A stretch of DNA of 64,000 nucleotides from Candidatus Hydrogenedens sp. (GCA_049968235.1 JBMFRC010000001.1:192001-256000); one strand, 5' to 3'. Counted from the stretch's first letter, positions 1 through 64,000 are shown. The notes: generated by a model from the sequence alone, not told the origin. Translations and numbers: made by a program.

Positions 1-101
1 CTTTTGTTGAACAGGAAATAAGAAGGCAGAGTATAAATAAAACTTCTCCCCATCGCAGGATGGGAAGAAGTTTTTTATTATTCTTACGAATATATCTGTG
101 A

Positions 102-1325
102 TTATCCAAAGTTATCGTAAGCAATCATATCATCCTCCACACCTAAACTGTGAAGCATGTTCAGACATGCGGACAACATAAGAGGAGGTCCGCAAATATA
201 GTATTCAATATCTTCCGGTGCGGGATGGTTCTTCAAGTATTCATCATGTAAAACTTGATGAATAAAGCCTGTTAGTCCTGTCCAGTTATCTTCGGGCAAT
301 GGTTCGGAAAGGGCAATATGCCAGCGGAAATTTTCATTCTCTCTTTGTATCATATTAAAATCATCTTCATAGAAGATTTCTCGCTTGCTTCTTGCACCAT
401 ACCAGAAGGTTACCTTACGCTTTGTTTTCAGCCGTTTGAACTGGTCAAAGATATGAGAACGCATAGGAGCCATACCGGCACCACCACCAATAAAACACAT
501 TTCTCGATTGGTTTCTTTCGCAAAGAATTCACCGAAGGGACCGGAGATAGTAACCTCATCACCGGGTTTTAAACTGAAAATATAGGAAGACATAATTCCG
601 GGCGGTATTCCTTTTGCATTCGGTGGGGGTAATGCAATACGAACATTGAGCATAATAATCCCTTTTTCATCGGGATAATTTGCCATTGAATAGGCACGCG
701 TTACATGTTCATCATTAACTGCAGTAATGTCCCATAATTTAAATTTATCCCACACATCACGGAATTGAGGTTCAATATCAAAATCTTTGTAGGAAATTTT
801 ATAAGGTGGGCATTGAATCTGAATGTAGCCACCAGCACGGAACGGAACTTCTTCTCCTTCCGGCAATTGTAGTACCAATTCTTTGATAAAGGTTGCTACA
901 CTGCGGTTGGATTTTACTTTACATTTCCACTGGCGAACTTCAAAAATTTCCGGAGGCAATTCAATCTTCATGTCTTGCTTGACTTTTACCTGACAGGCAA
1001 GACGGTAACCTTTCTTGGCTAAACCGCGATTAATATGCGTTTGCTCCGTAGGAAGCAGTGCCCCTCCACCTTCTTTAACAACTACTTTGCAAACACCACA
1101 ACTTCCTTTCCCTCCACAGGCAGAAGGAATAAATATTTTCTGGTTTGCAAGGGTGTTTAAAAGAGTCCCTCCGACAGGAGCACTTAATGCTTTGTTGGGG
1201 TCATCATTAACGATAATTTTTACGCTACCTGAGGCTACTAATTTTGCTTTTGCAATCATCAGTAAGATAGCCAGCGTTAACACAATTAATGAGAACATTA
1301 ACATTCCAAGCAATACCGTTTGCAT
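102..1325 (-). CDS. nqrF: Na+-translocating NADH:quinone oxidoreductase subunit F (N-terminal TM helix, 2Fe-2S ferredoxin Cys cluster, FAD/NAD-binding domains)
   Basis: 407-aa ORF; [12 protein letters not shown] ferredoxin-type Cys motif, RAYSMAN FAD motif, [12 protein letters not shown] motif; last gene of nqrA-F order. Confidence 0.93.
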
Positions 1326-1383
1326 GCTTGTAATTCCTTAATCCTTAAGTTTATTCAAATTAAATATTACCTTGTTCATCTGT

Positions 1384-2001
1384 TTATAGTTGAATCCCTG
1401 AGAATGCTAAGAAACCCAGAGCCATCAAACCGGTTAAAATAAAAGCCAGCCCCAGACCTCTTAATCCCGGAGGAACATTACTATATCTTAATTTTTCTCG
1501 TATTGAAGCCATACCAATAATGGCTAATGCCCATCCGATACCGGAGCCAATGGCAAAAACTAATGCATCGCCGAAGGCATAATCCCGCTGTTCCATAAAG
1601 AGAGCTGCACCCAATATGGCACAATTAACTGCAATTAATGGGAGGAATATCCCCAGAGCCGAATATAAAGTAGGAACGAAACGGTCTAAAAACATCTCTA
1701 CCAGTTGCACCAATGCGGCGATAGCACCGATATATGCAAGGAAACTTAAAAAGCCAAGGTCTACATTGGCAAGACTGGGATGTATCCATGCCATAGCCCC
1801 TTCACGAAGTAAGTAATTAAAGATAAGATTGCTGGCAACAACAGCAAGTACAAGAACAAATATGACTGCTGTTCCCAGTCCGATGGCTGTCTCGACCTTT
1901 CGTGATACTGCCATAAAAGAACACATACCTAAAAAGAAAGCCAGTGCCATATTCTCGATAAAAGCACTTTTTATAAATAAACCTGCATAATGCTCAAACA
2001 T
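1384..2001 (-). CDS. nqrE: Na+-NQR subunit E (polytopic membrane protein)
   Basis: 205-aa hydrophobic ORF, NqrE/RnfA-like sequence, position between nqrD and nqrF. Confidence 0.9.
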
Positions 2002-2008
2002 GGTAGAA

Positions 2009-2644
2009 TTACTCCTTCTCTTGCTGTTCAGGTTTCCATGTCCGAAGTAACCAGATAAGCATTGCTATCATAAATAAGGCTCCCGGAGCCATAAGTAAGA
2101 TACCATTCGGATAATACCAACCCCCTTCATTGACCGTTTTTAACACCGTATACCCCAAAATCTTTCCCGACCCGAACAGTTCCCGGAAAATACCCAACAC
2201 AATTAATATCATGCTATAGCCCAAACCATTTCCTATACCATCTAAAAAACTTACCCAGGGAGGATTTTGCATGGCATACGCCTCTGCACGTCCCATAACA
2301 ATACAGTTTGTGATGATAAGCCCCACAAATACAGATAATTGCTTGCTAATTGTAGGCACAAATGCTTTTAATATTTGGTCCGCAATAATGACCAATGACG
2401 CTATAATTGTTAATTGGATAATAATACGGACATTTGTAGGAACTAAGTTTCGTATCAAACTAATAGATAAGTTGGAGAATGCAGTTACTACTGTAAGAGA
2501 GATTGCCATTACTATGGCTTTGTCCAATTTTGTCGTAACAGCCAGAGCAGAACAAATACCTAATATTTGTAATGCAATAGGATTATTGTTAAACAATGGG
2601 TCAATTAATGCAGAGCGTTCTTTTTTCCCTAAGATAGCACTCAT
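2009..2644 (-). CDS. nqrD: Na+-NQR subunit D
   Basis: 211-aa hydrophobic ORF, NqrD/RnfE-like, operon position. Confidence 0.9.
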
Positions 2645-2646
2645 AT

Positions 2647-3429
2647 CTATAAACTCCCTTGTTGTTTCTTATTCTTGATATATTTTCCATATCCACTATC
2701 ACTTAACCAGAAACGGATTAAGTTCGTAACACCTCGACTGGTCATGGTAGCACCGGATAAACCATCTACATGATACGGGTCAGAATCCGGAGAACCTGCC
2801 TGTCCTTTGATAACAGAAAGTTTGACTTCTCCTCCGGAATCATAGACCTTCCGGCCTACCCACAATTGACACCATTTGGGATTTTCAATTTCACCACCTA
2901 ACCCCGGTGTTTCTCCATGTTCATAGAAAATAATTCCGCGAACTGTATTTAAATCCTTATCTATCGCTAAATACCCATATAGCATAGACCATAAGCCCCG
3001 CCCTTGAATAGGTAATATAACTTCATCTATTTGCCCCTGCCGTTTTACCATATACACAAAGCCATACTTTGGCATATCAATCAAACCAGCAGAATTCGGT
3101 GGTGCTTTTTTACTCAGATTTGGGTCTTTCAATGCCCGTTTCGGGTCGAACGTATCCGGAGAAATATCTGTGGCATAGTCGCCTGTGTCAAAATTTACAA
3201 GTCTTACATCAATATTCTCTTTGAATTTACTCTGTATCCCTTCACGAGATAAACTTTCCGAAGGACTAACCAGACCGGAAACAAGTAATATTTTATGTTG
3301 CCGGTCTAAAATCTGGTTGATTTGTTGTCGTTCTTTTAATCCGACTGCCGCACTTGCTACAAGAATAGAACATATCCCACAAAGGACAGTCGTAAAAATA
3401 ATTGTATAAAGACTTCCTTCACGCTGCAT
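2647..3429 (-). CDS. nqrC: Na+-NQR subunit C (FMN-binding)
   Basis: 260 aa, N-terminal TM anchor, SGATMTS motif typical of covalent FMN attachment site of NqrC/RnfG. Confidence 0.88.
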
Positions 3430-4690
3430 GGTGCGTCAATCTCCTTTTAATGTTCGATTGCATTACAAAGTAATCTGTTAATGGAGCAAAAATGTTGGCA
3501 AATAAGATAACCAACATGGTTACTTCCGGATATGCAGGGTTTACTGTTCTTAATAAAACTACAAAGGAACCTATAAATAAACCATAAATCCAGCGACCGG
3601 TATCTGTAAATGGTGAGGAAACAGGGTCAGTAGCCATAAATACACCCCCAAAGGCTAATCCACCAATAACCCAATGCCAAAGCGGTCCTGCCTGGAAAGC
3701 AGGGTTTGTTGGAGAATGGTAAAAACTTAACAAAAGAGCCATAATTCCCGAACCTATAAACACTCCCGCAATTGTTCGCCATGAACCAACGCCGGTATAA
3801 ATTAAAATTAGAGCACCAATCAGGCATGCAATCACAGATGTTTCACCCATAGACCCCGGTTCCAATCCTATAACCGATTCCAGCCAACTGGTAACCCCAT
3901 CATGTAGATTGATGGAGAAAACACCTGCACTCTGTAGTGATTCAACTCCTTTGTCTTTTATCACGGCGAGACAAGTTGCTCCACTATATCCGTCAACTGC
4001 AACCCATACTTTATCACCACTAATCTGTGCTGGATAGGCAAAATACAAAAAGGCACGAGCAGTAAGGGCTGGGTTTAATATGTTCATTCCTACACCACCA
4101 AAGATTTCTTTTCCTATCACCACACCGAAAATAATACCGATGGCTACCTGCCAAAGGGGTATCTGCGGGGGAAGGATTAGGGGGAATAAAAGACTGGTAA
4201 CCAGAAATCCTTCGCTGATTTCGTGTTTCCGCACAATTGCAAAAATAACCTCACAAATACCACCACAGGCTAAGGTAACGATATATATCGGGAAGAAATA
4301 TAAGGCACCGTAGAGAATACAGGAAATTACATTACTTGCATTAAAACTCAATCCCAGAGCACGAAATACGCCAGCACGCCAGCCTGGTACTTGTTCCGGG
4401 GATAATCCCATACTTTCAATACCTAAAAACGCCTGCAAACCTGTATTGTATAAAGCCATGATTACACACGGGGTTAAAGCAACTACGACGGTTATCATAA
4501 GTCGTTTCAAATCAATGGCATCTCGCACATGAGGAGCACCTTTTGTTACGGTTCCCGGCGTATAAAGAAAGGTGTCATTCGCTTCCCACAGAGGATAAAG
4601 CCACGCCAACTTTCCTCCGGGTTCAAACATTTTTCCCTGATGGTCTAAAATATTCCGAAGCCATTTCATATATTTATCCTTCCTTCTCAA
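3419..4690 (-). CDS. nqrB: Na+-NQR subunit B (true start probably internal Met near 4669)
   Basis: 423-aa polytopic membrane ORF, NqrB/RnfD-like, FEPGG N-terminal motif, SGAT FMN site; 5' end overlaps nqrA stop. Confidence 0.88.
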
Positions 4691-6059
4691 TCAACTCTAA
4701 ATTTCTTCTCAACATGGGACCAAAATCATTTTTACCGGGACATACAAAACTGCAAAGAGCAAGGTCTTCTTCTTCGAGTTCAAGACATCCCAATTGTTCC
4801 GCCCGTTCTACATCGTCCATTGCAAGAGAACGAAGTAAAAAGGTAGGAATAATATCCAGAGGCATTACTTTTTCATACAAACCTATAGGGATAATTGCCC
4901 GATGTCCTCCGTGCATTGCAGTTGTAAAATCAAACTTCTTATTTTTTCCACCGAACCATGATGAAGCAAAAAGGTTTAACACCGAAAATTTATTCTTACC
5001 CGGTGCTAACCATCCTAAAAATTCTCGTTCTCTACCTTCCGCAAGTACAGAAATCTGTTGATGATAGCGACCTAAATAACCGAAAATATCACCTTGCGCA
5101 ATATTTCCCGACCATACAGAACCGGAAATAACCCGTTGTTCACCCGCATTGAGTTCATTTGCAACCAACTCATCTATACTGGCACCTAAACGGGTCTTTA
5201 TATATCTCGGTTTCTTAACCCCGGGACCTGCAAGAGTAATGACACGCTGTAAATCTAAAAGTCCCGTTTTAAATAAATAACCTATTACTGCTACATCCTG
5301 TAATGCTATATACCATACTGTTTTGTTACGGTCCACCGGGTCAAGGAAATGTATATGTGTTCCGGGCAAACCACTGGGATGTGGTCCCTCAAATTCCTCC
5401 ACCTGCACTTTTCCATCACTTTTCACTCCAAAATTCGAACCCGGTGATTGACAGAAAAATACCTTTCCCTGCGTCAAACGCTTTATTACTTCTAAACCTA
5501 AAGATATATCTTCTTTTCGGTCTTTTATACACAATTGTAAATCTGGTGCTAATGGATTACTATCCATGGCTGTGATAAAAATAGAATGTGGGATACTATC
5601 AACTACAGGATTTTTTCCAAATGGGCGTGTCCGAAATGATAACCACATTCCGGATTCAATAAGTAAACCACGAATTTCATCATCTGACAAATTAGCAATT
5701 GGTTTCCCTTTGTAATTTTCAAATGAAATTTGCTCTTCAGCAGATGGTCTTCCAGAAATATCGCTTTCTTCAATTTCAATGACAACACTCTGTAATGCTC
5801 TTCGTTCACCGCGATGAATTGCTATAACCTCTCCTTTTGCGAAACTGGTATGAACGACACCTGGTAATTTTTTGTTTTCAAATAAAATTTGTCCGCGTTT
5901 TACTTTTTCGCCCACAGTAACCTTAAAAGAGGGACGCATACCAATGTAGTCATTCGCAAGTATGGCAACCCTTTTAACAGTTTTGTTTGTATCAATGACG
6001 GGTTCCGGTGAGCCTGTAATAGGTAGGTCTAACCCTTTTTTAATTGTGTATTTGCTCAT
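4674..6059 (-). CDS. nqrA: Na+-NQR subunit A
   Basis: 461-aa soluble ORF heading six-gene nqr operon; NqrA-like N-terminus ([10 protein letters not shown]). Confidence 0.88.
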
Positions 6060-6301
6060 AAAAACAAAACCTGCCTGCTCGAAATAAGTTTGAGTTTATT
6101 GTATTGTAATTACATAGAGAGAAAAAATTAAACATAAATATAAAAAACTTCTATAATAATAGTCAAACTCAAAATTAGAATAAAACTGATGTAAGTATAT
6201 ACTTACTGTTCGTTAAATTGCAAATTGCAAACCTTATCTCTTTTATTATTAAAAATTTTTTGTGTCTCATTGCTTTTTTGTGGAGAAAATTTATTTTTTT
6301 T

Positions 6302-7060
6302 CTATGTTGCTATGAAGCCACCATCCACAATTAATTCCGCACCTGTCATCCAGCTGGATTCATCGGATGCAAGAAATAGTGCGGTATATGCAATATCTTC
6401 AGGTTTGCCAAGCCGTTTTAATGGCAAACTATCACCAATGGCTTTTTTCTTCTCAGGTGTCAAATAAGGTTCTTGTAAAGGCGTATCAACCATCCCCGGA
6501 TGAATAATATTACAACGAATATTGTCGGGACCAAATTGTACCGCTAATGATTTTGCTAATGAAATTAACGCACCTTTGGCACAGGTATAGGAATCCTGAG
6601 CCAATGTAAATCCGACCAATGCAGAGATTGAACCTACAAGGATGATGGACCCACCACCTGCTTTCTGCAAATATGGAATGCCATGTTTTGTCAGGAAAAA
6701 AGCACCTTTTAGATTTATCGCCTGCACAATATCCCAGTTTTCTTCGGTAGTTTCGATAACAGATTTATCACGGTCTTTCCATAATACGCCCGCATTGGCA
6801 TACAAAATATCCAATTTCCCGAATTGCTTTACAGCCTCTTCCACTCCTGCTTTTACATCTGCTTCCTTGCTTACATCACCAATAAAGACTGCACACTTAC
6901 CACCTTCGGATTTTATGATGTTTTCTGTTTCACGAGCTGCTTTTTCGTTCATATCAAATATCAATACACTGGTACCTTCGCGTGCAAAAAGTACTGAACC
7001 CGCACGACCCATACCCAGACCAGCACCCGTAATAATAGCGACTTTATCTTTTAATCTCAT
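6302..7060 (-). CDS. SDR-family oxidoreductase (3-oxoacyl-ACP reductase-like)
   Basis: 252 aa; TGAGLGMG Rossmann motif, NAG, YxxxK catalytic motif (YTCAKGAL). Confidence 0.85.
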   Translation of the reverse strand: MRLKDKVAIITGAGLGMGRAGSVLFAREGTSVLIFDMNEKAARETENIIKSEGGKCAVFIGDVSKEADVKAGVEEAVKQFGKLDILYANAGVLWKDRDKSVIETTEENWDIVQAINLKGAFFLTKHGIPYLQKAGGGSIILVGSISALVGFTLAQDSYTCAKGALISLAKSLAVQFGPDNIRCNIIHPGMVDTPLQEPYLTPEKKKAIGDSLPLKRLGKPEDIAYTALFLASDESSWMTGAELIVDGGFIAT

Positions 7061-7148
7061 AAAAATACTCCTTTTCCTTTTGGGTTATGTGTAACGAAAT
7101 TGAATGGGAATACATATCATATATGAATTGAATAGGTAATTTAAATTT

Positions 7149-7952
7149 TTATCTTTTTTCAGGAACATTCAATTTAATCATATCAACATAAAAGGCATCT
7201 CCTTCCGTTCTGACATGATAAAATTCTGGGGAAAAATCCTCAAAATTCCAATTTAGTGAAGGAAGTATAAAAACGGGCGTTTCTTCTATAATATACTTTT
7301 CCTTTTTGTGCAGGTGTCCACAGAACATAGCATTGGGTTTATATCTTTTAAATATCTCGCTCAATGCTTTCTGGTCATTAGAAGAAAGATACATATTTTC
7401 CGCTTTCCCTTCAATATTAGGGGGAATATGTGCAAATACAAAAATAAAAGGAACTTGTTTCCTATCTACATTTAGTTCGTGTTCTAACCAATCTTGTTGT
7501 TCCTTTCCTTTAATTCCTTCGGATTCAAAATGACCAATATGGTCACCCGTATCGGATGCATCACAAAGGGCAATACATTTCACTTGCTTATAACTAAAAG
7601 AATAGAAATCCTTATCCGTAAAATCCTCTGGAAACATTTTGGCTAGTATTTTCCTATCTTCTCTTTTTTCATGATTTCCAAAAATAACATGAAAGGGTAT
7701 TGTAGGTTTTAGTTCATTAAATACTTTTTCAAACTCTTTCGCATGAATATCCCCCGTAACGACTACAAAATCTGGTTTCGGTCTTAATTCATCTAATTGT
7801 TTCACAAAGGTAGTGAAATGTTTCGTTCCGTCCTTCTCCGCCATGTGTAAATCCGATACTACAACAAATGAAACTTCTTCCGCTCTTGCAAATGTTACGA
7901 TAATGAAAAATATTGTGAGAGTTAATAGTAAATTTACTTTTAAATGTTTCAT
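7149..7952 (-). CDS. secreted metallophosphoesterase (calcineurin-like)
   Basis: 267 aa; signal peptide; DLH..GD..GNHE..GHLH metal-binding motifs. Confidence 0.8.
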   Translation of the reverse strand: MKHLKVNLLLTLTIFFIIVTFARAEEVSFVVVSDLHMAEKDGTKHFTTFVKQLDELRPKPDFVVVTGDIHAKEFEKVFNELKPTIPFHVIFGNHEKREDRKILAKMFPEDFTDKDFYSFSYKQVKCIALCDASDTGDHIGHFESEGIKGKEQQDWLEHELNVDRKQVPFIFVFAHIPPNIEGKAENMYLSSNDQKALSEIFKRYKPNAMFCGHLHKKEKYIIEETPVFILPSLNWNFEDFSPEFYHVRTEGDAFYVDMIKLNVPEKR

Positions 7953-8044
7953 GATTAGTACTCCATTTATATCCGTTTGAAATAGAATGAGATTTATTAT
8001 ACCCGTGTAAGAAGAAAGAATAAAAAGGGGTATATGAGTCGTAT

Positions 8045-10114
8045 CTATTTTGGGTGTCCAAAAAGGATTTCCGCATCCTTTCGGGCTTTTTGAATAAGGT
8101 TCAGGTCACGGGTAAAATTGATGAATTTTAAGTCGCTTTCACCGGACTGGCGAAGTCCTCCAATCTCTCCATGCCCCCGTATGATTAAATCTTTTTCCGC
8201 AATTTCAAAACCGTCGTTTGTTGCACAAAGTATTTTCAACCGCTCCATACTAGTTTCATTGTTTGAAGCAGGTAGCAGGAAACAATAGGAAGGATGAGGA
8301 CCACGTCCTACCCTTCCTCGCAATTGATGTAGTTGAGCGAGTCCAAAACACTCTGCATTTTCGACCACAAGATTTGTTGCCCTTTGCACATCTATTCCTA
8401 CTTCAATAACTGTGGTCGAAAATAAAACATCAATTTCCCCTTGAGCAAAACGGTTTATTACATCAGCTTTTTCGCTAAACGAGAGGCGACCATGTATTAA
8501 GTCTGTTCGTAAGGAGGAGAAGGGACCATAACGAAGTTTTTCGTAAACCGCCAGTAAGGGTTTCAAATTTTCTTTATGTGTGGATTCTTCGATACTTGGG
8601 CAAACCCAATAGGTAGCAAAATCCTTCTGTGCCTGCTGGATAATAAATTGGATTAAACCTTCCCGTTTCTTTTCCATGATAATATAAGTTTTAACAGGCG
8701 AACGTCCCGGAGGCATCTCATCAATAACACTTATATCCATACCACCATATATGGTCATCGCAAGAGAACGCGGTATTGGCGTTGCTGTCAGATAAAGAAG
8801 ATCCGGGGCGGTTCCTTTCATTCGTAATTTTCGCCTTTGCATAACACCGAAACGATGTTGTTCATCAATAACAACAAGTCCTAAATTATGAAACAGTGTT
8901 GCTTCCTGTATGAGTGCCTGTGTGCCTACAACAATATGTATCTCTCCCTGTGCAATTTGTTTTCGTATCTCTTTTGCATTTTTAATGGAATGGGTTAATA
9001 ATTCAATCCGAATAGGCAGGGGAGATAAGAGTTTTTTAAGATTTAAATAATGTTGTTCTGCTAATATCTCCGTAGGAGCCATTAATGCTGACTGGTAACA
9101 ACTATCCACGCAGGCACAAACAGCATGGAGAGCAACCAATGTTTTACCGCAACCAACATCTCCCTGAATTAAACGAAGCATCTGTTTGGGAGCGGATAAA
9201 TCATGGAGGATTTCATCAACAACCCGTTGCTGTGCAGAAGTCAGGTTGAAAGGCAATTGACGACGGAAGGTCGTTAGATTTTCACCGTTTGTCCTATGAA
9301 TACAAACAGATTTATTTTTAACATTTTCCTCCTTCCAAATCCACCATTCTTTCTGGATTTTTAATACCTCATTATAAGCGAGCCGTTTACGTGCTTCTTC
9401 TACCTCTTCTAATGTTTCAGGGAAATGTAACTTTTGAAAGACTTCATACATGGGTATTAGCCCACGAACTTTTAGAAACTCCTCTGATAAATCATCTTCA
9501 ATGTGGACACTTAATATTGTTTCATATACCCACCGGCGAAATGAGCGAAGGGAAATACCTTCACAGAGAGTATATATCGGGACAATACGCGCAGTATGTA
9601 TATTTGTTTCTTCATCTATATATTCCTCATATTCAGGATTGTTCATTACAAAACGAGCATTCATCCTTTCTACAGAGCCATAAAGGAAAAATCTCCTACC
9701 CGGTTGGAATAAGTGTCGCGTAAGGTAGGGGCGTCCCCAAAATATTCCTTCTATGGTTCCTGTGTTGTCCTTGAAGATTACCCGTGCCTGAGATAGCCCC
9801 TTTCGCAGGTAAACCTGTCTTGTATGTTCTACTACTACAGACAGTGTATATTTCTTACCTTCTTCTAATGTCTGTATGCTTCTCAAACATCTACGGTCTT
9901 CATATCTACGAGGTGGATAAAGAAGTAAATCCTGAACTGTTTTTATACCTATGGAATTTAATTTTTTTTCGCGTCCGGGACCCACCTCCGGTAGAGATGA
10001 AACAGGAACATCCCAAAATTGTGGATAAGTAGTTTTCTGTTTCTTCTTAGCAATCATATAGATATTCCTGAATATATAATGGGATAAGTAATGTGCGTTT
10101 TCAGAAAGTATCAT
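8045..10114 (-). CDS. recG: ATP-dependent DNA helicase RecG (likely start at Met ~10057)
   Basis: 689 aa; wedge/OB N-terminal domain, GDVGCGKT Walker A, DEQHRFGV DEAH box, QLRGRVGRG motif VI. Confidence 0.9.
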   Translation of the reverse strand: MILSENAHYLSHYIFRNIYMIAKKKQKTTYPQFWDVPVSSLPEVGPGREKKLNSIGIKTVQDLLLYPPRRYEDRRCLRSIQTLEEGKKYTLSVVVEHTRQVYLRKGLSQARVIFKDNTGTIEGIFWGRPYLTRHLFQPGRRFFLYGSVERMNARFVMNNPEYEEYIDEETNIHTARIVPIYTLCEGISLRSFRRWVYETILSVHIEDDLSEEFLKVRGLIPMYEVFQKLHFPETLEEVEEARKRLAYNEVLKIQKEWWIWKEENVKNKSVCIHRTNGENLTTFRRQLPFNLTSAQQRVVDEILHDLSAPKQMLRLIQGDVGCGKTLVALHAVCACVDSCYQSALMAPTEILAEQHYLNLKKLLSPLPIRIELLTHSIKNAKEIRKQIAQGEIHIVVGTQALIQEATLFHNLGLVVIDEQHRFGVMQRRKLRMKGTAPDLLYLTATPIPRSLAMTIYGGMDISVIDEMPPGRSPVKTYIIMEKKREGLIQFIIQQAQKDFATYWVCPSIEESTHKENLKPLLAVYEKLRYGPFSSLRTDLIHGRLSFSEKADVINRFAQGEIDVLFSTTVIEVGIDVQRATNLVVENAECFGLAQLHQLRGRVGRGPHPSYCFLLPASNNETSMERLKILCATNDGFEIAEKDLIIRGHGEIGGLRQSGESDLKFINFTRDLNLIQKARKDAEILFGHPK

Positions 10115-10171
10115 ATCATGTTGTAAAGGAGGCAGACAGGTTAGATAAATTGGACATTAAAGAGTACTTCT

Positions 10172-13100
10172 TTAATTATCCATTTGTATTTCAACAGATA
10201 ATCTGCCTCGGTAGATTGTTTCCGCCCATACCTTAACTATTTCAGGTACAATACGGCCTTCTGACTGTATCCGGGGAGTTTTGTACTTCGGAAGAATCTC
10301 AAAAGAAAAGGTTCCATAAGCAGGACCGGGTTTCTTCCATTCTGCAACTACCAAAAACCACTCATCTTTAATGGCATTCACCTTCACACTCCATCTATTA
10401 TCATCTGCTTTGAGTTCTGGCAGTCCACCTCGTTGCATGTGCAATAAAAAGTTTACTTTGTTCAAAGTACTTTCTTTTGTTGAAGGAATTATTTGTATCT
10501 TTTTTGTACTTTCAATAATATTTTCTTCCTTTTCTGGTTGTGATGCATCATATATTTTTACTACGACTTTATTTCTCGGTTTATACAGGAACAACTTTCC
10601 GGGTTCAATTTTTATTTTATTTTTTCCTTCCATGGCATATACCCAGACCTTACCTCCTTCATCCTGATGAAATTCGGGGACAACTGCAATGGCAAATTTA
10701 GGGGAGATGATTCGAACAGAAGGTGAGATAAGTGTTCCGAATACAAATTGAGTATCATTTGTAAAATTTCTTCCCTGAATAAAAACGACATTACCCCCTT
10801 CTGCAAATGCTTCGGAAGGTTCAATTCGTGTGATAATCTGCTTCCCCAGAACAGGAACAGGAGAAACATCTGCACCATCCCAAATACCATCTCCATCACT
10901 ATCATTACATGTTGGGTCAGTTTCATTTTCATCCCATATTCCATTGCGATTTCGGTCTTCATTTCCGTCTGGAATACCGTCTCCATCACTATCTTGTACA
11001 TAAAGATTTGTTTCTCCTTCATCTACTATCCCGTTTCGGTTGCGGTCTTCTACAATATCAAATAAGCCATCTCCATCCGTATCTTCGATGCCCATTTCTG
11101 AATAGGTCAATCCCTGAAATAAATTTATTGCAAAAGATTTATTATCATTATTAGGTAGATTTATAGAACTCAATGGTGTTCGTGCTGATAGAATTACAAT
11201 TTTCCCATACCCGTAATTCCTTGAAAGACAAGCGACCTGTTTCGCCGTTGATACGGAATCTTTGTTTGGCGGTGGAAAAGCATAATTTGCTGAGGAAATA
11301 GACTTCAATGTTCCACCTCCGATAATAGAAAATTCTTTCCCTTCAAAGTCCGGAATATTGGCTATTTCGACAGGCAATTTCCCATCAAACCTTTGTTTCG
11401 GATTATAGGATACACCCAGAGGCGTAAGCCAATAATTAAATAAATCAGAGTCGCCCTCAGGATAATAGTCCCCCAAGATAAGAAGTCTTCCTCCCTGAAA
11501 AACATAATCCAGTAAATCTTTAATATTAATCATTCCACTTGCAATTGCTTTCGCTTCAATAATTACAATCCCATAATTTGTAAGCACATCTTTCTCTATA
11601 GGCTCGGAAATTTCTTCACACGAAAAAAAGTAAGGGGCACCGGACAATATTTCTACCAGAAGTTTTATTTCACGCGGGTCTTTATGGCTACGAAATGATT
11701 CTGGAATGGATTGAGCCCATACAAACAAAATTCTACGAAGATTTATACTGTTTCTAACTACATGAACCCGTACATAATGGTTTGAAGAAACAGAAAAATT
11801 ATTATTTACAAGTTCCTGATTTACAATGGGCTTAATATTAAGCCATACAGAAGGAATATATTTGGACCAGGAATAAGGTATCAGCCCCAAATAGAGGTAG
11901 GTATTGTCAAAATAATTATTTCGATACCATAATAGCCAATCCACGGGATTGTTAATATATGTAATTTCCCAATCAATAATTGCGGGGTGTTGTTTGCCTA
12001 ACAAAATTCCACGGACATCCTTTCCGGCACGCTCACTTTGAAAGTATAATTCATCGATAACAATTCCATTTTCAGTTTCATCAGTAGGAAGAGAAGGATT
12101 CTTCGGGGCAAGTGGAAAAAGATATTTAATGAAGCCTGTGTTTGTAAGTAGCCATTCTTTCTTGCTTTTATCATTGACATTTATTTGTATCAGTCTCCCC
12201 CCCATTCCCACATTAAGCGTTGTATCAGATAACCAGTTTAAATAAGTAATTGGCTCTTCAAATTTGTCCACCCATGATATATCAAAAGGTTCTCCTACAA
12301 TCTCCAGGCGGTTATTATATGCTACCGCAACAATTTTTTGTGATGGGTTAACAGATATTTGCCATGAATCCTCAATACCACTAAAAGAATATTCTAATTT
12401 TTTTTCCCATCCTCCGATAGGTTCCCACTTTGCAAAGGTTAAATAACCAAATCCCTCTGAAAAAGATGTTGTCTTTATCCAAAAACCATCTATCGCAGGG
12501 TATATATTTTTCTCCTGAATGTTTCCTTCTCCATATAGGGTCAGTGGCTCATTAAGTTTAACCCCATTTTTTGTATCAAACATAGATATTTCACTCTTAT
12601 TTCCCCGTGAACTTCCATTATCCCAACAACTCGTCATTACTATAAAAAAGGAATCCTGTATCGGGAATATTTCCTGAACCGAACATTCTTCTAAAAATAC
12701 ATCTGACAAAAAGGGACGACTCATTTTTAAGTATCCATCAACGATATAAAATTGAGGAGTTCCCCAAAAGTTGGATTTTTCTATTACCCACATCCCCTTT
12801 TCATTAAAAGGACTAACTATATCCGGGGCAAAAGGTATCGGAATCTCACTTTTTGGTGTTTGTATAAAACGATTATCATCCAGAACAAAGAGCAATACTC
12901 TCCCTAATGATATATTCCCGCTCTCATTTTTCTGAAATATTGCATACTGTCTTAAACTGTTTATCGGCTCTGTATAAGGATATACTTGCATTACTTCCCA
13001 ATTCGGTCCTGTAACAAAAAATCGAACATCCTTAATTCTACCTGAACTATCAATAAGGGTATAGTAAATACCGTCTTCCTGCAAAGAATCTTCCTTTTCC

Positions 13101-13372
13101 GAAAAGGAATAAGTAAATAATTCTACAAGTTCGTTCTCGTGATTGTTTAATGGGAATACATCTATAATTTTTTTACCGGGAAGAATTTGTAGGAAGGAAT
13201 TCCACTCTTTTTGAGTTCCATCAAAATAAAATGCTTCCCCACATACACGCACTGTCTCGTTATTACTTGTTTGGGTCGTTGTAAGCAAAAAAATATTTTC
13301 TGCCCAAACAATTATTGGTAAAAAGAAAACAATTTTTATTAAAATTATCCTAGAAAGTCTATTAATATACAT
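10172..13372 (-). CDS. large secreted protein with thrombospondin type-3-like Ca-binding repeats (DxDxDG) and C-terminal beta-rich domains
   Basis: 1066 aa, signal peptide; run of DTDGDG / DSDGDG / NRNGI repeats encoded around 10860..11100. Confidence 0.65.
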   Translation of the reverse strand: MYINRLSRIILIKIVFFLPIIVWAENIFLLTTTQTSNNETVRVCGEAFYFDGTQKEWNSFLQILPGKKIIDVFPLNNHENELVELFTYSFSEKEDSLQEDGIYYTLIDSSGRIKDVRFFVTGPNWEVMQVYPYTEPINSLRQYAIFQKNESGNISLGRVLLFVLDDNRFIQTPKSEIPIPFAPDIVSPFNEKGMWVIEKSNFWGTPQFYIVDGYLKMSRPFLSDVFLEECSVQEIFPIQDSFFIVMTSCWDNGSSRGNKSEISMFDTKNGVKLNEPLTLYGEGNIQEKNIYPAIDGFWIKTTSFSEGFGYLTFAKWEPIGGWEKKLEYSFSGIEDSWQISVNPSQKIVAVAYNNRLEIVGEPFDISWVDKFEEPITYLNWLSDTTLNVGMGGRLIQINVNDKSKKEWLLTNTGFIKYLFPLAPKNPSLPTDETENGIVIDELYFQSERAGKDVRGILLGKQHPAIIDWEITYINNPVDWLLWYRNNYFDNTYLYLGLIPYSWSKYIPSVWLNIKPIVNQELVNNNFSVSSNHYVRVHVVRNSINLRRILFVWAQSIPESFRSHKDPREIKLLVEILSGAPYFFSCEEISEPIEKDVLTNYGIVIIEAKAIASGMINIKDLLDYVFQGGRLLILGDYYPEGDSDLFNYWLTPLGVSYNPKQRFDGKLPVEIANIPDFEGKEFSIIGGGTLKSISSANYAFPPPNKDSVSTAKQVACLSRNYGYGKIVILSARTPLSSINLPNNDNKSFAINLFQGLTYSEMGIEDTDGDGLFDIVEDRNRNGIVDEGETNLYVQDSDGDGIPDGNEDRNRNGIWDENETDPTCNDSDGDGIWDGADVSPVPVLGKQIITRIEPSEAFAEGGNVVFIQGRNFTNDTQFVFGTLISPSVRIISPKFAIAVVPEFHQDEGGKVWVYAMEGKNKIKIEPGKLFLYKPRNKVVVKIYDASQPEKEENIIESTKKIQIIPSTKESTLNKVNFLLHMQRGGLPELKADDNRWSVKVNAIKDEWFLVVAEWKKPGPAYGTFSFEILPKYKTPRIQSEGRIVPEIVKVWAETIYRGRLSVEIQMDN

Positions 13373-13437
13373 ATTTATCTTTTCTTATTATTTCAATAAA
13401 TATAAACGCTTTATATATACAGAATAAAACCAATTTT

Positions 13438-13917
13438 ATGGAACATATACCCGCATATCCCAACTGGGAACATTTGAAAGAATTACTGGAAGAATGTTCT
13501 ACCTCAGACAATATTTCTATATCAGAATCGAAAACTGAGAAAAAAATTACTTTTTCAGAGAATAATTTTTCTGCCCCCAATTGTAAAGAAGAAACAGAAC
13601 CCAGTAATGATATAACAGAAATTATAAATAAAATAAAGAAACTGGAGGAAACCGTTAAAGAACAGAATCAGATTATACGGGTAAAAAATGCATATATTAA
13701 TGTATTAGAACAAAAGTTAAAAAAATTAAAAGAAAAACAGATTTCGGTGGAAGATACCACAAGTATTTCTATTACGGACAACCTTCCTCCCGATATTGAC
13801 TTAGATGATGAAATTGAAGTAAAAAATCCTATTGAGAAAATTGCAGATTTGCATCATTATTTACAAGAGATACACAAACAGATCCGTCTCTTAAAAAAGC
13901 GCACGGAGAATCAATAG
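13438..13917 (+). CDS. hypothetical acidic coiled-coil protein
   Basis: 159-aa ORF, heptad-rich Lys/Glu sequence; no recognisable domain. Confidence 0.4.
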   Translation: MEHIPAYPNWEHLKELLEECSTSDNISISESKTEKKITFSENNFSAPNCKEETEPSNDITEIINKIKKLEETVKEQNQIIRVKNAYINVLEQKLKKLKEKQISVEDTTSISITDNLPPDIDLDDEIEVKNPIEKIADLHHYLQEIHKQIRLLKKRTENQ

Positions 13918-14062
13918 GTTTATAAAATAGATTTAATTCTCCGTAAGAGATAACGAGAAAACTGTTAAAATGTTCCATAATTTATTTTCTATAATATTTT
14001 GTGATTGAATAAAACAAATTAGTTGTCTTTTTATCCTCGAAAAACTCGTCTGATTATATTTT

Positions 14063-15796
14063 ATGATTCCACAGGTCATTATTATTTACCAGCAAAAAGA
14101 GTGGCACTTTGAAAAGCCATTAGAAGTGATAGTTGCTTCTCGTATAGAGGAGATAGTGCCTTCCTTACGAAATGTTCAACAGAGGGTTGAACAGGGTAAA
14201 TATGCTGTAGGATGGGTTACATACGAATCAGGACCCGCTTTTGATAGTGCTTTTCCACAACAAAAACTATCTATTCCGGACTTGCCATTTGTTTGGTTTG
14301 GGATATTCGATGAACCGACTCAGCATCTACTTTCTCCTTGTCGTAATAAAGTGGAGAAACCTCCTATAGAATGGCAACCTCAGGTATCTAAGGAAGAATA
14401 TAAAAAAGTTATTGAGGATATTCATAAAAACATTTCTTACGGGAATGTGTATCAGGTAAATTACACATTTTCTTTCCATAGTAATTGGAATAATAATCTT
14501 ATCTCCCTTTTTTACCATTTATGTTTCGCACAGGGAGAAGGATATTTTGTCTACATACAAACAGATAATTATACGATTCTTTCCATATCTCCCGAATTAT
14601 TTTTTCATTATAAAAACGGGAAAATAACGCTAAAACCGATGAAAGGCACCCGTCCTCGTGGTAGATGGAATATAGAAAATAAGAACAATTTCTATGAACT
14701 ACAAAACGACCCCAAAGACCGTGCAGAAAATCTCATGATTGTGGATTTACTAAGGAATGATGTAGGAAAGATAGCCAATTTGGGGAGTGTTGAGGTGCCG
14801 GAATTATTTACTTGCGAACCTTATCGTACTGTCTGGCAGATGACTTCTACTATAAAGGCAAAAACAGATAAAAGTTGGGTAGATGTGATTCAAGCACTTT
14901 TCCCTTCAGGTTCGGTTACAGGTGCTCCAAAAATATATGCGATGAAACTCATCCAGCAATATGAACCATTTCCTCGTGGAATATATTGTGGAACTGTTGG
15001 ATGGATAACACCCCAAAATGAAGCGGTCTTTAATGTCGCTATACGGACTTTATTGTATCATCATAAGTCACAAACTGCTCGTTATTATGTTGGGAGTGGT
15101 ATTGTGTGGGACTCCGACCCAGACAAGGAATGGGAAGAATGTATTACTAAAGGGGCTATACTTAATAAGTTTCCGTCATATTTTGAACTCATTGAAACCA
15201 TGCGGGTCGAGAATGGAGAAATATTCCTGTTAGATTATCATCTCCGTAGACTCCAGGAAAGTGCCGACCGTTTTCTATTTCCTGTTTCTATCCCTCAACT
15301 AAAAGAAAAACTGCTTAATTATGTAAATACAGTAACTGACACTTTGTATCGAATGAAATTATCCATTTCGCCTGATGGCAAATTTTTTATTGAACACAAT
15401 TCTTCCATAGGTCCTGTAAAATTACGAGTAGGTCTGGCAAAAAATCCAATAAATTCGCAAAATTTGTTCCTATACCACAAAACCAGTTATCGCACAATAT
15501 ATGAGCAGGCACGGCAGGAACGACTGGACTGTGATGATGTCCTGTTATGGAATGAAAAAAGATATGTTACAGAGAGTACAATTGCCAATATTATTGTGCA
15601 ATTCGGTGACAGGATGTTCACACCGCCGATACATTGTGGATTATTGCCCGGAACCTTCCGTCAATATTTACTGGACACTCATCAAATAGAGGAACGGGAA
15701 ATATCTATAGAGGAACTGTATAAAGCGGATGCGATGTATCTGGTTAACTCAGTTCGTAAATGGATAGAAATTGTATTAGTAGAGACAAAATTATGA
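14063..15796 (+). CDS. pabBC: fused aminodeoxychorismate synthase component I / aminodeoxychorismate lyase (PabB-PabC)
   Basis: 577 aa; N-terminal chorismate-binding enzyme motifs (PMKGTRPRG, SGSVTGAPK, GxYCG), C-terminal ~200 aa class-IV aminotransferase fold. Confidence 0.78.
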   Translation: MIPQVIIIYQQKEWHFEKPLEVIVASRIEEIVPSLRNVQQRVEQGKYAVGWVTYESGPAFDSAFPQQKLSIPDLPFVWFGIFDEPTQHLLSPCRNKVEKPPIEWQPQVSKEEYKKVIEDIHKNISYGNVYQVNYTFSFHSNWNNNLISLFYHLCFAQGEGYFVYIQTDNYTILSISPELFFHYKNGKITLKPMKGTRPRGRWNIENKNNFYELQNDPKDRAENLMIVDLLRNDVGKIANLGSVEVPELFTCEPYRTVWQMTSTIKAKTDKSWVDVIQALFPSGSVTGAPKIYAMKLIQQYEPFPRGIYCGTVGWITPQNEAVFNVAIRTLLYHHKSQTARYYVGSGIVWDSDPDKEWEECITKGAILNKFPSYFELIETMRVENGEIFLLDYHLRRLQESADRFLFPVSIPQLKEKLLNYVNTVTDTLYRMKLSISPDGKFFIEHNSSIGPVKLRVGLAKNPINSQNLFLYHKTSYRTIYEQARQERLDCDDVLLWNEKRYVTESTIANIIVQFGDRMFTPPIHCGLLPGTFRQYLLDTHQIEEREISIEELYKADAMYLVNSVRKWIEIVLVETKL

Positions 15797-15933
15797 TAAA
15801 ATAAGTATTTATATTTAATCCTGTTATAATTGTAAAAAAATTGTAGTTATGAGAAACAAGAAGTTTAAATTCATTTGCTATATTTGATAAAGTATTAGCA
15901 AGTAGGAAAAACTGAATATAAAGGGAATGACTT

Positions 15934-16530
15934 ATGGCGCTGAGCAAGAAACAGCAGAAAATTGTTGATGTGTTAAATAAAAGAGTGGAGTTATGCCGGG
16001 AATTTTTAAATGACTGGCTTTTATTTAATCAATTAATTAATGCATATCCGAGTCCGGGGGCAAATAAAGCTCAGTTGGAAAACCAATTTTTAAAGATAAA
16101 AAGTAAGATAGCCCGCACTCATAAAGTATTAAAAGAGATGCTGATGGAAGACTATCAAATCGATGCCAATCTGATGAATATCGTTTCTGCATCTACCAGT
16201 CTGGAAGCGATTTATAGCCAGTCGGAAGTTTCCGTAAAAAAGATGCAACAGGAGTGGCATCGTGCATTTATAAGTATTAATGAAACTTTAGGTCTGCTGG
16301 AAGATAAAAAAGCCCGTGCAGAAGCCGGTGAAAAGGTAAATGTAATGATGATGGGCGAAGGTGGACTTATCGGCGGTGGCGGTGGTGGTCTTTCGGATAA
16401 TCAGAAGACATTTCTAATTATTGCTGCGGTAATTGCAGGACTTGTTGCGGTTTATTTTATTGACCCATTTGGAATTGCTACTCTCTGGTTAAATTCGCTG
16501 AAGAGTCTTGCGGGTGTTCCTATTCAATAA
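15934..16530 (+). CDS. hypothetical protein with Gly-rich linker and C-terminal TM anchor
   Basis: 198-aa ORF, GGLIGGGGGG tract then hydrophobic tail. Confidence 0.4.
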   Translation: MALSKKQQKIVDVLNKRVELCREFLNDWLLFNQLINAYPSPGANKAQLENQFLKIKSKIARTHKVLKEMLMEDYQIDANLMNIVSASTSLEAIYSQSEVSVKKMQQEWHRAFISINETLGLLEDKKARAEAGEKVNVMMMGEGGLIGGGGGGLSDNQKTFLIIAAVIAGLVAVYFIDPFGIATLWLNSLKSLAGVPIQ

Positions 16531-16686
16531 GTTTTAATATCAAACCTAAAAAATTCCGCCCTTCTTTTATGAAATTTTGTTTTTTTTGTCCAAAATGTAT
16601 ATGCTCTTCCCGTTTTGATAGAATAGATTTAAGTTTGTGTTATGAAATAACCAATAAAAAATTTCGATAAATTTTTATCATCCATT

Positions 16687-17541
16687 GTGATGCGAAAGGA
16701 TGGTCTGCCCGTGTGGGAAGATGAAAAGAAAATGACATTTACGGAACATCTGGCGGAATTGAGAATACGGATCATCCGTTCAGGGGTAGCAGTAATTATT
16801 GCTATGGTCGTGTGTTATATCTTCTCTAACACTATTTTAGAGGGATTACAAAAGCCACTGACTTTACTAAAAGATTTAGGAATAGTTATTTTTGCTGATA
16901 ACGAAACAAAAAACCATACGGAAAATCCCACAGGAAAGGTAGAAAATAATACAGAGAACAAAGGCAGTTCTGATGAAATAAAGATGGTTGTATTAAACCC
17001 CTTTGAAATTGTGATATTAAAAATTAAAGTTGCAGGTTATGGAGGGTTAATACTGGCTTTACCCTATATAATATGGCAGGCATGTGCTTTTGTTTTTCCG
17101 GGACTAAAACCAAATGAGAGAAAACTGGTAAAAATTATACTATTTGGTTGCAGTTCTCTGGGTATTATTGGCGTTGTTGTTGCGTATTTTGGTGTAATAC
17201 CTCTCGTTATTCCTTATCTGTTGCAATGGATACCTCCAGGTTGGGATATCCAGTTACGGGCAAATGAAACCCTCTCTATAATCGTTTTACTGCTCTTTGG
17301 CTTTGCCCTTGCTTTTCAATTCCCTATGGTAATATTAGCATTAGTATATCTCGATTTGTTAAATCCAGACACTTTACGGAAACTACGTAAATATGTTATT
17401 GTTGGTTTAAGTATAGTATCTGCTATATTAACTCCGCCTGACCCCATCTCTATGATAATAATGTTGGTACCCCTTGTGGTTCTATATGAAATCAGTATCT
17501 GGGCATCATATTTAATCCGTAAAACACCACAAACCACATAA
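16687..17541 (+). CDS. tatC: twin-arginine translocase subunit TatC (start likely internal Met ~16732)
   Basis: 284 aa, six TM helices, HLxELRxR N-terminal TatC motif. Confidence 0.88.
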   Translation: MMRKDGLPVWEDEKKMTFTEHLAELRIRIIRSGVAVIIAMVVCYIFSNTILEGLQKPLTLLKDLGIVIFADNETKNHTENPTGKVENNTENKGSSDEIKMVVLNPFEIVILKIKVAGYGGLILALPYIIWQACAFVFPGLKPNERKLVKIILFGCSSLGIIGVVVAYFGVIPLVIPYLLQWIPPGWDIQLRANETLSIIVLLLFGFALAFQFPMVILALVYLDLLNPDTLRKLRKYVIVGLSIVSAILTPPDPISMIIMLVPLVVLYEISIWASYLIRKTPQTT

Positions 17542-17558
17542 CAAAAGGAGCATTCCTG

Positions 17559-18116
17559 ATGGTAGGCATTGGTTTTACAGAAATGATAATCATTGCAGGG
17601 ATTGCTCTGGTTGTTCTTGGACCGGAAAAATTTCCAGAGTTCGCAAAGATTGCTATTCGTGCTATCCGTGATATACGGGGTTACTTTGAAGAAATAAAGA
17701 CAGAGATTGCCAAAGAGGTAAAACCTTTAGAGAAAGAATTGAATGAGTTAACCAAAAAGAGTAATGAACTATATCGTGAAATACTTACAGAAACCGACCC
17801 ATCTTATACCTCTAAAGGATATACACCGTCAACGAATTATATGGAACATTCTTATCATACGGATATAGAAAAGAAGGAAGAAAAACAGGACAACATTACT
17901 TCGGAAGGGGTATCTGAAGATACAATAGGTGCAGAAAGTGACACTACTAATAATCATGAAATAGAAGAGCCTTATGACCCGGATATCCCACAGGCTGATT
18001 TACAAGAAAAAAGACGGATAACTCCTCATAATGATGAAGAATTTCATGAGACACATGAAAAAGACGATATTAATAACGGGAGTGATATTCAATTCCCCGA
18101 ACGATTAGACGGCTAA
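17559..18116 (+). CDS. tatB: Tat translocase TatA/TatB-family protein (TatB-like long form)
   Basis: 185 aa; N-terminal TM helix followed by amphipathic helix (GPEKFPEFAKIAIRA) and acidic tail; downstream of tatC. Confidence 0.72.
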   Translation: MVGIGFTEMIIIAGIALVVLGPEKFPEFAKIAIRAIRDIRGYFEEIKTEIAKEVKPLEKELNELTKKSNELYREILTETDPSYTSKGYTPSTNYMEHSYHTDIEKKEEKQDNITSEGVSEDTIGAESDTTNNHEIEEPYDPDIPQADLQEKRRITPHNDEEFHETHEKDDINNGSDIQFPERLDG

Positions 18117-18168
18117 AACATTACTACTGGACTCAATAATGGGGGTATTTTCGAATTTTTATTTTTCC

Positions 18169-18669
18169 TTAATCTCTTTTCCGACTTCGGCTTTGACGAA
18201 TAGCATTTGCCTTATAGAACATGGCTGGCTCAATTATCGGGTCATGCAACCCTTCCGTTTCAATTCCACCAAAACAAACCCGCCCACGATAAGTGCGATT
18301 GGAAAGGATAATGGATATTGCCTGTCGAGACCATTTCTTCCCTTGACGGGTAAAAATCCCTTTAGAGTGCAGATAATCTACAACCCTGCCCGTGCTACGC
18401 GTCCGTATATATTCTCGGAAAATCATGCGAACAATTTCTGCTTCATAATCATCAACAACTAAAGGTTTTTCTCCTTCTTCACCACGGCGATAACCATACG
18501 GAGCCGGACCGGTTCCATATCTTCCCTGTTGAACGGAAGCAATTTGTCCACGACGCACCCGCTCTCCATGAGTTAAAAGATTTTTTACTGATGATTCCGG
18601 TTCTTTTATGGAAACTATCTCCGTAATGCTTCCTTTATGTTTCATTTCCTCTTTGCGCAACTTACTCAT
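18169..18669 (-). pseudogene. fragment of a large serine recombinase (recombinase domain only; catalytic resolvase domain and Zn-ribbon/coiled-coil absent)
   Basis: 166 aa; GRYGTGPAPYGYRR and IVRMIFREY...NRTYRG motifs typical of the PF07508 recombinase domain; no in-frame upstream ORF for the Ser catalytic domain. Confidence 0.55.
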
Positions 18670-18845
18670 ATTTCCGTCCTATTCCTACTTATTTTTATTA
18701 TGTATGCCAACTATTTATTATCCTTTATGCCCAAATTTATAATTTCGATTTGTAATCTTATGTATATAGTTTATAACATTTTTACATAAATGTCAAGAAA
18801 AAATCCAGTTTAATTCCTAATTTTATTAGAAAAAATTTCACTTGT

Positions 18846-19874
18846 TTGGTTTCAAAAATGATTGCAAAATATTTCAATCTTATAAGTCAGGTAATACATA
18901 GTGCTGTTATACTACTTTGCTCTTATATTGTTGCAGTGTACATTGAACCTATCATTTATATAATAGGTTATCTGCCTATCGAAACAGGAAAAATATTCTG
19001 GGTGTATTTTTCAATAATATCTGTCTTTTGCCTTATCCAGATATTATTTCGTGGACTATTACAACTGCTATTTTCTGCACCAATGATAACAACATCCTTT
19101 GTGGATATCCTATCTTTTTCCCCCTGCCTCATTCTGATTGGAGATATGAGCGGATACTTCTCTGAAATTCCGTATATACCCGAACGGATTGCTCCTCTTT
19201 TTTATTTGTGTATTTTTACTGCATTGCATCTCTTTTTGAAGTTAATAACTTTATTTACATCCATATATGGTAAAGCCGATTCCCGCTGGTATTCATTGGG
19301 TTGGTTTCTTATTGTCTTTTTACTTACATATACATCATTGGTAGGATTTATACAATGGAAGTATAGTCTTATACAACATCGTTTTTTCCAGGTTAAAACA
19401 TCGGTTGTGATTTCAGATAACACTGGCAAGATAACAACTACAGAAGTTCCCGAAGGAAGTTTTTTAATACAACCAACTTCAGTTTCAAGCAAAGATAATT
19501 GTCAATGGTTTATCCGTGCGGGAAATAAATTTTTATCCACAGCGAATATTTACCTGTATATTATATTTCTCGACAATCGATTGTCCCCGTGTATTCTCCC
19601 CTTACAGGTTTTGCGGGATACATGGATAGAAATATGTATAGATGATTGCCTCCCTGAATACAGGTCAAATTTCATTATTTCCTGGTCAAGTTATCGATTG
19701 CCTGTTTTTATTGTTCGGCATGGATTAACACCTCAATTTTCATTGAAATCATTAGAAGAGGCTCGTAATTTTTTATTTTCCTCACAGAAAACCGAAAAAG
19801 CGATATATAAATCTATTTACATCGATGGACCTTATTGCCCAAGAGAAGTAACTGGTGAAGTTACAATTAAATAA
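18846..19874 (+). CDS. hypothetical integral membrane protein (multi-TM N-terminus, soluble C-terminal domain)
   Basis: 342-aa ORF, ~6 hydrophobic helices; no recognisable motif. Confidence 0.45.
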   Translation: MVSKMIAKYFNLISQVIHSAVILLCSYIVAVYIEPIIYIIGYLPIETGKIFWVYFSIISVFCLIQILFRGLLQLLFSAPMITTSFVDILSFSPCLILIGDMSGYFSEIPYIPERIAPLFYLCIFTALHLFLKLITLFTSIYGKADSRWYSLGWFLIVFLLTYTSLVGFIQWKYSLIQHRFFQVKTSVVISDNTGKITTTEVPEGSFLIQPTSVSSKDNCQWFIRAGNKFLSTANIYLYIIFLDNRLSPCILPLQVLRDTWIEICIDDCLPEYRSNFIISWSSYRLPVFIVRHGLTPQFSLKSLEEARNFLFSSQKTEKAIYKSIYIDGPYCPREVTGEVTIK

Positions 19875-19949
19875 GGTAAGAATTTATTCTAAAAAATTCA
19901 TTATAATTAAAGCACAGCACACATATAATTATAGAATTAGGTAATAGAT

Positions 19950-20834
19950 ATGAATTTAGTTTCTCTTTATAAACAAGGTAAACCTGTAGTTTCGTTTGAA
20001 TTTTTTCCGCCAAAGACATGGCAGGGTATTGCAGAACTGTATGAGCATTTTCGCGAATTGATGAAATGTAATCCTGGCTATATTACCTGCACTTATGGGG
20101 CAGGTGGTAATACAACCCTCAATGAAGCTCAAAAGCGAACATTGGAAGTGCTTCGCTGGGTAAGAGGGGATTATCCGGATATTCCTGTGGTTTCTCATTT
20201 AACCTGTGTAAATGCAACACAAATGGACTTACGAAACTATTTGTGTAAGGTAAAAGAGTTGTCAGTTTCAGGGGTTGTGGCTTTGCGAGGAGATGCGCCC
20301 GGTAATATACATAGGTTTATTCCTACTCCGAATGGTTTTCGATATGCAGTAGAATTGGTTCGATTGATTAAATCTGAATTTCCAGAGTTTAATATCCTTG
20401 TTGGAGGATACCCGGAAAAACATCCGGAGGCTCCCAGTCTGGAAGAGGATATACGACACTTAAAAGAGAAAGTGGATGCGGGTGGTGAAATTATTCTTAC
20501 ACAACTATTTTACAACAATGAAGATTTTTACCATTTTCGTGATTTATGTGAAAAAGCGAAGATTTATGTTCCGATTGTCCCCGGCATATTACCTGTGACC
20601 AATTTGGCTCAGGTAAAAAGGATTACATCTTTGTGTGGTGCGAAATTAACACCTGTCTTGTTGGAACGATTGGAGAAACATGAAAAAGATGAAGAAGGAC
20701 AATTTTCGGTGGGGGTATATTATGCCACTCGACAGGTAGAAGATTTAATTCAACAGGGAGTACCGGGTATCCATTTTTATGTGTTAAATAAATCCCGGGC
20801 AGCAGTTCATATTTGTCGTGCCCTTACATTATAA
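19950..20834 (+). CDS. metF: 5,10-methylenetetrahydrofolate reductase
   Basis: 294 aa; SFEFFPPKT, TYGAGG, SHLTC MetF motifs. Confidence 0.88.
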   Translation: MNLVSLYKQGKPVVSFEFFPPKTWQGIAELYEHFRELMKCNPGYITCTYGAGGNTTLNEAQKRTLEVLRWVRGDYPDIPVVSHLTCVNATQMDLRNYLCKVKELSVSGVVALRGDAPGNIHRFIPTPNGFRYAVELVRLIKSEFPEFNILVGGYPEKHPEAPSLEEDIRHLKEKVDAGGEIILTQLFYNNEDFYHFRDLCEKAKIYVPIVPGILPVTNLAQVKRITSLCGAKLTPVLLERLEKHEKDEEGQFSVGVYYATRQVEDLIQQGVPGIHFYVLNKSRAAVHICRALTL

Positions 20835-20838
20835 TGAT

Positions 20839-20873
20839 TGTCGGACCCGTCGGCTCGACGAACTCGTCAGACA
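20839..20873. repeat. intergenic stem-loop, copy A (8-bp stem TGTCGGAC/GTCAGACA with 19-nt loop containing CGTCGG...CGAAC)
   Basis: seen directly; lies between metF stop and next start; shares stem and loop words with copies at 28664 and 41555. Confidence 0.4.
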
Positions 20874-20891
20874 TAAAATAGGAAAAAAATT

Positions 20892-21920
20892 ATGGCATTT
20901 TTAGAGGTTGTAAAAAATTCTAAAAAAACATTATGTGCTCCTTTCGTTAGTTTCCCCGGTACTGTGTTCACGAATTCCACAGTAAAGGAAAATCTCAACA
21001 ATGGTAAATTACAGGCAACAAGCATCATCGCCCTTCAAAAAACTTGTAATTTTGATGTTATCTTTCCCATGATGGATTTGACTGTGGAAGCAGAAGCAAT
21101 GGGTGCCTGTATCAATTGGGAAATTGACGAACTCCCTGCTGTAACAGGGAAAACTGTCCTTGATACAAATGATGTAAAAAATCTACCAATCCCCGAAGTT
21201 GGAGAAGGAAATAGATTGGGCGTTTTTGTAGAGACATGTAAGGAATTAAGAAAAGAATTTTCGGACAAATGGGTATGGGGATATGTTCTTGGTCCCTTTT
21301 CTATTGCAGGTCGATTGATGGGAATGACAGAAATTTCCATTGCTATAAAACTGGAACCTGAACTTGTACATCAAATACTGGAAAAAGTAAACACATTAAT
21401 AGAAAAATATGCATCTGCACTACTTGCAATGGGAATCGATGGACTGGTAATACTGGAACCTGCATCGGGAATGCTGGACGAATATGACGCAAATGAATTT
21501 TCCAATAACTATATTAAGAGAACAGTAAACCTAATTAAAGACAAAGGGAAGATTCCCATTTTGCATAATTGTGGAAAAGTTCTTCATCTTGTTGAAAGTC
21601 TATGTGCCACAGGCATACAAGCGTTACATGTAGGTTCGGTAACAGAACCGTATGATATTTATCCACGCATTCCCGATGATATTGTGTTAATGGGAAATCT
21701 AAACCCGACAGAAATATTCTTGCAAGGAACGCCTGAGAAACTTAAAGATGCAACAATAACTTTGCTTAAACAGATGGCAGGATATAACCGATTTGTAATC
21801 TCCTCGGGATGTGATATTCCACCGGGGACACCTATAGAAAATTTAAAAGTATTTAAAGAAGTAGTAGATTCAATAAAGCATTCTATGAACAATGATTCCC
21901 AAAAGGGAATATCTCTATGA
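20892..21920 (+). CDS. uroporphyrinogen-decarboxylase (URO-D) family protein, possibly corrinoid/other methyltransferase (MtaA/CmuA-like)
   Basis: 342 aa; URO-D/MtaA-like TIM-barrel sequence; stop overlaps next start (ATGA). Confidence 0.7.
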   Translation: MAFLEVVKNSKKTLCAPFVSFPGTVFTNSTVKENLNNGKLQATSIIALQKTCNFDVIFPMMDLTVEAEAMGACINWEIDELPAVTGKTVLDTNDVKNLPIPEVGEGNRLGVFVETCKELRKEFSDKWVWGYVLGPFSIAGRLMGMTEISIAIKLEPELVHQILEKVNTLIEKYASALLAMGIDGLVILEPASGMLDEYDANEFSNNYIKRTVNLIKDKGKIPILHNCGKVLHLVESLCATGIQALHVGSVTEPYDIYPRIPDDIVLMGNLNPTEIFLQGTPEKLKDATITLLKQMAGYNRFVISSGCDIPPGTPIENLKVFKEVVDSIKHSMNNDSQKGISL

Positions 21921-24475
21921 CACGCATCGGTGGGATAACAGTCGGTTTCCTATTCATTTTTATCCTCTTTCCTATTCTCTTATCCGCTCAAGTAGATGAA
22001 GCGGAAATGAAAGAGTGGATTGATGCTTCATCTTATAGAGACCTGGCTATTGTCATCCCCGAAAATGCTTCTCCCCTGCTTCTACACTCTGCAGAAATTT
22101 TCAAAAAATATTGGGAATCTTGCACACACCGTCCTATTGCAATCTCAACACTAAATCAAGGGGCTATTAATATCTGGTTAGGTGCGGAACTCTGCACTAA
22201 AGAATGGATTGACCCGGAAGAACTGGATAACCTCGGTGATGAAGGGTTTATTATACGGACCTATACACCCACACGGAAATATGCCCAAAAAGGTGTCGCA
22301 AAACAATTGCTCATTTGCGGGAAAACAGATATAGGAACTCTTCACGGAGTTTATACCTTTTTTGAACGTTATCTGAATGTTGCATGGTTATCCTCATCTT
22401 ACACGCATAAACCACCTTTAGGTTATCGGCTTAAAGAGATAGATTATAAATTTTCACCACATTTTGAATATCGCGTTTTTCTTTCTGACCTTCCGGAATT
22501 TAAGATGGAAGGCGATAGGAAAGAAGGACTCCATTTATCTCTTTTTACCCGAGAAGAAGATTTCATCCCTATACCTATTAACAAATATTTTAATACAGAA
22601 GAATACGCTCAAAATACAACAGAATTAAAAGCGAAGTCTCTTCTCCATAATCCGATATGTTTCTCTTCAGAAAAGATAAAACAGACCTTTATAAGTTTTA
22701 TAAAAAAACAAATGGAATTAAATCCCCAGCGGAAATTTTGGACGATTGAGGTTGGCGGCACAGAAATAAACTCCTGTCTATGCACAAACTGTCAGGAACA
22801 AATTAAATCTACAGAAACACCAGTAACTCCCTTATTAACAATGTTGAACGATGCAATTGAGATATTGGAAAAGATTTATCCGGAAAAAGAATTACAATTT
22901 TGCCTCTCCTTGAAAAATACTATGCGAAAAGCCCCACAGAATATACAGATCAATAAAAAACTGTTTATTGCCCTTTCGACAGATACCTGTGATATCGCCC
23001 GTACAATAGATGACCCTGTATCTCAACCCAATATATGCTTCCTTAATGATTTAAAAGGTTGGCGTAATCTTACACCTAATTTACTTATACGATATTATGT
23101 AGGAGCCAATTATTATTGTGGTTTATTTCATCAACCGGAGTTATTTAATTTCCAAAAAGACATTCAGACCTTTGACAGGTATCAGGTTCGTGGGATTATA
23201 ATTTGTACCCCTTCTCAGAAAATATTCCCATTTACTGAATTTGGTGAACTTAAATCATATATTTTAGCCCGCCTGATATGGGACCCCGACTTGATTATAG
23301 AAGAAGAGATAAATCGGTTTTTGAATTTATATTATGGTCCCGCAGGTGCTAAGTATGCAGAATTTTTCAATTATCAAAAAGACTTAATTAAGAAAAACAA
23401 TATCCGGTGTAATATTTACCAAAAAATCCCGTGGTGGAATGAAGAATATGCTTCCAATGCAGTAAAAATCATACAGCAAACGATAAACATGTCATATTTT
23501 GCTAAGGATATATACAATCATGTCTTACAAACTTCTATACCGCTCCATTATTCAGCCTTCATTTGTCCACCGAACATTGAGATTCAAAATGATAAATTTT
23601 TAGAAACACGTCCCGCTACAATTTCTGAAGAAGAGTTCTGGAAAAGTTTAGATAAAATAGAAACATTTTCAGCAAATGGTTCTTTCATACCGTATCGTGA
23701 AATTATCTCTAATATAAATTCTTTCAATCCGTTTCCTGAACGTTCCTCCTTATTCAAGAAATATGCCATGGAAAATAAACACTATACGTTATGGATTTTA
23801 CCGGAATATCAAGGAGCCATTATCCGCATGCAGGATAAAACATCAGGAATCGAATACCTACCGGCTTTTCAGAAAGGAATAAATCCTTATTTTGTCTGGA
23901 ATGAATATCAAGATATATCAGATACAGGTTATGGTCTTCCCTTTTCAGGGGATTACATTACAAAAGAGGTAGAGAGTAATAAAATTACTGTTGAAAGGGA
24001 AATTAGAAAAGGAGTCTTATTACAACGAAAAGTGACTATAGAAGATACCGGGGAAGTTATTTTGTACTATACTTGTGAAAATCGAAACTCTCAGGAAGAA
24101 AAAATTTCGTTTTATATTGTTCCACGATTTAGTTTAAGCAGTGATAATAAGGCGATAGAAATATGGACTAACCAAAATCCAAGATGGGGAAAAATACAAC
24201 AGATACTCATCTCATACCAGCCCTTTACCTATTCATTACAAGATATTCATCAAGAAAACGCATCAGGGGTAGGAATTCATTTTTGCGAGAAAGGAGTGTT
24301 CCTTCAACTAGAAGTGCAACAATTGTCCCCTGAAAACATTGACTTCTTGCTTGATTATTCTTACTACGATGGTTACATCGCTCCTATAATAAAGATTTAC
24401 CTACCCATAAAGTATCAACAAACCTATTCTTTTTCTCTTCATTGTAAAACTCAGAATACCAACACTTTTAAGTAA
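21917..24475 (+). CDS. large hypothetical secreted/anchored protein
   Basis: 852-aa ORF, N-terminal signal/anchor, Cys cluster CLCTNC; translationally coupled to upstream URO-D-like gene. Confidence 0.6.
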   Translation: MTRIGGITVGFLFIFILFPILLSAQVDEAEMKEWIDASSYRDLAIVIPENASPLLLHSAEIFKKYWESCTHRPIAISTLNQGAINIWLGAELCTKEWIDPEELDNLGDEGFIIRTYTPTRKYAQKGVAKQLLICGKTDIGTLHGVYTFFERYLNVAWLSSSYTHKPPLGYRLKEIDYKFSPHFEYRVFLSDLPEFKMEGDRKEGLHLSLFTREEDFIPIPINKYFNTEEYAQNTTELKAKSLLHNPICFSSEKIKQTFISFIKKQMELNPQRKFWTIEVGGTEINSCLCTNCQEQIKSTETPVTPLLTMLNDAIEILEKIYPEKELQFCLSLKNTMRKAPQNIQINKKLFIALSTDTCDIARTIDDPVSQPNICFLNDLKGWRNLTPNLLIRYYVGANYYCGLFHQPELFNFQKDIQTFDRYQVRGIIICTPSQKIFPFTEFGELKSYILARLIWDPDLIIEEEINRFLNLYYGPAGAKYAEFFNYQKDLIKKNNIRCNIYQKIPWWNEEYASNAVKIIQQTINMSYFAKDIYNHVLQTSIPLHYSAFICPPNIEIQNDKFLETRPATISEEEFWKSLDKIETFSANGSFIPYREIISNINSFNPFPERSSLFKKYAMENKHYTLWILPEYQGAIIRMQDKTSGIEYLPAFQKGINPYFVWNEYQDISDTGYGLPFSGDYITKEVESNKITVEREIRKGVLLQRKVTIEDTGEVILYYTCENRNSQEEKISFYIVPRFSLSSDNKAIEIWTNQNPRWGKIQQILISYQPFTYSLQDIHQENASGVGIHFCEKGVFLQLEVQQLSPENIDFLLDYSYYDGYIAPIIKIYLPIKYQQTYSFSLHCKTQNTNTFK

Positions 24476-24485
24476 AAAATAATTT

Positions 24486-25169
24486 TTACTTTTCTTTTCT
24501 GGTACCTCCGAATACAGCATATTTGTAGTATTTCCAAATAACATCTATATCTGTAAAACCTACTTCTTCGAGCCATTTAAGATGAGACATTAATTTTTCA
24601 GGATTGCCTCCTTTATGGTGTCTGCCCAACCATTTTTTATTTATTTCCTCATCAGAAATTGTTCGAGCCATAAAATCCTTCCAGTTTAACATATACAGTC
24701 CTTCAAGATATTCGTTAGACCCTATTACGACATCTGCATTGTAAAAAACACCTCCATCAGTCAAATTCTTAAATACTTTCTGATAAAATTGCTTTTTGTC
24801 TCTTCCTAAATGATGTAAAGATAAAGAGGAAAGGACAACATCGTATTTTTTGTCAAACTCAAATTGTGAAAAATCACATAGAATATATGAAATATCCCTA
24901 TAATCTGCCATCTTTGTCTTTGCCATGTTAATCATATTCTCTGCAAAATCGAGGCAAGTTATCTTTGCATTGGGAAATTTTTCTTTTACTTTTTTTGCTA
25001 TGGTCCCTGTTCCACAACCAACATCAATCACATGGACAGGCATATTCTTTTCATGCGGAATGGTTGACAGTAATGCTTCAATCATTTCCTCGTAATAGGG
25101 GATTAAATTTAAGACAATCTGGTCAAATTCTTTTGCTTCTTCTTCGAAATGTTCTTTCATTGTATCCAT
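24486..25169 (-). CDS. class I SAM-dependent methyltransferase
   Basis: 227 aa; VIDVGCGTG motif I, acidic motif II. Confidence 0.8.
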   Translation of the reverse strand: MDTMKEHFEEEAKEFDQIVLNLIPYYEEMIEALLSTIPHEKNMPVHVIDVGCGTGTIAKKVKEKFPNAKITCLDFAENMINMAKTKMADYRDISYILCDFSQFEFDKKYDVVLSSLSLHHLGRDKKQFYQKVFKNLTDGGVFYNADVVIGSNEYLEGLYMLNWKDFMARTISDEEINKKWLGRHHKGGNPEKLMSHLKWLEEVGFTDIDVIWKYYKYAVFGGTRKEK

Positions 25170-25407
25170 AAAGAATTTCCTTTACAGGTTTCTATTATTA
25201 AATGATTCTTACCCTATGGGAAACTTGTTTCCTCCTATTAGTTTTTATACGGGTCATGAATGATGGGTATTTTACCATTTGACCATATAAATTATAAACT
25301 TTTATTTGGTATTTGATTTGAAAGTAGTTATAATAGTATATGTTTTTGAAATGTAAATTTTATTGTATCTATCAATAACATTAACCACTAAATGAAGGGA
25401 GTGTTTT

Positions 25408-26577
25408 ATGGCTAAAAAGACTGTAAATGTAGCAATGGTCGGTGGTGCGTTCATGGGTAAAACACATAGCAACGCATGGCGTAAAGTAGCGATGTTTTTT
25501 GACCCACCTGTAAATCCTGTGATGAAAGTGATGTGCGACAAGGACCCCAATGCATTGAAGAATGCGGAACGGTATGGCTGGCAGGAGACCTCGGACAATT
25601 GGGAAGAGGTGGTGAATCGCCCGGATATTGATGTTATTGATATTTGTACACCGAATTTCCTCCATCCTCCGATTGCTATTGCAGCGGCTAAGGCAGGTAA
25701 AGCAATTGTTTGCGAAAAGCCATTAGCCAATACATTAGCAGAAGCAAAGCAAATGTGGGATGCAGTGAAAAAAGCCGGTGTTCGCAATATGTGTGGTTTT
25801 TCCTATCGTTTCGCTCCAGCAGTGCAAACAATTAAACAACTGGTCTCAAAAGGACAATTGGGTGATATTTTCCATTTTCGTGCTGCATATCAACAGGACT
25901 GGATTGTTGACCCTGATTTTCCAATGGTATGGCGTTTGAAGAAAAAACATACCGGTTCGGGTGCGTTAGGAGACATTGGTGCACACATTACTGATTTGTG
26001 TCATTTTCTTGTAGGACAGGTATGTGAAGTTGCAGGAACGATGGAAACCTTTATAAAGAAACGCGTTGTGCCAGAAAGTGATGTGGGAGCATGGGGAGCT
26101 AAAGGTGGTAAAGGGAAAAAGGTCTATGACACTGTTGATGTTGATGATGCAGCAGTATATGTAGCAAGAATCCAGGGGAAAAACACATTGGCAACTTTTG
26201 AAGCAACGCGTTTTGCTCCGGGCAGAAGAAATTACAATAGCATTGAAATTTATGGAAGTAAAGGTTCCGTATTATGGAATCAGGAAGAAATGAACGAATT
26301 TCATTATTTCAATCGTAGTGACCCACCCACCTTACAGGGCTTTCGTAAAGTTCAAGCCTGTGATATGGGTCATCCTTATGTGCATGCATGGTGGCCACCG
26401 GGTCATATTATTGGTTATGAACATCTTTTCGTTCATGAAATTTATGAATTTCTGTGTAGTTTAGCCAGTAAGAAGATAAATTATCCCACATTTGAAGATG
26501 CGGTAAAATGTCAGGCAGTGTTGGATGCCGTGGAACGTGCTTCTGCTTCGAAAAAATGGGAAAAGGTCATAATTTAA
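25408..26577 (+). CDS. Gfo/Idh/MocA-family NAD(P)-dependent oxidoreductase
   Basis: 389 aa; N-terminal Rossmann VAMVGGAFMGKTH, EKP motif, C-terminal alpha/beta domain. Confidence 0.85.
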   Translation: MAKKTVNVAMVGGAFMGKTHSNAWRKVAMFFDPPVNPVMKVMCDKDPNALKNAERYGWQETSDNWEEVVNRPDIDVIDICTPNFLHPPIAIAAAKAGKAIVCEKPLANTLAEAKQMWDAVKKAGVRNMCGFSYRFAPAVQTIKQLVSKGQLGDIFHFRAAYQQDWIVDPDFPMVWRLKKKHTGSGALGDIGAHITDLCHFLVGQVCEVAGTMETFIKKRVVPESDVGAWGAKGGKGKKVYDTVDVDDAAVYVARIQGKNTLATFEATRFAPGRRNYNSIEIYGSKGSVLWNQEEMNEFHYFNRSDPPTLQGFRKVQACDMGHPYVHAWWPPGHIIGYEHLFVHEIYEFLCSLASKKINYPTFEDAVKCQAVLDAVERASASKKWEKVII

Positions 26578-26616
26578 GGTTTGGAAATAAAAACTTTAAT
26601 AAAAGGAGAATGAAAT

Positions 26617-27579
26617 ATGAAATTAGGTCTATTGACAGTGATGTTTGGTGGAACACCTTTAAAAGATGTTCTTGAAATTATTCGTCCATTAAAACTTCAA
26701 TGTGTAGAATTAGGAACCGGGAATTACCCCGGTGGGGCTCATGCTCCTTTGAAAGAATTGTTATCTTCAAAACCCAGGCGAGATGAATTAAAAGCGATGT
26801 TAAAAGGAGAAGGTCTGGAAATTAGTGCTTTGAGTTGTCATGGGAATTGTTTACACCCTGACGCGGATTTTGCAAAGAAAAATCGCGAAGTCCAAACAGA
26901 TACCATTCGTCTGGCTCACGAATTAGGTGTTAAGGTCGTTATCGATTTTTCAGGCTGTCCCGGTTCTGACCCTTCTGCAAAGAAACCTAACTGGGTTACC
27001 TGTGCCTGGCCTCCCGATTATCTGGATATATTGAAATGGCAATGGGAAGAAGTGGCTATCCCATATTGGTCAAAACAGGCGAAATTTGCCCGTGACCACG
27101 GAGTAAATCTTGCTTTTGAAATGCACCCCGGCTTTCTTGTGTACAACACAGAAACATTGTTAAAACTTCGCAAAACCTGTGGGAATAACATCGGCGCTAA
27201 TTTAGACCCCAGCCATTTATTCTGGCAGGGTATGGACCCCTGTGCCGTTGTCCGTGTATTAGGTAAAGCCATATTCCATGTGCATGCCAAAGATTCCAAA
27301 GTTGATGCAACGAACACAATGGTAAATGGTGTGCTGGATACGAAACATTATGGAGATGAGATTCATCGTTCATGGATATTCCGCACTTGCGGTTATGGGC
27401 ATAGTTTAGAATGGTGGAAGGATTTCTTCTCCAATCTACGCATGGTGGGTTATGATGGTGCTATTAGTATTGAACATGAAGATAGTTTAATGTCCAATCG
27501 TGAAGGTTTGACCAAAGCAGTTGAATTTTTGAAACAAGCCATTATTGCGGAAAAACCAACCGCAATGACCTGGGCATAA
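26617..27579 (+). CDS. sugar phosphate isomerase/epimerase (xylose-isomerase-like TIM barrel)
   Basis: 320 aa; AP-endonuclease-2/xylose isomerase-like TIM signature, metal ligands (E..D..H..E). Confidence 0.8.
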   Translation: MKLGLLTVMFGGTPLKDVLEIIRPLKLQCVELGTGNYPGGAHAPLKELLSSKPRRDELKAMLKGEGLEISALSCHGNCLHPDADFAKKNREVQTDTIRLAHELGVKVVIDFSGCPGSDPSAKKPNWVTCAWPPDYLDILKWQWEEVAIPYWSKQAKFARDHGVNLAFEMHPGFLVYNTETLLKLRKTCGNNIGANLDPSHLFWQGMDPCAVVRVLGKAIFHVHAKDSKVDATNTMVNGVLDTKHYGDEIHRSWIFRTCGYGHSLEWWKDFFSNLRMVGYDGAISIEHEDSLMSNREGLTKAVEFLKQAIIAEKPTAMTWA

Positions 27580-27583
27580 AACT

Positions 27584-27620
27584 TTTTTGGAATAGGGAGA
27601 GTCTAATGTAGGCTCTCCCT
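27584..27620 (+). terminator. candidate intrinsic terminator hairpin (GGGAGAG / CTCTCCC) followed by T-rich tract
   Basis: 7-bp perfect inverted repeat with 10-nt loop directly after the 26617..27579 stop. Confidence 0.35.
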
Positions 27621-27656
27621 TAACACTTTTTAAACTCTTTTTAAGGAGGATTCTCC

Positions 27657-28655
27657 ATGGCTATCCAGGTAGGTATTGTAGGACTGGGAATGATGGGTAA
27701 AGTGCATTTTGATACCTATAACAAATTAAAGGGTGTCAAAGTGGTGGCAGTGTGTGATGCCGATGAAAAGAAACGAAAAGGGAATATAGGTCCGTTTGGT
27801 ACTCTTGACCTGAGTAAGGTAAAAGTCTATTCCCGAGTAGAAGAAATTCTCAATGACCCTCAGGTGGATGTATTAGATATTACATTACCCACACCTGCTC
27901 ATGCTCCGATTACAATACAGGCATTTCAAGCAGGGAAACATGTCATATGTGAGAAGCCCATGGCTCGAACCTCCGCCGAAGCACTGGAGATGATAAAATC
28001 GGCAAAGAAATACAAAAAACATTTATATATCGCACATTGCATTCGATTCTGGCCCTCTTATATCATTGCAAAAGAAATGGTTGAAAGCGGGAAATATGGC
28101 AAAGTACGTACCGCAAAGTTCAGTCGCATTAGTCCACTTCCCGGTTGGAGTTGGCAAAATTGGCTTCAATCCGCACAACATTCCGGCAGATGTGCTCTTG
28201 ACCTTCATATTCACGATGCGGACTTTGTCCGCTATTTATTTGGGAAACCCCGGACCGTTCAAAGTTTAGGAGTAAGTCTCGCACTAGGAGGTATTGACCA
28301 TATTATTACCAGTTATAATTATCCAGACCGCCATTGGGTCGTTGCAGAAGGAGCATGGGAATATAGCACTACCTATCCTTTCTCAATGACTTTTACTATT
28401 GCGATGGAACAGGGAACTTTAGAGATGTCTCGCGATTTATCGCTGACTTATTACCCCAATCGAGGCAAACCCAAGCAGATTAAAGTTCTCAAAGGAGATG
28501 GCTACGAAGGGGAATTAAGACATTTTCTTGAATGTTTACAAAAAGACCGTGATTCGGATATTATTCCCTCAGAAGAAGCGTATAAAACACTACTTCTAAT
28601 TGAAGCAGAGATTGAATCGGTTAAAACACAAAAACCCGTGTCCGTTCGTGGATAA
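27657..28655 (+). CDS. Gfo/Idh/MocA-family oxidoreductase (second copy)
   Basis: 332 aa; VGIVGLGMMGKVH Rossmann motif, EKP. Confidence 0.85.
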   Translation: MAIQVGIVGLGMMGKVHFDTYNKLKGVKVVAVCDADEKKRKGNIGPFGTLDLSKVKVYSRVEEILNDPQVDVLDITLPTPAHAPITIQAFQAGKHVICEKPMARTSAEALEMIKSAKKYKKHLYIAHCIRFWPSYIIAKEMVESGKYGKVRTAKFSRISPLPGWSWQNWLQSAQHSGRCALDLHIHDADFVRYLFGKPRTVQSLGVSLALGGIDHIITSYNYPDRHWVVAEGAWEYSTTYPFSMTFTIAMEQGTLEMSRDLSLTYYPNRGKPKQIKVLKGDGYEGELRHFLECLQKDRDSDIIPSEEAYKTLLLIEAEIESVKTQKPVSVRG

Positions 28656-28663
28656 AATTTAAG

Positions 28664-28699
28664 GGCTGGACTCGTCAGTCTTATCGAACCTGTCCAGCC
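28664..28699. repeat. intergenic stem-loop, copy C (GGCTGGAC / GTCCAGCC, 20-nt loop tcgtcagtcttatcgaacct)
   Basis: perfect 8-bp inverted repeat 22 nt upstream of recD2 start; loop shares CGTCAG and CGAAC words with copy A. Confidence 0.4.
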
Positions 28700-28721
28700 T
28701 AAAAGTTTAACAAAGTTTACC

Positions 28722-30932
28722 TTGATGGACCCTTATTCACTGGAAATTCCATTTACACCAAAAGAGTTCGGACCCGAAGAAATAGAGGGACTTATTGAAC
28801 AAATCGTTTATGAACATGCATCCAGTGGTTTTTTTGTTGCCCGTTTACGACGCAAGGACACAAATCATTTAATCACTATCGTCGGTAAATCTCTTCCTAT
28901 ATCTCAGGGAACAACAGTTCGCATTTCAGGGCATTGGATTAACCACCCTCGTTTTGGTCCACAATTTCAAACCCAAAACATGGAATTAATACAACCTTCA
29001 TCTGTGGAAACCATTACCCAATTTCTTGCTTCCGGTGCTATACCCGGTGTGGGATGTGGATATGCTGAACGGATAATAAAAACATTCGGAGCGGATACCC
29101 TCCATGTGTTAAATCATGAGCCGGAACGACTTGCCCTTGTTCGAGGCTTAGGGAAAAAGAGGGCACAAAAAATTCACGAAGTATGGAAAGAAAAGCAAGA
29201 ATTCATGGAAATGCTGATTACTTTACAGCAATATAATATCCCTATAGGGCTGGCAACAAAACTATATAAGCATTATGGAAATCAAACTTTAACTTATCTA
29301 AGAGAAGACCCTTATCAGATAGCATCAGAAATTCAGGGTATCGGATTTAAAACAGCAGACCGTATCGCAAAAGAATTAGGAATTAATCCAGAACATCCCA
29401 GCCGTATAGAAGCAGGGATTCGCTACACTCTTCATGATGCGGAAAATGATGGACACATTTTCTTACCCTATGATGAACTCATTCAATTAACTGCAGAACT
29501 ATTATCTCTGGACGAATCTCAGATTACCCCCATATTAAAGGAAATGATCGATGCTAATAAATTATGCATGGAAAATAACAACGTTTATCTCCCTTTCCCA
29601 TATTTCATCGAAAATGAGTGTGCCAAACATTTGAAGCGGTTATATTACTCACCTGGTAGTTTGCCCCCTAACTTGCCAGTAAAACAGTTCTTTTCTACTC
29701 CGCATAAAGAACTACCCGAACTAAGTATGGAGCAAAAGGAAGCCATACAAAAAATTTTTTCCTCTAAAATCACAATCATCACAGGCGGTCCGGGTACCGG
29801 AAAAACAACCTTAATAAAAACGCTTGTATATTTTCTGAGAGATTATCCTGTGCGTGTCGTTTTATCCGCACCAACAGGGCGTGCCGGTAGACAAATGGAA
29901 GCAGTTACAGGACATCCTGCGAGTACTATACACCGATTACTCGAATTTAATCCTCAAACGGCAAAACCCGGTCGGGACGAAATGAATCCAATTCCATGCG
30001 ATTTGTTGATTTTAGATGAATGTTCTATGATTGACCAGACCTTACTTTGGTATCTTCTTTGTGCGGTCCCATCTACTTCACATATCGTTTTCATTGGTGA
30101 TGTGGACCAACTTCCTTCCGTAGGACCGGGCAATGTCCTATTCGACCTGATAGCCAGTCAGGTATTTCCTGTTATCCGACTAAAAACCATATACCGTCAA
30201 TCCGCTCAAAGCGGTATTATTGTCAATGCACACCGAATTAATCAGGGTTTCTTTCCTGAATTCAATCAGAAAGATTTCTTCTTTATCCGTCGTGGAGATA
30301 GTCAATCCGCATTACAAACTCTTTTACACATTGTTCAGGAACGCATCCCACAACGATTCGGATATAATCCGGTGAAAGATATCCAAGTCCTTGCTCCTCT
30401 GCGTCGTGGAGATGGAGGTGTTCACCATTTAAACTATCGTTTACAGGAAGCACTTAATCCCAAAGGAAAACCGATACCGAATACCTCATTCCGTATTGGG
30501 GATAAAGTTATGCAGATAAAAAATAACTATGAGAAAGATGTTTTTAATGGAGATGTAGGTATTATCACAGCGGTAGATAATGAACAGGGCTATATTACCA
30601 TTACTTTTGAACCTGACCGTCCTGTTCTATATACCTACGAACAATTAGACCAGATTAGCCTTGCTTACTCGGCTACGGTGCACAAATCTCAAGGGAGCGA
30701 ATATCCCGTGGTTGTTCTCCTTTTACTACCCCAACATTATTTACTCCTACAACGTAATGTCCTTTATACTGCGGTCACACGGGCAAAAAAAATAGTAACG
30801 ATTATTGGTTCTCCTAATGCTATTCAAAAAGCAATAAAATCGACACAATCCATCCGTAGAAACACCATGCTTGCAGAACGAATTCGTAACATTTTTCATT
30901 TTAACATAAAAATACAAAATAGTATAGAATAA
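28722..30932 (+). CDS. recD2: RecD2-type SF1 DNA helicase (RecD-like)
   Basis: 736 aa; HhH region, GGPGTGKTT Walker A, LILDECSM Walker B, C-terminal SH3-like domain. Confidence 0.85.
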   Translation: MMDPYSLEIPFTPKEFGPEEIEGLIEQIVYEHASSGFFVARLRRKDTNHLITIVGKSLPISQGTTVRISGHWINHPRFGPQFQTQNMELIQPSSVETITQFLASGAIPGVGCGYAERIIKTFGADTLHVLNHEPERLALVRGLGKKRAQKIHEVWKEKQEFMEMLITLQQYNIPIGLATKLYKHYGNQTLTYLREDPYQIASEIQGIGFKTADRIAKELGINPEHPSRIEAGIRYTLHDAENDGHIFLPYDELIQLTAELLSLDESQITPILKEMIDANKLCMENNNVYLPFPYFIENECAKHLKRLYYSPGSLPPNLPVKQFFSTPHKELPELSMEQKEAIQKIFSSKITIITGGPGTGKTTLIKTLVYFLRDYPVRVVLSAPTGRAGRQMEAVTGHPASTIHRLLEFNPQTAKPGRDEMNPIPCDLLILDECSMIDQTLLWYLLCAVPSTSHIVFIGDVDQLPSVGPGNVLFDLIASQVFPVIRLKTIYRQSAQSGIIVNAHRINQGFFPEFNQKDFFFIRRGDSQSALQTLLHIVQERIPQRFGYNPVKDIQVLAPLRRGDGGVHHLNYRLQEALNPKGKPIPNTSFRIGDKVMQIKNNYEKDVFNGDVGIITAVDNEQGYITITFEPDRPVLYTYEQLDQISLAYSATVHKSQGSEYPVVVLLLLPQHYLLLQRNVLYTAVTRAKKIVTIIGSPNAIQKAIKSTQSIRRNTMLAERIRNIFHFNIKIQNSIE

Positions 30933-30982
30933 TGATACGGTAATAAGAATTTTTAGAATAGAAAACAAATAGGTTTATTGAT

Positions 30983-31519
30983 ATGAGTTTATTTACTGAA
31001 AATGGTTCCGAGTCGCAAATCAAAAGAGGTCCGGAACCTGGTGTTCGTGGTCTTCTACTACTTTTCTGTATTGTATTCATTTTCCTGACACCTTTCTTTG
31101 GAATTTATAACCTCATAAATGATTATCAGAATGCATCCGGTGATTTCGACTATATCCCCGGACTTCGGCTATTTTTAATTGTTGAGTCCGGGTTACGGGC
31201 TTTTGTAATATTATTCAGCATTCTTGCAGGAGCAAGTATTTTATCTCTATGGAATGGGGCTGTTCGGATAACAAAAGCCTATTTAATTTCCTTTCTGTGT
31301 TCCTTAGTTCTTGGAATGGCACTTCTATTCTCTCTGGTTGAATTTCCCCCCGACTACTATGAACTTGTATTAAGCAAGATAGCATACGAAACAATTGCTT
31401 CTTTAATCTACTTTATCGTCTGTTATCTATATATCAATTTCTCCAGACGGGTTCGAGTTACCTTTCCCGATTCTTTTCCTCAAACACACAAAAAGAAAAA
31501 AGAGGAGTCACAAAAATGA
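30983..31519 (+). CDS. hypothetical membrane protein (4 TM)
   Basis: 178-aa hydrophobic ORF; stop overlaps start of HD-GYP gene (ATGA). Confidence 0.45.
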   Translation: MSLFTENGSESQIKRGPEPGVRGLLLLFCIVFIFLTPFFGIYNLINDYQNASGDFDYIPGLRLFLIVESGLRAFVILFSILAGASILSLWNGAVRITKAYLISFLCSLVLGMALLFSLVEFPPDYYELVLSKIAYETIASLIYFIVCYLYINFSRRVRVTFPDSFPQTHKKKKEESQK

Positions 31520-32283
31520 ATTTTCGGATTGTTTCTTCAACCTTATCTCCGCAATTGTTAAAAAAGATAAAGAATGCCTTTAAAAATGACGATACCCCAA
31601 TAATTATAGATTCTCAAAACGAATCCGCCCTTCCTTCCGGAGTAATGATGACAATTGCACAAAGTTCCAGGATAGACACTGTAATTGATATTATGAACAT
31701 TGCTAAAAATGAATATGATTCTTTGTTCTATTTAATTTCAGATGCTATCGATGCTCGTGAAGGTATTCCTTTGGGGGGAGCAAAACGAATGGTAAAGATA
31801 GCAAAAGAAATAGGGAAGGTATTAGACCTTACAGAAAATCAATTGTGGATTTTAGAACACGGTTGTGTATTAAGAGATATTGGAAAACTCCGTATATCTA
31901 ACGAAATTTTACTAAAAAAAACTGTGCTTACCTATGATGAATGGGTCCTCTTAAAATCACATGTTCATATTGGAGCCCATATATTAAAAGAATATAATAT
32001 CTTTCCGGAACTGGCAGAACTAATCGCTTCGCACCACGAATGTTACGATGGAGATGGATACCCTGAAGGACTTGAAGGCGAACAAATACCTTTTTTGTCC
32101 CGTATATTAAAAGTGTTAGATGTTTATTGTGCTATGACCTCCCGACGCAATTATCGCACAGGTGTTGCTTCACGTGAAGAAGCCTTAGAATATCTTCTGG
32201 AAGAACGAGGGAAACATTTCGACCCACAAATCATTGACGCATTCATGAAAATAAATCTTAGAGAAATCGACGATGACCTATAA
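31516..32283 (+). CDS. HD-GYP domain phosphodiesterase (c-di-GMP/cyclic dinucleotide hydrolase family)
   Basis: 255 aa; HD motif (HVHIGAHIL), HHECYDGDGYP HD-GYP signature. Confidence 0.8.
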   Translation: MNFRIVSSTLSPQLLKKIKNAFKNDDTPIIIDSQNESALPSGVMMTIAQSSRIDTVIDIMNIAKNEYDSLFYLISDAIDAREGIPLGGAKRMVKIAKEIGKVLDLTENQLWILEHGCVLRDIGKLRISNEILLKKTVLTYDEWVLLKSHVHIGAHILKEYNIFPELAELIASHHECYDGDGYPEGLEGEQIPFLSRILKVLDVYCAMTSRRNYRTGVASREEALEYLLEERGKHFDPQIIDAFMKINLREIDDDL

Positions 32284-32814
32284 TATTTCCCCTATGTGAA
32301 GAATGAGACAGACGAGACCAATGGCAAAGAAGACAAAAATATATATCCATTGACATAAATACAGATATTCCTTTAAAGACAGTAATAGAACTATGCCATT
32401 GCTGTTAACTATGCACCAGAATCTGTATATTTGATACGAAAGTTATCGTGGCAAATAATTACTCACCCTACATAAACACAAAAATAATTTTTTCATGTAA
32501 TACATTGGTTTCCAGCCAAACCCTTCCTCTGTTCCAGAAATTCCTTTTCCAAAAATATCACAGATTGTAGGGACGAAATATTTTCCGCTCTAACACAATG
32601 GGTAAAATATCTACGACAGTATTACAAATACAAACATAATTTGATATTAAAAATATTCATGATATTTAAACTGATTGTTAATAAACTATTGAACATAAAT
32701 TTCTATTATTTGTTCGGATGAAATTATATTTTACACATAGATTTTCAACAGTTGTATTTAGGTATAAAAAAGAAATCGAGTAAATTATTTATATATAATA
32801 GGAAGAGAAAAATC

Positions 32815-32865
32815 TTGACGAGTTAGATAAAATTGTGTTAATTTTGTTAAAAAAATTGTATAATG
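32815..32865 (+). promoter_or_regulatory. putative sigma70-type promoter for 32939 gene (TTGACG ... extended -10 TGTATAAT)
   Basis: hexamers read directly in 650-bp AT-rich spacer; spacing imperfect. Confidence 0.25.
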
Positions 32866-32938
32866 CTTATTATAGGATGAAGTAGCGTATATAATTATAT
32901 AATATAGTGTATTATTACAAATAACCGTGTAATATGGA

Positions 32939-34639
32939 GTGTTAACGATGGGAAAAAAGACACAAAGGTTCGTTCTTACAATAGGATTAATTGCTATCTT
33001 ATTGTTATCCATTTCGCCTGCTTATGCATGGGGACCACGAGCCAGACAGGCGTTGACTACTATGGCAATTCAAATGATACAATCTGAATTCCCATATGTA
33101 TTTCGTCCAGCGGGTTCCGCAGGTATAGGTTATGAAAAGGAAGCAATACAAGGTTCTACAGATAGCTGGCAAACCATAGCAGAATTTTATTCTTTTGAAA
33201 ATGAGAAAGCAGTATTGACAGCCATCAGTTCTGAAATACAATTACTCCGTGATATACGCAAGTTCGGACCGACATCTTACTATGCATATCGTTTAGGTGT
33301 TCTATCTGCTTTGGTTGCAGAAGTAATGATTCCGTATGGTTTTGCATGGACTAAAGAAGAGAAACAGTTGCAAAATCAGGTAAATGCGGATATCGATAAA
33401 AGACTTGACTCTTATGCATATCAGGCATCAAAGACACAGCGGTTTTTTGTAACAGATATAAACAAATTTTTTTCTGAACGACGCCCATATTTTTTAGAAA
33501 ATAAAAAATTAATTGCTGATGATTACCGACTGGGTAAAGGCTATAATGGGTTACTTGCAAAGGCAGGTTTGGATTATTTTGTAAGAACGGTTCGGACGAT
33601 TTCAGATGTATGGTATACCGTACTTCGTCCTGAGGATGATGGAATTTGGATAAGCCCTCCTTCGGACAGGACCCGTGCTTGGTACTTTGTAAAAGAGATT
33701 GAATATTTACTGGATGTCAAGAAAAATATGTATCAAGCAGATAAAATCTATGAAAATTTTACAAAACTTAGTGTAAATCCTCCGGAAGCAGTAAATCGTA
33801 TTGGTGATGCTTTTTATCGTTTAAATGACCCACAAGCCAAAAGCAGGGTTGTTCAACTTTGGCGGAGTGCTTATGCCAATTCTGTAGGTGAACTTCGCAA
33901 TTCTATTGCCAAAAAATTAGGAACCTATTATTTTGAAGAAGGACAGACGAAGTTTGCTCGTGCAGGACAACCCGGTGGGAGAGAAGAAGATTTAAATGAC
34001 GCTTTATACAATTTCCAGCAGGCTATAGAATTTGACCGCGATAATAAACAAATTATTGATATGATACAAGCAACTTACCAGGAGATAAAAGAACGAACAG
34101 AATACAGAAATATGCTGGTGGCTATCATTTCGCAGGCAGAAAAGACACAGGAAGAAGCAGAGAAGTATCGGCTTGCAGGTGATTATGGAAATGCTATACT
34201 AACATACCGTATCGCAGTAAGTTTATATAATTCAGTAGATGACCGATTCAAGGATTTAGAAAACAACGCAAAAAGTGGACTCCGCCGTGTGAAGAAGAGT
34301 ATTTCCGATGTAATAAATGAGATTTTAGACCGTGCCAGTGATGCCATTGACCAGGGAGACCAGCATAAGGAAAATAACCGATTTGAAGAAGCCATATCTT
34401 CGTATGCAAAAGTGGATAGCATTGTAAGTGTAATTCCGGATGATGAAAATCCTACCCTAACACAGCAGAAACAAAATGTAATCGATTTGTCGAAAAAACG
34501 CATAGAAGAGGCAAAAATAGCAAAAGTCCGTTATGAACAGGCTTTACAGGAAGCACAACAACGGGCTGCACAAAGTGGAGGTGGCACACCGCGTCAGGTC
34601 GCTCCACCTCCTGCACCTGTTCCTCCGCCTGCTAAATGA
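32939..34639 (+). CDS. secreted TPR-like/helical repeat protein with Pro-rich C-terminus
   Basis: 566 aa, signal peptide (AYAWG), helical repeat region, C-terminal APPPAPVPPPAK. Confidence 0.55.
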   Translation: MLTMGKKTQRFVLTIGLIAILLLSISPAYAWGPRARQALTTMAIQMIQSEFPYVFRPAGSAGIGYEKEAIQGSTDSWQTIAEFYSFENEKAVLTAISSEIQLLRDIRKFGPTSYYAYRLGVLSALVAEVMIPYGFAWTKEEKQLQNQVNADIDKRLDSYAYQASKTQRFFVTDINKFFSERRPYFLENKKLIADDYRLGKGYNGLLAKAGLDYFVRTVRTISDVWYTVLRPEDDGIWISPPSDRTRAWYFVKEIEYLLDVKKNMYQADKIYENFTKLSVNPPEAVNRIGDAFYRLNDPQAKSRVVQLWRSAYANSVGELRNSIAKKLGTYYFEEGQTKFARAGQPGGREEDLNDALYNFQQAIEFDRDNKQIIDMIQATYQEIKERTEYRNMLVAIISQAEKTQEEAEKYRLAGDYGNAILTYRIAVSLYNSVDDRFKDLENNAKSGLRRVKKSISDVINEILDRASDAIDQGDQHKENNRFEEAISSYAKVDSIVSVIPDDENPTLTQQKQNVIDLSKKRIEEAKIAKVRYEQALQEAQQRAAQSGGGTPRQVAPPPAPVPPPAK

Positions 34640-34655
34640 TTTTTAAATATATAGG

Positions 34656-35399
34656 ATGAAAATGATATTTGTTCGAGCAAAAAATAGTTATTTTTGGTGC
34701 GTTTCCGTCTTTTGTATCTTCATTTTTTCCTACAATCTTTGCTTTGCTCAGACGAGTAGAGATACATCCGAAGGTTGTGGTCCTTATCATTCAAGATATA
34801 ATGTGCAACCACCAGCTAAAGAGATAGAAAAACCCCCGACTCGTTCTCCACTTTCTAATCCCCCAGCAACTTCTATCAAAGCACCTCTCCCTAAAAAATC
34901 TTTGTCAAATCCTCCTGCAGAGGCTAAATCTGCACCGTCTGAAAAAAAACCTGTCGTAAATCCACCGGCTGTCTCTATAAAACAACCACCGAGGAAACTA
35001 TCCGTTTACAATCCTCCTGCAAAACCTATTTCCGCACCTAAACCGAGAAGGTCATTACAATCCCCTCCTGCTCAAGCGAAGTCCGCTCCTCCCCCTAAAA
35101 AACCGATAGAAAATCCACCTACTACCCCTGTTTCTGCCCCGTCAAAGAGGCAACCGTTGTCCGCTCCTCCTGCTCAAGCAAAGTCCGCTCCTCCCCCTAA
35201 AAAACCGATAGAAAATCCACCTACTACCCCTGTTTCTGCCCCGTCAAAGAGGCAACCGTTGTCCGCTCCTCCTGCTCAAGCAAAGTCCACTCCTCCCCCT
35301 AAAATTCCAGTAGGGAAAGAAGACATTTCACGAATTCGTCCTTATTGTGTTGGAGTAAAAGAACCGGGTTCAAAAGATGAAAAGCGGTTTATGCATTAA
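34656..35399 (+). CDS. secreted proline-rich repeat protein (NPPA/SAP(P)PKKP periodic repeats)
   Basis: 247 aa, signal peptide; ~9 degenerate ~25-34-aa Pro-rich repeats, last ones near-identical. Confidence 0.6.
   Translation: MKMIFVRAKNSYFWCVSVFCIFIFSYNLCFAQTSRDTSEGCGPYHSRYNVQPPAKEIEKPPTRSPLSNPPATSIKAPLPKKSLSNPPAEAKSAPSEKKPVVNPPAVSIKQPPRKLSVYNPPAKPISAPKPRRSLQSPPAQAKSAPPPKKPIENPPTTPVSAPSKRQPLSAPPAQAKSAPPPKKPIENPPTTPVSAPSKRQPLSAPPAQAKSTPPPKIPVGKEDISRIRPYCVGVKEPGSKDEKRFMH
35064..35305 (+). repeat. tandem direct repeat, 102-bp unit, ~2.4 copies, first two copies differ by one base
   Basis: unit cctcctgctcaagc(g/a)aagtccgctcctccccctaaaaaaccgatagaaaatccacctactacccctgtttctgccccgtcaaagaggcaaccgttgtccgct read twice. 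Confidence 0.85.
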
Positions 35400-35402
35400 A
35401 GA

Positions 35403-36233
35403 TTAACTCTTACTTCTTTTAACAATCATAGGTTCCGTAAAGAGAATATCTTCATTTAAAAATTCATGGGTAAGCCAGAACATAAGCAAGGTAGTATGAA
35501 TATTCACCCCATCAGATGGGATTCCTGTCCCTGAAAAAGCACCATCATCTCTCTGGAAAGAAAGTAGATGATATATTTCCTCAGGGTTGATGATTTTTTT
35601 CTTACCAAGGTAGCAAATAAATGCCAGTGCTTCAATTTTTAAATCAGAAGGGAATGAAATTGAAAGAGTTATCGAATAAATTTGATGTATTACTTCATTT
35701 ATCAATTGTTGCACATCATTATCACTGGTAGATAAACATTCCTGCTCGATGAACCAGGATAATGCCAGTGCAGAATGTGTAGTTTTATATCCTCCCTGTT
35801 TGGATTGCTCTTTGATTTGTCGGATTAATGTTATTTTATCTGGGCAGTCCTCCCGTCTGTCAATAAAAAGGGCTTTTAATTCGAGCCAGATATAACTCTC
35901 CGCCTGGTTTGGCTTCTTCCAATGAATACCTGTGTAATTTATTAGTCTTCCGTATATTTCCAGAGATTTTATATCCTGTGAAGTGGGAATCCGAACAAAC
36001 GACCTATTGAAAGAAAATTCGTCGGGTAGATTAAATCGGCGTTGTAAATAATCTAATAGAATCAGGTCTTCAACTCTAAAATAGAGTTTGTTTTTTCGGA
36101 TATAATCCAGTATTTTATTTCGTGTTTTTTCCAATTCCTGTTTTTGTAACGATTTGCTTCCTGGAAATGCTAAAGAAAGAAAAGGAGTAATAAGGAATAA
36201 CAATAGTAAAATGAAAGCAAAAACTTTTTTCAT
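35403..36233 (-). CDS. hypothetical secreted protein
   Basis: 276 aa with signal peptide; last gene of rbs-like operon; no motif recognised. Confidence 0.45.
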   Translation of the reverse strand: MKKVFAFILLLLFLITPFLSLAFPGSKSLQKQELEKTRNKILDYIRKNKLYFRVEDLILLDYLQRRFNLPDEFSFNRSFVRIPTSQDIKSLEIYGRLINYTGIHWKKPNQAESYIWLELKALFIDRREDCPDKITLIRQIKEQSKQGGYKTTHSALALSWFIEQECLSTSDNDVQQLINEVIHQIYSITLSISFPSDLKIEALAFICYLGKKKIINPEEIYHLLSFQRDDGAFSGTGIPSDGVNIHTTLLMFWLTHEFLNEDILFTEPMIVKRSKS

Positions 36234-37228
36234 GATTCTTGCTGTTCTTTTAAGTTCCCTTGTAATTTATCTACCAGCACCGCAGATAGAATAACAAGTC
36301 CTAATGTTATCTGTTGTCCAAAGGTCTCAATACCAATCCAGTTAAGACCACTGTTTAATGTGAAGACGACACACAATCCTAATAAAGTCCCCCACAATGA
36401 GCCTTTTCCTCCACTCAAACTTGTCCCTCCAATTACGACACTGGCGATAACGGCTAATTCATCGCCGATACCTACTTTAGGGCTTCCAGAACCCATACGT
36501 GATGCAAGTATTACACCCGCCAGAGCAGAAAAGGTACTACACAATATATAAACAAATAATTTTATCCGTTTGATAGGGACACCACTTAATCGGGCTGATT
36601 CTTCATTCCCTCCAATAGCAAGTGTGTGTCTTCCGGCAGAGGTATAATGTAAAACAATAAGCCCCGATAAAAATATGAGTCCAAAGATAACAATACTTAC
36701 AGGAATAAAATGAAAACATATCCCTCGCCCTATAACTAAAAACTCTTCAGGCACAGGACTTATAGGTTTGCCATTTGTAATAATGTTTGCCAGACCTCGC
36801 AATAGACTCATAAACGCAAGTGTTACAATGAAAGGTGGAATATCCCATAGAGTTATAATGCTTCCCATAATAATACCGAATAAAAGTCCTATCATAACTC
36901 CGGCAAGGAAAGACAAGGGTACGAAATATCCCGAAATGGAAGCAAGATAAACAGATAACATAGCCGATACAACCCCTGCCATGGCTCCGATGGAACCAAT
37001 GGATAAATCAATTCCCCCGGACATAATGACAAAAGTCATTCCTACCGCCATAATTCCAAAAATGGAAAGTTGATTTAAAATAAGGATGATAGTAGAAAGG
37101 GAAGCAAAGCCGGGCTGTCCTTGATTTCTGCCTATAATTTCAAAAATAAAAAATTCAAGAATTAAAGTAATCGTTAAAGGAACCCAGGAACGATAGAAAA
37201 GTGTCTTGATACTCTGATTAAGCCACAT
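36230..37228 (-). CDS. rbsC: sugar (ribose-type) ABC transporter permease
   Basis: RbsC/BPD-type permease sequence; start set at ATG 37228 (MWLNQSIK), 11-nt overlap with ATPase gene. Confidence 0.82.
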   Translation of the reverse strand: MWLNQSIKTLFYRSWVPLTITLILEFFIFEIIGRNQGQPGFASLSTIILILNQLSIFGIMAVGMTFVIMSGGIDLSIGSIGAMAGVVSAMLSVYLASISGYFVPLSFLAGVMIGLLFGIIMGSIITLWDIPPFIVTLAFMSLLRGLANIITNGKPISPVPEEFLVIGRGICFHFIPVSIVIFGLIFLSGLIVLHYTSAGRHTLAIGGNEESARLSGVPIKRIKLFVYILCSTFSALAGVILASRMGSGSPKVGIGDELAVIASVVIGGTSLSGGKGSLWGTLLGLCVVFTLNSGLNWIGIETFGQQITLGLVILSAVLVDKLQGNLKEQQES

Positions 37229-38726
37229 TCTGTTTTTTATATCCTGTGGCAAACTGCATAATTTTTTCCTGAGTGGCTTCATTACGAGATAATTCACCGA
37301 CAAGGTGTCCTTCATGCATAACAAGAATACGGTCACACATACCTAAGACCTCCGGCAACTCACTGGAAATCATAAGGATTGCGACCCCTTCTTCCAGAAG
37401 TCGGTTCATAAGTTTGAATATTTCCGATTTTGCACCCACATCAATTCCGCGTGTCGGTTCATCAAAAATTAAAATTCGAGATTGAGTAAAGAGCCATTTT
37501 GCAAGAACCACCTTTTGTTGATTTCCACCACTCAAATTCTGTGCAATTTGTTCGATAGATGGAGTTCGTATTTGTAGGTCATGCACATATTTTTCGGCTA
37601 CCTCCCGTTCTTTTGCAAGATTGAGGAAAATTCCCCTTGTAATTTCTTTTAAGTTTGCCAGGGTTGTATTTTCGCGAATGGTCATACCTAAAACCAGTCC
37701 TTGATTTTTTCGGTCTTCCGTAAGTAGTCCAATACCATTTTTAATGGCTTCCTGCGGGGAACGGATTTTTACTTCCTGTCCATCAATAAAAATTTTGCCG
37801 GCATCAATAGGGTCCGCACCAAATATAGCACGTGCTACTTCTGTTCTACCGGCTCCAACCAGACCTGTAAGACCTACAATTTCCCCGCAATATACGGAGA
37901 AATTAATATCAAAAAAAGCACCTTTACGGGTAAATCCTTCCACTCGTAATCGTTCCTTACCACGAGGAAGAAATATTTTGGGATATTCATCTGTAAGTTC
38001 ACGACCAACCATCATTTTAATAACATCTTCACGACTTACATCGCAAACATTATGGGTTCCTACATACTGACCGTCCCGCATCACTGTAACACGGTTCCCT
38101 ATTTCATAAAGTTCTTCAAGCCGATGTGAAATATAGATAATTCCGATATCCTGCCGTCTTAATACTTTGATAAGTTCAAACAAAGTCTTTAATTCATGGT
38201 CTGTCAAAGTTGCCGAAGGTTCATCCATTACTATTATTTTTGCCTTTATGCTCAAAGCCTTAGCAATCTCTACCATTTGTTGTTGAGCAATACTCAATTC
38301 CGCCACGGGAAGTCGTACATCCAATTTTAATCCAACACGCTCTAATACTTCCTGTGCCCCTGCATACATCTGTTGCCAATTAATAAACGGTGTTTTAGGA
38401 ATACGCGGTTCTCTACCCAGGAAGATATTTTCCGCAACGCTTAAATAGGGAATAAGATTAAATTCCTGATATATCATGCTAATTCCCAATTGCTGGGCAT
38501 GGTAGGGAGAGGTAATTTGTATTGGTTGCCCTTCGAGAAAAATTTGCCCCGAATCCATAGCAACCGCACCTGCTAATATTTTCATGAGTGTTGATTTCCC
38601 GGCTCCATTTTCTCCTACAAGACAATGAACTTCTCCATAACGAACCTCTAATTGCACCTTATCTAATGCCAGGACACCCGGGAACCGTTTCGTTATATCT
38701 CGCATTTCAAGTAATACATCACTCAT
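37218..38726 (-). CDS. rbsA: sugar ABC transporter ATP-binding protein, duplicated ABC domains
   Basis: 502 aa; two Walker A (GENGAGKST; GLVGAGRTE), two LSGG signatures. Confidence 0.9.
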   Translation of the reverse strand: MSDVLLEMRDITKRFPGVLALDKVQLEVRYGEVHCLVGENGAGKSTLMKILAGAVAMDSGQIFLEGQPIQITSPYHAQQLGISMIYQEFNLIPYLSVAENIFLGREPRIPKTPFINWQQMYAGAQEVLERVGLKLDVRLPVAELSIAQQQMVEIAKALSIKAKIIVMDEPSATLTDHELKTLFELIKVLRRQDIGIIYISHRLEELYEIGNRVTVMRDGQYVGTHNVCDVSREDVIKMMVGRELTDEYPKIFLPRGKERLRVEGFTRKGAFFDINFSVYCGEIVGLTGLVGAGRTEVARAIFGADPIDAGKIFIDGQEVKIRSPQEAIKNGIGLLTEDRKNQGLVLGMTIRENTTLANLKEITRGIFLNLAKEREVAEKYVHDLQIRTPSIEQIAQNLSGGNQQKVVLAKWLFTQSRILIFDEPTRGIDVGAKSEIFKLMNRLLEEGVAILMISSELPEVLGMCDRILVMHEGHLVGELSRNEATQEKIMQFATGYKKQNVA

Positions 38727-39729
38727 TTTTTTGCCCTTCTAATAATGTTTCACGGGTAATTAATTTTACAGGGATATATTTTACAGAGGGAATATTTTTC
38801 CCCTGAAAAAACTCTGCAATAGTTTCACTTGCTGTTTTACCTATTTCTCTGGGAAACTGGGCAATGTCAGCAATCAATGCTTTACCCTCACTTATTGCTT
38901 TACATGCTTCCGGTGTTGCATCAAATCCGACAATTTTAATCTTCTCCTGTAATCCAGCAGATTCTACTGCAGCCAGAGCACCTAAAGCGGAATCATCGTT
39001 AATTCCAAAGATAGCATCTAAATCAGAGCGGGAAGCAATTAAATCCTGAGCAGAACGCATGGCTTTATCTCGTTGCCCTTCTCCCGGCACTTTTTGAACT
39101 ATACGAATTCCGGGATATTTCCCAATCGCATCTTCAAAACCTTTAACCCGTTCCTGAACAGAAGTAACCATAGGATGGTCAATAATAGCAACTTTTCCCT
39201 GTCCTTTTAATTCCTCTGCCAGGAATTCTCCTAATAAACTCCCTCCCTGATAATTGTCTGATGCTATATGACAAATTACATCGGTGTCCTTAACAGCAAT
39301 ATCTACAGTGAACACAGGGATTTTTTTTTCCATAGCCTGTTTTATAATTGGAGCCATTCCACTGGAATCAGTAGGGGCTACTACCAGTGCCTGAACCCCC
39401 TGGAGAATGAACATTTCTATCTGGTCATTTTGTTTGCGTGGGTCAAATTCTGCATATTGAATTTTTACCTGGATATTCTTTTGTTCCGCAGTCTCTTTCA
39501 TTGCCCCTGCCAGGTCTTGATAAAAAACATGTGTCTGGGTCAATAAAGAAGCACCTACAACTATCCGATTTGTTATTTCCGCTCCTGTTGTTTCTTTCTT
39601 TCCCGAACAAGAAATGATTAAAATAAATAGAAAAATGGCTATTAAACTTGAATAGAAATGTTTTAATTTTAAAATACACATACCTCTAAATTTTCCTTTT
39701 TTACATATCACCATTTTAATATACATCAA
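38719..39729 (-). CDS. rbsB: sugar ABC transporter periplasmic substrate-binding lipoprotein
   Basis: 336 aa; lipobox (IISCSG), periplasmic binding protein type I fold; start may be Met ~39681. Confidence 0.8.
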   Translation of the reverse strand: MMYIKMVICKKGKFRGMCILKLKHFYSSLIAIFLFILIISCSGKKETTGAEITNRIVVGASLLTQTHVFYQDLAGAMKETAEQKNIQVKIQYAEFDPRKQNDQIEMFILQGVQALVVAPTDSSGMAPIIKQAMEKKIPVFTVDIAVKDTDVICHIASDNYQGGSLLGEFLAEELKGQGKVAIIDHPMVTSVQERVKGFEDAIGKYPGIRIVQKVPGEGQRDKAMRSAQDLIASRSDLDAIFGINDDSALGALAAVESAGLQEKIKIVGFDATPEACKAISEGKALIADIAQFPREIGKTASETIAEFFQGKNIPSVKYIPVKLITRETLLEGQKNE

Positions 39730-39762
39730 AACAATTAATCCAATCAGTTGCGAATTAAAATC

Positions 39763-41490
39763 TTATTTGTCGTATCCAGTAGTATACCAGCGATTATATA
39801 AAAAGGGTAGAGAAAACACTTCTTTCTTTATAGGTAGATTGTCAATAATAGACGCTCCTTCTCCATTCCAGTCCACATTGATTCCGTCAAACCATGCCCC
39901 ACTAAACGAGCCTTCTTCATTCCCACACCAAACCCCCAACATGATTAACATAGTATTGGGAGACAGAGATTGAAAAGTCATACCGGGCGATAAGGAATGG
40001 ACAAGTTCGGGTATATTAAGTGTTATATGATGGGAACGATAACCATAATCGGGCAACATCATAGTGATAAATTTTCCTTCTTCTCTGTATTTTTCTAAAT
40101 ATTGAGGTTTTGCAGGTATTCCATCATGATACGCCCAAATTTTTGGGATATGTTTAACCCGCTCTTCGCGTGCTCCCCAATGGCCTACCCACATCCAGCA
40201 GAAATTTCTATCTTTAAACAAAGCAACTCGTATAAACCCACCTCCCAAAAAACTTTTCTCACTGTTCGGAATGTAATATCGTATTTTAACAACGGGACTT
40301 GCACTGCTATCGGGTATTTGCAAAACCTGATAAGCGTCGATACTTTCATCATATTGCCATGCATGCCCTTTGAATCGGGTAAATAAGTGCAGGGATTGCT
40401 CCCCCGGTAATAAGCCGCATTTTCGTATTTCGTGTATAAACCCCGGTTCCTGTTCTGATGTATAGCGTATAGGAAATAACCAGTCGGTTAAACCTCGTTC
40501 AAAATCACCATTTTTAATTTCCTTATACGATGGCATCTCGCTCCAGTGCAGAAATGAACGGGGGTCCATATCTTTCGTAAATATCGGGAAATGGGAAGGA
40601 TATTCATGCTTTGCATCAACTTCTAATTGCCGACCTACCAATTTCATATCAGAACCGTTAAGAACCGCTTCCACAAAATATCCCCGGTCTTTCTGCGTAT
40701 TAAACTCCGGATACTCTTCGCCAAAGGCTCTTCCGGGAACTAATGTGGGCAGAACAACAAATTTTGTCCCTTGATATTCCCATGCTGTCCGAACAGATGC
40801 TTTAATACCGTTATGAACATGCCCCATAAACACATATTGAACATTACCATATCGCACTATTGTGTCTAATAATTTGTTTTTTCTGTCCTTAGGATAAGTG
40901 TAATACTCTAACTGGGACAGTCCTACGGGTAATAAATGATAATGTAAAAATACCATTACAGGACTTCGCCATACTTCATGAAGTTCGTTATCCAACCATG
41001 CTATCTGTTCATCAAAATTATTGTTTTCCAATAAATCAGGTGTGGATAGAACGACAATTCGCCATGCACCACAGTTAAAGGCATAATTAGGCAAACGGAA
41101 CCCACATAACCGTTCTTGCATGGATAAAAACAATCCATCGTCATATTTCCCGTCATGATTCCCATGCACTAATGCCATAGGTATTTTTAGAGGTCGAACT
41201 GCATTTTCAAATGCTGAAAAATAATCGGGACGGGGAAAAGCAACAAGGTCACCATTAAAAACAATCAAATCTACCTGTTCCTGATTTGCTGTATTTACCA
41301 TCTTCTGCAGTGTTTGTTCCAATTCCCGTTCAAATCCAACAGGACTATCAGCAGGACCTATTTGTGGGTCTGCGATAAGAAAAATGCGGAGATTTTCTGT
41401 TTTCCCAGCAAGAGAAGCATAGTAATCTATCATGGGTTTGTTTGCACCATCCTGAGCCAATAAAATAAAGTAAAAAAAAATAGAAAGCAT
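39763..41490 (-). CDS. secreted calcineurin-like metallophosphoesterase with C-terminal beta domain
   Basis: 575 aa; signal peptide, GDLV..GNHD..GHVH motifs. Confidence 0.72.
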   Translation of the reverse strand: MLSIFFYFILLAQDGANKPMIDYYASLAGKTENLRIFLIADPQIGPADSPVGFERELEQTLQKMVNTANQEQVDLIVFNGDLVAFPRPDYFSAFENAVRPLKIPMALVHGNHDGKYDDGLFLSMQERLCGFRLPNYAFNCGAWRIVVLSTPDLLENNNFDEQIAWLDNELHEVWRSPVMVFLHYHLLPVGLSQLEYYTYPKDRKNKLLDTIVRYGNVQYVFMGHVHNGIKASVRTAWEYQGTKFVVLPTLVPGRAFGEEYPEFNTQKDRGYFVEAVLNGSDMKLVGRQLEVDAKHEYPSHFPIFTKDMDPRSFLHWSEMPSYKEIKNGDFERGLTDWLFPIRYTSEQEPGFIHEIRKCGLLPGEQSLHLFTRFKGHAWQYDESIDAYQVLQIPDSSASPVVKIRYYIPNSEKSFLGGGFIRVALFKDRNFCWMWVGHWGAREERVKHIPKIWAYHDGIPAKPQYLEKYREEGKFITMMLPDYGYRSHHITLNIPELVHSLSPGMTFQSLSPNTMLIMLGVWCGNEEGSFSGAWFDGINVDWNGEGASIIDNLPIKKEVFSLPFLYNRWYTTGYDK

Positions 41491-41554
41491 AACACCTCCT
41501 GATATGTATCCTTTTTATGATTATACGAATTTATCTTTGACTGGACAACATGAA

Positions 41555-41594
41555 TGTCCGACGGGTCTGACTGAACCAACTTGTCGGAGCGACA
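41555..41594. repeat. intergenic stem-loop, copy B (TGTCCGAC ... GTCGGAgcgACA, 20-nt loop gggtctgactgaaccaactt)
   Basis: 5' arm differs by one base from copy A; loop shares GTCtGAC and GAACC words; in divergent promoter region. Confidence 0.35.
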
Positions 41595-41668
41595 TACTTT
41601 ACTAGGAATGTTTTTAATGGGCTTAATACGATATAATCTGTATTTGTATAATAAAGGAGATATGGAAT

Positions 41669-42223
41669 ATGAAAAAAGTTCTGGTATTGCTTGCACAAGG
41701 ATGCGAAGAGGTTGAAGCGGTAACGGTAATTGATTTGCTGAATCGAGCAGGCCTTGAAGTAACCACAGCATGTCTGGATAATGAAAAAGTAATACATGCC
41801 AGTCATGGTGCAATATTAATGGCACAAAAAACTTTAAATGAGGTATTGGATGAAGAATTTGATATGGTTGTTTTACCCGGAGGGCTTCCAGGTGCAGACC
41901 ACTTAGCAAATGATACAAGAGTAGTCAATCTTATAAAAAATATGGCAAATGCGGGAAAATATGTTTCTGCAATCTGCGCTGCACCACATATATTAGCTCA
42001 AATTGGTTTGCTTGATGGAAAGAAAGCCACAGCATACCCGGGCTTTATAAAAAAAGAAAATTTTCCTCAAATAGATATTTGCGACGAAAAGGTCGTTGTA
42101 AGTGGGAATATAATCACGGGTAGAGGTCCAGGGGTTGCTATGGATTTTGCACTCACACTTATCGAGGTCTTATGTGGAAAGAAATTACGGGATAAGGTAG
42201 AAAAGACACTTGTCCGTTACTAA
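41669..42223 (+). CDS. DJ-1/PfpI (ThiJ) family protein
   Basis: 184 aa; nucleophile-elbow Cys in AICAAP motif. Confidence 0.85.
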   Translation: MKKVLVLLAQGCEEVEAVTVIDLLNRAGLEVTTACLDNEKVIHASHGAILMAQKTLNEVLDEEFDMVVLPGGLPGADHLANDTRVVNLIKNMANAGKYVSAICAAPHILAQIGLLDGKKATAYPGFIKKENFPQIDICDEKVVVSGNIITGRGPGVAMDFALTLIEVLCGKKLRDKVEKTLVRY

Positions 42224-42285
42224 AATAGTGTCTTTTATCAGGCTCAAAATTATTCATAGTTCACACCCAAAAAAATATTATCAGA

Positions 42286-43194
42286 TTATTCCGGGAAAGA
42301 TGTAAGAGATTTTTCGGCGGATTTTACAGTGTTTTTCATAAGCATGGCAATAGTCATAGGTCCAACCCCACCGGGAACCGGTGTAATGGCTCTTGCTTTT
42401 TTGGAAACACTGGGGAAATGAACATCACCCGTCAAACGATAACCTGATTTCCTGGTATTGTCAGGAATACGATTCATTCCCACATCAATAACCACACATC
42501 CTTCACTTACCATTCTACCTTGAATAAATTCGGGGACTCCCATCGCTGCAACCAGTATATCTGCACTTTGGGTAATGTTGCTTAAATTTCGTGTGTGCGA
42601 GTGACAAATCGTAACGGTAGCATCAGCACCTTCCGATTTTTGAACTAATAATGCAGATAAAGGCTTCCCTACAATATTGGAACGACCTACAATAACGACA
42701 TGCTTCCCCTGTATTTTATATCCATATCGTATAAGCAATTCCTGTATACCGGCAGGGGTACATGCCACAAAGCAGTCCTGCCCATTAAGCAATTTGCCCT
42801 TATTAACAGGATGAAATCCATCAACATCTTTACTCGGGTCAATTGCTTCCAGGATTTTTTCTTCATTGATATGTTTAGGCAGAGGGCTCTGGATAAGTAT
42901 TCCATGCACTTCTCTATTACAATTCAGTTTATCTACCAATTTAAGTAAATCTGACTCGGAAGTCTGTTGGGGCAAGTCGTATGCAAAGGAGCGAATTCCT
43001 AATTCTTCGCATGTTTTTCTTTTATTACGAACGTAAATCTGACTGGCAGGATTGTCTCCTACTAAAACTACTGCCAAACCGGGAATAACCCCTTTTTGTC
43101 TTAATCCTTCAATTCTATTTTTTAATTCTAACTTTATAATTTCGCTAAGTTTGACCCCATCTAATAATTTAGGTTTTCTGGGTGCAGGCATCAT
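42286..43194 (-). CDS. folD: bifunctional methylene-THF dehydrogenase / methenyl-THF cyclohydrolase
   Basis: 302 aa; FolD motifs (QIYVRNK, GRSNIVGKP, TPVPGGVGPMT). Confidence 0.9.
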   Translation of the reverse strand: MMPAPRKPKLLDGVKLSEIIKLELKNRIEGLRQKGVIPGLAVVLVGDNPASQIYVRNKRKTCEELGIRSFAYDLPQQTSESDLLKLVDKLNCNREVHGILIQSPLPKHINEEKILEAIDPSKDVDGFHPVNKGKLLNGQDCFVACTPAGIQELLIRYGYKIQGKHVVIVGRSNIVGKPLSALLVQKSEGADATVTICHSHTRNLSNITQSADILVAAMGVPEFIQGRMVSEGCVVIDVGMNRIPDNTRKSGYRLTGDVHFPSVSKKARAITPVPGGVGPMTIAMLMKNTVKSAEKSLTSFPE

Positions 43195-43209
43195 TGTCTC
43201 CTTCTTTAT

Positions 43210-44667
43210 TTATATTCTGGACGCATTTAACGGGCGGACAACATTAAGTTCCTTAGCCGCTTTAACTTCATCTAACCGTTGAACGGGCGTAGTTACAGGT
43301 GCTTTTCTCAATTCATTCGGGTTGTTTTTTGCCAGTTCTGATAATTCCAGCATCGTATCACAAAACCGGTCCAGAGTTTCCTTTGTTTCTGTCTCTGTGG
43401 GTTCAATCATTAATGCTTCTTTTACAGTTAATGGGAAATAGACTGTTGGTGCATGAAATCCACGGTCAAGCAATGCTTTGGCAAAATCTAAAGCCCTTAT
43501 TTCCCAATCATGATAAGGCATAGCGGTAAGCACACATTCATGCATACATAAACGGTCATAAGCAGGTGGAAAAGCAGAACGAAGTCGTGATAACACATAA
43601 TTGGCATTGAGAACTGCCTTTCGGCTGACTTCCTTCAGTCCTTCATTCCCTTGCATCAAAATATAGACATAAGCACGTACTGCAACTACAAAATGACCCA
43701 AAAAGGGTGCCGACTTACCAATGCTATTTCTGGGGTATTCAAGGCTAAAACCATTACCGTCATTCTTTATTACTCTGGGACCCGGCAAGAACTCCATTAA
43801 TCGTTCATTAACTCCAACGGGACCCGAACCAGGACCACCCATTCCGTGAGGAGTTGCAAAAGTCTTATGAAGATTAAAATGCATCACATCAAACCCCAAA
43901 TCTCCGGGTCGGCATTGTCCTATAATAGCGTTTAGATTGGCACCATCGTAATAAAGCAGTGCATCGTGTTTATGAGCAAGGTCAGCAATCTCATGAATAT
44001 CTTTTTCAAATAAGCCATGTGTATTCGGGCAGGTCAACATAATACCAGCAACCTCATCGTTCATAACTTCACGGAAATGATTTAAATCTAAAGTCCCTTG
44101 TGAATTAGAGGGAACCTCCTGCACCTGAAAGCCCGCTATCGCCGCACTGGCAGGATTTGTCCCATGAGCAGAGTCGGGTATAAGTATTATTTTTTTGTGC
44201 GTATTTTTATGGTATTTATGATAAGCGGACATCATCAATACGCCGGTCAATTCCCCATGTGCCCCTGCCATAGGTTGGAGAGAAACAGCACACATACCTG
44301 AAATTTCACTTAATAATTGTTCCAGATGATACACCAATTCCAGAGCACCTTGAATACAGTCAAGATATACTTCCGAATAGAGTAATTGTGGATGTAATTG
44401 GGTAAATCCTGCAAGGGATGAAACTACATCTGCAATTTTAGGATTGTATTTCATTGTGCAGGAACCTAAGGGATAAAAGTTTGTATCTATCCCCATATTT
44501 CTCTGTGAGAGATGTGTAAAATGACGGACAACATCCAATTCTGAAACTTCAGGAAGTTCTGCGGATTTTTGTCGCTTTAATTCTTGAGGAAATGGAACAT
44601 TCAGTTCCTTTTTGTTGCGAAAAGAGAACGCCTGCCGATGATTGCATTTTTCATAAATCAAATCCAT
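43210..44667 (-). CDS. gcvPB: glycine dehydrogenase (decarboxylating) subunit 2
   Basis: 485 aa; PLP-fold with NLHKTF lysine motif; follows gcvPA. Confidence 0.9.
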   Translation of the reverse strand: MDLIYEKCNHRQAFSFRNKKELNVPFPQELKRQKSAELPEVSELDVVRHFTHLSQRNMGIDTNFYPLGSCTMKYNPKIADVVSSLAGFTQLHPQLLYSEVYLDCIQGALELVYHLEQLLSEISGMCAVSLQPMAGAHGELTGVLMMSAYHKYHKNTHKKIILIPDSAHGTNPASAAIAGFQVQEVPSNSQGTLDLNHFREVMNDEVAGIMLTCPNTHGLFEKDIHEIADLAHKHDALLYYDGANLNAIIGQCRPGDLGFDVMHFNLHKTFATPHGMGGPGSGPVGVNERLMEFLPGPRVIKNDGNGFSLEYPRNSIGKSAPFLGHFVVAVRAYVYILMQGNEGLKEVSRKAVLNANYVLSRLRSAFPPAYDRLCMHECVLTAMPYHDWEIRALDFAKALLDRGFHAPTVYFPLTVKEALMIEPTETETKETLDRFCDTMLELSELAKNNPNELRKAPVTTPVQRLDEVKAAKELNVVRPLNASRI

Positions 44668-44680
44668 ACAATAATTACTC

Positions 44681-46054
44681 CTATGAAATATTTATCTGAA
44701 TAAGTTCGGCGAGCCTGTCTAATTCTTTTTGTGTCCTTTTCTCCGTTACCGCTATAAGCAAATCGCCCTCTTCTCCATAACTATTTCCATTTATATCTTT
44801 ATAAGTCATTTGTTGTTTACAATGTTTTAATAAAGGTTTCAAAGGTATACCGGGCAATATCCCGCTTTCCTTAATTTTTGCAATAACTTTTTCCGCCGGG
44901 ATAGGAAGACGTACAACAAATTCATTGAAAGTAGGTTGAGAATTTACTATCGGTACAAATACACTTAATTTCTTTTTCAGATATTCTGTTTTGGAGTAGC
45001 AATCCTGAGCCACTTCTATCAATCCCTGCTTTCCTACTTCACATAGATAAATCAAAGCACGCAAAGCACATAATGCTTGATTGGAACACACATTTGACAT
45101 GGCTTTTTCGCGTCGGATATGTTGTTCCCTTGCCTGTAAAGTGAGAACAAAACCGCGTTTCCCTTGTTTATCAACTGTCATCGCACATATACGCCCGGGC
45201 ATCTTTCGGATATACTCCTTCTTTGCTGTAAACAATCCTAAATAAGGCCCTCCAAACCCTAAGGGTAATCCTAAACTCTGTCCCTCACCCACAGCAATAT
45301 CTGCCTCCATCTCACCGGGTGTCTTCATAATGCCTAGGGCAATAGGATAAAATTGGATTATCATAAGGGCAGATGCGGAATGGCATTTCTGGGCAAGGGC
45401 AGTGAAATCATGTATGTTTCCAAAAAAATCAGGCGTCGCACCAACAACACAAGCACAACCTTCAGGTTCATCTCCATATTCTAATTCCAATTCAAGGTTT
45501 GCCGTGTGGGTGCGTATCATCTGTTCGTAAATGGGATTTAACCCCGGTATGATTTTTACTTTTCGTTTGCCGGTAACACGAACTGCAAGCATAATTGCTT
45601 CAAATAGGGCTGTTCCGCCGTCATACAAAGAAGCATTTGCTACTTCCATATCTGTCAACCGGCACAAAGCAGTCTGATATTCATAAATGGCTTGAAGTGT
45701 TCCCTGTGAACATTCCGGCTGATAGGGAGTATAGGCTGTAGAAAATTCTCCCCGTTGAGCAAGGTAATCAACTACCGCAGGGATATAGTGGTCATAAAAA
45801 CCACCACCGATAAAAGAAATACAATCCGTCTCATTTTTTTTACTTAATACTTCCAGATGTTGATATGCTTCTATTTCTGATAAACCTTCGGGGATGTTCC
45901 AGGATTGTAATCTAAGGGATGGAGGTATATCTTCAAATAATGAATCAACCGACGAAACACCAATGGTTTGCAACATTTCTTGTTCATCTTTTTGAGTTAC
46001 AGGAATCCACGCCATAATATATTCCTCAAACCATATTAACTTTAATAAAAACAA
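44681..46054 (-). CDS. gcvPA: glycine dehydrogenase subunit 1 (start possibly Met ~46015)
   Basis: 457 aa; P-protein N-terminal half, operon position. Confidence 0.88.
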   Translation of the reverse strand: MFLLKLIWFEEYIMAWIPVTQKDEQEMLQTIGVSSVDSLFEDIPPSLRLQSWNIPEGLSEIEAYQHLEVLSKKNETDCISFIGGGFYDHYIPAVVDYLAQRGEFSTAYTPYQPECSQGTLQAIYEYQTALCRLTDMEVANASLYDGGTALFEAIMLAVRVTGKRKVKIIPGLNPIYEQMIRTHTANLELELEYGDEPEGCACVVGATPDFFGNIHDFTALAQKCHSASALMIIQFYPIALGIMKTPGEMEADIAVGEGQSLGLPLGFGGPYLGLFTAKKEYIRKMPGRICAMTVDKQGKRGFVLTLQAREQHIRREKAMSNVCSNQALCALRALIYLCEVGKQGLIEVAQDCYSKTEYLKKKLSVFVPIVNSQPTFNEFVVRLPIPAEKVIAKIKESGILPGIPLKPLLKHCKQQMTYKDINGNSYGEEGDLLIAVTEKRTQKELDRLAELIQINIS

Positions 46055-46109
46055 ATTTCCTTCTGGATGAAAATATCAAGATTCAAATGTGATAATTTTA
46101 AACAACAGA

Positions 46110-46490
46110 TTATAATGATTTGAGATATTTCTCGTATGCTTCACGGTTCATCAATCGGCGATACTGAGCGATGTCAATATCATCCATCTTGAAGCACCAA
46201 CCTTTACCATAGGGGTCAAGATTAATGAGTTCAGGTTCCCCTTCTAATGCCTCATTAACCTCTACGATTACACCTGTAACAGGGGCATAAATATCCTCTG
46301 CCGCCTTTACAGATTCTACCTGTGCCACAGGTTCCTTTTGTCGAACATGTCTGCCCACTTCGGGTAATTCGACATAAGTAACATCGCCCAATTGCTCCTG
46401 TGCATACTCCGAGATACCTACAATATACAATCCATCTTCTTCCCCAATCCATTCATGATTTTCTGTATAGCGAACATCCTCTGGATACAT
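46110..46490 (-). CDS. gcvH: glycine cleavage system H protein (lipoyl carrier)
   Basis: 126 aa; lipoyl-lysine motif ESVKAA. Confidence 0.9.
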   Translation of the reverse strand: MYPEDVRYTENHEWIGEEDGLYIVGISEYAQEQLGDVTYVELPEVGRHVRQKEPVAQVESVKAAEDIYAPVTGVIVEVNEALEGEPELINLDPYGKGWCFKMDDIDIAQYRRLMNREAYEKYLKSL

Positions 46491-46553
46491 AGCATGTTCT
46501 CCTTATTTGTTGTTTGGGGCGTTAAATTTTTTTACATTTACACAACACATTTA

Positions 46554-47639
46554 TTATAAGACCTTTTTTCGGGCAGTTCCGTTTGGATAAATGGGGACAT
46601 TACATACCTCAACCTGTAAAGGACGTCCTGCAACCTGCAGAACTGTTCCGGGGATAGCGACCTGTTTATCTAACATAGCTAAACCGACACCAACTCCAAC
46701 ACTGGGGCCATAGGTACCACTGGTAACCTCTCCTACCTCGCTACCTTGAAAGACAAGTTTCTGATTGTGCCGGGGTGCCTGTCGCGTATGCGTTTTTATT
46801 CCCATTAGAACACGATAGTCGCCCCTGTTTTTTTGTTGCAAAAGAAAATCTTTGCCAATAAAATCGTGTTCCCAATCAATGAATCGGTCCATAGAAGCCA
46901 TTAATGGAGTTGTGCCGGGAAGGATATCCTGCCCATTTAAGGGATAACCCATCTCTGTTCGTAATGTATCACGGGCTCCCAGTCCACACGGCTTTACCTC
47001 TGAATGGGATACTAACTTTTCCCAGATGTCAGCACCTATGGATAGGGGAAGATAAAGTTCATAACCTAACTCGCCGGTATAGCCTGCACGTGTTATTATG
47101 ATATTTTCATCTTTCCATTTTAATCTCCCACCTGTCCAATACTTTAATTCTTTAATTTGTGAATTGAAATCTGATTGAAGCAGAACATCTAAGCTTTTAG
47201 GTCCCTGAATATCTATTTTCACAGTGCGTTGACTAATATCTTCTGCATGAACATCAGAATTACATAATAAAGCAGATACCTCTTCTAAAGGTCCCGCATT
47301 AGTTATCACAAATAAAGTTTCATCATCTAATTTAATCCCCACACAGTCATCAAGGATAGAACCGTCAGGGTTTAATAGTGCAGTATATCGGCATTTTCCT
47401 ACAGGAAGAGGTAAAAAATCACCACAAGTGAGAAATGAAAAATGAGCAATTTTATCCCGACCATGGATAATAAATTCTCCCATGTGAGAACAATCAAAAA
47501 TACCCGCGTGGGAACGGACATGTAGGTGTTCCGCAATAATTCCTTCAAATTGAATGGGTAAATACCAGCCATGAAAATCTACAAACCGCCCGCCTGATTT
47601 TTCACAACACTCAAAAAGTGGAGTCTTCTTCAAATCCAA
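46554..47639 (-). CDS. gcvT: aminomethyltransferase (glycine cleavage T protein); TTG start with AGGAG SD 7 nt upstream
   Basis: 361 aa GcvT-like; codon at 47639..47637 is TTG. Confidence 0.88.
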   Translation of the reverse strand: MDLKKTPLFECCEKSGGRFVDFHGWYLPIQFEGIIAEHLHVRSHAGIFDCSHMGEFIIHGRDKIAHFSFLTCGDFLPLPVGKCRYTALLNPDGSILDDCVGIKLDDETLFVITNAGPLEEVSALLCNSDVHAEDISQRTVKIDIQGPKSLDVLLQSDFNSQIKELKYWTGGRLKWKDENIIITRAGYTGELGYELYLPLSIGADIWEKLVSHSEVKPCGLGARDTLRTEMGYPLNGQDILPGTTPLMASMDRFIDWEHDFIGKDFLLQQKNRGDYRVLMGIKTHTRQAPRHNQKLVFQGSEVGEVTSGTYGPSVGVGVGLAMLDKQVAIPGTVLQVAGRPLQVEVCNVPIYPNGTARKKVL

Positions 47640-47716
47640 TGAACTTCTCCTATGAGTGACAACACATTTAATTATATGTTATTATGGTATTCAATTATGA
47701 TTAAATAAACGAATTT

Positions 47717-47796
47717 TACGCCCAGGCGAACGGCGCCTTTTATGGTTTTGTCGCTCCCTTGTGGTTTATTCCACTTAAATCGCCAGTTGCGACACA
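47717..47796 (-). ncRNA. candidate ZTP (ZMP/ZTP-sensing, pfl motif) riboswitch in gcvT-folD operon leader
   Basis: minus-strand sequence GUCGC-AACUGGCGA-[P2 GUGG aauaaa CCAC]-AAGGGAGCGAC-(linker)-AGGCGCCGUUCGCCUGGGCG reproduces the conserved pfl segments ACUGGCG, P2 hairpin, GGGAGCGAC closing P1, and 3' CGCCUGGGC hairpin. Confidence 0.55.
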
Positions 47797-47990
47797 TAAA
47801 CATAATCTATTATATCAAAATATAACCTTAAACTTCAAGAATTAGTTCTCATAACAAAATTTTATAGTGAAAAAATATAAAATTAAAGTTTTATATGGCA
47901 AATAATTTTATAAAAAATCTTTAAATCTTATAAAAAGCAGGATTTACGGATAATCAAAGAATACTCTATCTAATTTAATAAGAGGAAGTT

Positions 47991-48752
47991 ATGATTAAAC
48001 AACAAGAAAAGAATAATAACCATAACCCTGAAATGGATTTACGACAAAGGGGAGAAATTTTCCGACTGTTTAATCGAATTGCTCGTAAATATGATATAAC
48101 AAACCATTTATTATCTTTTGGTCAGGATGCTCATTGGCGAAGGGAACTTGTTCGTCAAATTCAGATAGAAAAAGGACAGGATTTTTTTTTATTAGACCTT
48201 GCAACAGGGACAGGAGAGGTTATAAAAACTTTTCGAGAATTCTTTCCTGATTTGGGTTGTGTTATTGGAATAGACCTTTCCGTAGGGATGATACGGGAAG
48301 GGATGGAGAAACTTCCGAATAATACACAGAAGCACTTATTTGCTGTTATGGATGTTCTATATCCGGGCATCAAATCCGAGACCATCAATGTAGTAACAAT
48401 GGCTTTCGGAATACGCAATGTATCAGAAGTTTCTCTGTCATTGAAAGAAATCTACCGTGTATTGAAACCCGGAGGACAGGTATTAATTCTTGAATTTGGT
48501 CTTCCCCAAAAAGGGTTATGGAGAACGATATACCTATTTTACTTGCGATATTTGCTCCCATATATAGGTGGTTTCTGGACAGGTTGCCCTTCTGCATACC
48601 GATATTTAAGCGAAACAATATGCAAATTTCCTTCTCATAATCACTTTTCTTTATTATTAGAAGAAGTAGGTTTTACAAATGCAAAATGGACAGAATTCAA
48701 CCGCGGTGCTGTATTGTTATACACTGCCAGTAAACCCGGTAAAAGCGAATAA
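47991..48752 (+). CDS. ubiE: demethylmenaquinone/ubiquinone C-methyltransferase
   Basis: 253 aa; UbiE/MenG family sequence (LDLATGTG motif I, FGIRN, PGGQVLILEF). Confidence 0.85.
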   Translation: MIKQQEKNNNHNPEMDLRQRGEIFRLFNRIARKYDITNHLLSFGQDAHWRRELVRQIQIEKGQDFFLLDLATGTGEVIKTFREFFPDLGCVIGIDLSVGMIREGMEKLPNNTQKHLFAVMDVLYPGIKSETINVVTMAFGIRNVSEVSLSLKEIYRVLKPGGQVLILEFGLPQKGLWRTIYLFYLRYLLPYIGGFWTGCPSAYRYLSETICKFPSHNHFSLLLEEVGFTNAKWTEFNRGAVLLYTASKPGKSE

Positions 48753-48928
48753 CTACATATTAAAATTTCTAAATAAACACATCATCTTTTAGAAAACTGT
48801 TCCCAATTTACTCGATAATAAAATGGATAATATTACAACATTTATCCTCCTGACGCATATAAATTGATTTCTTTTATAATTAATTAGGTACAATTTCTGA
48901 ATTACTTCGCAAAAAAATCTTTGTTAAT

Positions 48929-49684
48929 TTAGAATTTTGGCGTTTCTATAGATAAAAATGGCAATAACTCCTGTCGTGTTTCCTCAATGGTATGTAATTT
49001 CCCGTTATGTGCACATAAGAAATCCTGACATTTCTTAAAATAATCTGGATTTTCAATATAATTATTAATCAAATTTACTTGTTTTTTTGCATCATAAATC
49101 AACTCATGTGCAATATTCCCTTGAGAGAAATATACCTTATCTATTCTTCTTCGGTATCCTGAAAGAACACGGATATAGAACATTAAATTAATTCGACGAA
49201 AATAACCATCAGGAACCCGATTTTGAATACATATCTGGTCATATGCTTCGTCTATATCATCCGCATGGAGATTGGTAGCAAGAATATGACCGTAATCTAA
49301 TAGTACAAAATAGTTTTGCAATGCGGAACCCCAGAGGTATGCAAACCAATGTCCTGCTCCAATCTCATGACATATATAACATTTTTTCTTATTAGTAATC
49401 CCCTGTTTTATTCCTTGTTTAATTTCTTGTTCTGAGGCAGATACAAGTTGGACATCTATCGGAACAAAATTCAGTAAAGCACCCATTATTGTTGTTTTTC
49501 CTGCTCCCCCCGGATTGGCGCCTACAAGGAACGATGCCCCCTGACTAATTCGATAAAGGGCAAAACTGGCTAATTCTATATTTAGTGTTTCTCGTTCTAA
49601 CAGGTCAAAAATGGAGAACATTCGTCCTCCTCGTTGATTACACCGATTAATTTCATTACAATGCAAAATAACTTCTGCTTGCAT
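48929..49684 (-). CDS. uncharacterised P-loop NTPase
   Basis: 251 aa; Walker A GANPGGAGKTT near N-terminus; no further family motif recognised; gene is an island between two AT-rich spacers. Confidence 0.5.
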   Translation of the reverse strand: MQAEVILHCNEINRCNQRGGRMFSIFDLLERETLNIELASFALYRISQGASFLVGANPGGAGKTTIMGALLNFVPIDVQLVSASEQEIKQGIKQGITNKKKCYICHEIGAGHWFAYLWGSALQNYFVLLDYGHILATNLHADDIDEAYDQICIQNRVPDGYFRRINLMFYIRVLSGYRRRIDKVYFSQGNIAHELIYDAKKQVNLINNYIENPDYFKKCQDFLCAHNGKLHTIEETRQELLPFLSIETPKF

Positions 49685-49933
49685 AATAACCTCTTCTATC
49701 TATATCTATGTTTATTTTTCAGGATATTTTACTAAAATTTAATATCATGTTAATGATTTCTTAAAAAACTATAACAGAATAACTTTTAAAATACCTTATT
49801 TTTTTAGAATAAATTATGAAAAGAAAAAAGTTTCAACAAAAGAGGTTTTATCATATTTTTGTTTTTATCAGCTATAATTTATTATTTTATTATTATTCTA
49901 TTTTTATTAACATTAAAATAAGGATTAACTAAA

Positions 49934-51727
49934 GTGAAAAATTCTATGCTATTTAAAGGTTTTCAAGGAAAACTATTGTTCGGAGTAATTTTAACATACA
50001 TAATATTAATTATTATTCAGAGTATCTTGTTCTTTTACGGTAAAAATTTGGCTGAGTCTCTTTCAAAAAATATAAATACATCGGCAGAGGCGAGTCACCA
50101 ATTTAACGAGTTCTGGACAGTAATAGATAGTTTTATATCTAATAGGACTCCGATTTCAGAAATAGAAAACAAAAAAGAACTTATAATAAAAAATGATTTC
50201 TTCATCCCTTTCAAGAAAGAAATTGAAGATATACTACAACTCTGTTCGGAAATTGACACAATACGGAATAATAATTTACAGATAAAAGCTGATGTCAAGA
50301 AAACGGCTGATGAAAATATATTGCAATCTGATACTTACATTAATGAAGTGGTAAAAAGACTTACAGACCCGGCAGAAGAAGGTAAAGTAACCACATTAGA
50401 AAAGTTGGTTATTGTTGGGGCTTTAATAAATACAACCACTAATTACAAATTACTCAATATATCCGAAAGATTATCTTATGACTTTACCGCCCGAGAAGAG
50501 ATTATGAACTTTTTCAAAGTTTTGTTTGAAAATGTGGATAGAGATATAGAGAGATTAAAGAATACAGATTTTGCACAACTACCTGTAAATGCCAAAAAAG
50601 CAGGATTATTAATGAATGAACTAACGGTCAAATATATTGGTAATTTAGAAATTTTAGACCAGAAAATATCTTCCTTAAATCTCATAGGTCGAGATACTTT
50701 TACAAAAATTGAATCTGCTCCTATTCAGTTGGGGAAAGAGAGTATGCTAAAAATCATTAGAACTACGAGAAATAATATTATAATAAGCGTAAGTATCATT
50801 CTTATATCCGCTTTCATTATTTTGTATGTTATTCGAAAAGTAGCAAAAGATATATATGAAATTACAGATACTCTTCGGGAATCTGCATTATCTGTTTTAT
50901 CCGTGGTTCAGGAGTTAACAGGAGGAAGTCAAATCCTTGCGGAATCTACTTCTGAACAGGCAGCATCCATTGAAGAAATAACCTCTACACTCGAAGAACT
51001 TTCCTCTATCGGGAAGAAAAGTGCAGACAATTCTTTCAAAGCAAATCAAATAATCCAGAACGAATTAGTAGAGATTAAAAAAGTGGAAGATTCCATTAAG
51101 AGTTTGAGCACATATATGAAAGAAGTGGAGAATGTCAGTTTTGAGACATCTAAGGTTATAAAAACAATTGATGAGATTGCATTTCAGACAAATCTTCTTG
51201 CATTAAATGCGGCTGTTGAAGCGGCAAGAGCGGGTGAAGCAGGTGCAGGTTTTGCCGTAGTTGCAGATGAAGTTCGACATTTAGCAATGAAGGCTGGTGA
51301 GGCGGCTCAATTAACATCATCTCTTATTGGACAGACTGTAGATAAAGTTAAACAAGGTAGTGCCATTACCAATAATGCATCTGAAAATTTCCAAAAAATG
51401 GTGGAAGGGGTTCTTGTGGCTTCAAATATAATGGAAGAAATAACAAATACTTCCGCATCTGCCTCTAACGGGATTGCTCAGGTCACGAAGGCAATAACAG
51501 AAATTGATAAAGGGACACAGCAAAATGCCGGTGTTGCAGAAGAAAGTTCTTCAACGGTTGAGAACTTAAAATCAGAAGTTCAGATACTCTACCAATCTAT
51601 GGGAAAACTGGCACAATTAATAGGTCAAAAAATAGAACAAAAACAATCTGTCAATATTAAAAGAAAAACTTCCTCATCAACTATCGATGCTTTGATTTCT
51701 CTACCTAAAAATGACACGAGTAAATAG
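49934..51727 (+). CDS. methyl-accepting chemotaxis protein
   Basis: 597 aa; N-terminal TM + periplasmic region, second TM, highly conserved signalling domain [27 protein letters not shown]. Confidence 0.88.
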
Positions 51728-51811
51728 CACAATATCCTTCGATTTTTTTTCGTAAAGAATGGTTTCTGTCCTATAGTCCTGATTATTTCTCTGATACAAT
51801 AGAAATATCCA

Positions 51812-52585
51812 GTGTTAATTACAATAAAGTGCTTTTATATGGGTTTCAATCGTATTGCTAAGTTTTATCCACTGCTATTTGATGAAAAGGCTCGATTAAC
51901 ACGAGAAGGCCCCTTGTTGCTGGAAATCCTAAAACAATATAGACGACCTGTACATGTGTTAGACCTTGCCTGTGGTTCGGGTGTACATTCTCGATTCTTT
52001 GCAGAACAGGGAGCAGATGTTATCGGGGTAGATGTTAGTCCTGACATGTTAAAATATGCAAAAAAGCAAAGCCAATCGGAAAGTATTCATTATATTGTAG
52101 GCAATATTGTTAAATTACCCCTTATCGGGCATTGGGATTTTATTCTATGTCTTGGCAATTCTCTATGTCTGTTGCCTGACAGGAAACATGTCTATGATTT
52201 CTTTGCTCAAATAAAAAACTTACTATCATCTCATGGAACATTTATTTTACAAATTCTCAATTACAGTCATCCCGATATAAAAGAAATACAAACAAAATGT
52301 ATGCAAAAAGAAATAGATGGTAAAAAAGTAACTATTATCAAGACATTAACCCCGGACAATGATGTAGTTTTCCTTTCTATTAATTATTTTGCCCAGGTTC
52401 AAGGGAAGTATGAATTATTCAGTGAATCAAATATATTATTAAAACTTTCATTATCCGAATTGTTAAATTACTCTAATGAAGTTGGTTTATCCGTTCTATC
52501 TACTTATGGAGATTTTCAAAAATCAACTTTTAATTCCACAACGAGTAAGGATGTAATAATTATTTTTTCCAGGAAATTCTATTGA
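51812..52585 (+). CDS. class I SAM-dependent methyltransferase
   Basis: 257 aa; VLDLACGSGVHS motif I, DVS motif II. Confidence 0.75.
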   Translation: MLITIKCFYMGFNRIAKFYPLLFDEKARLTREGPLLLEILKQYRRPVHVLDLACGSGVHSRFFAEQGADVIGVDVSPDMLKYAKKQSQSESIHYIVGNIVKLPLIGHWDFILCLGNSLCLLPDRKHVYDFFAQIKNLLSSHGTFILQILNYSHPDIKEIQTKCMQKEIDGKKVTIIKTLTPDNDVVFLSINYFAQVQGKYELFSESNILLKLSLSELLNYSNEVGLSVLSTYGDFQKSTFNSTTSKDVIIIFSRKFY

Positions 52586-52667
52586 AAAAGTGAATTTATT
52601 TTAATTGTTTTTGATATACTACTTTCTTTAATAAATAGCAAAGTGAAGTAATAAAAGGAAATAGCCT

Positions 52668-54575
52668 ATGCGTAAGGTAGAAAAAAACTGGAAAAGTATC
52701 AAAATACCTGAACAAATAAAGAACATTTTATTGAAATCTAAAAAAGTCTCCATTGCAACAACTATCAATGAATTAATTGAAATAGCCTGTGGCTCCTCAG
52801 AACCTGACGCCCAATTTAAGGTTGAATATGATGTGCCGGGAATGGGTAAATATCATGAAGTTACAGTAAATCGGGTTCGGAATGGTGTCTGTGTCAATTA
52901 CACGGAACCGTATATGAGAAGAAGGGACCCCGATTGCACATTTATAGGAGATAAATATCCAACAGATAAACCTTACTTTGAAGATGTATTTGGCTATCCT
53001 TTTGAAAAACTTGCTAAAGAGACTTTCGTCTGGCTACAAAATCAGGAATTAATAATGTTTGGTTTTATGGCAGGTGGAGATGCATTAGGGAAACATGCTC
53101 TTGCAATTGCCCCTGCTAATGCTGGTTTCTTTGCTTTAGGTCTGGCACTACTGCAAGGAATTGTATCGTGGGATGTGTTAACTACTAAATTTGACCCGAA
53201 ATTAATTATGTATGTCGCACCTGTGTTCCGTCATACTCATTTTAATAAAAAACAGGTTGTCGTGCATCGCCGGGGGAAAGAATATTACGAAATTTTTTCC
53301 TATAACCTGTATCCGGGTCCCAGTGCAAAGAAAGGAGTTTATGGGTATCTACTTCATTTAGGAGAACAGGAAGGCTGGTTGACAACACATAGTTCCACGG
53401 TTCAGGTAATTACCCCCTATGATAATGTGGTAACAATTTTGCATGAAGGTGCCAGTGGCGGTGGAAAAAGTGAAATGCTTGAATCAATTCATCGTGAAGA
53501 AGATGGACGTATTTTAATAGGCACAAATATCCAAACAGAAGAGCAGATTTTATTAGAATTGCCTCGTGCCTGTGCTTTGAGACCCGTTAGCGATGATATG
53601 GCACTTTGCCACCCCTCTCTCCAGCGAGGAGATGGCAAAATTACGGTAACTGATGCAGAAAAGGGTTGGTTTATTCGTGTAAACCATATAGGTAGATATG
53701 GAATGGACCTCACCTTTGAAGCACTTACCGCGCAACCCCCAGAACCTTTGTTATTCCTGAATATTAATGCGGTCCCGAATTCTCGTGCTATGATATGGGA
53801 ACATACAGAAGATGAACCCGGCATACCCTGTCCCAACCCCCGAGTAATCGTCCCTCGTCGTATTATGCCAAATGTGGTTAATAAACCTGTTCCTGTTGAT
53901 ATTCGTAGTTTTGGTGTACGAACACCTCCATGCACAAAAGAAAAACCTACTTATGGCATTATTGGAATGTTTCACCTTTTGCCATCTGCATTAGGCTGGT
54001 TATGGCGTTTAGTAGCACCACGTGGACACGATAATCCATCCATTATCAAGACAGAAGGAATGACTTCCGAAGGTGTTGGCTCCTACTGGCCCTTTGCTAC
54101 AGGAAAGTATGTAAACCATGCCAATCTACTCCTTGAACAGATATTAGCCAGTCCTCGTGTTTATCATATCCTTTGCCCTAACCAACATATAGGAGCATGG
54201 AAAGTGGGATTTGCACCCCAATGGTTAGCACGCGAATATCTCGCACGAAGAGGTATTGCCCGTTTAAAACCCAGTCAATTGGTCACTTCTCGCTGTCCCT
54301 TATTAGGACATACATTAAAAATGGTAAGAATTGAAGGAGAAGTTTTACCAAACTTTTTGTTTGAAACTTACCTCCAGCCGGAAGTAGGTGAAGAGGCTTA
54401 TGACGAAGGTGCCGAAATTCTTTACAACTTTTTTCATAAGGAATTAAAGAAATATCTTATTCCAGATTTACACCCATTAGGGAAGACAATTATCGAATGC
54501 TTTTTGGATCGCGGTTTCCTTAACGATTATATGACACTTTTGCCGACACCCTATATTGATACATCCCAGGATTAA
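52668..54575 (+). CDS. large uncharacterised protein with HprK-like P-loop (GASGGGKSEMLE)
   Basis: 635 aa; Walker A closely resembling HPr kinase/PEPCK-type P-loop (G-x-SG-x-GKSE-x-LE) at aa ~255-268; rest unassignable. Confidence 0.55.
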   Translation: MRKVEKNWKSIKIPEQIKNILLKSKKVSIATTINELIEIACGSSEPDAQFKVEYDVPGMGKYHEVTVNRVRNGVCVNYTEPYMRRRDPDCTFIGDKYPTDKPYFEDVFGYPFEKLAKETFVWLQNQELIMFGFMAGGDALGKHALAIAPANAGFFALGLALLQGIVSWDVLTTKFDPKLIMYVAPVFRHTHFNKKQVVVHRRGKEYYEIFSYNLYPGPSAKKGVYGYLLHLGEQEGWLTTHSSTVQVITPYDNVVTILHEGASGGGKSEMLESIHREEDGRILIGTNIQTEEQILLELPRACALRPVSDDMALCHPSLQRGDGKITVTDAEKGWFIRVNHIGRYGMDLTFEALTAQPPEPLLFLNINAVPNSRAMIWEHTEDEPGIPCPNPRVIVPRRIMPNVVNKPVPVDIRSFGVRTPPCTKEKPTYGIIGMFHLLPSALGWLWRLVAPRGHDNPSIIKTEGMTSEGVGSYWPFATGKYVNHANLLLEQILASPRVYHILCPNQHIGAWKVGFAPQWLAREYLARRGIARLKPSQLVTSRCPLLGHTLKMVRIEGEVLPNFLFETYLQPEVGEEAYDEGAEILYNFFHKELKKYLIPDLHPLGKTIIECFLDRGFLNDYMTLLPTPYIDTSQD

Positions 54576-54828
54576 AATCTTTCAAACATAAATAACACTT
54601 CTAAAAAGCAATACTATCTGTAATTTGTAGCAGAAGTTAGATCTGAATGTACGAAAAGAAGGATAGTATAAACAAAGCAAATACATTCATCTATTTATAT
54701 ATGTGTTGGAATTCATATAATTTGTGAGTAAAAAATCTTGCATGCAAAAAAACATCAATAGTGAAAAAATATAATTTATTCACAAGACACGAAGTTCGTA
54801 TAATACTCACAAAGATTATTTATAACAA

Positions 54829-55035
54829 GTGAAAAAATTTTATATTTTTATATACTACACATTTCTAATTGCTCTATGGGTTATTTTAATTTGTCTCTCC
54901 CTGGAAGTTGGGACACATATATGCCTAAAATTAGCAAATTATGTATATAAACCTTATTTCGATATGCAAAATCGAAAAGTCTATCGAATGATAGACCCTC
55001 GAAGAGCAAAAGAAACAATTTTCCTCAAAAGTTAA
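54829..55035 (+). CDS. possible small hydrophobic peptide (68 aa)
   Basis: ORF in AT-rich island; one strong TM segment; coding status uncertain. Confidence 0.2.
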   Translation: MKKFYIFIYYTFLIALWVILICLSLEVGTHICLKLANYVYKPYFDMQNRKVYRMIDPRRAKETIFLKS

Positions 55036-55150
55036 TATATCACCAAAAAATGAACTTATAATCCCTGAAATAATAAATAATGCATACACACAAACGGGCA
55101 ATTTTTCTTATTCATGTAAAAAAGAATATGAGTTAGCTTTAGATGGAATA

Positions 55151-55336
55151 ATGGAAGCCCAATTTGATAAAAATGGGAATCTAATTGAATCCTGTGGTGA
55201 ACCTCTGATTGAAAGGGCTGTTATTGACCTGCTTCAAGGCACTCCCTTCGGTTATTATGACCCTGATTGGGGTGTATTAAAAGAAAAATTAAAACATCCA
55301 CCCGAAGAACCTTTTTCCATGCGATTAAATATATGA
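55151..55336 (+). CDS. small acidic protein (61 aa), gene 1 of an ATGA-coupled pair
   Basis: stop TGA overlaps ATG of next ORF (aatatATGAtg). Confidence 0.3.
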   Translation: MEAQFDKNGNLIESCGEPLIERAVIDLLQGTPFGYYDPDWGVLKEKLKHPPEEPFSMRLNI

Positions 55337-55680
55337 TGATTTACAATCTGCAATATAATATAGACATTAGACCTAACAATGATGGTTTTACTCTTCTTGC
55401 AAGATTAATAAAAGACGATTTCCCATACTCATTAAATCATCCTTCAACTCCCATAACGGACGAAACACAATGGCTTGTTCATTGGTATGCATACAAACCT
55501 AACTTCAAAGCACACCCGACAGCACCTTCCACAAACAATTTCGGTTTAAACCATTTCTGCGATGTATGTCATACCACTCGTCTGGGGATTGAAGAAAAAT
55601 CCAATATAATTGCCCAATATATCGCTCAATGGCTCGAAAGGAAAAACATTTTCCCCAAAAAATACATGGGAAATAATTAA
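55334..55680 (+). CDS. small protein (115 aa from MMIYNL), gene 2 of coupled pair
   Basis: ATG at 55334 overlapping upstream stop; contains CDVCH motif; no family recognised. Confidence 0.3.
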
Positions 55681-55710
55681 CATTCAATACCTTGCCTCTT
55701 ACAACCCTTA

Positions 55711-57533
55711 TCAAGGTTTTATCATCGCAATACCTACCAGCGGTAATTCTGCAATATGGAATGTAAGGTATGTATTAGTATCGCTTAATTTTGTTATTTC
55801 ATAATTCACAATGTCCTGTTCCTTCTCAGGTGTGGATAGTAATACCTTACCGATAGAAGGATTAGAAACTTGAACAGAAATAGAAATATCTTGTGCAGGT
55901 ATTACCTTATCTTCATAGGAGGAAATGCGTTCAATATTTAAATTATAAAGTAGAACGAAAATAGCATCTGGTGATTCGCGTACTACACCCCGTACCACTC
56001 CATTCCCCGTTATTTTTAAAAATGGGAGAGGAAGATGTAAATATAATTCCTTTAGAAAGGAAGATTGACCTGCATCTATAAATACCTTATTACTGCTCTT
56101 ACACAGTTCAGATATTGATATGGAACACGAGGGTGGAATATATCCCGGTTCAGAGGCAAGTATGATATTTGCTTCCGAAAAATATTTTTCAAAATTACTT
56201 TCCGAGGCAACTATATAAAGAACATTCAATTGAGTTAGTCGTTTTGCTATATTTAATTCCTTGCAATCTTCATGTTTAATCCATTCTTCAAAGGGAAAAT
56301 ACAACAACACATCATATCTCTGTTTTGAAGTAATTATTGGGGGAGCATTCTTTTTAAGCCACTGCACAAAGGGGCGAATTACCTGAATCATTTTTCCGCG
56401 TTGAGATTCTTCCCTTGTAGGCCAGAGCATATAATTTGTATTTCGAGTAAAGCATTCGAATATCGCCAGATTTGTAAGATGGGGTGGAGTATGATAATCC
56501 CCATTCGCTATAGTTACAGATACTAACGGTTTCGGTCCGAAAATAGAATGTACCAAATCGTATACAAAACTACACTCTATCGTTTTTCCCCGTGAAGTGC
56601 AACGCGGAGTTGACCCCATATCCTCAATAACAACAAAATCCTGAGATTTGCTCATTTTTTATATATTATATGCATATCTATGACATTGAGAAAATATCAC
56701 TTCGGGAGTATTAAGACTATTATTTGCAGTAATCAGGGCTTTGGGATTTATCTCCCGTGCATAATTCTTTATCTCTAAGAGAAAATCACGAGCAATGGTG
56801 CAACGAAACTTTTTGAATTCAATAGGTTTCTTTTGTGCTAATTCTCTCAAGGCATGTAACGAGGTGTCTTCAACCTTTTCCCCTTCGGATTCAAGAAACT
56901 GTAAAAACTTCTGCATGCAATAAGGGCAATAACATCCTTGTTGATGAACCGTCGGATTATCAAAAAAATACCATCTAATCCAATTTCTAATGAGGTCTTT
57001 ACGAGATATTTTTCATATTTTCGCCAATCCGGATGGTTCATACACGCGGGGTGATACTCTCCTCCATACCAGGAACGAAGGGGTGCACCTTTCACATCTT
57101 GTTGAAGCCATTTTTCCGGTGGGCTCGAGAATTGTTGTTTAAATTCAGGTTGTCAATACCGGTCAAAGGTCTCTAAACCGACAATAGAAGTAGAACATAA
57201 ATAACCCAGGAGTATAGGAATGCCTAAAGATTTTGTATGCTGAACATATTCATGGACATCCCGTTTAGTGTTCTCCCATTGTTCAGCGGGAGGAATACCC
57301 ATATATCCACAGACTCCTAAACCTGTAGCATAGATAACCGATACCCCGCATTGATATGCAGGTTCCGCTTGCTTATCAAACTTATCCAGATGGTCAAACG
57401 CATGCAAAGCGAAAAAATCGCATGCTTCATCGGAGAAACAAGAACCATATGCTCCAAATATAAACAATATTATCAATAATCTAAGAGAATGAATATGGTC
57501 CATTTTATAAATCTTTTTAGTAAAAACCATCAT
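55711..57533 (-). pseudogene. decayed gene for a ~600-aa secreted protein, split into four ORFs by in-frame TGA (57153), a frameshift (~56847..56916) and in-frame TAA (56659)
   Basis: ORFs 57153..57533 and 56847..57095 share a frame, separated only by TGA; 56659..56916 and 55711..56655 share a frame, separated by TAA plus one codon; N-terminal fragment has a signal peptide. Confidence 0.55.
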
Positions 57534-57647
57534 TTTTATTTTATAAAGATACTAACCTGTTTGATAATATCACATAACATTATAATAATGGTTTCCCCTC
57601 CTTTACATCATTTGAAAACGCATAAATCATAATAAATGAAGAACCAT

Positions 57648-58583
57648 TTATAAACCGGCTCTTTTCTTAAAATCGAATAGTTGAGGAGCATGAAATTCTG
57701 AAGAAAATTCTTGAATCCTTTTATTTGCTAAATTTACATAACTTTCGTTTATGTCATATCCGACATAATGTCGGGCAGTTCTTATTGCTGCAATTGCTGT
57801 CTGTCCACTTCCAATAAACGGGTCTAAAATAACTTCCCCTTCAAAGGTATAAAGTTGAATTAATCTGTAAGGTAGTTCTATAGGGAAAGGAGCGGGATGC
57901 CCCACCTTCGTTGCTTGTTCAGCAGAGAAAGACCAAACACTTTTTGTAAACTCGAGGAATTCTTCTTTTGAAATAGTATCTTTCCTATTTAGATTTCCTC
58001 TGCTGAATGTACCTTTGGAAAAAACCAGGATATACTCATGAATATCTCTAAGTGTCGGATTTTTTGCTGAAAGCCAACTTCCCCATGCAGTTGAAGGGCT
58101 ACCACTGGAATTTTTATTCCAAATAATTTCACCCCGCATTAAAAATCCCAAATCAAGCATATCTTCAATGATAAAAGTGTGTAATGGGATATATGGCTTT
58201 CTCCCAAGATTGGCAATATTAATACATACTCTACCTCCAGGAACCAATACCCTTTTAACTTCTTGCCATACCCTTTTTAAGAATTGTCTATATTCCCTTA
58301 AGGTAAGATTTTTGTCATATTCTTTACCAACATTATAGGGAGGAGAAGTAACCATCAAATGGATACTATTTTCTGGTAACTCCTCCATGTTTTCACTTGA
58401 TTTACAAAATATTTTATCTATAACTTCAATGGGAACGGAATTCTCAATATATTCAGATTTTTTTTCTTTAGGCAGTCCTTCATACAATTTACTTGCATAA
58501 AACGAAGTAGCATCATGATTTATTCTTCCGGGCGAACCGAAAGCACTTGTTTTTGTGCCATTTTTCCTTCGGTTAATTTCCAT
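57648..58583 (-). CDS. DNA methyltransferase, N4-cytosine/N6-adenine beta-class (DNA methylase N-4/N-6 domain)
   Basis: 311 aa; SPPY catalytic motif (LMVTSPPYNVGKEYD), C-terminal FxGSG SAM motif (DPFIGSGQT). Confidence 0.85.
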   Translation of the reverse strand: MEINRRKNGTKTSAFGSPGRINHDATSFYASKLYEGLPKEKKSEYIENSVPIEVIDKIFCKSSENMEELPENSIHLMVTSPPYNVGKEYDKNLTLREYRQFLKRVWQEVKRVLVPGGRVCINIANLGRKPYIPLHTFIIEDMLDLGFLMRGEIIWNKNSSGSPSTAWGSWLSAKNPTLRDIHEYILVFSKGTFSRGNLNRKDTISKEEFLEFTKSVWSFSAEQATKVGHPAPFPIELPYRLIQLYTFEGEVILDPFIGSGQTAIAAIRTARHYVGYDINESYVNLANKRIQEFSSEFHAPQLFDFKKRAGL

Positions 58584-58787
58584 CTATTCCTCCTTCCACA
58601 TGTCAATCCACCTTTTATATGAATTATACTTTATCGCTATCTTTTGCCAATGTATTTCAATCTTTTTGGTTTGTTTATGGTAAAGTAATTTTGACAGTGC
58701 CTCTTTAGAAAGTTCAACCCCTCTTGGATTAGTTCCAGGTTTCGGAAGTTTAATATAATTTTTTCTCCCCATTTCATCAAAAATCAT
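58584..58787 (-). CDS. small ORF (67 aa) between putative REase and MTase; possible C-terminal piece of a frameshifted REase or a small regulatory protein
   Basis: stop abuts the MTase ATG; begins 11 nt after the 138-aa ORF stop in a different frame. Confidence 0.3.
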   Translation of the reverse strand: MIFDEMGRKNYIKLPKPGTNPRGVELSKEALSKLLYHKQTKKIEIHWQKIAIKYNSYKRWIDMWKEE

Positions 58788-58798
58788 TCTTTGAACAC

Positions 58799-59215
58799 TT
58801 AATGGAATATAGTAAAACCACCTTCAGCATTCCAATTAATTTGAACAAGTAGCATATCGCAGTAAGGATAATATTTGTTAAGGAATTCTTTTGCTTTCTC
58901 AGAATCAACTGTCCATACAAGTTTAACTCCTCCTAAATTCTTTCCTGTAATCGTTTTCATAGATATCGGCTCACCAAACAATTTGACATCTACTTCTGGC
59001 TCAGTAACAGGAATTTCAGTCTCTACATTATTCTCCCCAAATTTATAAATAAGTAAAGCCACTATTATTTTTTCTCTAACCGAGCCAACCTCCATCCCAA
59101 TTTTACCCGCTCTTGAACTTTCCATATCTGCAATTTGAAATAAGTGAGGTAATCTTTTCTTTATCTTTTCTACAAGTATTTTATCTTCAAAAAGTTTTAA
59201 TAATTGTTCTGACAT
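58799..59215 (-). CDS. putative type II restriction endonuclease (or N-terminal part of one)
   Basis: 138-aa ORF directly upstream of and co-oriented with the MTase in an AT-rich island; EPEVDVK resembles a (D/E)xK nuclease core; no homology confirmed. Confidence 0.35.
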   Translation of the reverse strand: MSEQLLKLFEDKILVEKIKKRLPHLFQIADMESSRAGKIGMEVGSVREKIIVALLIYKFGENNVETEIPVTEPEVDVKLFGEPISMKTITGKNLGGVKLVWTVDSEKAKEFLNKYYPYCDMLLVQINWNAEGGFTIFH

Positions 59216-59584
59216 ATCATGCCTTTGAATATTTAATATAAATAAAAAGATTTATCAAATCCGCCTTAATAAAATCATAATTGAATATTAGTTAAAATTT
59301 AATTCTTTCAACTATAACTATAATACGACTTTATTTTATCTTTATTATATTATAAATATAAGATTTTTTTGTCTAATTTTACATATCTATATCTTTACTG
59401 TATTTGTATAATTCCATTTTCCTATCTATCCCTTAATTTACTTTGAAATACAAAAATGACGATGTTTATTAATTCGTTTTTATTTTTCTGTCCGTTTGGG
59501 AATTAATTATTTATATCTTTTCTTTGACTGGTTGCAATCTATGACCCGGCGGATTGGGTATAATTTTGAAGGTATTGTGCCTTT

Positions 59585-61042
59585 TTAGCCTTTTTCTATA
59601 CGATGGATTTCTTCTAACTGTTTTTGTATCTTCATCTCCGCTTTTTGTGTTTCTATAATAGGGTCGCAGATAGAATGCAGGTAATCATTAAGTTCGTGGA
59701 CAACAGATGGGGCATTAACCTTACTGTCTTTTATCAAATTGTTAAGTTCTTCCGTGTCCTCATCTAAATTGAACAATTGATGAGGTGCATCCGAGTTCCA
59801 GATAAATTTCCATCCACCTTTACGAACCATAAAACTACTACCGCGTGTCCCATGCCCATGATATTCTGCAAATACGAAACGGTCTGGATTCTCTTCCTGT
59901 AATTTTTGTAAAGCGGTTCCTTTCCAATTTTTTGGTCGTTGCCGTTTCGTAGCATGGAAGAACTCCGCCTGTGCATCCAAAGTGGTTATTGGTGTTCGGA
60001 TGCGTCGTCCCTTTTCAAATCCGGGTCCACAGGCAAGCAATGGTACGCGGGCAGAGTCTTCAAACATGGAGCATTTCCACCACATACCAAATTTGCCTAA
60101 CATCTCTCCATGGTCAGATGTGTATATAAATATCGTATTCTTATTTAGTCCTGTTTGTTCCAGTGTGTCTAAAATCTTTCCTATCATCGTATCTACAAAA
60201 CTGACACAGCCATAATATCCCTGTCTCAATCTTTTTACATCTTCTCCCTGAATTTGGTCTGTTTCGAAATGATTTCGCAAATCAACCGCATAGGGATGTT
60301 GTGCGGAAGGCTGGTCTGGTCCATACTGTGGAATATCGCCCTTCCCCTCATACATTCCCCAGAAGTTCGGCTCCGTAAAATGAGGGAAATGTGGTGCAAC
60401 AACATTGACCCATAGAACAAATGGTTTATCTAATTGTGTTCCTTTCGTTTTAAGCCAATCTACCGCAGTATCGACCATTAACTGGTCATGACGATGTGCT
60501 TTCTCTCGTGGTCCCCAACCTTTGGCTCGTTCCTGCCCAGTCCCTTTGCGGATACATAACGGTTTTCGCTGAATAAAAGTATCCCCGGGGGTTCCACGAT
60601 TCCAACCATAATAAACCTCATTAAATCCCATTTCTTCTATCTTTCGATACACATCTGCCTTGCCAATATATACCGTATGCACTCCTTGTTCCGCCAGAAT
60701 AGAACCATAATTAGGGAAATTATCCAGAAATAATGTGCAATTGCTATAACACTGCGTTTCATGATTGTATAATCCACTTATCACTGAACTTCGACTTGGG
60801 AGACATAATGGCGATGGGCAATATACATTCTCAAAAACAACACCATTTTTTGCTATTCGTTCCATATTCGGAGTTTGCACAAAAGGATGTCCATATACCG
60901 ATGTATATCGTGGATTATGTTCATCTGACATCAGCATAACCACATTATATTCCTTATGCTCCGTCTCGCAGAACGGAACTTTTGACAATAACAAACTTGT
61001 CGCAATTGTTCCCTGTAAAAATTCCCTTCGATTCATTGACAT
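59585..61042 (-). CDS. Tat-secreted sulfatase (arylsulfatase family)
   Basis: 485 aa; twin-arginine signal (RREFLQG), sulfatase CxPxR signature (CLPSR) with downstream metal-binding motifs. Confidence 0.88.
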   Translation of the reverse strand: MSMNRREFLQGTIATSLLLSKVPFCETEHKEYNVVMLMSDEHNPRYTSVYGHPFVQTPNMERIAKNGVVFENVYCPSPLCLPSRSSVISGLYNHETQCYSNCTLFLDNFPNYGSILAEQGVHTVYIGKADVYRKIEEMGFNEVYYGWNRGTPGDTFIQRKPLCIRKGTGQERAKGWGPREKAHRHDQLMVDTAVDWLKTKGTQLDKPFVLWVNVVAPHFPHFTEPNFWGMYEGKGDIPQYGPDQPSAQHPYAVDLRNHFETDQIQGEDVKRLRQGYYGCVSFVDTMIGKILDTLEQTGLNKNTIFIYTSDHGEMLGKFGMWWKCSMFEDSARVPLLACGPGFEKGRRIRTPITTLDAQAEFFHATKRQRPKNWKGTALQKLQEENPDRFVFAEYHGHGTRGSSFMVRKGGWKFIWNSDAPHQLFNLDEDTEELNNLIKDSKVNAPSVVHELNDYLHSICDPIIETQKAEMKIQKQLEEIHRIEKG

Positions 61043-61139
61043 AACGGATTCCTTTCAATAGGACAACTCACAATTACTATTTTTGCAACCATTTTGCTAT
61101 TATAATAAAAGCATCTAAAAAAGAAAAGCGAGTACTCCC

Positions 61140-61532
61140 ATGCTTTGCCCAAATTGTAAAAAACAAATACTTCTTATCATGGAATACAATCAGATTGAAC
61201 TGGATTTTTGTCCGGAATGTTTAGGTGTCTGGCTCGATGCAGAAGAATTGCAATGGATATTAGGTGCCAATTTTGACGAACAAAGTTTATTCACAACATC
61301 TACAATTAACGAAGTAAAGAAAAAATGTCCCCGTTGCAGAAGCAATATGCATAAAGTTTTCCTTCCCGAAAATAATCAGGTCATTTACGATACCTGCCCC
61401 AATCAACATGGTTTCTGGTTTGACCGTGGCGAATTAGAAATACTCATTCATAGCCTTTCCGAATTTCCCGGTACACATTCCTTTCTTCAATGGCTCACTG
61501 AAGTTTTTGCCTACTCCAAAAAGGAAAAATAA
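61140..61532 (+). CDS. duplicated zinc-ribbon protein (zf-TFIIB-like, CPxC...CPxC x2)
   Basis: 130 aa; two CxxC...CxxC units each followed by WLD/WFD-EL motif. Confidence 0.65.
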   Translation: MLCPNCKKQILLIMEYNQIELDFCPECLGVWLDAEELQWILGANFDEQSLFTTSTINEVKKKCPRCRSNMHKVFLPENNQVIYDTCPNQHGFWFDRGELEILIHSLSEFPGTHSFLQWLTEVFAYSKKEK

Positions 61533-61663
61533 TCTGATTCCTTTGAGTAAAACAACAAAAGAAATCTTCTTGTAAAATTAAAATAACTGCCTCTTCCCTA
61601 TCTCCATCATTTTAATTCTAATCCTATTCATCCTGTTACTTATTTTTATCCATCTTAACGAAG

Positions 61664-61866
61664 TTTTGCACACTGAATATCAAGATAAAATTTGTGTATA
61701 AAGAAAACCCGTTTTACACATTGTTTTTTAATAAAAATAAGAAACGATTTGCATGGAAAACTATAGATTTTTTGTAACTTTTCCCCTATTTATCCACAGA
61801 TTATCCACAGGTTTTCAAAAGCATTATCCACGATATTCTGAACAATTTTTCCACATTTTATTCACC
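61664..61866 (+). promoter_or_regulatory. cluster of >=8 DnaA boxes (TTWTNCACA) with helical phasing, followed by AT-rich tract
   Basis: TTTTGCACA 61664; TTATACACA (minus) 61693; TTTTACACA 61712; TTATCCACA 61790 and 61801; TTATCCACg 61824; TTTTCCACA 61847; TTATTCACc 61858. Confidence 0.55.
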
Positions 61867-61871
61867 TAATA

Positions 61872-61887
61872 TTACTATATATTGTAT
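61872..61887 (+). promoter_or_regulatory. candidate NrdR box (TTACTATATATTGTAT vs consensus acaCwAtATaTwGtgt)
   Basis: 13/16 match including entire CwAtATaTwG core, ~210 nt upstream of nrdD. Confidence 0.3.
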
Positions 61888-62098
61888 ATTGGGAATAAAA
61901 TTCTACTTGACATTGTGTCCTGTTTGTTATAAAATAGTTTTATCTTTTTTGTTTTCTATGAAAATTTAATCAAACAGTAGTTAGCCCTCCTAAATCTTAC
62001 CCGAAGGCAAAAAATAACCTTATTTTTTGGGGATATTAGATTTGGGTGATAAAATTAAAGTTTAAATGAATAAAAGTTTAATTTAGGGAGCGTAGGCT

Positions 62099-64000
62099 AT
62101 GCAGAATTGGGAAATAAGTTCGGCTGAGATTTTTACAGACTTGGTTCCGTTCACGCATGTATTGAAGAGAGATGGGCGAAAGGTTCCTTTCTCTGCAGGA
62201 AAAATAACCCAAGCCATCTTAAAGGCAGGAAAAGCCACCGGTGAATTTGGGATAGATATTGCCCGTCGTTTAACTCTTCGTGTATTGGCACTTTTGCAAA
62301 CTATGCCATTAGAAGGACATCCCACTGTTGAAGAAATTCAGGACGCGGTGGAAGAGATTTTATTAATGTCACCATTTAAGAAAACCGCTAAGGCATATAT
62401 TCTTTATCGTGACCAGCATGCTCGCATCCGTGAGATGGTCAATAAAGCGGATGTAGATTTGATTGACCGCTATCTTGAAAAGATGGACTGGAAAGTTCAG
62501 GAAAACAGTAATATGGCATATTCCCTCCAGGGTTTGAACAATTATATTTCCAGTGAAATTAGCAAGGTATATTGGCTTAACAAAATCTATACACCAGAAG
62601 TACGAGAAGCACATCGTTCGGGAGACTTGCATCTACATGACCTTGGTTTGCTATCGGTATATTGTGTAGGCTGGGATTTGCAAGATTTGCTATTAAATGG
62701 CTTTCAGGGAGCACCGGGAAAAGCAGAGAGCAAGCCTGCCAAACATTTCCATACAGCATTAGGGCAGGTTGTTAATTTCTTTTATACCTTACAGGGTGAA
62801 GCGGCAGGGGCACAGGCTTTTAGCAACTTTGACACTCTTTTAGCACCTTTTATCCGTTATGATGGTTTAAATTATCGTGAGGTAAAGCAAGCACTACAAG
62901 AGTTTATTTTTAATTTGAATGTAGCAACACGGGTTGGTTTCCAAACTCCATTTACGAATGTTACATTGGACTTACAACCACCTGCCAATTTAGCCAATCA
63001 GCCTGTTATCATTGGTGGGGAATATCAAGATGCCACATATGGTGAGTTCGCAAACGAAATGAAACTATTTAATTCGGCGTTTCTTGAGGTTCTTTCCGAA
63101 GGAGATGCAAAAGGACGAGTATTTAGTTTTCCAATACCTACTTACAATATTACTAAAGATTTTAACTGGGATGACCCGGACCTTGTCCGTTTATGGGAAG
63201 TAACGGCAAAATATGGCATTCCGTATTTTGCCAATTTTATCCATTCCGATATGTCCCCTTGTGATGCCCGTTCGATGTGTTGTCGTTTACGGCTGGATTT
63301 GCGTGCATTAGAACGAAGAGGCGGTGGGCTTTTCGGGGCAAATCCATTAACAGGGTCCATCGGTGTTGTTACCATCAATATGCCTCGAATTGGCTACTTA
63401 TCTGCGAATGAGGATGAATTTTTTGAACGATTTGATAATTTGATAAATATTGCCCGCACCAGTCTCGAAACGAAGCGGAAGGTGCTTGAACAATTAACAG
63501 ATAACGATTTATATCCATACACGAAATTCTACCTGCGTAATGTATATCAACGATATAACCATTACTGGAACAATCATTTCTCTACTATTGGTCTGATTGG
63601 TATGAATGAAGCATGCCTGAATCTCCTTGGAAAGGATATTGGCACTTCAGAAGGCTTAGAATTTGCAATCCGAGTACTGTACCATGCCCGAAACCGGTTA
63701 AGAGAATTCCAACAGGAAACAGGTAATTTGTATAACCTTGAAGCAACTCCTGCTGAAGGGACCAGTTATCGTCTTGCTCGTCTGGATTATGAACGCTATC
63801 CGGATGCCCATTTTGCGAATACGGAACAACTCCGAAATGGTAGTGTCCCATTTTATACCAATTCTACACAATTACCTGTAAATTATACCGATGATATTTT
63901 CAAAGTGCTTGAGTTACAGGACCCACTACAGACACAATATACCGGTGGTACGGTTCTGCACATCTTTTTAGGGGAATCGGTAGCCAATCCTAATGCGGTC
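62099..64000 (+). CDS. nrdD: anaerobic ribonucleoside-triphosphate reductase (class III RNR), 5' 634 codons; continues beyond window
   Basis: my own translation from ATG 62099 (AGGGAG SD) is open to the window end; N-terminal ATP-cone (VLKRDGRKVPFSAGKITQAI), NrdD core motifs incl. CDARSMCCRLRLD. Confidence 0.85.
   Translation, partial: MQNWEISSAEIFTDLVPFTHVLKRDGRKVPFSAGKITQAILKAGKATGEFGIDIARRLTLRVLALLQTMPLEGHPTVEEIQDAVEEILLMSPFKKTAKAYILYRDQHARIREMVNKADVDLIDRYLEKMDWKVQENSNMAYSLQGLNNYISSEISKVYWLNKIYTPEVREAHRSGDLHLHDLGLLSVYCVGWDLQDLLLNGFQGAPGKAESKPAKHFHTALGQVVNFFYTLQGEAAGAQAFSNFDTLLAPFIRYDGLNYREVKQALQEFIFNLNVATRVGFQTPFTNVTLDLQPPANLANQPVIIGGEYQDATYGEFANEMKLFNSAFLEVLSEGDAKGRVFSFPIPTYNITKDFNWDDPDLVRLWEVTAKYGIPYFANFIHSDMSPCDARSMCCRLRLDLRALERRGGGLFGANPLTGSIGVVTINMPRIGYLSANEDEFFERFDNLINIARTSLETKRKVLEQLTDNDLYPYTKFYLRNVYQRYNHYWNNHFSTIGLIGMNEACLNLLGKDIGTSEGLEFAIRVLYHARNRLREFQQETGNLYNLEATPAEGTSYRLARLDYERYPDAHFANTEQLRNGSVPFYTNSTQLPVNYTDDIFKVLELQDPLQTQYTGGTVLHIFLGESVANPNAV

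What the first reader, a model, noticed from the sequence alone, without database searches (positions are those of the whole stretch)
61640..62098. Phased DnaA-box array plus AT-rich tract upstream of nrdD: oriC-like region or DnaA/NrdR-controlled RNR promoter
Within about 200 bp there are at least eight 9-mers matching TTWTNCACA with one or no mismatches. Two are perfect TTATCCACA copies 11 bp apart. Seven of the eight are in the same orientation, with centre spacings of 11, 23, 23 and 11 bp, that is, integral helical turns. They are immediately followed by about 210 bp of roughly 80% AT DNA. That AT-rich tract also holds a good NrdR-box match (TTACTATATATTGTAT). Such density and phasing of DnaA boxes next to an AT-rich unwinding-type tract is the hallmark of a bacterial replication origin. 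Alternatively it is the DnaA-regulated RNR promoter architecture known from E. coli nrdAB. Either way it is a strong, specific protein-binding array that the CDS annotation does not explain. dnaA and dnaN are not in this window, so an oriC here would be non-canonical in position.
Basis: seen in the sequence. Interest (0 to 1): 0.75.

Follow-up and report, generated by a model that had tools for sequence, protein, structure and literature searches.

The report
DnaA-box array in nrdDG promoter
A real, conserved row of binding sites for the replication initiator DnaA sits just upstream of the promoter of the anaerobic ribonucleotide reductase genes in Candidatus Hydrogenedens; it most likely ties DNA-precursor supply to replication and is probably not the chromosome's replication origin.

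Summary
Window 61664-61866 holds eight 9-mers within one mismatch of TTWTNCACA, six of them exact, against 14 exact matches in the other 63.8 kb. Comparison of 12 distinct Candidatus Hydrogenedens sequences shows eight same-strand positions spaced 11-12 bp apart, plus three distal boxes. These are followed by a canonical pair of NrdR boxes (15-bp spacer), an 11/12 sigma-70 promoter, a ~160-nt leader and nrdD-nrdG.

The oriC reading is not supported:
- The "AT-rich tract" is 75% AT, ordinary for intergenic DNA here, and is filled by the promoter and the NrdR operator.
- No dnaA lies within 10 kb in any locus.
- Strand-corrected GC skew does not change sign at the array in the window's strain or in seven relatives.
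- The array and nrdDG travel together as a ~3.2-kb block through at least 5 left and 6 right gene contexts.

The regulatory reading is supported. E. coli DnaA binds upstream of nrdD at a double box with a 2-bp gap (ChIP-seq, PMC11317965). Patescibacterial-type nrdD loci carry a perfect TTATCCACA upstream, about 160-fold enriched.

Verdict: an expanded variant of a DnaA/NrdR-controlled ribonucleotide reductase promoter. Interest is moderate to low.

The parts
61664..61672 (+). Distal DnaA box A (TTTTGCACA)
   Evidence: Exact TTWTNCACA match. Conserved at the same offset (about -227 from the GGGAATAAAAT anchor) in 10 of 12 distinct Hydrogenedens sequences.
61693..61701 (-). Distal DnaA box B (TTATACACA on the - strand), the only inverted box
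   Evidence: Exact match. GTGTATAA is conserved in most relatives.
61712..61720 (+). Distal DnaA box C (TTTTACACA)
   Evidence: Exact match. Present in the closest relatives (L003, L031, L032, L046) and degenerate in the others.
61779..61787 (+). Array position 1 (TTTTCCCCT), decayed in this strain
   Evidence: Two mismatches here, but TTTTCCACA or CTTTCCACA at the same position (within one base) in L011, L024, L036 and L048.
61790..61798 (+). Array position 2, perfect TTATCCACA
61801..61809 (+). Array position 3, perfect TTATCCACA. With position 2 it forms a double box with a 2-bp gap.
   Evidence: Gaps of 2-3 bp are the arrangement E. coli DnaA prefers (PMC11317965).
61812..61820 (+). Array position 4, weak site (TTTTCAAAA)
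   Evidence: Two mismatches here. The same position reads TTATCAACA in L003/L031/L046 and TTATCCTCA in L004.
61824..61832 (+). Array position 5 (TTATCCACG)
   Evidence: One mismatch. Perfect TTATCCACA in L003, L031, L032 and L046.
61836..61844 (+). Array position 6, weak site (TTCTGAACA)
   Evidence: TT[CT]TGAAC[AG] is kept in 8 of 12 sequences and GTTGAACTA in two more. It resembles TTAAGAACA, the weak partner of the E. coli nrdD double box.
61847..61855 (+). Array position 7 (TTTTCCACA)
   Evidence: Exact match. The most conserved box: TTTTCCACA in 10 of 12 sequences.
61858..61866 (+). Array position 8 (TTATTCACC), nearest the promoter
   Evidence: One mismatch. TTAT[TAG]CAC is conserved. 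It ends 5 bp before NrdR box 1.
61872..61887 (.). NrdR box 1 (TTACTATATATTGTAT)
   Evidence: The only match to ACWATATATWGT with 0 or 1 mismatch in 64 kb. Nearly invariant in 12 sequences.
61903..61918 (.). NrdR box 2 (CTACTTGACATTGTGT), overlapping the -35
   Evidence: By my count from the sequence it matches 11 of 16 positions of the acaCwAtATaTwGtgt consensus, which I recalled from memory. It lies 15 bp after box 1, the canonical 15-16 bp spacer (PMC12051234). Invariant in 11 of 12 sequences.
61907..61935 (+). Sigma-70-type promoter TTGACA-17-TAAAAT
   Evidence: 11 of 12 consensus match. Both hexamers are conserved in relatives.
61942..62098 (+). Inferred 5' leader of nrdD, with Shine-Dalgarno AGGGAG at 62085-62090
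   Evidence: The transcription start is inferred from the -10 position. No Rfam family matches. The fold is no better than shuffles, z = -0.6.
62099..64000 (+). nrdD (class III anaerobic ribonucleotide reductase with an N-terminal ATP-cone). It runs off the window end; nrdG follows.
   Evidence: Pfam NRDD 667 bits and ATP-cone 80 bits on the full-length copy in L001; nrdG is a radical-SAM activase.

Best explanation
The region is the cis-regulatory region of the nrdD-nrdG operon (class III anaerobic ribonucleotide reductase and its activase) of a Candidatus Hydrogenedens bacterium. It is under dual control.

1. NrdR, the nucleotide-sensing repressor, binds the two 16-bp boxes at 61872-61887 and 61903-61918. 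The second box overlaps the -35, so bound NrdR blocks RNA polymerase.
2. DnaA binds the perfect double box at 61790/61801. As ATP-DnaA it then spreads cooperatively along eight positions spaced 11-12 bp apart (61779-61866), all in one orientation and pointing at the promoter. Three more boxes lie 60-200 bp upstream. Occupancy of this array changes nrdDG transcription, so that dNTP synthesis follows the replication-initiation cycle.

Shown: the sites, their phasing, their conservation, their fixed distance to the promoter, and their inheritance together with nrdDG.

Inferred: that Hydrogenedens DnaA is the protein that binds, that binding depends on ATP-DnaA oligomerisation, and the sign of the effect. 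By analogy with E. coli nrdAB I favour repression at high ATP-DnaA, with relief after initiation. The array probably also soaks up roughly ten DnaA molecules as a side effect.
For: - The cluster is far beyond chance and unique in the 64 kb.
- Eight positions at -112, -101, -90, -79, -67, -55, -44 and -33 bp from an invariant anchor are kept, within one base, in 11 of the 12 distinct sequences that span down to about 75% DNA identity in this block. The 83%-identity relative L005 keeps an 11-bp-spaced run at shifted offsets. The two gaps inside the array, shared by L011/L048 and by L031/L046, are each exactly 11 bp, one unit. TRF finds a period of 11.
- The array is followed at fixed distance by a conserved promoter (11/12) and a canonical tandem NrdR operator.
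- Array plus nrdDG is the only block shared between species. The left flank falls into at least 5 and the right flank into at least 6 unrelated gene contexts.
- Precedent: E. coli DnaA ChIP-seq shows a peak 62-fold over control upstream of nrdD, at a double box with a 2-bp gap. DnaA generally prefers pairs of boxes 2-3 bp apart (PMC11317965).
- An independent lineage shows the same link. In loci whose NrdD is 56-60% identical (the named genomes are Patescibacteria), a perfect TTATCCACA lies within 500 bp upstream of nrdD in 11 loci (at least 7 distinct), against 2 in 692 kb elsewhere. In at least L010 it lies about 10 bp upstream of a TTGACA.
- Multi-box DnaA clusters that regulate neighbouring genes are known in B. 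subtilis (PMC3245932, PMC4447404).
Against: - No binding or expression data exist for this organism.
- Nothing shows that Hydrogenedens DnaA recognises TTATCCACA; this rests on the wide conservation of DnaA domain IV.
- Eight to eleven boxes is many more than any described DnaA-regulated RNR promoter needs, so another or additional role (DnaA titration or DnaA activity control) is possible.
- The array is upstream of the promoter and in forward orientation. In E. coli nrdD the boxes lie in the leader and in reverse orientation, so the mechanism need not be the same.
- Hydrogenedentota-like loci with NrdD at 64-71% identity lack the array, so it is not required for nrdD expression in general.
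Confidence: 0.72

Rival explanations
1. It is the chromosomal replication origin (oriC) of Hydrogenedens, in a position not linked to dnaA. DnaA would oligomerise on the array and open the adjacent AT-rich DNA.
For: - It is a dense box cluster with a perfect double box and 11-bp phasing, like the low-affinity arrays of E. coli oriC.
- The boxes point toward AT-rich DNA, in the orientation I recall for E. coli R1 relative to its unwinding element.
- A minimal DnaA-trio-like pattern (3-4 NAN repeats on the complementary strand) follows positions 7 and 8 (criteria from PMC8287927).
- The coarse cumulative GC skew has a local minimum at 61-62 kb.
- One distant relative (L005) has gidB about 3 kb upstream.
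Against: - Strand-paired GC skew keeps the same sign on both sides. In the window's own strain it is r = -0.046 on the left and -0.069 on the right. In L004 it is +0.071 and +0.064. None of 7 loci shows the expected negative-to-positive switch at four-fold sites, and L004 (+/+), L033 (-/-) and L036 (-/-) are clearly the same sign on both sides.
- The cumulative skew falls further after nrdDG: -446 at 62 kb, -511 at 67 kb.
- Gene orientation does not diverge at the site.
- No dnaA is found in the window or within 10 kb of the array in any Hydrogenedens locus (query validated).
- The "AT-rich tract" has ordinary intergenic composition, has no repeated 13-mer-type elements, and is occupied by a conserved promoter and NrdR operator.
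- The trio pattern is met by chance by 33% (3 or more repeats) or 13% (4 or more) of box-like sites in the window.
- Both flanks are reshuffled between close relatives, unlike the gene order around origins, which is typically conserved.
Confidence: 0.06
2. It is mainly a chromosomal DnaA-control locus, like E. coli datA or DARS or the B. subtilis DnaA-box clusters. It would titrate DnaA or change its nucleotide state to time initiation, and its position next to nrdDG would be incidental or secondary.
For: - The number of sites (8 phased plus 3 distal, one of them inverted) exceeds what simple promoter control needs.
- Loss of the B. subtilis clusters causes early initiation, and some of those clusters also regulate neighbouring genes (PMC3245932).
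- E. coli datA and DARS also contain double boxes.
Against: - The array is never separated from the nrdDG promoter, although both flanks are reshuffled in many lineages, and its distance to the promoter is fixed. That argues for a function in cis on nrdDG.
- No IHF-type site or DARS-like core was identified. I did not test this rigorously.
Confidence: 0.14
3. The 11-bp direct repeats bind a different factor, for example an OmpR/PhoB-family response regulator. Such regulators also use direct repeats with a period of about 11 bp. The resemblance to DnaA boxes would then be coincidental.
For: - The 11-bp periodicity of same-strand repeats upstream of a -35 is typical of winged-helix response regulators (my own knowledge, not tested).
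- The weak positions keep mainly the ...CA[AC]A core.
Against: - The strong sites match the full 9-bp DnaA consensus perfectly, twice here and up to three times in relatives. They include the leading TTWT and the trailing G seen at E. coli ChIP-bound sites.
- The distal boxes include an inverted copy.
- Unrelated lineages place a perfect TTATCCACA at nrdD promoters.
Confidence: 0.05

Closest known systems
E. coli nrdDG upstream DnaA site (ChIP-seq; Stringer, Fitzgerald & Wade 2024, PMC11317965)
   Same: - The same operon, nrdD-nrdG.
- A double DnaA box with a 2-bp gap: TTAAGAACA-gg-TTATCCACAg in E. coli, TTATCCACA-ga-TTATCCACAg here.
- Tandem NrdR boxes at the promoter.
   Different: - E. coli has one double box plus one further box, all downstream of the promoter in the leader and reading TGTGGATAA on the sense strand.
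- Here there are 8 phased positions plus 3 distal boxes, all upstream of the -35, and the phased positions are in forward orientation.
E. coli nrdAB promoter (DnaA double box; DnaA acts on nrdA transcription)
   Same: - DnaA boxes close to an RNR promoter, with NrdR boxes as well.
- A double box with a 3-bp gap, TTATCCACAaagTTATGCACT.
- The idea that RNR expression is tied to the state of the initiator.
   Different: - A class Ia enzyme and only two boxes. By my recollection, not checked here, they lie directly upstream of the -35.
- No long phased array.
B. subtilis DnaA-box clusters outside oriC (sda, ywlC, yydA and others; PMC3245932, PMC4447404)
   Same: Multi-box clusters in promoter or intergenic regions that bind DnaA strongly, regulate neighbouring genes and also buffer initiation.
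   Different: - None is at an RNR operon.
- Strict 11-12-bp same-strand phasing over eight positions is not described for them in the parts of those papers I read.
Low-affinity DnaA arrays of E. coli oriC (R1-tau2-I1-I2 and R4-C1-I3-C2-C3)
   Same: A high-affinity anchor box followed by same-orientation weaker sites separated by 2-3 bp, which is the scaffold for an ATP-DnaA oligomer (PMC11317965 cites the same spacing rule).
   Different: - Those arrays are part of an origin with an unwinding element and sit at the GC-skew switch.
- This array is at a promoter, and the origin criteria tested here fail.
Canonical NrdR operator (two 16-bp boxes, 15-16-bp spacer; PMC12051234)
   Same: - The box 1 core is perfect.
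- The spacer is 15 bp.
- Box 2 overlaps the -35, as at S. pneumoniae nrdDG.
   Different: - Box 2 is a weaker match (11 of 16).
- The 12-bp block TGGGAATAAAAT inside the spacer is invariant in all 12 sequences, which NrdR binding does not explain.

Membership tests
Bacterial chromosomal origin (oriC) | Cluster of DnaA boxes | tested here: met
   8 sites within one mismatch in 203 bp, 6 of them exact.
Bacterial chromosomal origin (oriC) | Adjacent DNA-unwinding element: an exceptionally AT-rich tract with repeated elements or DnaA-trios | tested here: not met
   - 75% AT, within the range of ordinary intergenic gaps.
- No repeated AT-rich 13-mer-type units.
- The trio pattern is only at the minimal level, which 13-33% of box-like sites reach by chance.
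- The tract is occupied by a conserved promoter and NrdR boxes.
Bacterial chromosomal origin (oriC) | Located at the switch of replication strand asymmetry (GC-skew minimum) | tested here: not met
   - Strand-corrected skew has the same sign on both sides in the window's strain and in L004, L033 and L036. There is no negative-to-positive switch in any of 7 loci.
- The cumulative skew continues to fall after nrdDG.
- Limitation: only about 8-10 kb of right flank is available, and no closed genome.
Bacterial chromosomal origin (oriC) | Linkage to dnaA/dnaN or other origin-region genes, and conserved gene order around it | tested here: not met
   - No DnaA homologue in the window or in 1.14 Mb of fetched loci.
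- Flanks fall into at least 5 left and 6 right contexts.
- Only L005 has gidB nearby.
- Linkage is usual but not obligatory (E. coli is an exception), so this is supporting evidence only.
Bacterial chromosomal origin (oriC) | Supports initiation in vivo (marker-frequency peak, autonomous replication) | not testable with these tools
   Needs read-coverage data or experiments.
DnaA-regulated ribonucleotide reductase promoter (E. coli nrdAB / nrdDG type) | DnaA boxes within the promoter or leader region of an RNR operon | tested here: met
   The array ends 40 bp upstream of the -35 of the nrdD promoter.
DnaA-regulated ribonucleotide reductase promoter (E. coli nrdAB / nrdDG type) | Boxes arranged as pairs 2-3 bp apart, the arrangement needed for binding in vivo in E. 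coli | tested here: met
   Gaps between successive positions are 2, 2, 2, 3, 3, 2 and 2 bp. The rule comes from PMC11317965.
DnaA-regulated ribonucleotide reductase promoter (E. coli nrdAB / nrdDG type) | Sites conserved together with the operon across species | tested here: met
   12 distinct sequences, conserved positions, and inheritance with nrdDG through different flanks.
DnaA-regulated ribonucleotide reductase promoter (E. coli nrdAB / nrdDG type) | DnaA binds and changes transcription | not testable with these tools
   Needs EMSA or footprinting and reporter or transcriptome data.
NrdR operator | Two 16-bp palindromic boxes separated by 15-16 bp (or 25-26 bp) | tested here: met
   Boxes at 61872-61887 and 61903-61918, with a 15-bp spacer (rule from PMC12051234).
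NrdR operator | Overlaps the core promoter of an RNR operon | tested here: met
   Box 2 contains the -35 TTGACA at 61907-61912.
NrdR operator | nrdR gene present in the genome | not tested
The 130-aa zinc-ribbon protein at 61140-61532 is PF13453, has no ATP-cone, and is not NrdR.
datA / DARS / DBC-type DnaA-control locus | Box cluster whose deletion changes initiation timing; IHF site (datA, DARS2) or a specific box I-II-III core (DARS) | not testable with these tools
   The functional definition needs experiments. I did not attempt a rigorous IHF or DARS-core search.

The most novel reading that the evidence does not exclude
The array is more than a promoter element. It would be an origin-like ATP-DnaA oligomerisation scaffold acting as a chromosomal DnaA-control locus (datA/DBC-like sink or switch) that is physically fused to the only anaerobic RNR promoter. 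One DnaA filament would then both set initiation timing and gate dNTP synthesis. At the extreme, it would be a non-canonical origin, which I put at about 0.06 on its own.
Probability: 0.18. Interest if true: 0.6.

Novelty: new variant of a known kind. Interest (0 to 1): 0.33.

Why it matters
DnaA control of ribonucleotide reductase is known mainly from E. coli. Here an uncultivated phylum (Hydrogenedentota) carries a much larger, helically phased DnaA array on its class III RNR promoter, alongside NrdR. Patescibacteria-type nrdD loci carry a single perfect box upstream of the gene. Together with the E. coli ChIP-seq result, this suggests that coupling dNTP supply to the initiator is widespread and evolutionarily flexible.

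It is also a practical warning for origin predictors. A dense, phased DnaA-box cluster next to AT-rich DNA is not enough to call an origin. This locus would be a false positive on draft genomes.

Tried and rejected
- **Known RNA in the region:** an Rfam scan of 61000-62600 at permissive thresholds gave only a chance-level ctRNA hit (E = 3.5), so there is no riboswitch or known RNA in the leader.
- **Leader and array structure:** the RNA fold of the leader and the DNA fold of the array are no better than shuffles (z = -0.6 and -1.0).
- **Terminators:** the scan found none.
- **Unwinding-element-like repeats:** none found.
- **DnaA-trio / BUS test:** formally met, but not discriminating. I could not confirm the box-to-trio orientation from the papers I read and relied on my recollection of E. 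coli R1 and its unwinding element.
- **dnaA search:** Pfam on eight ORFs of DnaA or DnaN size in the window, and tblastn over all fetched loci, found nothing.
- **Hydrogenedentes closed genome or origin in the literature:** the search returned nothing useful.
- **Raw cumulative GC skew:** it follows gene orientation too closely to be used alone, so I replaced it with four-fold-site and strand-paired estimates.
- **First attempt to join the window to L001:** it was off by one base because of an indel and was redone.
- **Second box cluster at 54723-54810:** it is only AT-rich DNA with TCACA/TGTGA fragments, not a convincing array.
- **The Hydrogenedens dnaA locus:** I could not locate it.

Full report
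**1. What is in the sequence**

The non-coding region 61533-62098 lies between a 130-aa double zinc-ribbon protein (61140-61532, PF13453) and nrdD. The nrdD ATG is at 62099. The gene has an ATP-cone and an NRDD domain, runs off the window, and is followed by nrdG in the near-identical contig L001.

Exact matches to TTWTNCACA occur at 61664(+), 61693(-), 61712(+), 61790(+), 61801(+) and 61847(+). That is six of the 20 exact matches in the whole 64 kb, and no other 230-bp stretch has more than one. Seven are on the + strand, with steps of 11, 23, 23 and 11 bp. Tandem Repeats Finder independently finds a period-11 repeat with unit TTATCCACAGA.

**2. Organism and relatives**

NrdD relatives in genome and metagenome collections identify the organism as Candidatus Hydrogenedens (Hydrogenedentota, formerly NKB19). 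The closest named relative is Ca. Hydrogenedens terephthalaticus, at 97% NrdD identity.

Every locus with NrdD at 83% identity or more that has enough upstream sequence carries the box cluster upstream of nrdD. Loci at 64-71% identity do not.

**3. Comparative anatomy**

I aligned 12 distinct upstream sequences and measured offsets from the invariant GGGAATAAAAT (window 61891).

- There are eight positions, at -112, -101, -90, -79, -67, -55, -44 and -33. These are steps of 11, 11, 11, 12, 12, 11 and 11 bp, all on the same strand. Most species have a 9-mer with 0-2 mismatches at each position.
- Position 1 (61779, TTTTCCCCT) has decayed in this strain but is TTTTCCACA in several relatives.
- The two gaps inside the array, shared by L011/L048 and by L031/L046, are each exactly 11 bp, so the phase is kept.
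- Three distal boxes (61664, 61693 inverted, 61712) are also conserved in most species.

**4. What follows the array**

- Five bp after the last box comes TTACTATATATTGTAT (61872-61887). Its core ACWATATATWGT is the only match in 64 kb with 0 or 1 mismatch.
- Fifteen bp later lies a second, weaker NrdR-type box (61903-61918), which contains the -35.
- A spacer of 15-16 bp with box 2 over the -35 is the canonical NrdR operator (PMC12051234).
- The promoter TTGACA-17-TAAAAT (61907-61935) matches 11 of 12 consensus positions.
- The block from array position 7 through the -10 is the most conserved part of the whole intergenic region.
- The leader of about 160 nt has no Rfam match and no significant fold.

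The "AT-rich unwinding-type tract" is thus a promoter, an operator and a leader. At 75% AT it is no richer than the other intergenic gaps of the window, which range from 62 to 84%.

**5. Is it an origin?**

I tested four of the features that define an origin. Only the box cluster is met.

(a) Strand asymmetry.
- Raw cumulative GC skew has a local minimum at 61-62 kb, but it tracks gene orientation. It falls further after nrdDG (-446 at 62 kb, -511 at 67 kb).
- Correcting for coding strand, the excess of G on the + strand is r = -0.046 to the left and -0.069 to the right of the array in the window's own strain, and +0.071 and +0.064 in L004.
- At four-fold degenerate sites, none of seven loci with both flanks shows the negative-to-positive change an origin requires. 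L004 (+0.26/+0.22), L033 (-0.05/-0.24) and L036 (-0.47/-0.17) have the same sign on both sides.
- nrdD is even on the G-rich strand in some species and on the C-rich strand in others.

(b) Gene orientation does not diverge at the site.

(c) No dnaA or dnaN is present in the window. A tblastn with a DnaA query, which Pfam confirmed as DnaA at 270 bits, finds nothing in 1.14 Mb of fetched loci, including 10 kb on each side of the array in about ten Hydrogenedens loci.

(d) Synteny. DNA similarity between species is confined to the array plus nrdDG, window 61642/61790 to about 64850. The left flank falls into at least five unrelated contexts and the right flank into at least six. Origin regions are normally among the most syntenic parts of bacterial chromosomes (general knowledge).

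(e) The minimal DnaA-trio pattern of the basal unwinding system (PMC8287927) can be found after positions 7 and 8. However, 33% (3 or more repeats) or 13% (4 or more) of box-like sites in the window meet it by chance, and it overlaps the NrdR box.

The one hint in favour is gidB about 3 kb upstream in the 83%-identity relative L005.

I put the origin reading at about 6%. The caveats are that no closed genome was available, the right flank of the window's strain is only about 5 kb beyond nrdG, and the skew in this strain is weak.

**6. The regulatory reading**

The array's fixed position relative to the promoter and its inheritance with nrdDG through many rearrangements are what a cis-regulatory element predicts.

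There is direct precedent. E. coli DnaA ChIP-seq found a peak 62-fold over control upstream of nrdD, at the double box TTAAGAACAggTTATCCACAg. It also showed that DnaA in vivo needs pairs of boxes 2-3 bp apart, which is the spacing here (PMC11317965). I read the E. coli region myself. There the boxes lie in the leader, downstream of the NrdR-covered promoter, and in reverse orientation. The architecture therefore differs even though the players are the same.

A third lineage gives independent support. Among loci whose NrdD is 56-60% identical (the named genomes are Patescibacteria), a perfect TTATCCACA lies within 500 bp upstream of nrdD in 11 loci (at least 7 distinct sequences), against 2 perfect boxes in the remaining 692 kb. 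That is about 160-fold enrichment. In at least L010 the box lies about 10 bp upstream of a TTGACA.

Multi-box DnaA clusters that regulate adjacent genes and also buffer initiation are established in B. subtilis (PMC3245932, PMC4447404).

**7. Most likely mechanism**

DnaA anchors on the perfect double box at 61790/61801. As ATP-DnaA it then oligomerises along the eight phased positions toward the promoter, ending 5 bp from NrdR box 1. The three distal boxes may stabilise the complex, possibly by looping. Occupancy alters nrdDG transcription, while NrdR reports the dATP/ATP balance at the overlapping operator.

- Shown: the sites, their phasing, their conservation, and their linkage to the promoter and operon.
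- Inferred: the identity of the binding protein, the ATP dependence, and the sign of the effect. By analogy with E. coli nrdAB I favour repression by high ATP-DnaA with relief after initiation, but activation is equally compatible with the upstream position.

A role as a DnaA sink or control locus (about 14% as the main function) and binding by another factor that recognises direct repeats (about 5%) remain as rivals.

**8. Verdict**

The origin interpretation is not supported. The DnaA/NrdR-controlled RNR promoter interpretation is supported by conservation, context and precedent, but it is untested biochemically.

This is an expanded, upstream, helically phased variant of a known kind of element, found in a candidate phylum. 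It is of moderate to low interest to a specialist. It is useful as evidence that DnaA-RNR coupling is widespread, and as a warning that draft-genome origin predictors can be misled by such clusters.

Noticed in passing
L010 (about -119 from nrdD), L013 (-184), L014/L051-L053 (-195), L054/L071 (-124), L055 (-163), L059 (-152), L072 (-86): Loci with NrdD 56-60% identical to the query (the named genomes are Patescibacteria/CPR) carry a single perfect TTATCCACA within 500 bp upstream of nrdD. There are 11 such loci (at least 7 distinct), against 2 perfect boxes in 692 kb elsewhere. In at least L010 the box lies about 10 bp upstream of a TTGACA. This suggests that DnaA control of nrdD is widespread.
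   Followed up: partly
Alignment of upstream regions; window 61779-61866: The two gaps between species inside the array, shared by L011/L048 and by L031/L046, are each exactly one 11-bp unit. The number of boxes therefore varies by unit slippage while the helical phase is preserved.
   Followed up: partly
window 61890-61901 (TGGGAATAAAAT): This 12-bp block inside the spacer between the two NrdR boxes is invariant in all 12 sequences, including the 83%-identity relative L005. That is more conservation than a spacer needs. It may be an UP-like element or the site of another factor.
   Followed up: no
window 57648-59215 (- strand): A ThaI-family restriction endonuclease gene is split into two ORFs: 58799-59215 matches profile positions 1-128, and 58584-58787 matches positions 139-203. 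It lies next to an intact N4/N6 DNA methyltransferase (57648-58583). This looks like an inactivated restriction enzyme with a surviving methylase. None of the relatives' left flanks resembles this one, so it may be a recent insertion.
   Followed up: partly
L005 7733-9300: In the 83%-identity relative there is about 1.6 kb without any ORF of 90 aa or more between a 211-aa ORF and the box cluster. gidB (rsmG) lies at 6070-6723. A second small box group (9356, 9364, 9380) lies about 270 bp upstream of the main array.
   Followed up: no
window 61836-61844 and L090 (E. coli nrdD leader): The conserved weak position TTCTGAACA resembles TTAAGAACA, the weak partner of the E. coli nrdD double box. This is a possible shared low-affinity site type.
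   Followed up: no
(locus tables): Above 83% NrdD identity the named loci are Hydrogenedens/Hydrogenedentota, apart from some MAGs labelled only 'uncultured bacterium' or Nitrospirales. Among named genomes the next-closest NrdDs (56-61%) come from MAGs labelled archaeal, Patescibacteria or Acidobacteriota, not from neighbouring phyla. This may indicate horizontal transfer of the nrdDG block.
   Followed up: no
window 54723-54810: This is the second-densest group of box-like 9-mers in the window (5 within one mismatch in 150 bp). It lies in a 691-bp intergenic gap after the DUF4914 gene. By eye it is just AT-rich DNA with TCACA/TGTGA fragments.
   Followed up: partly
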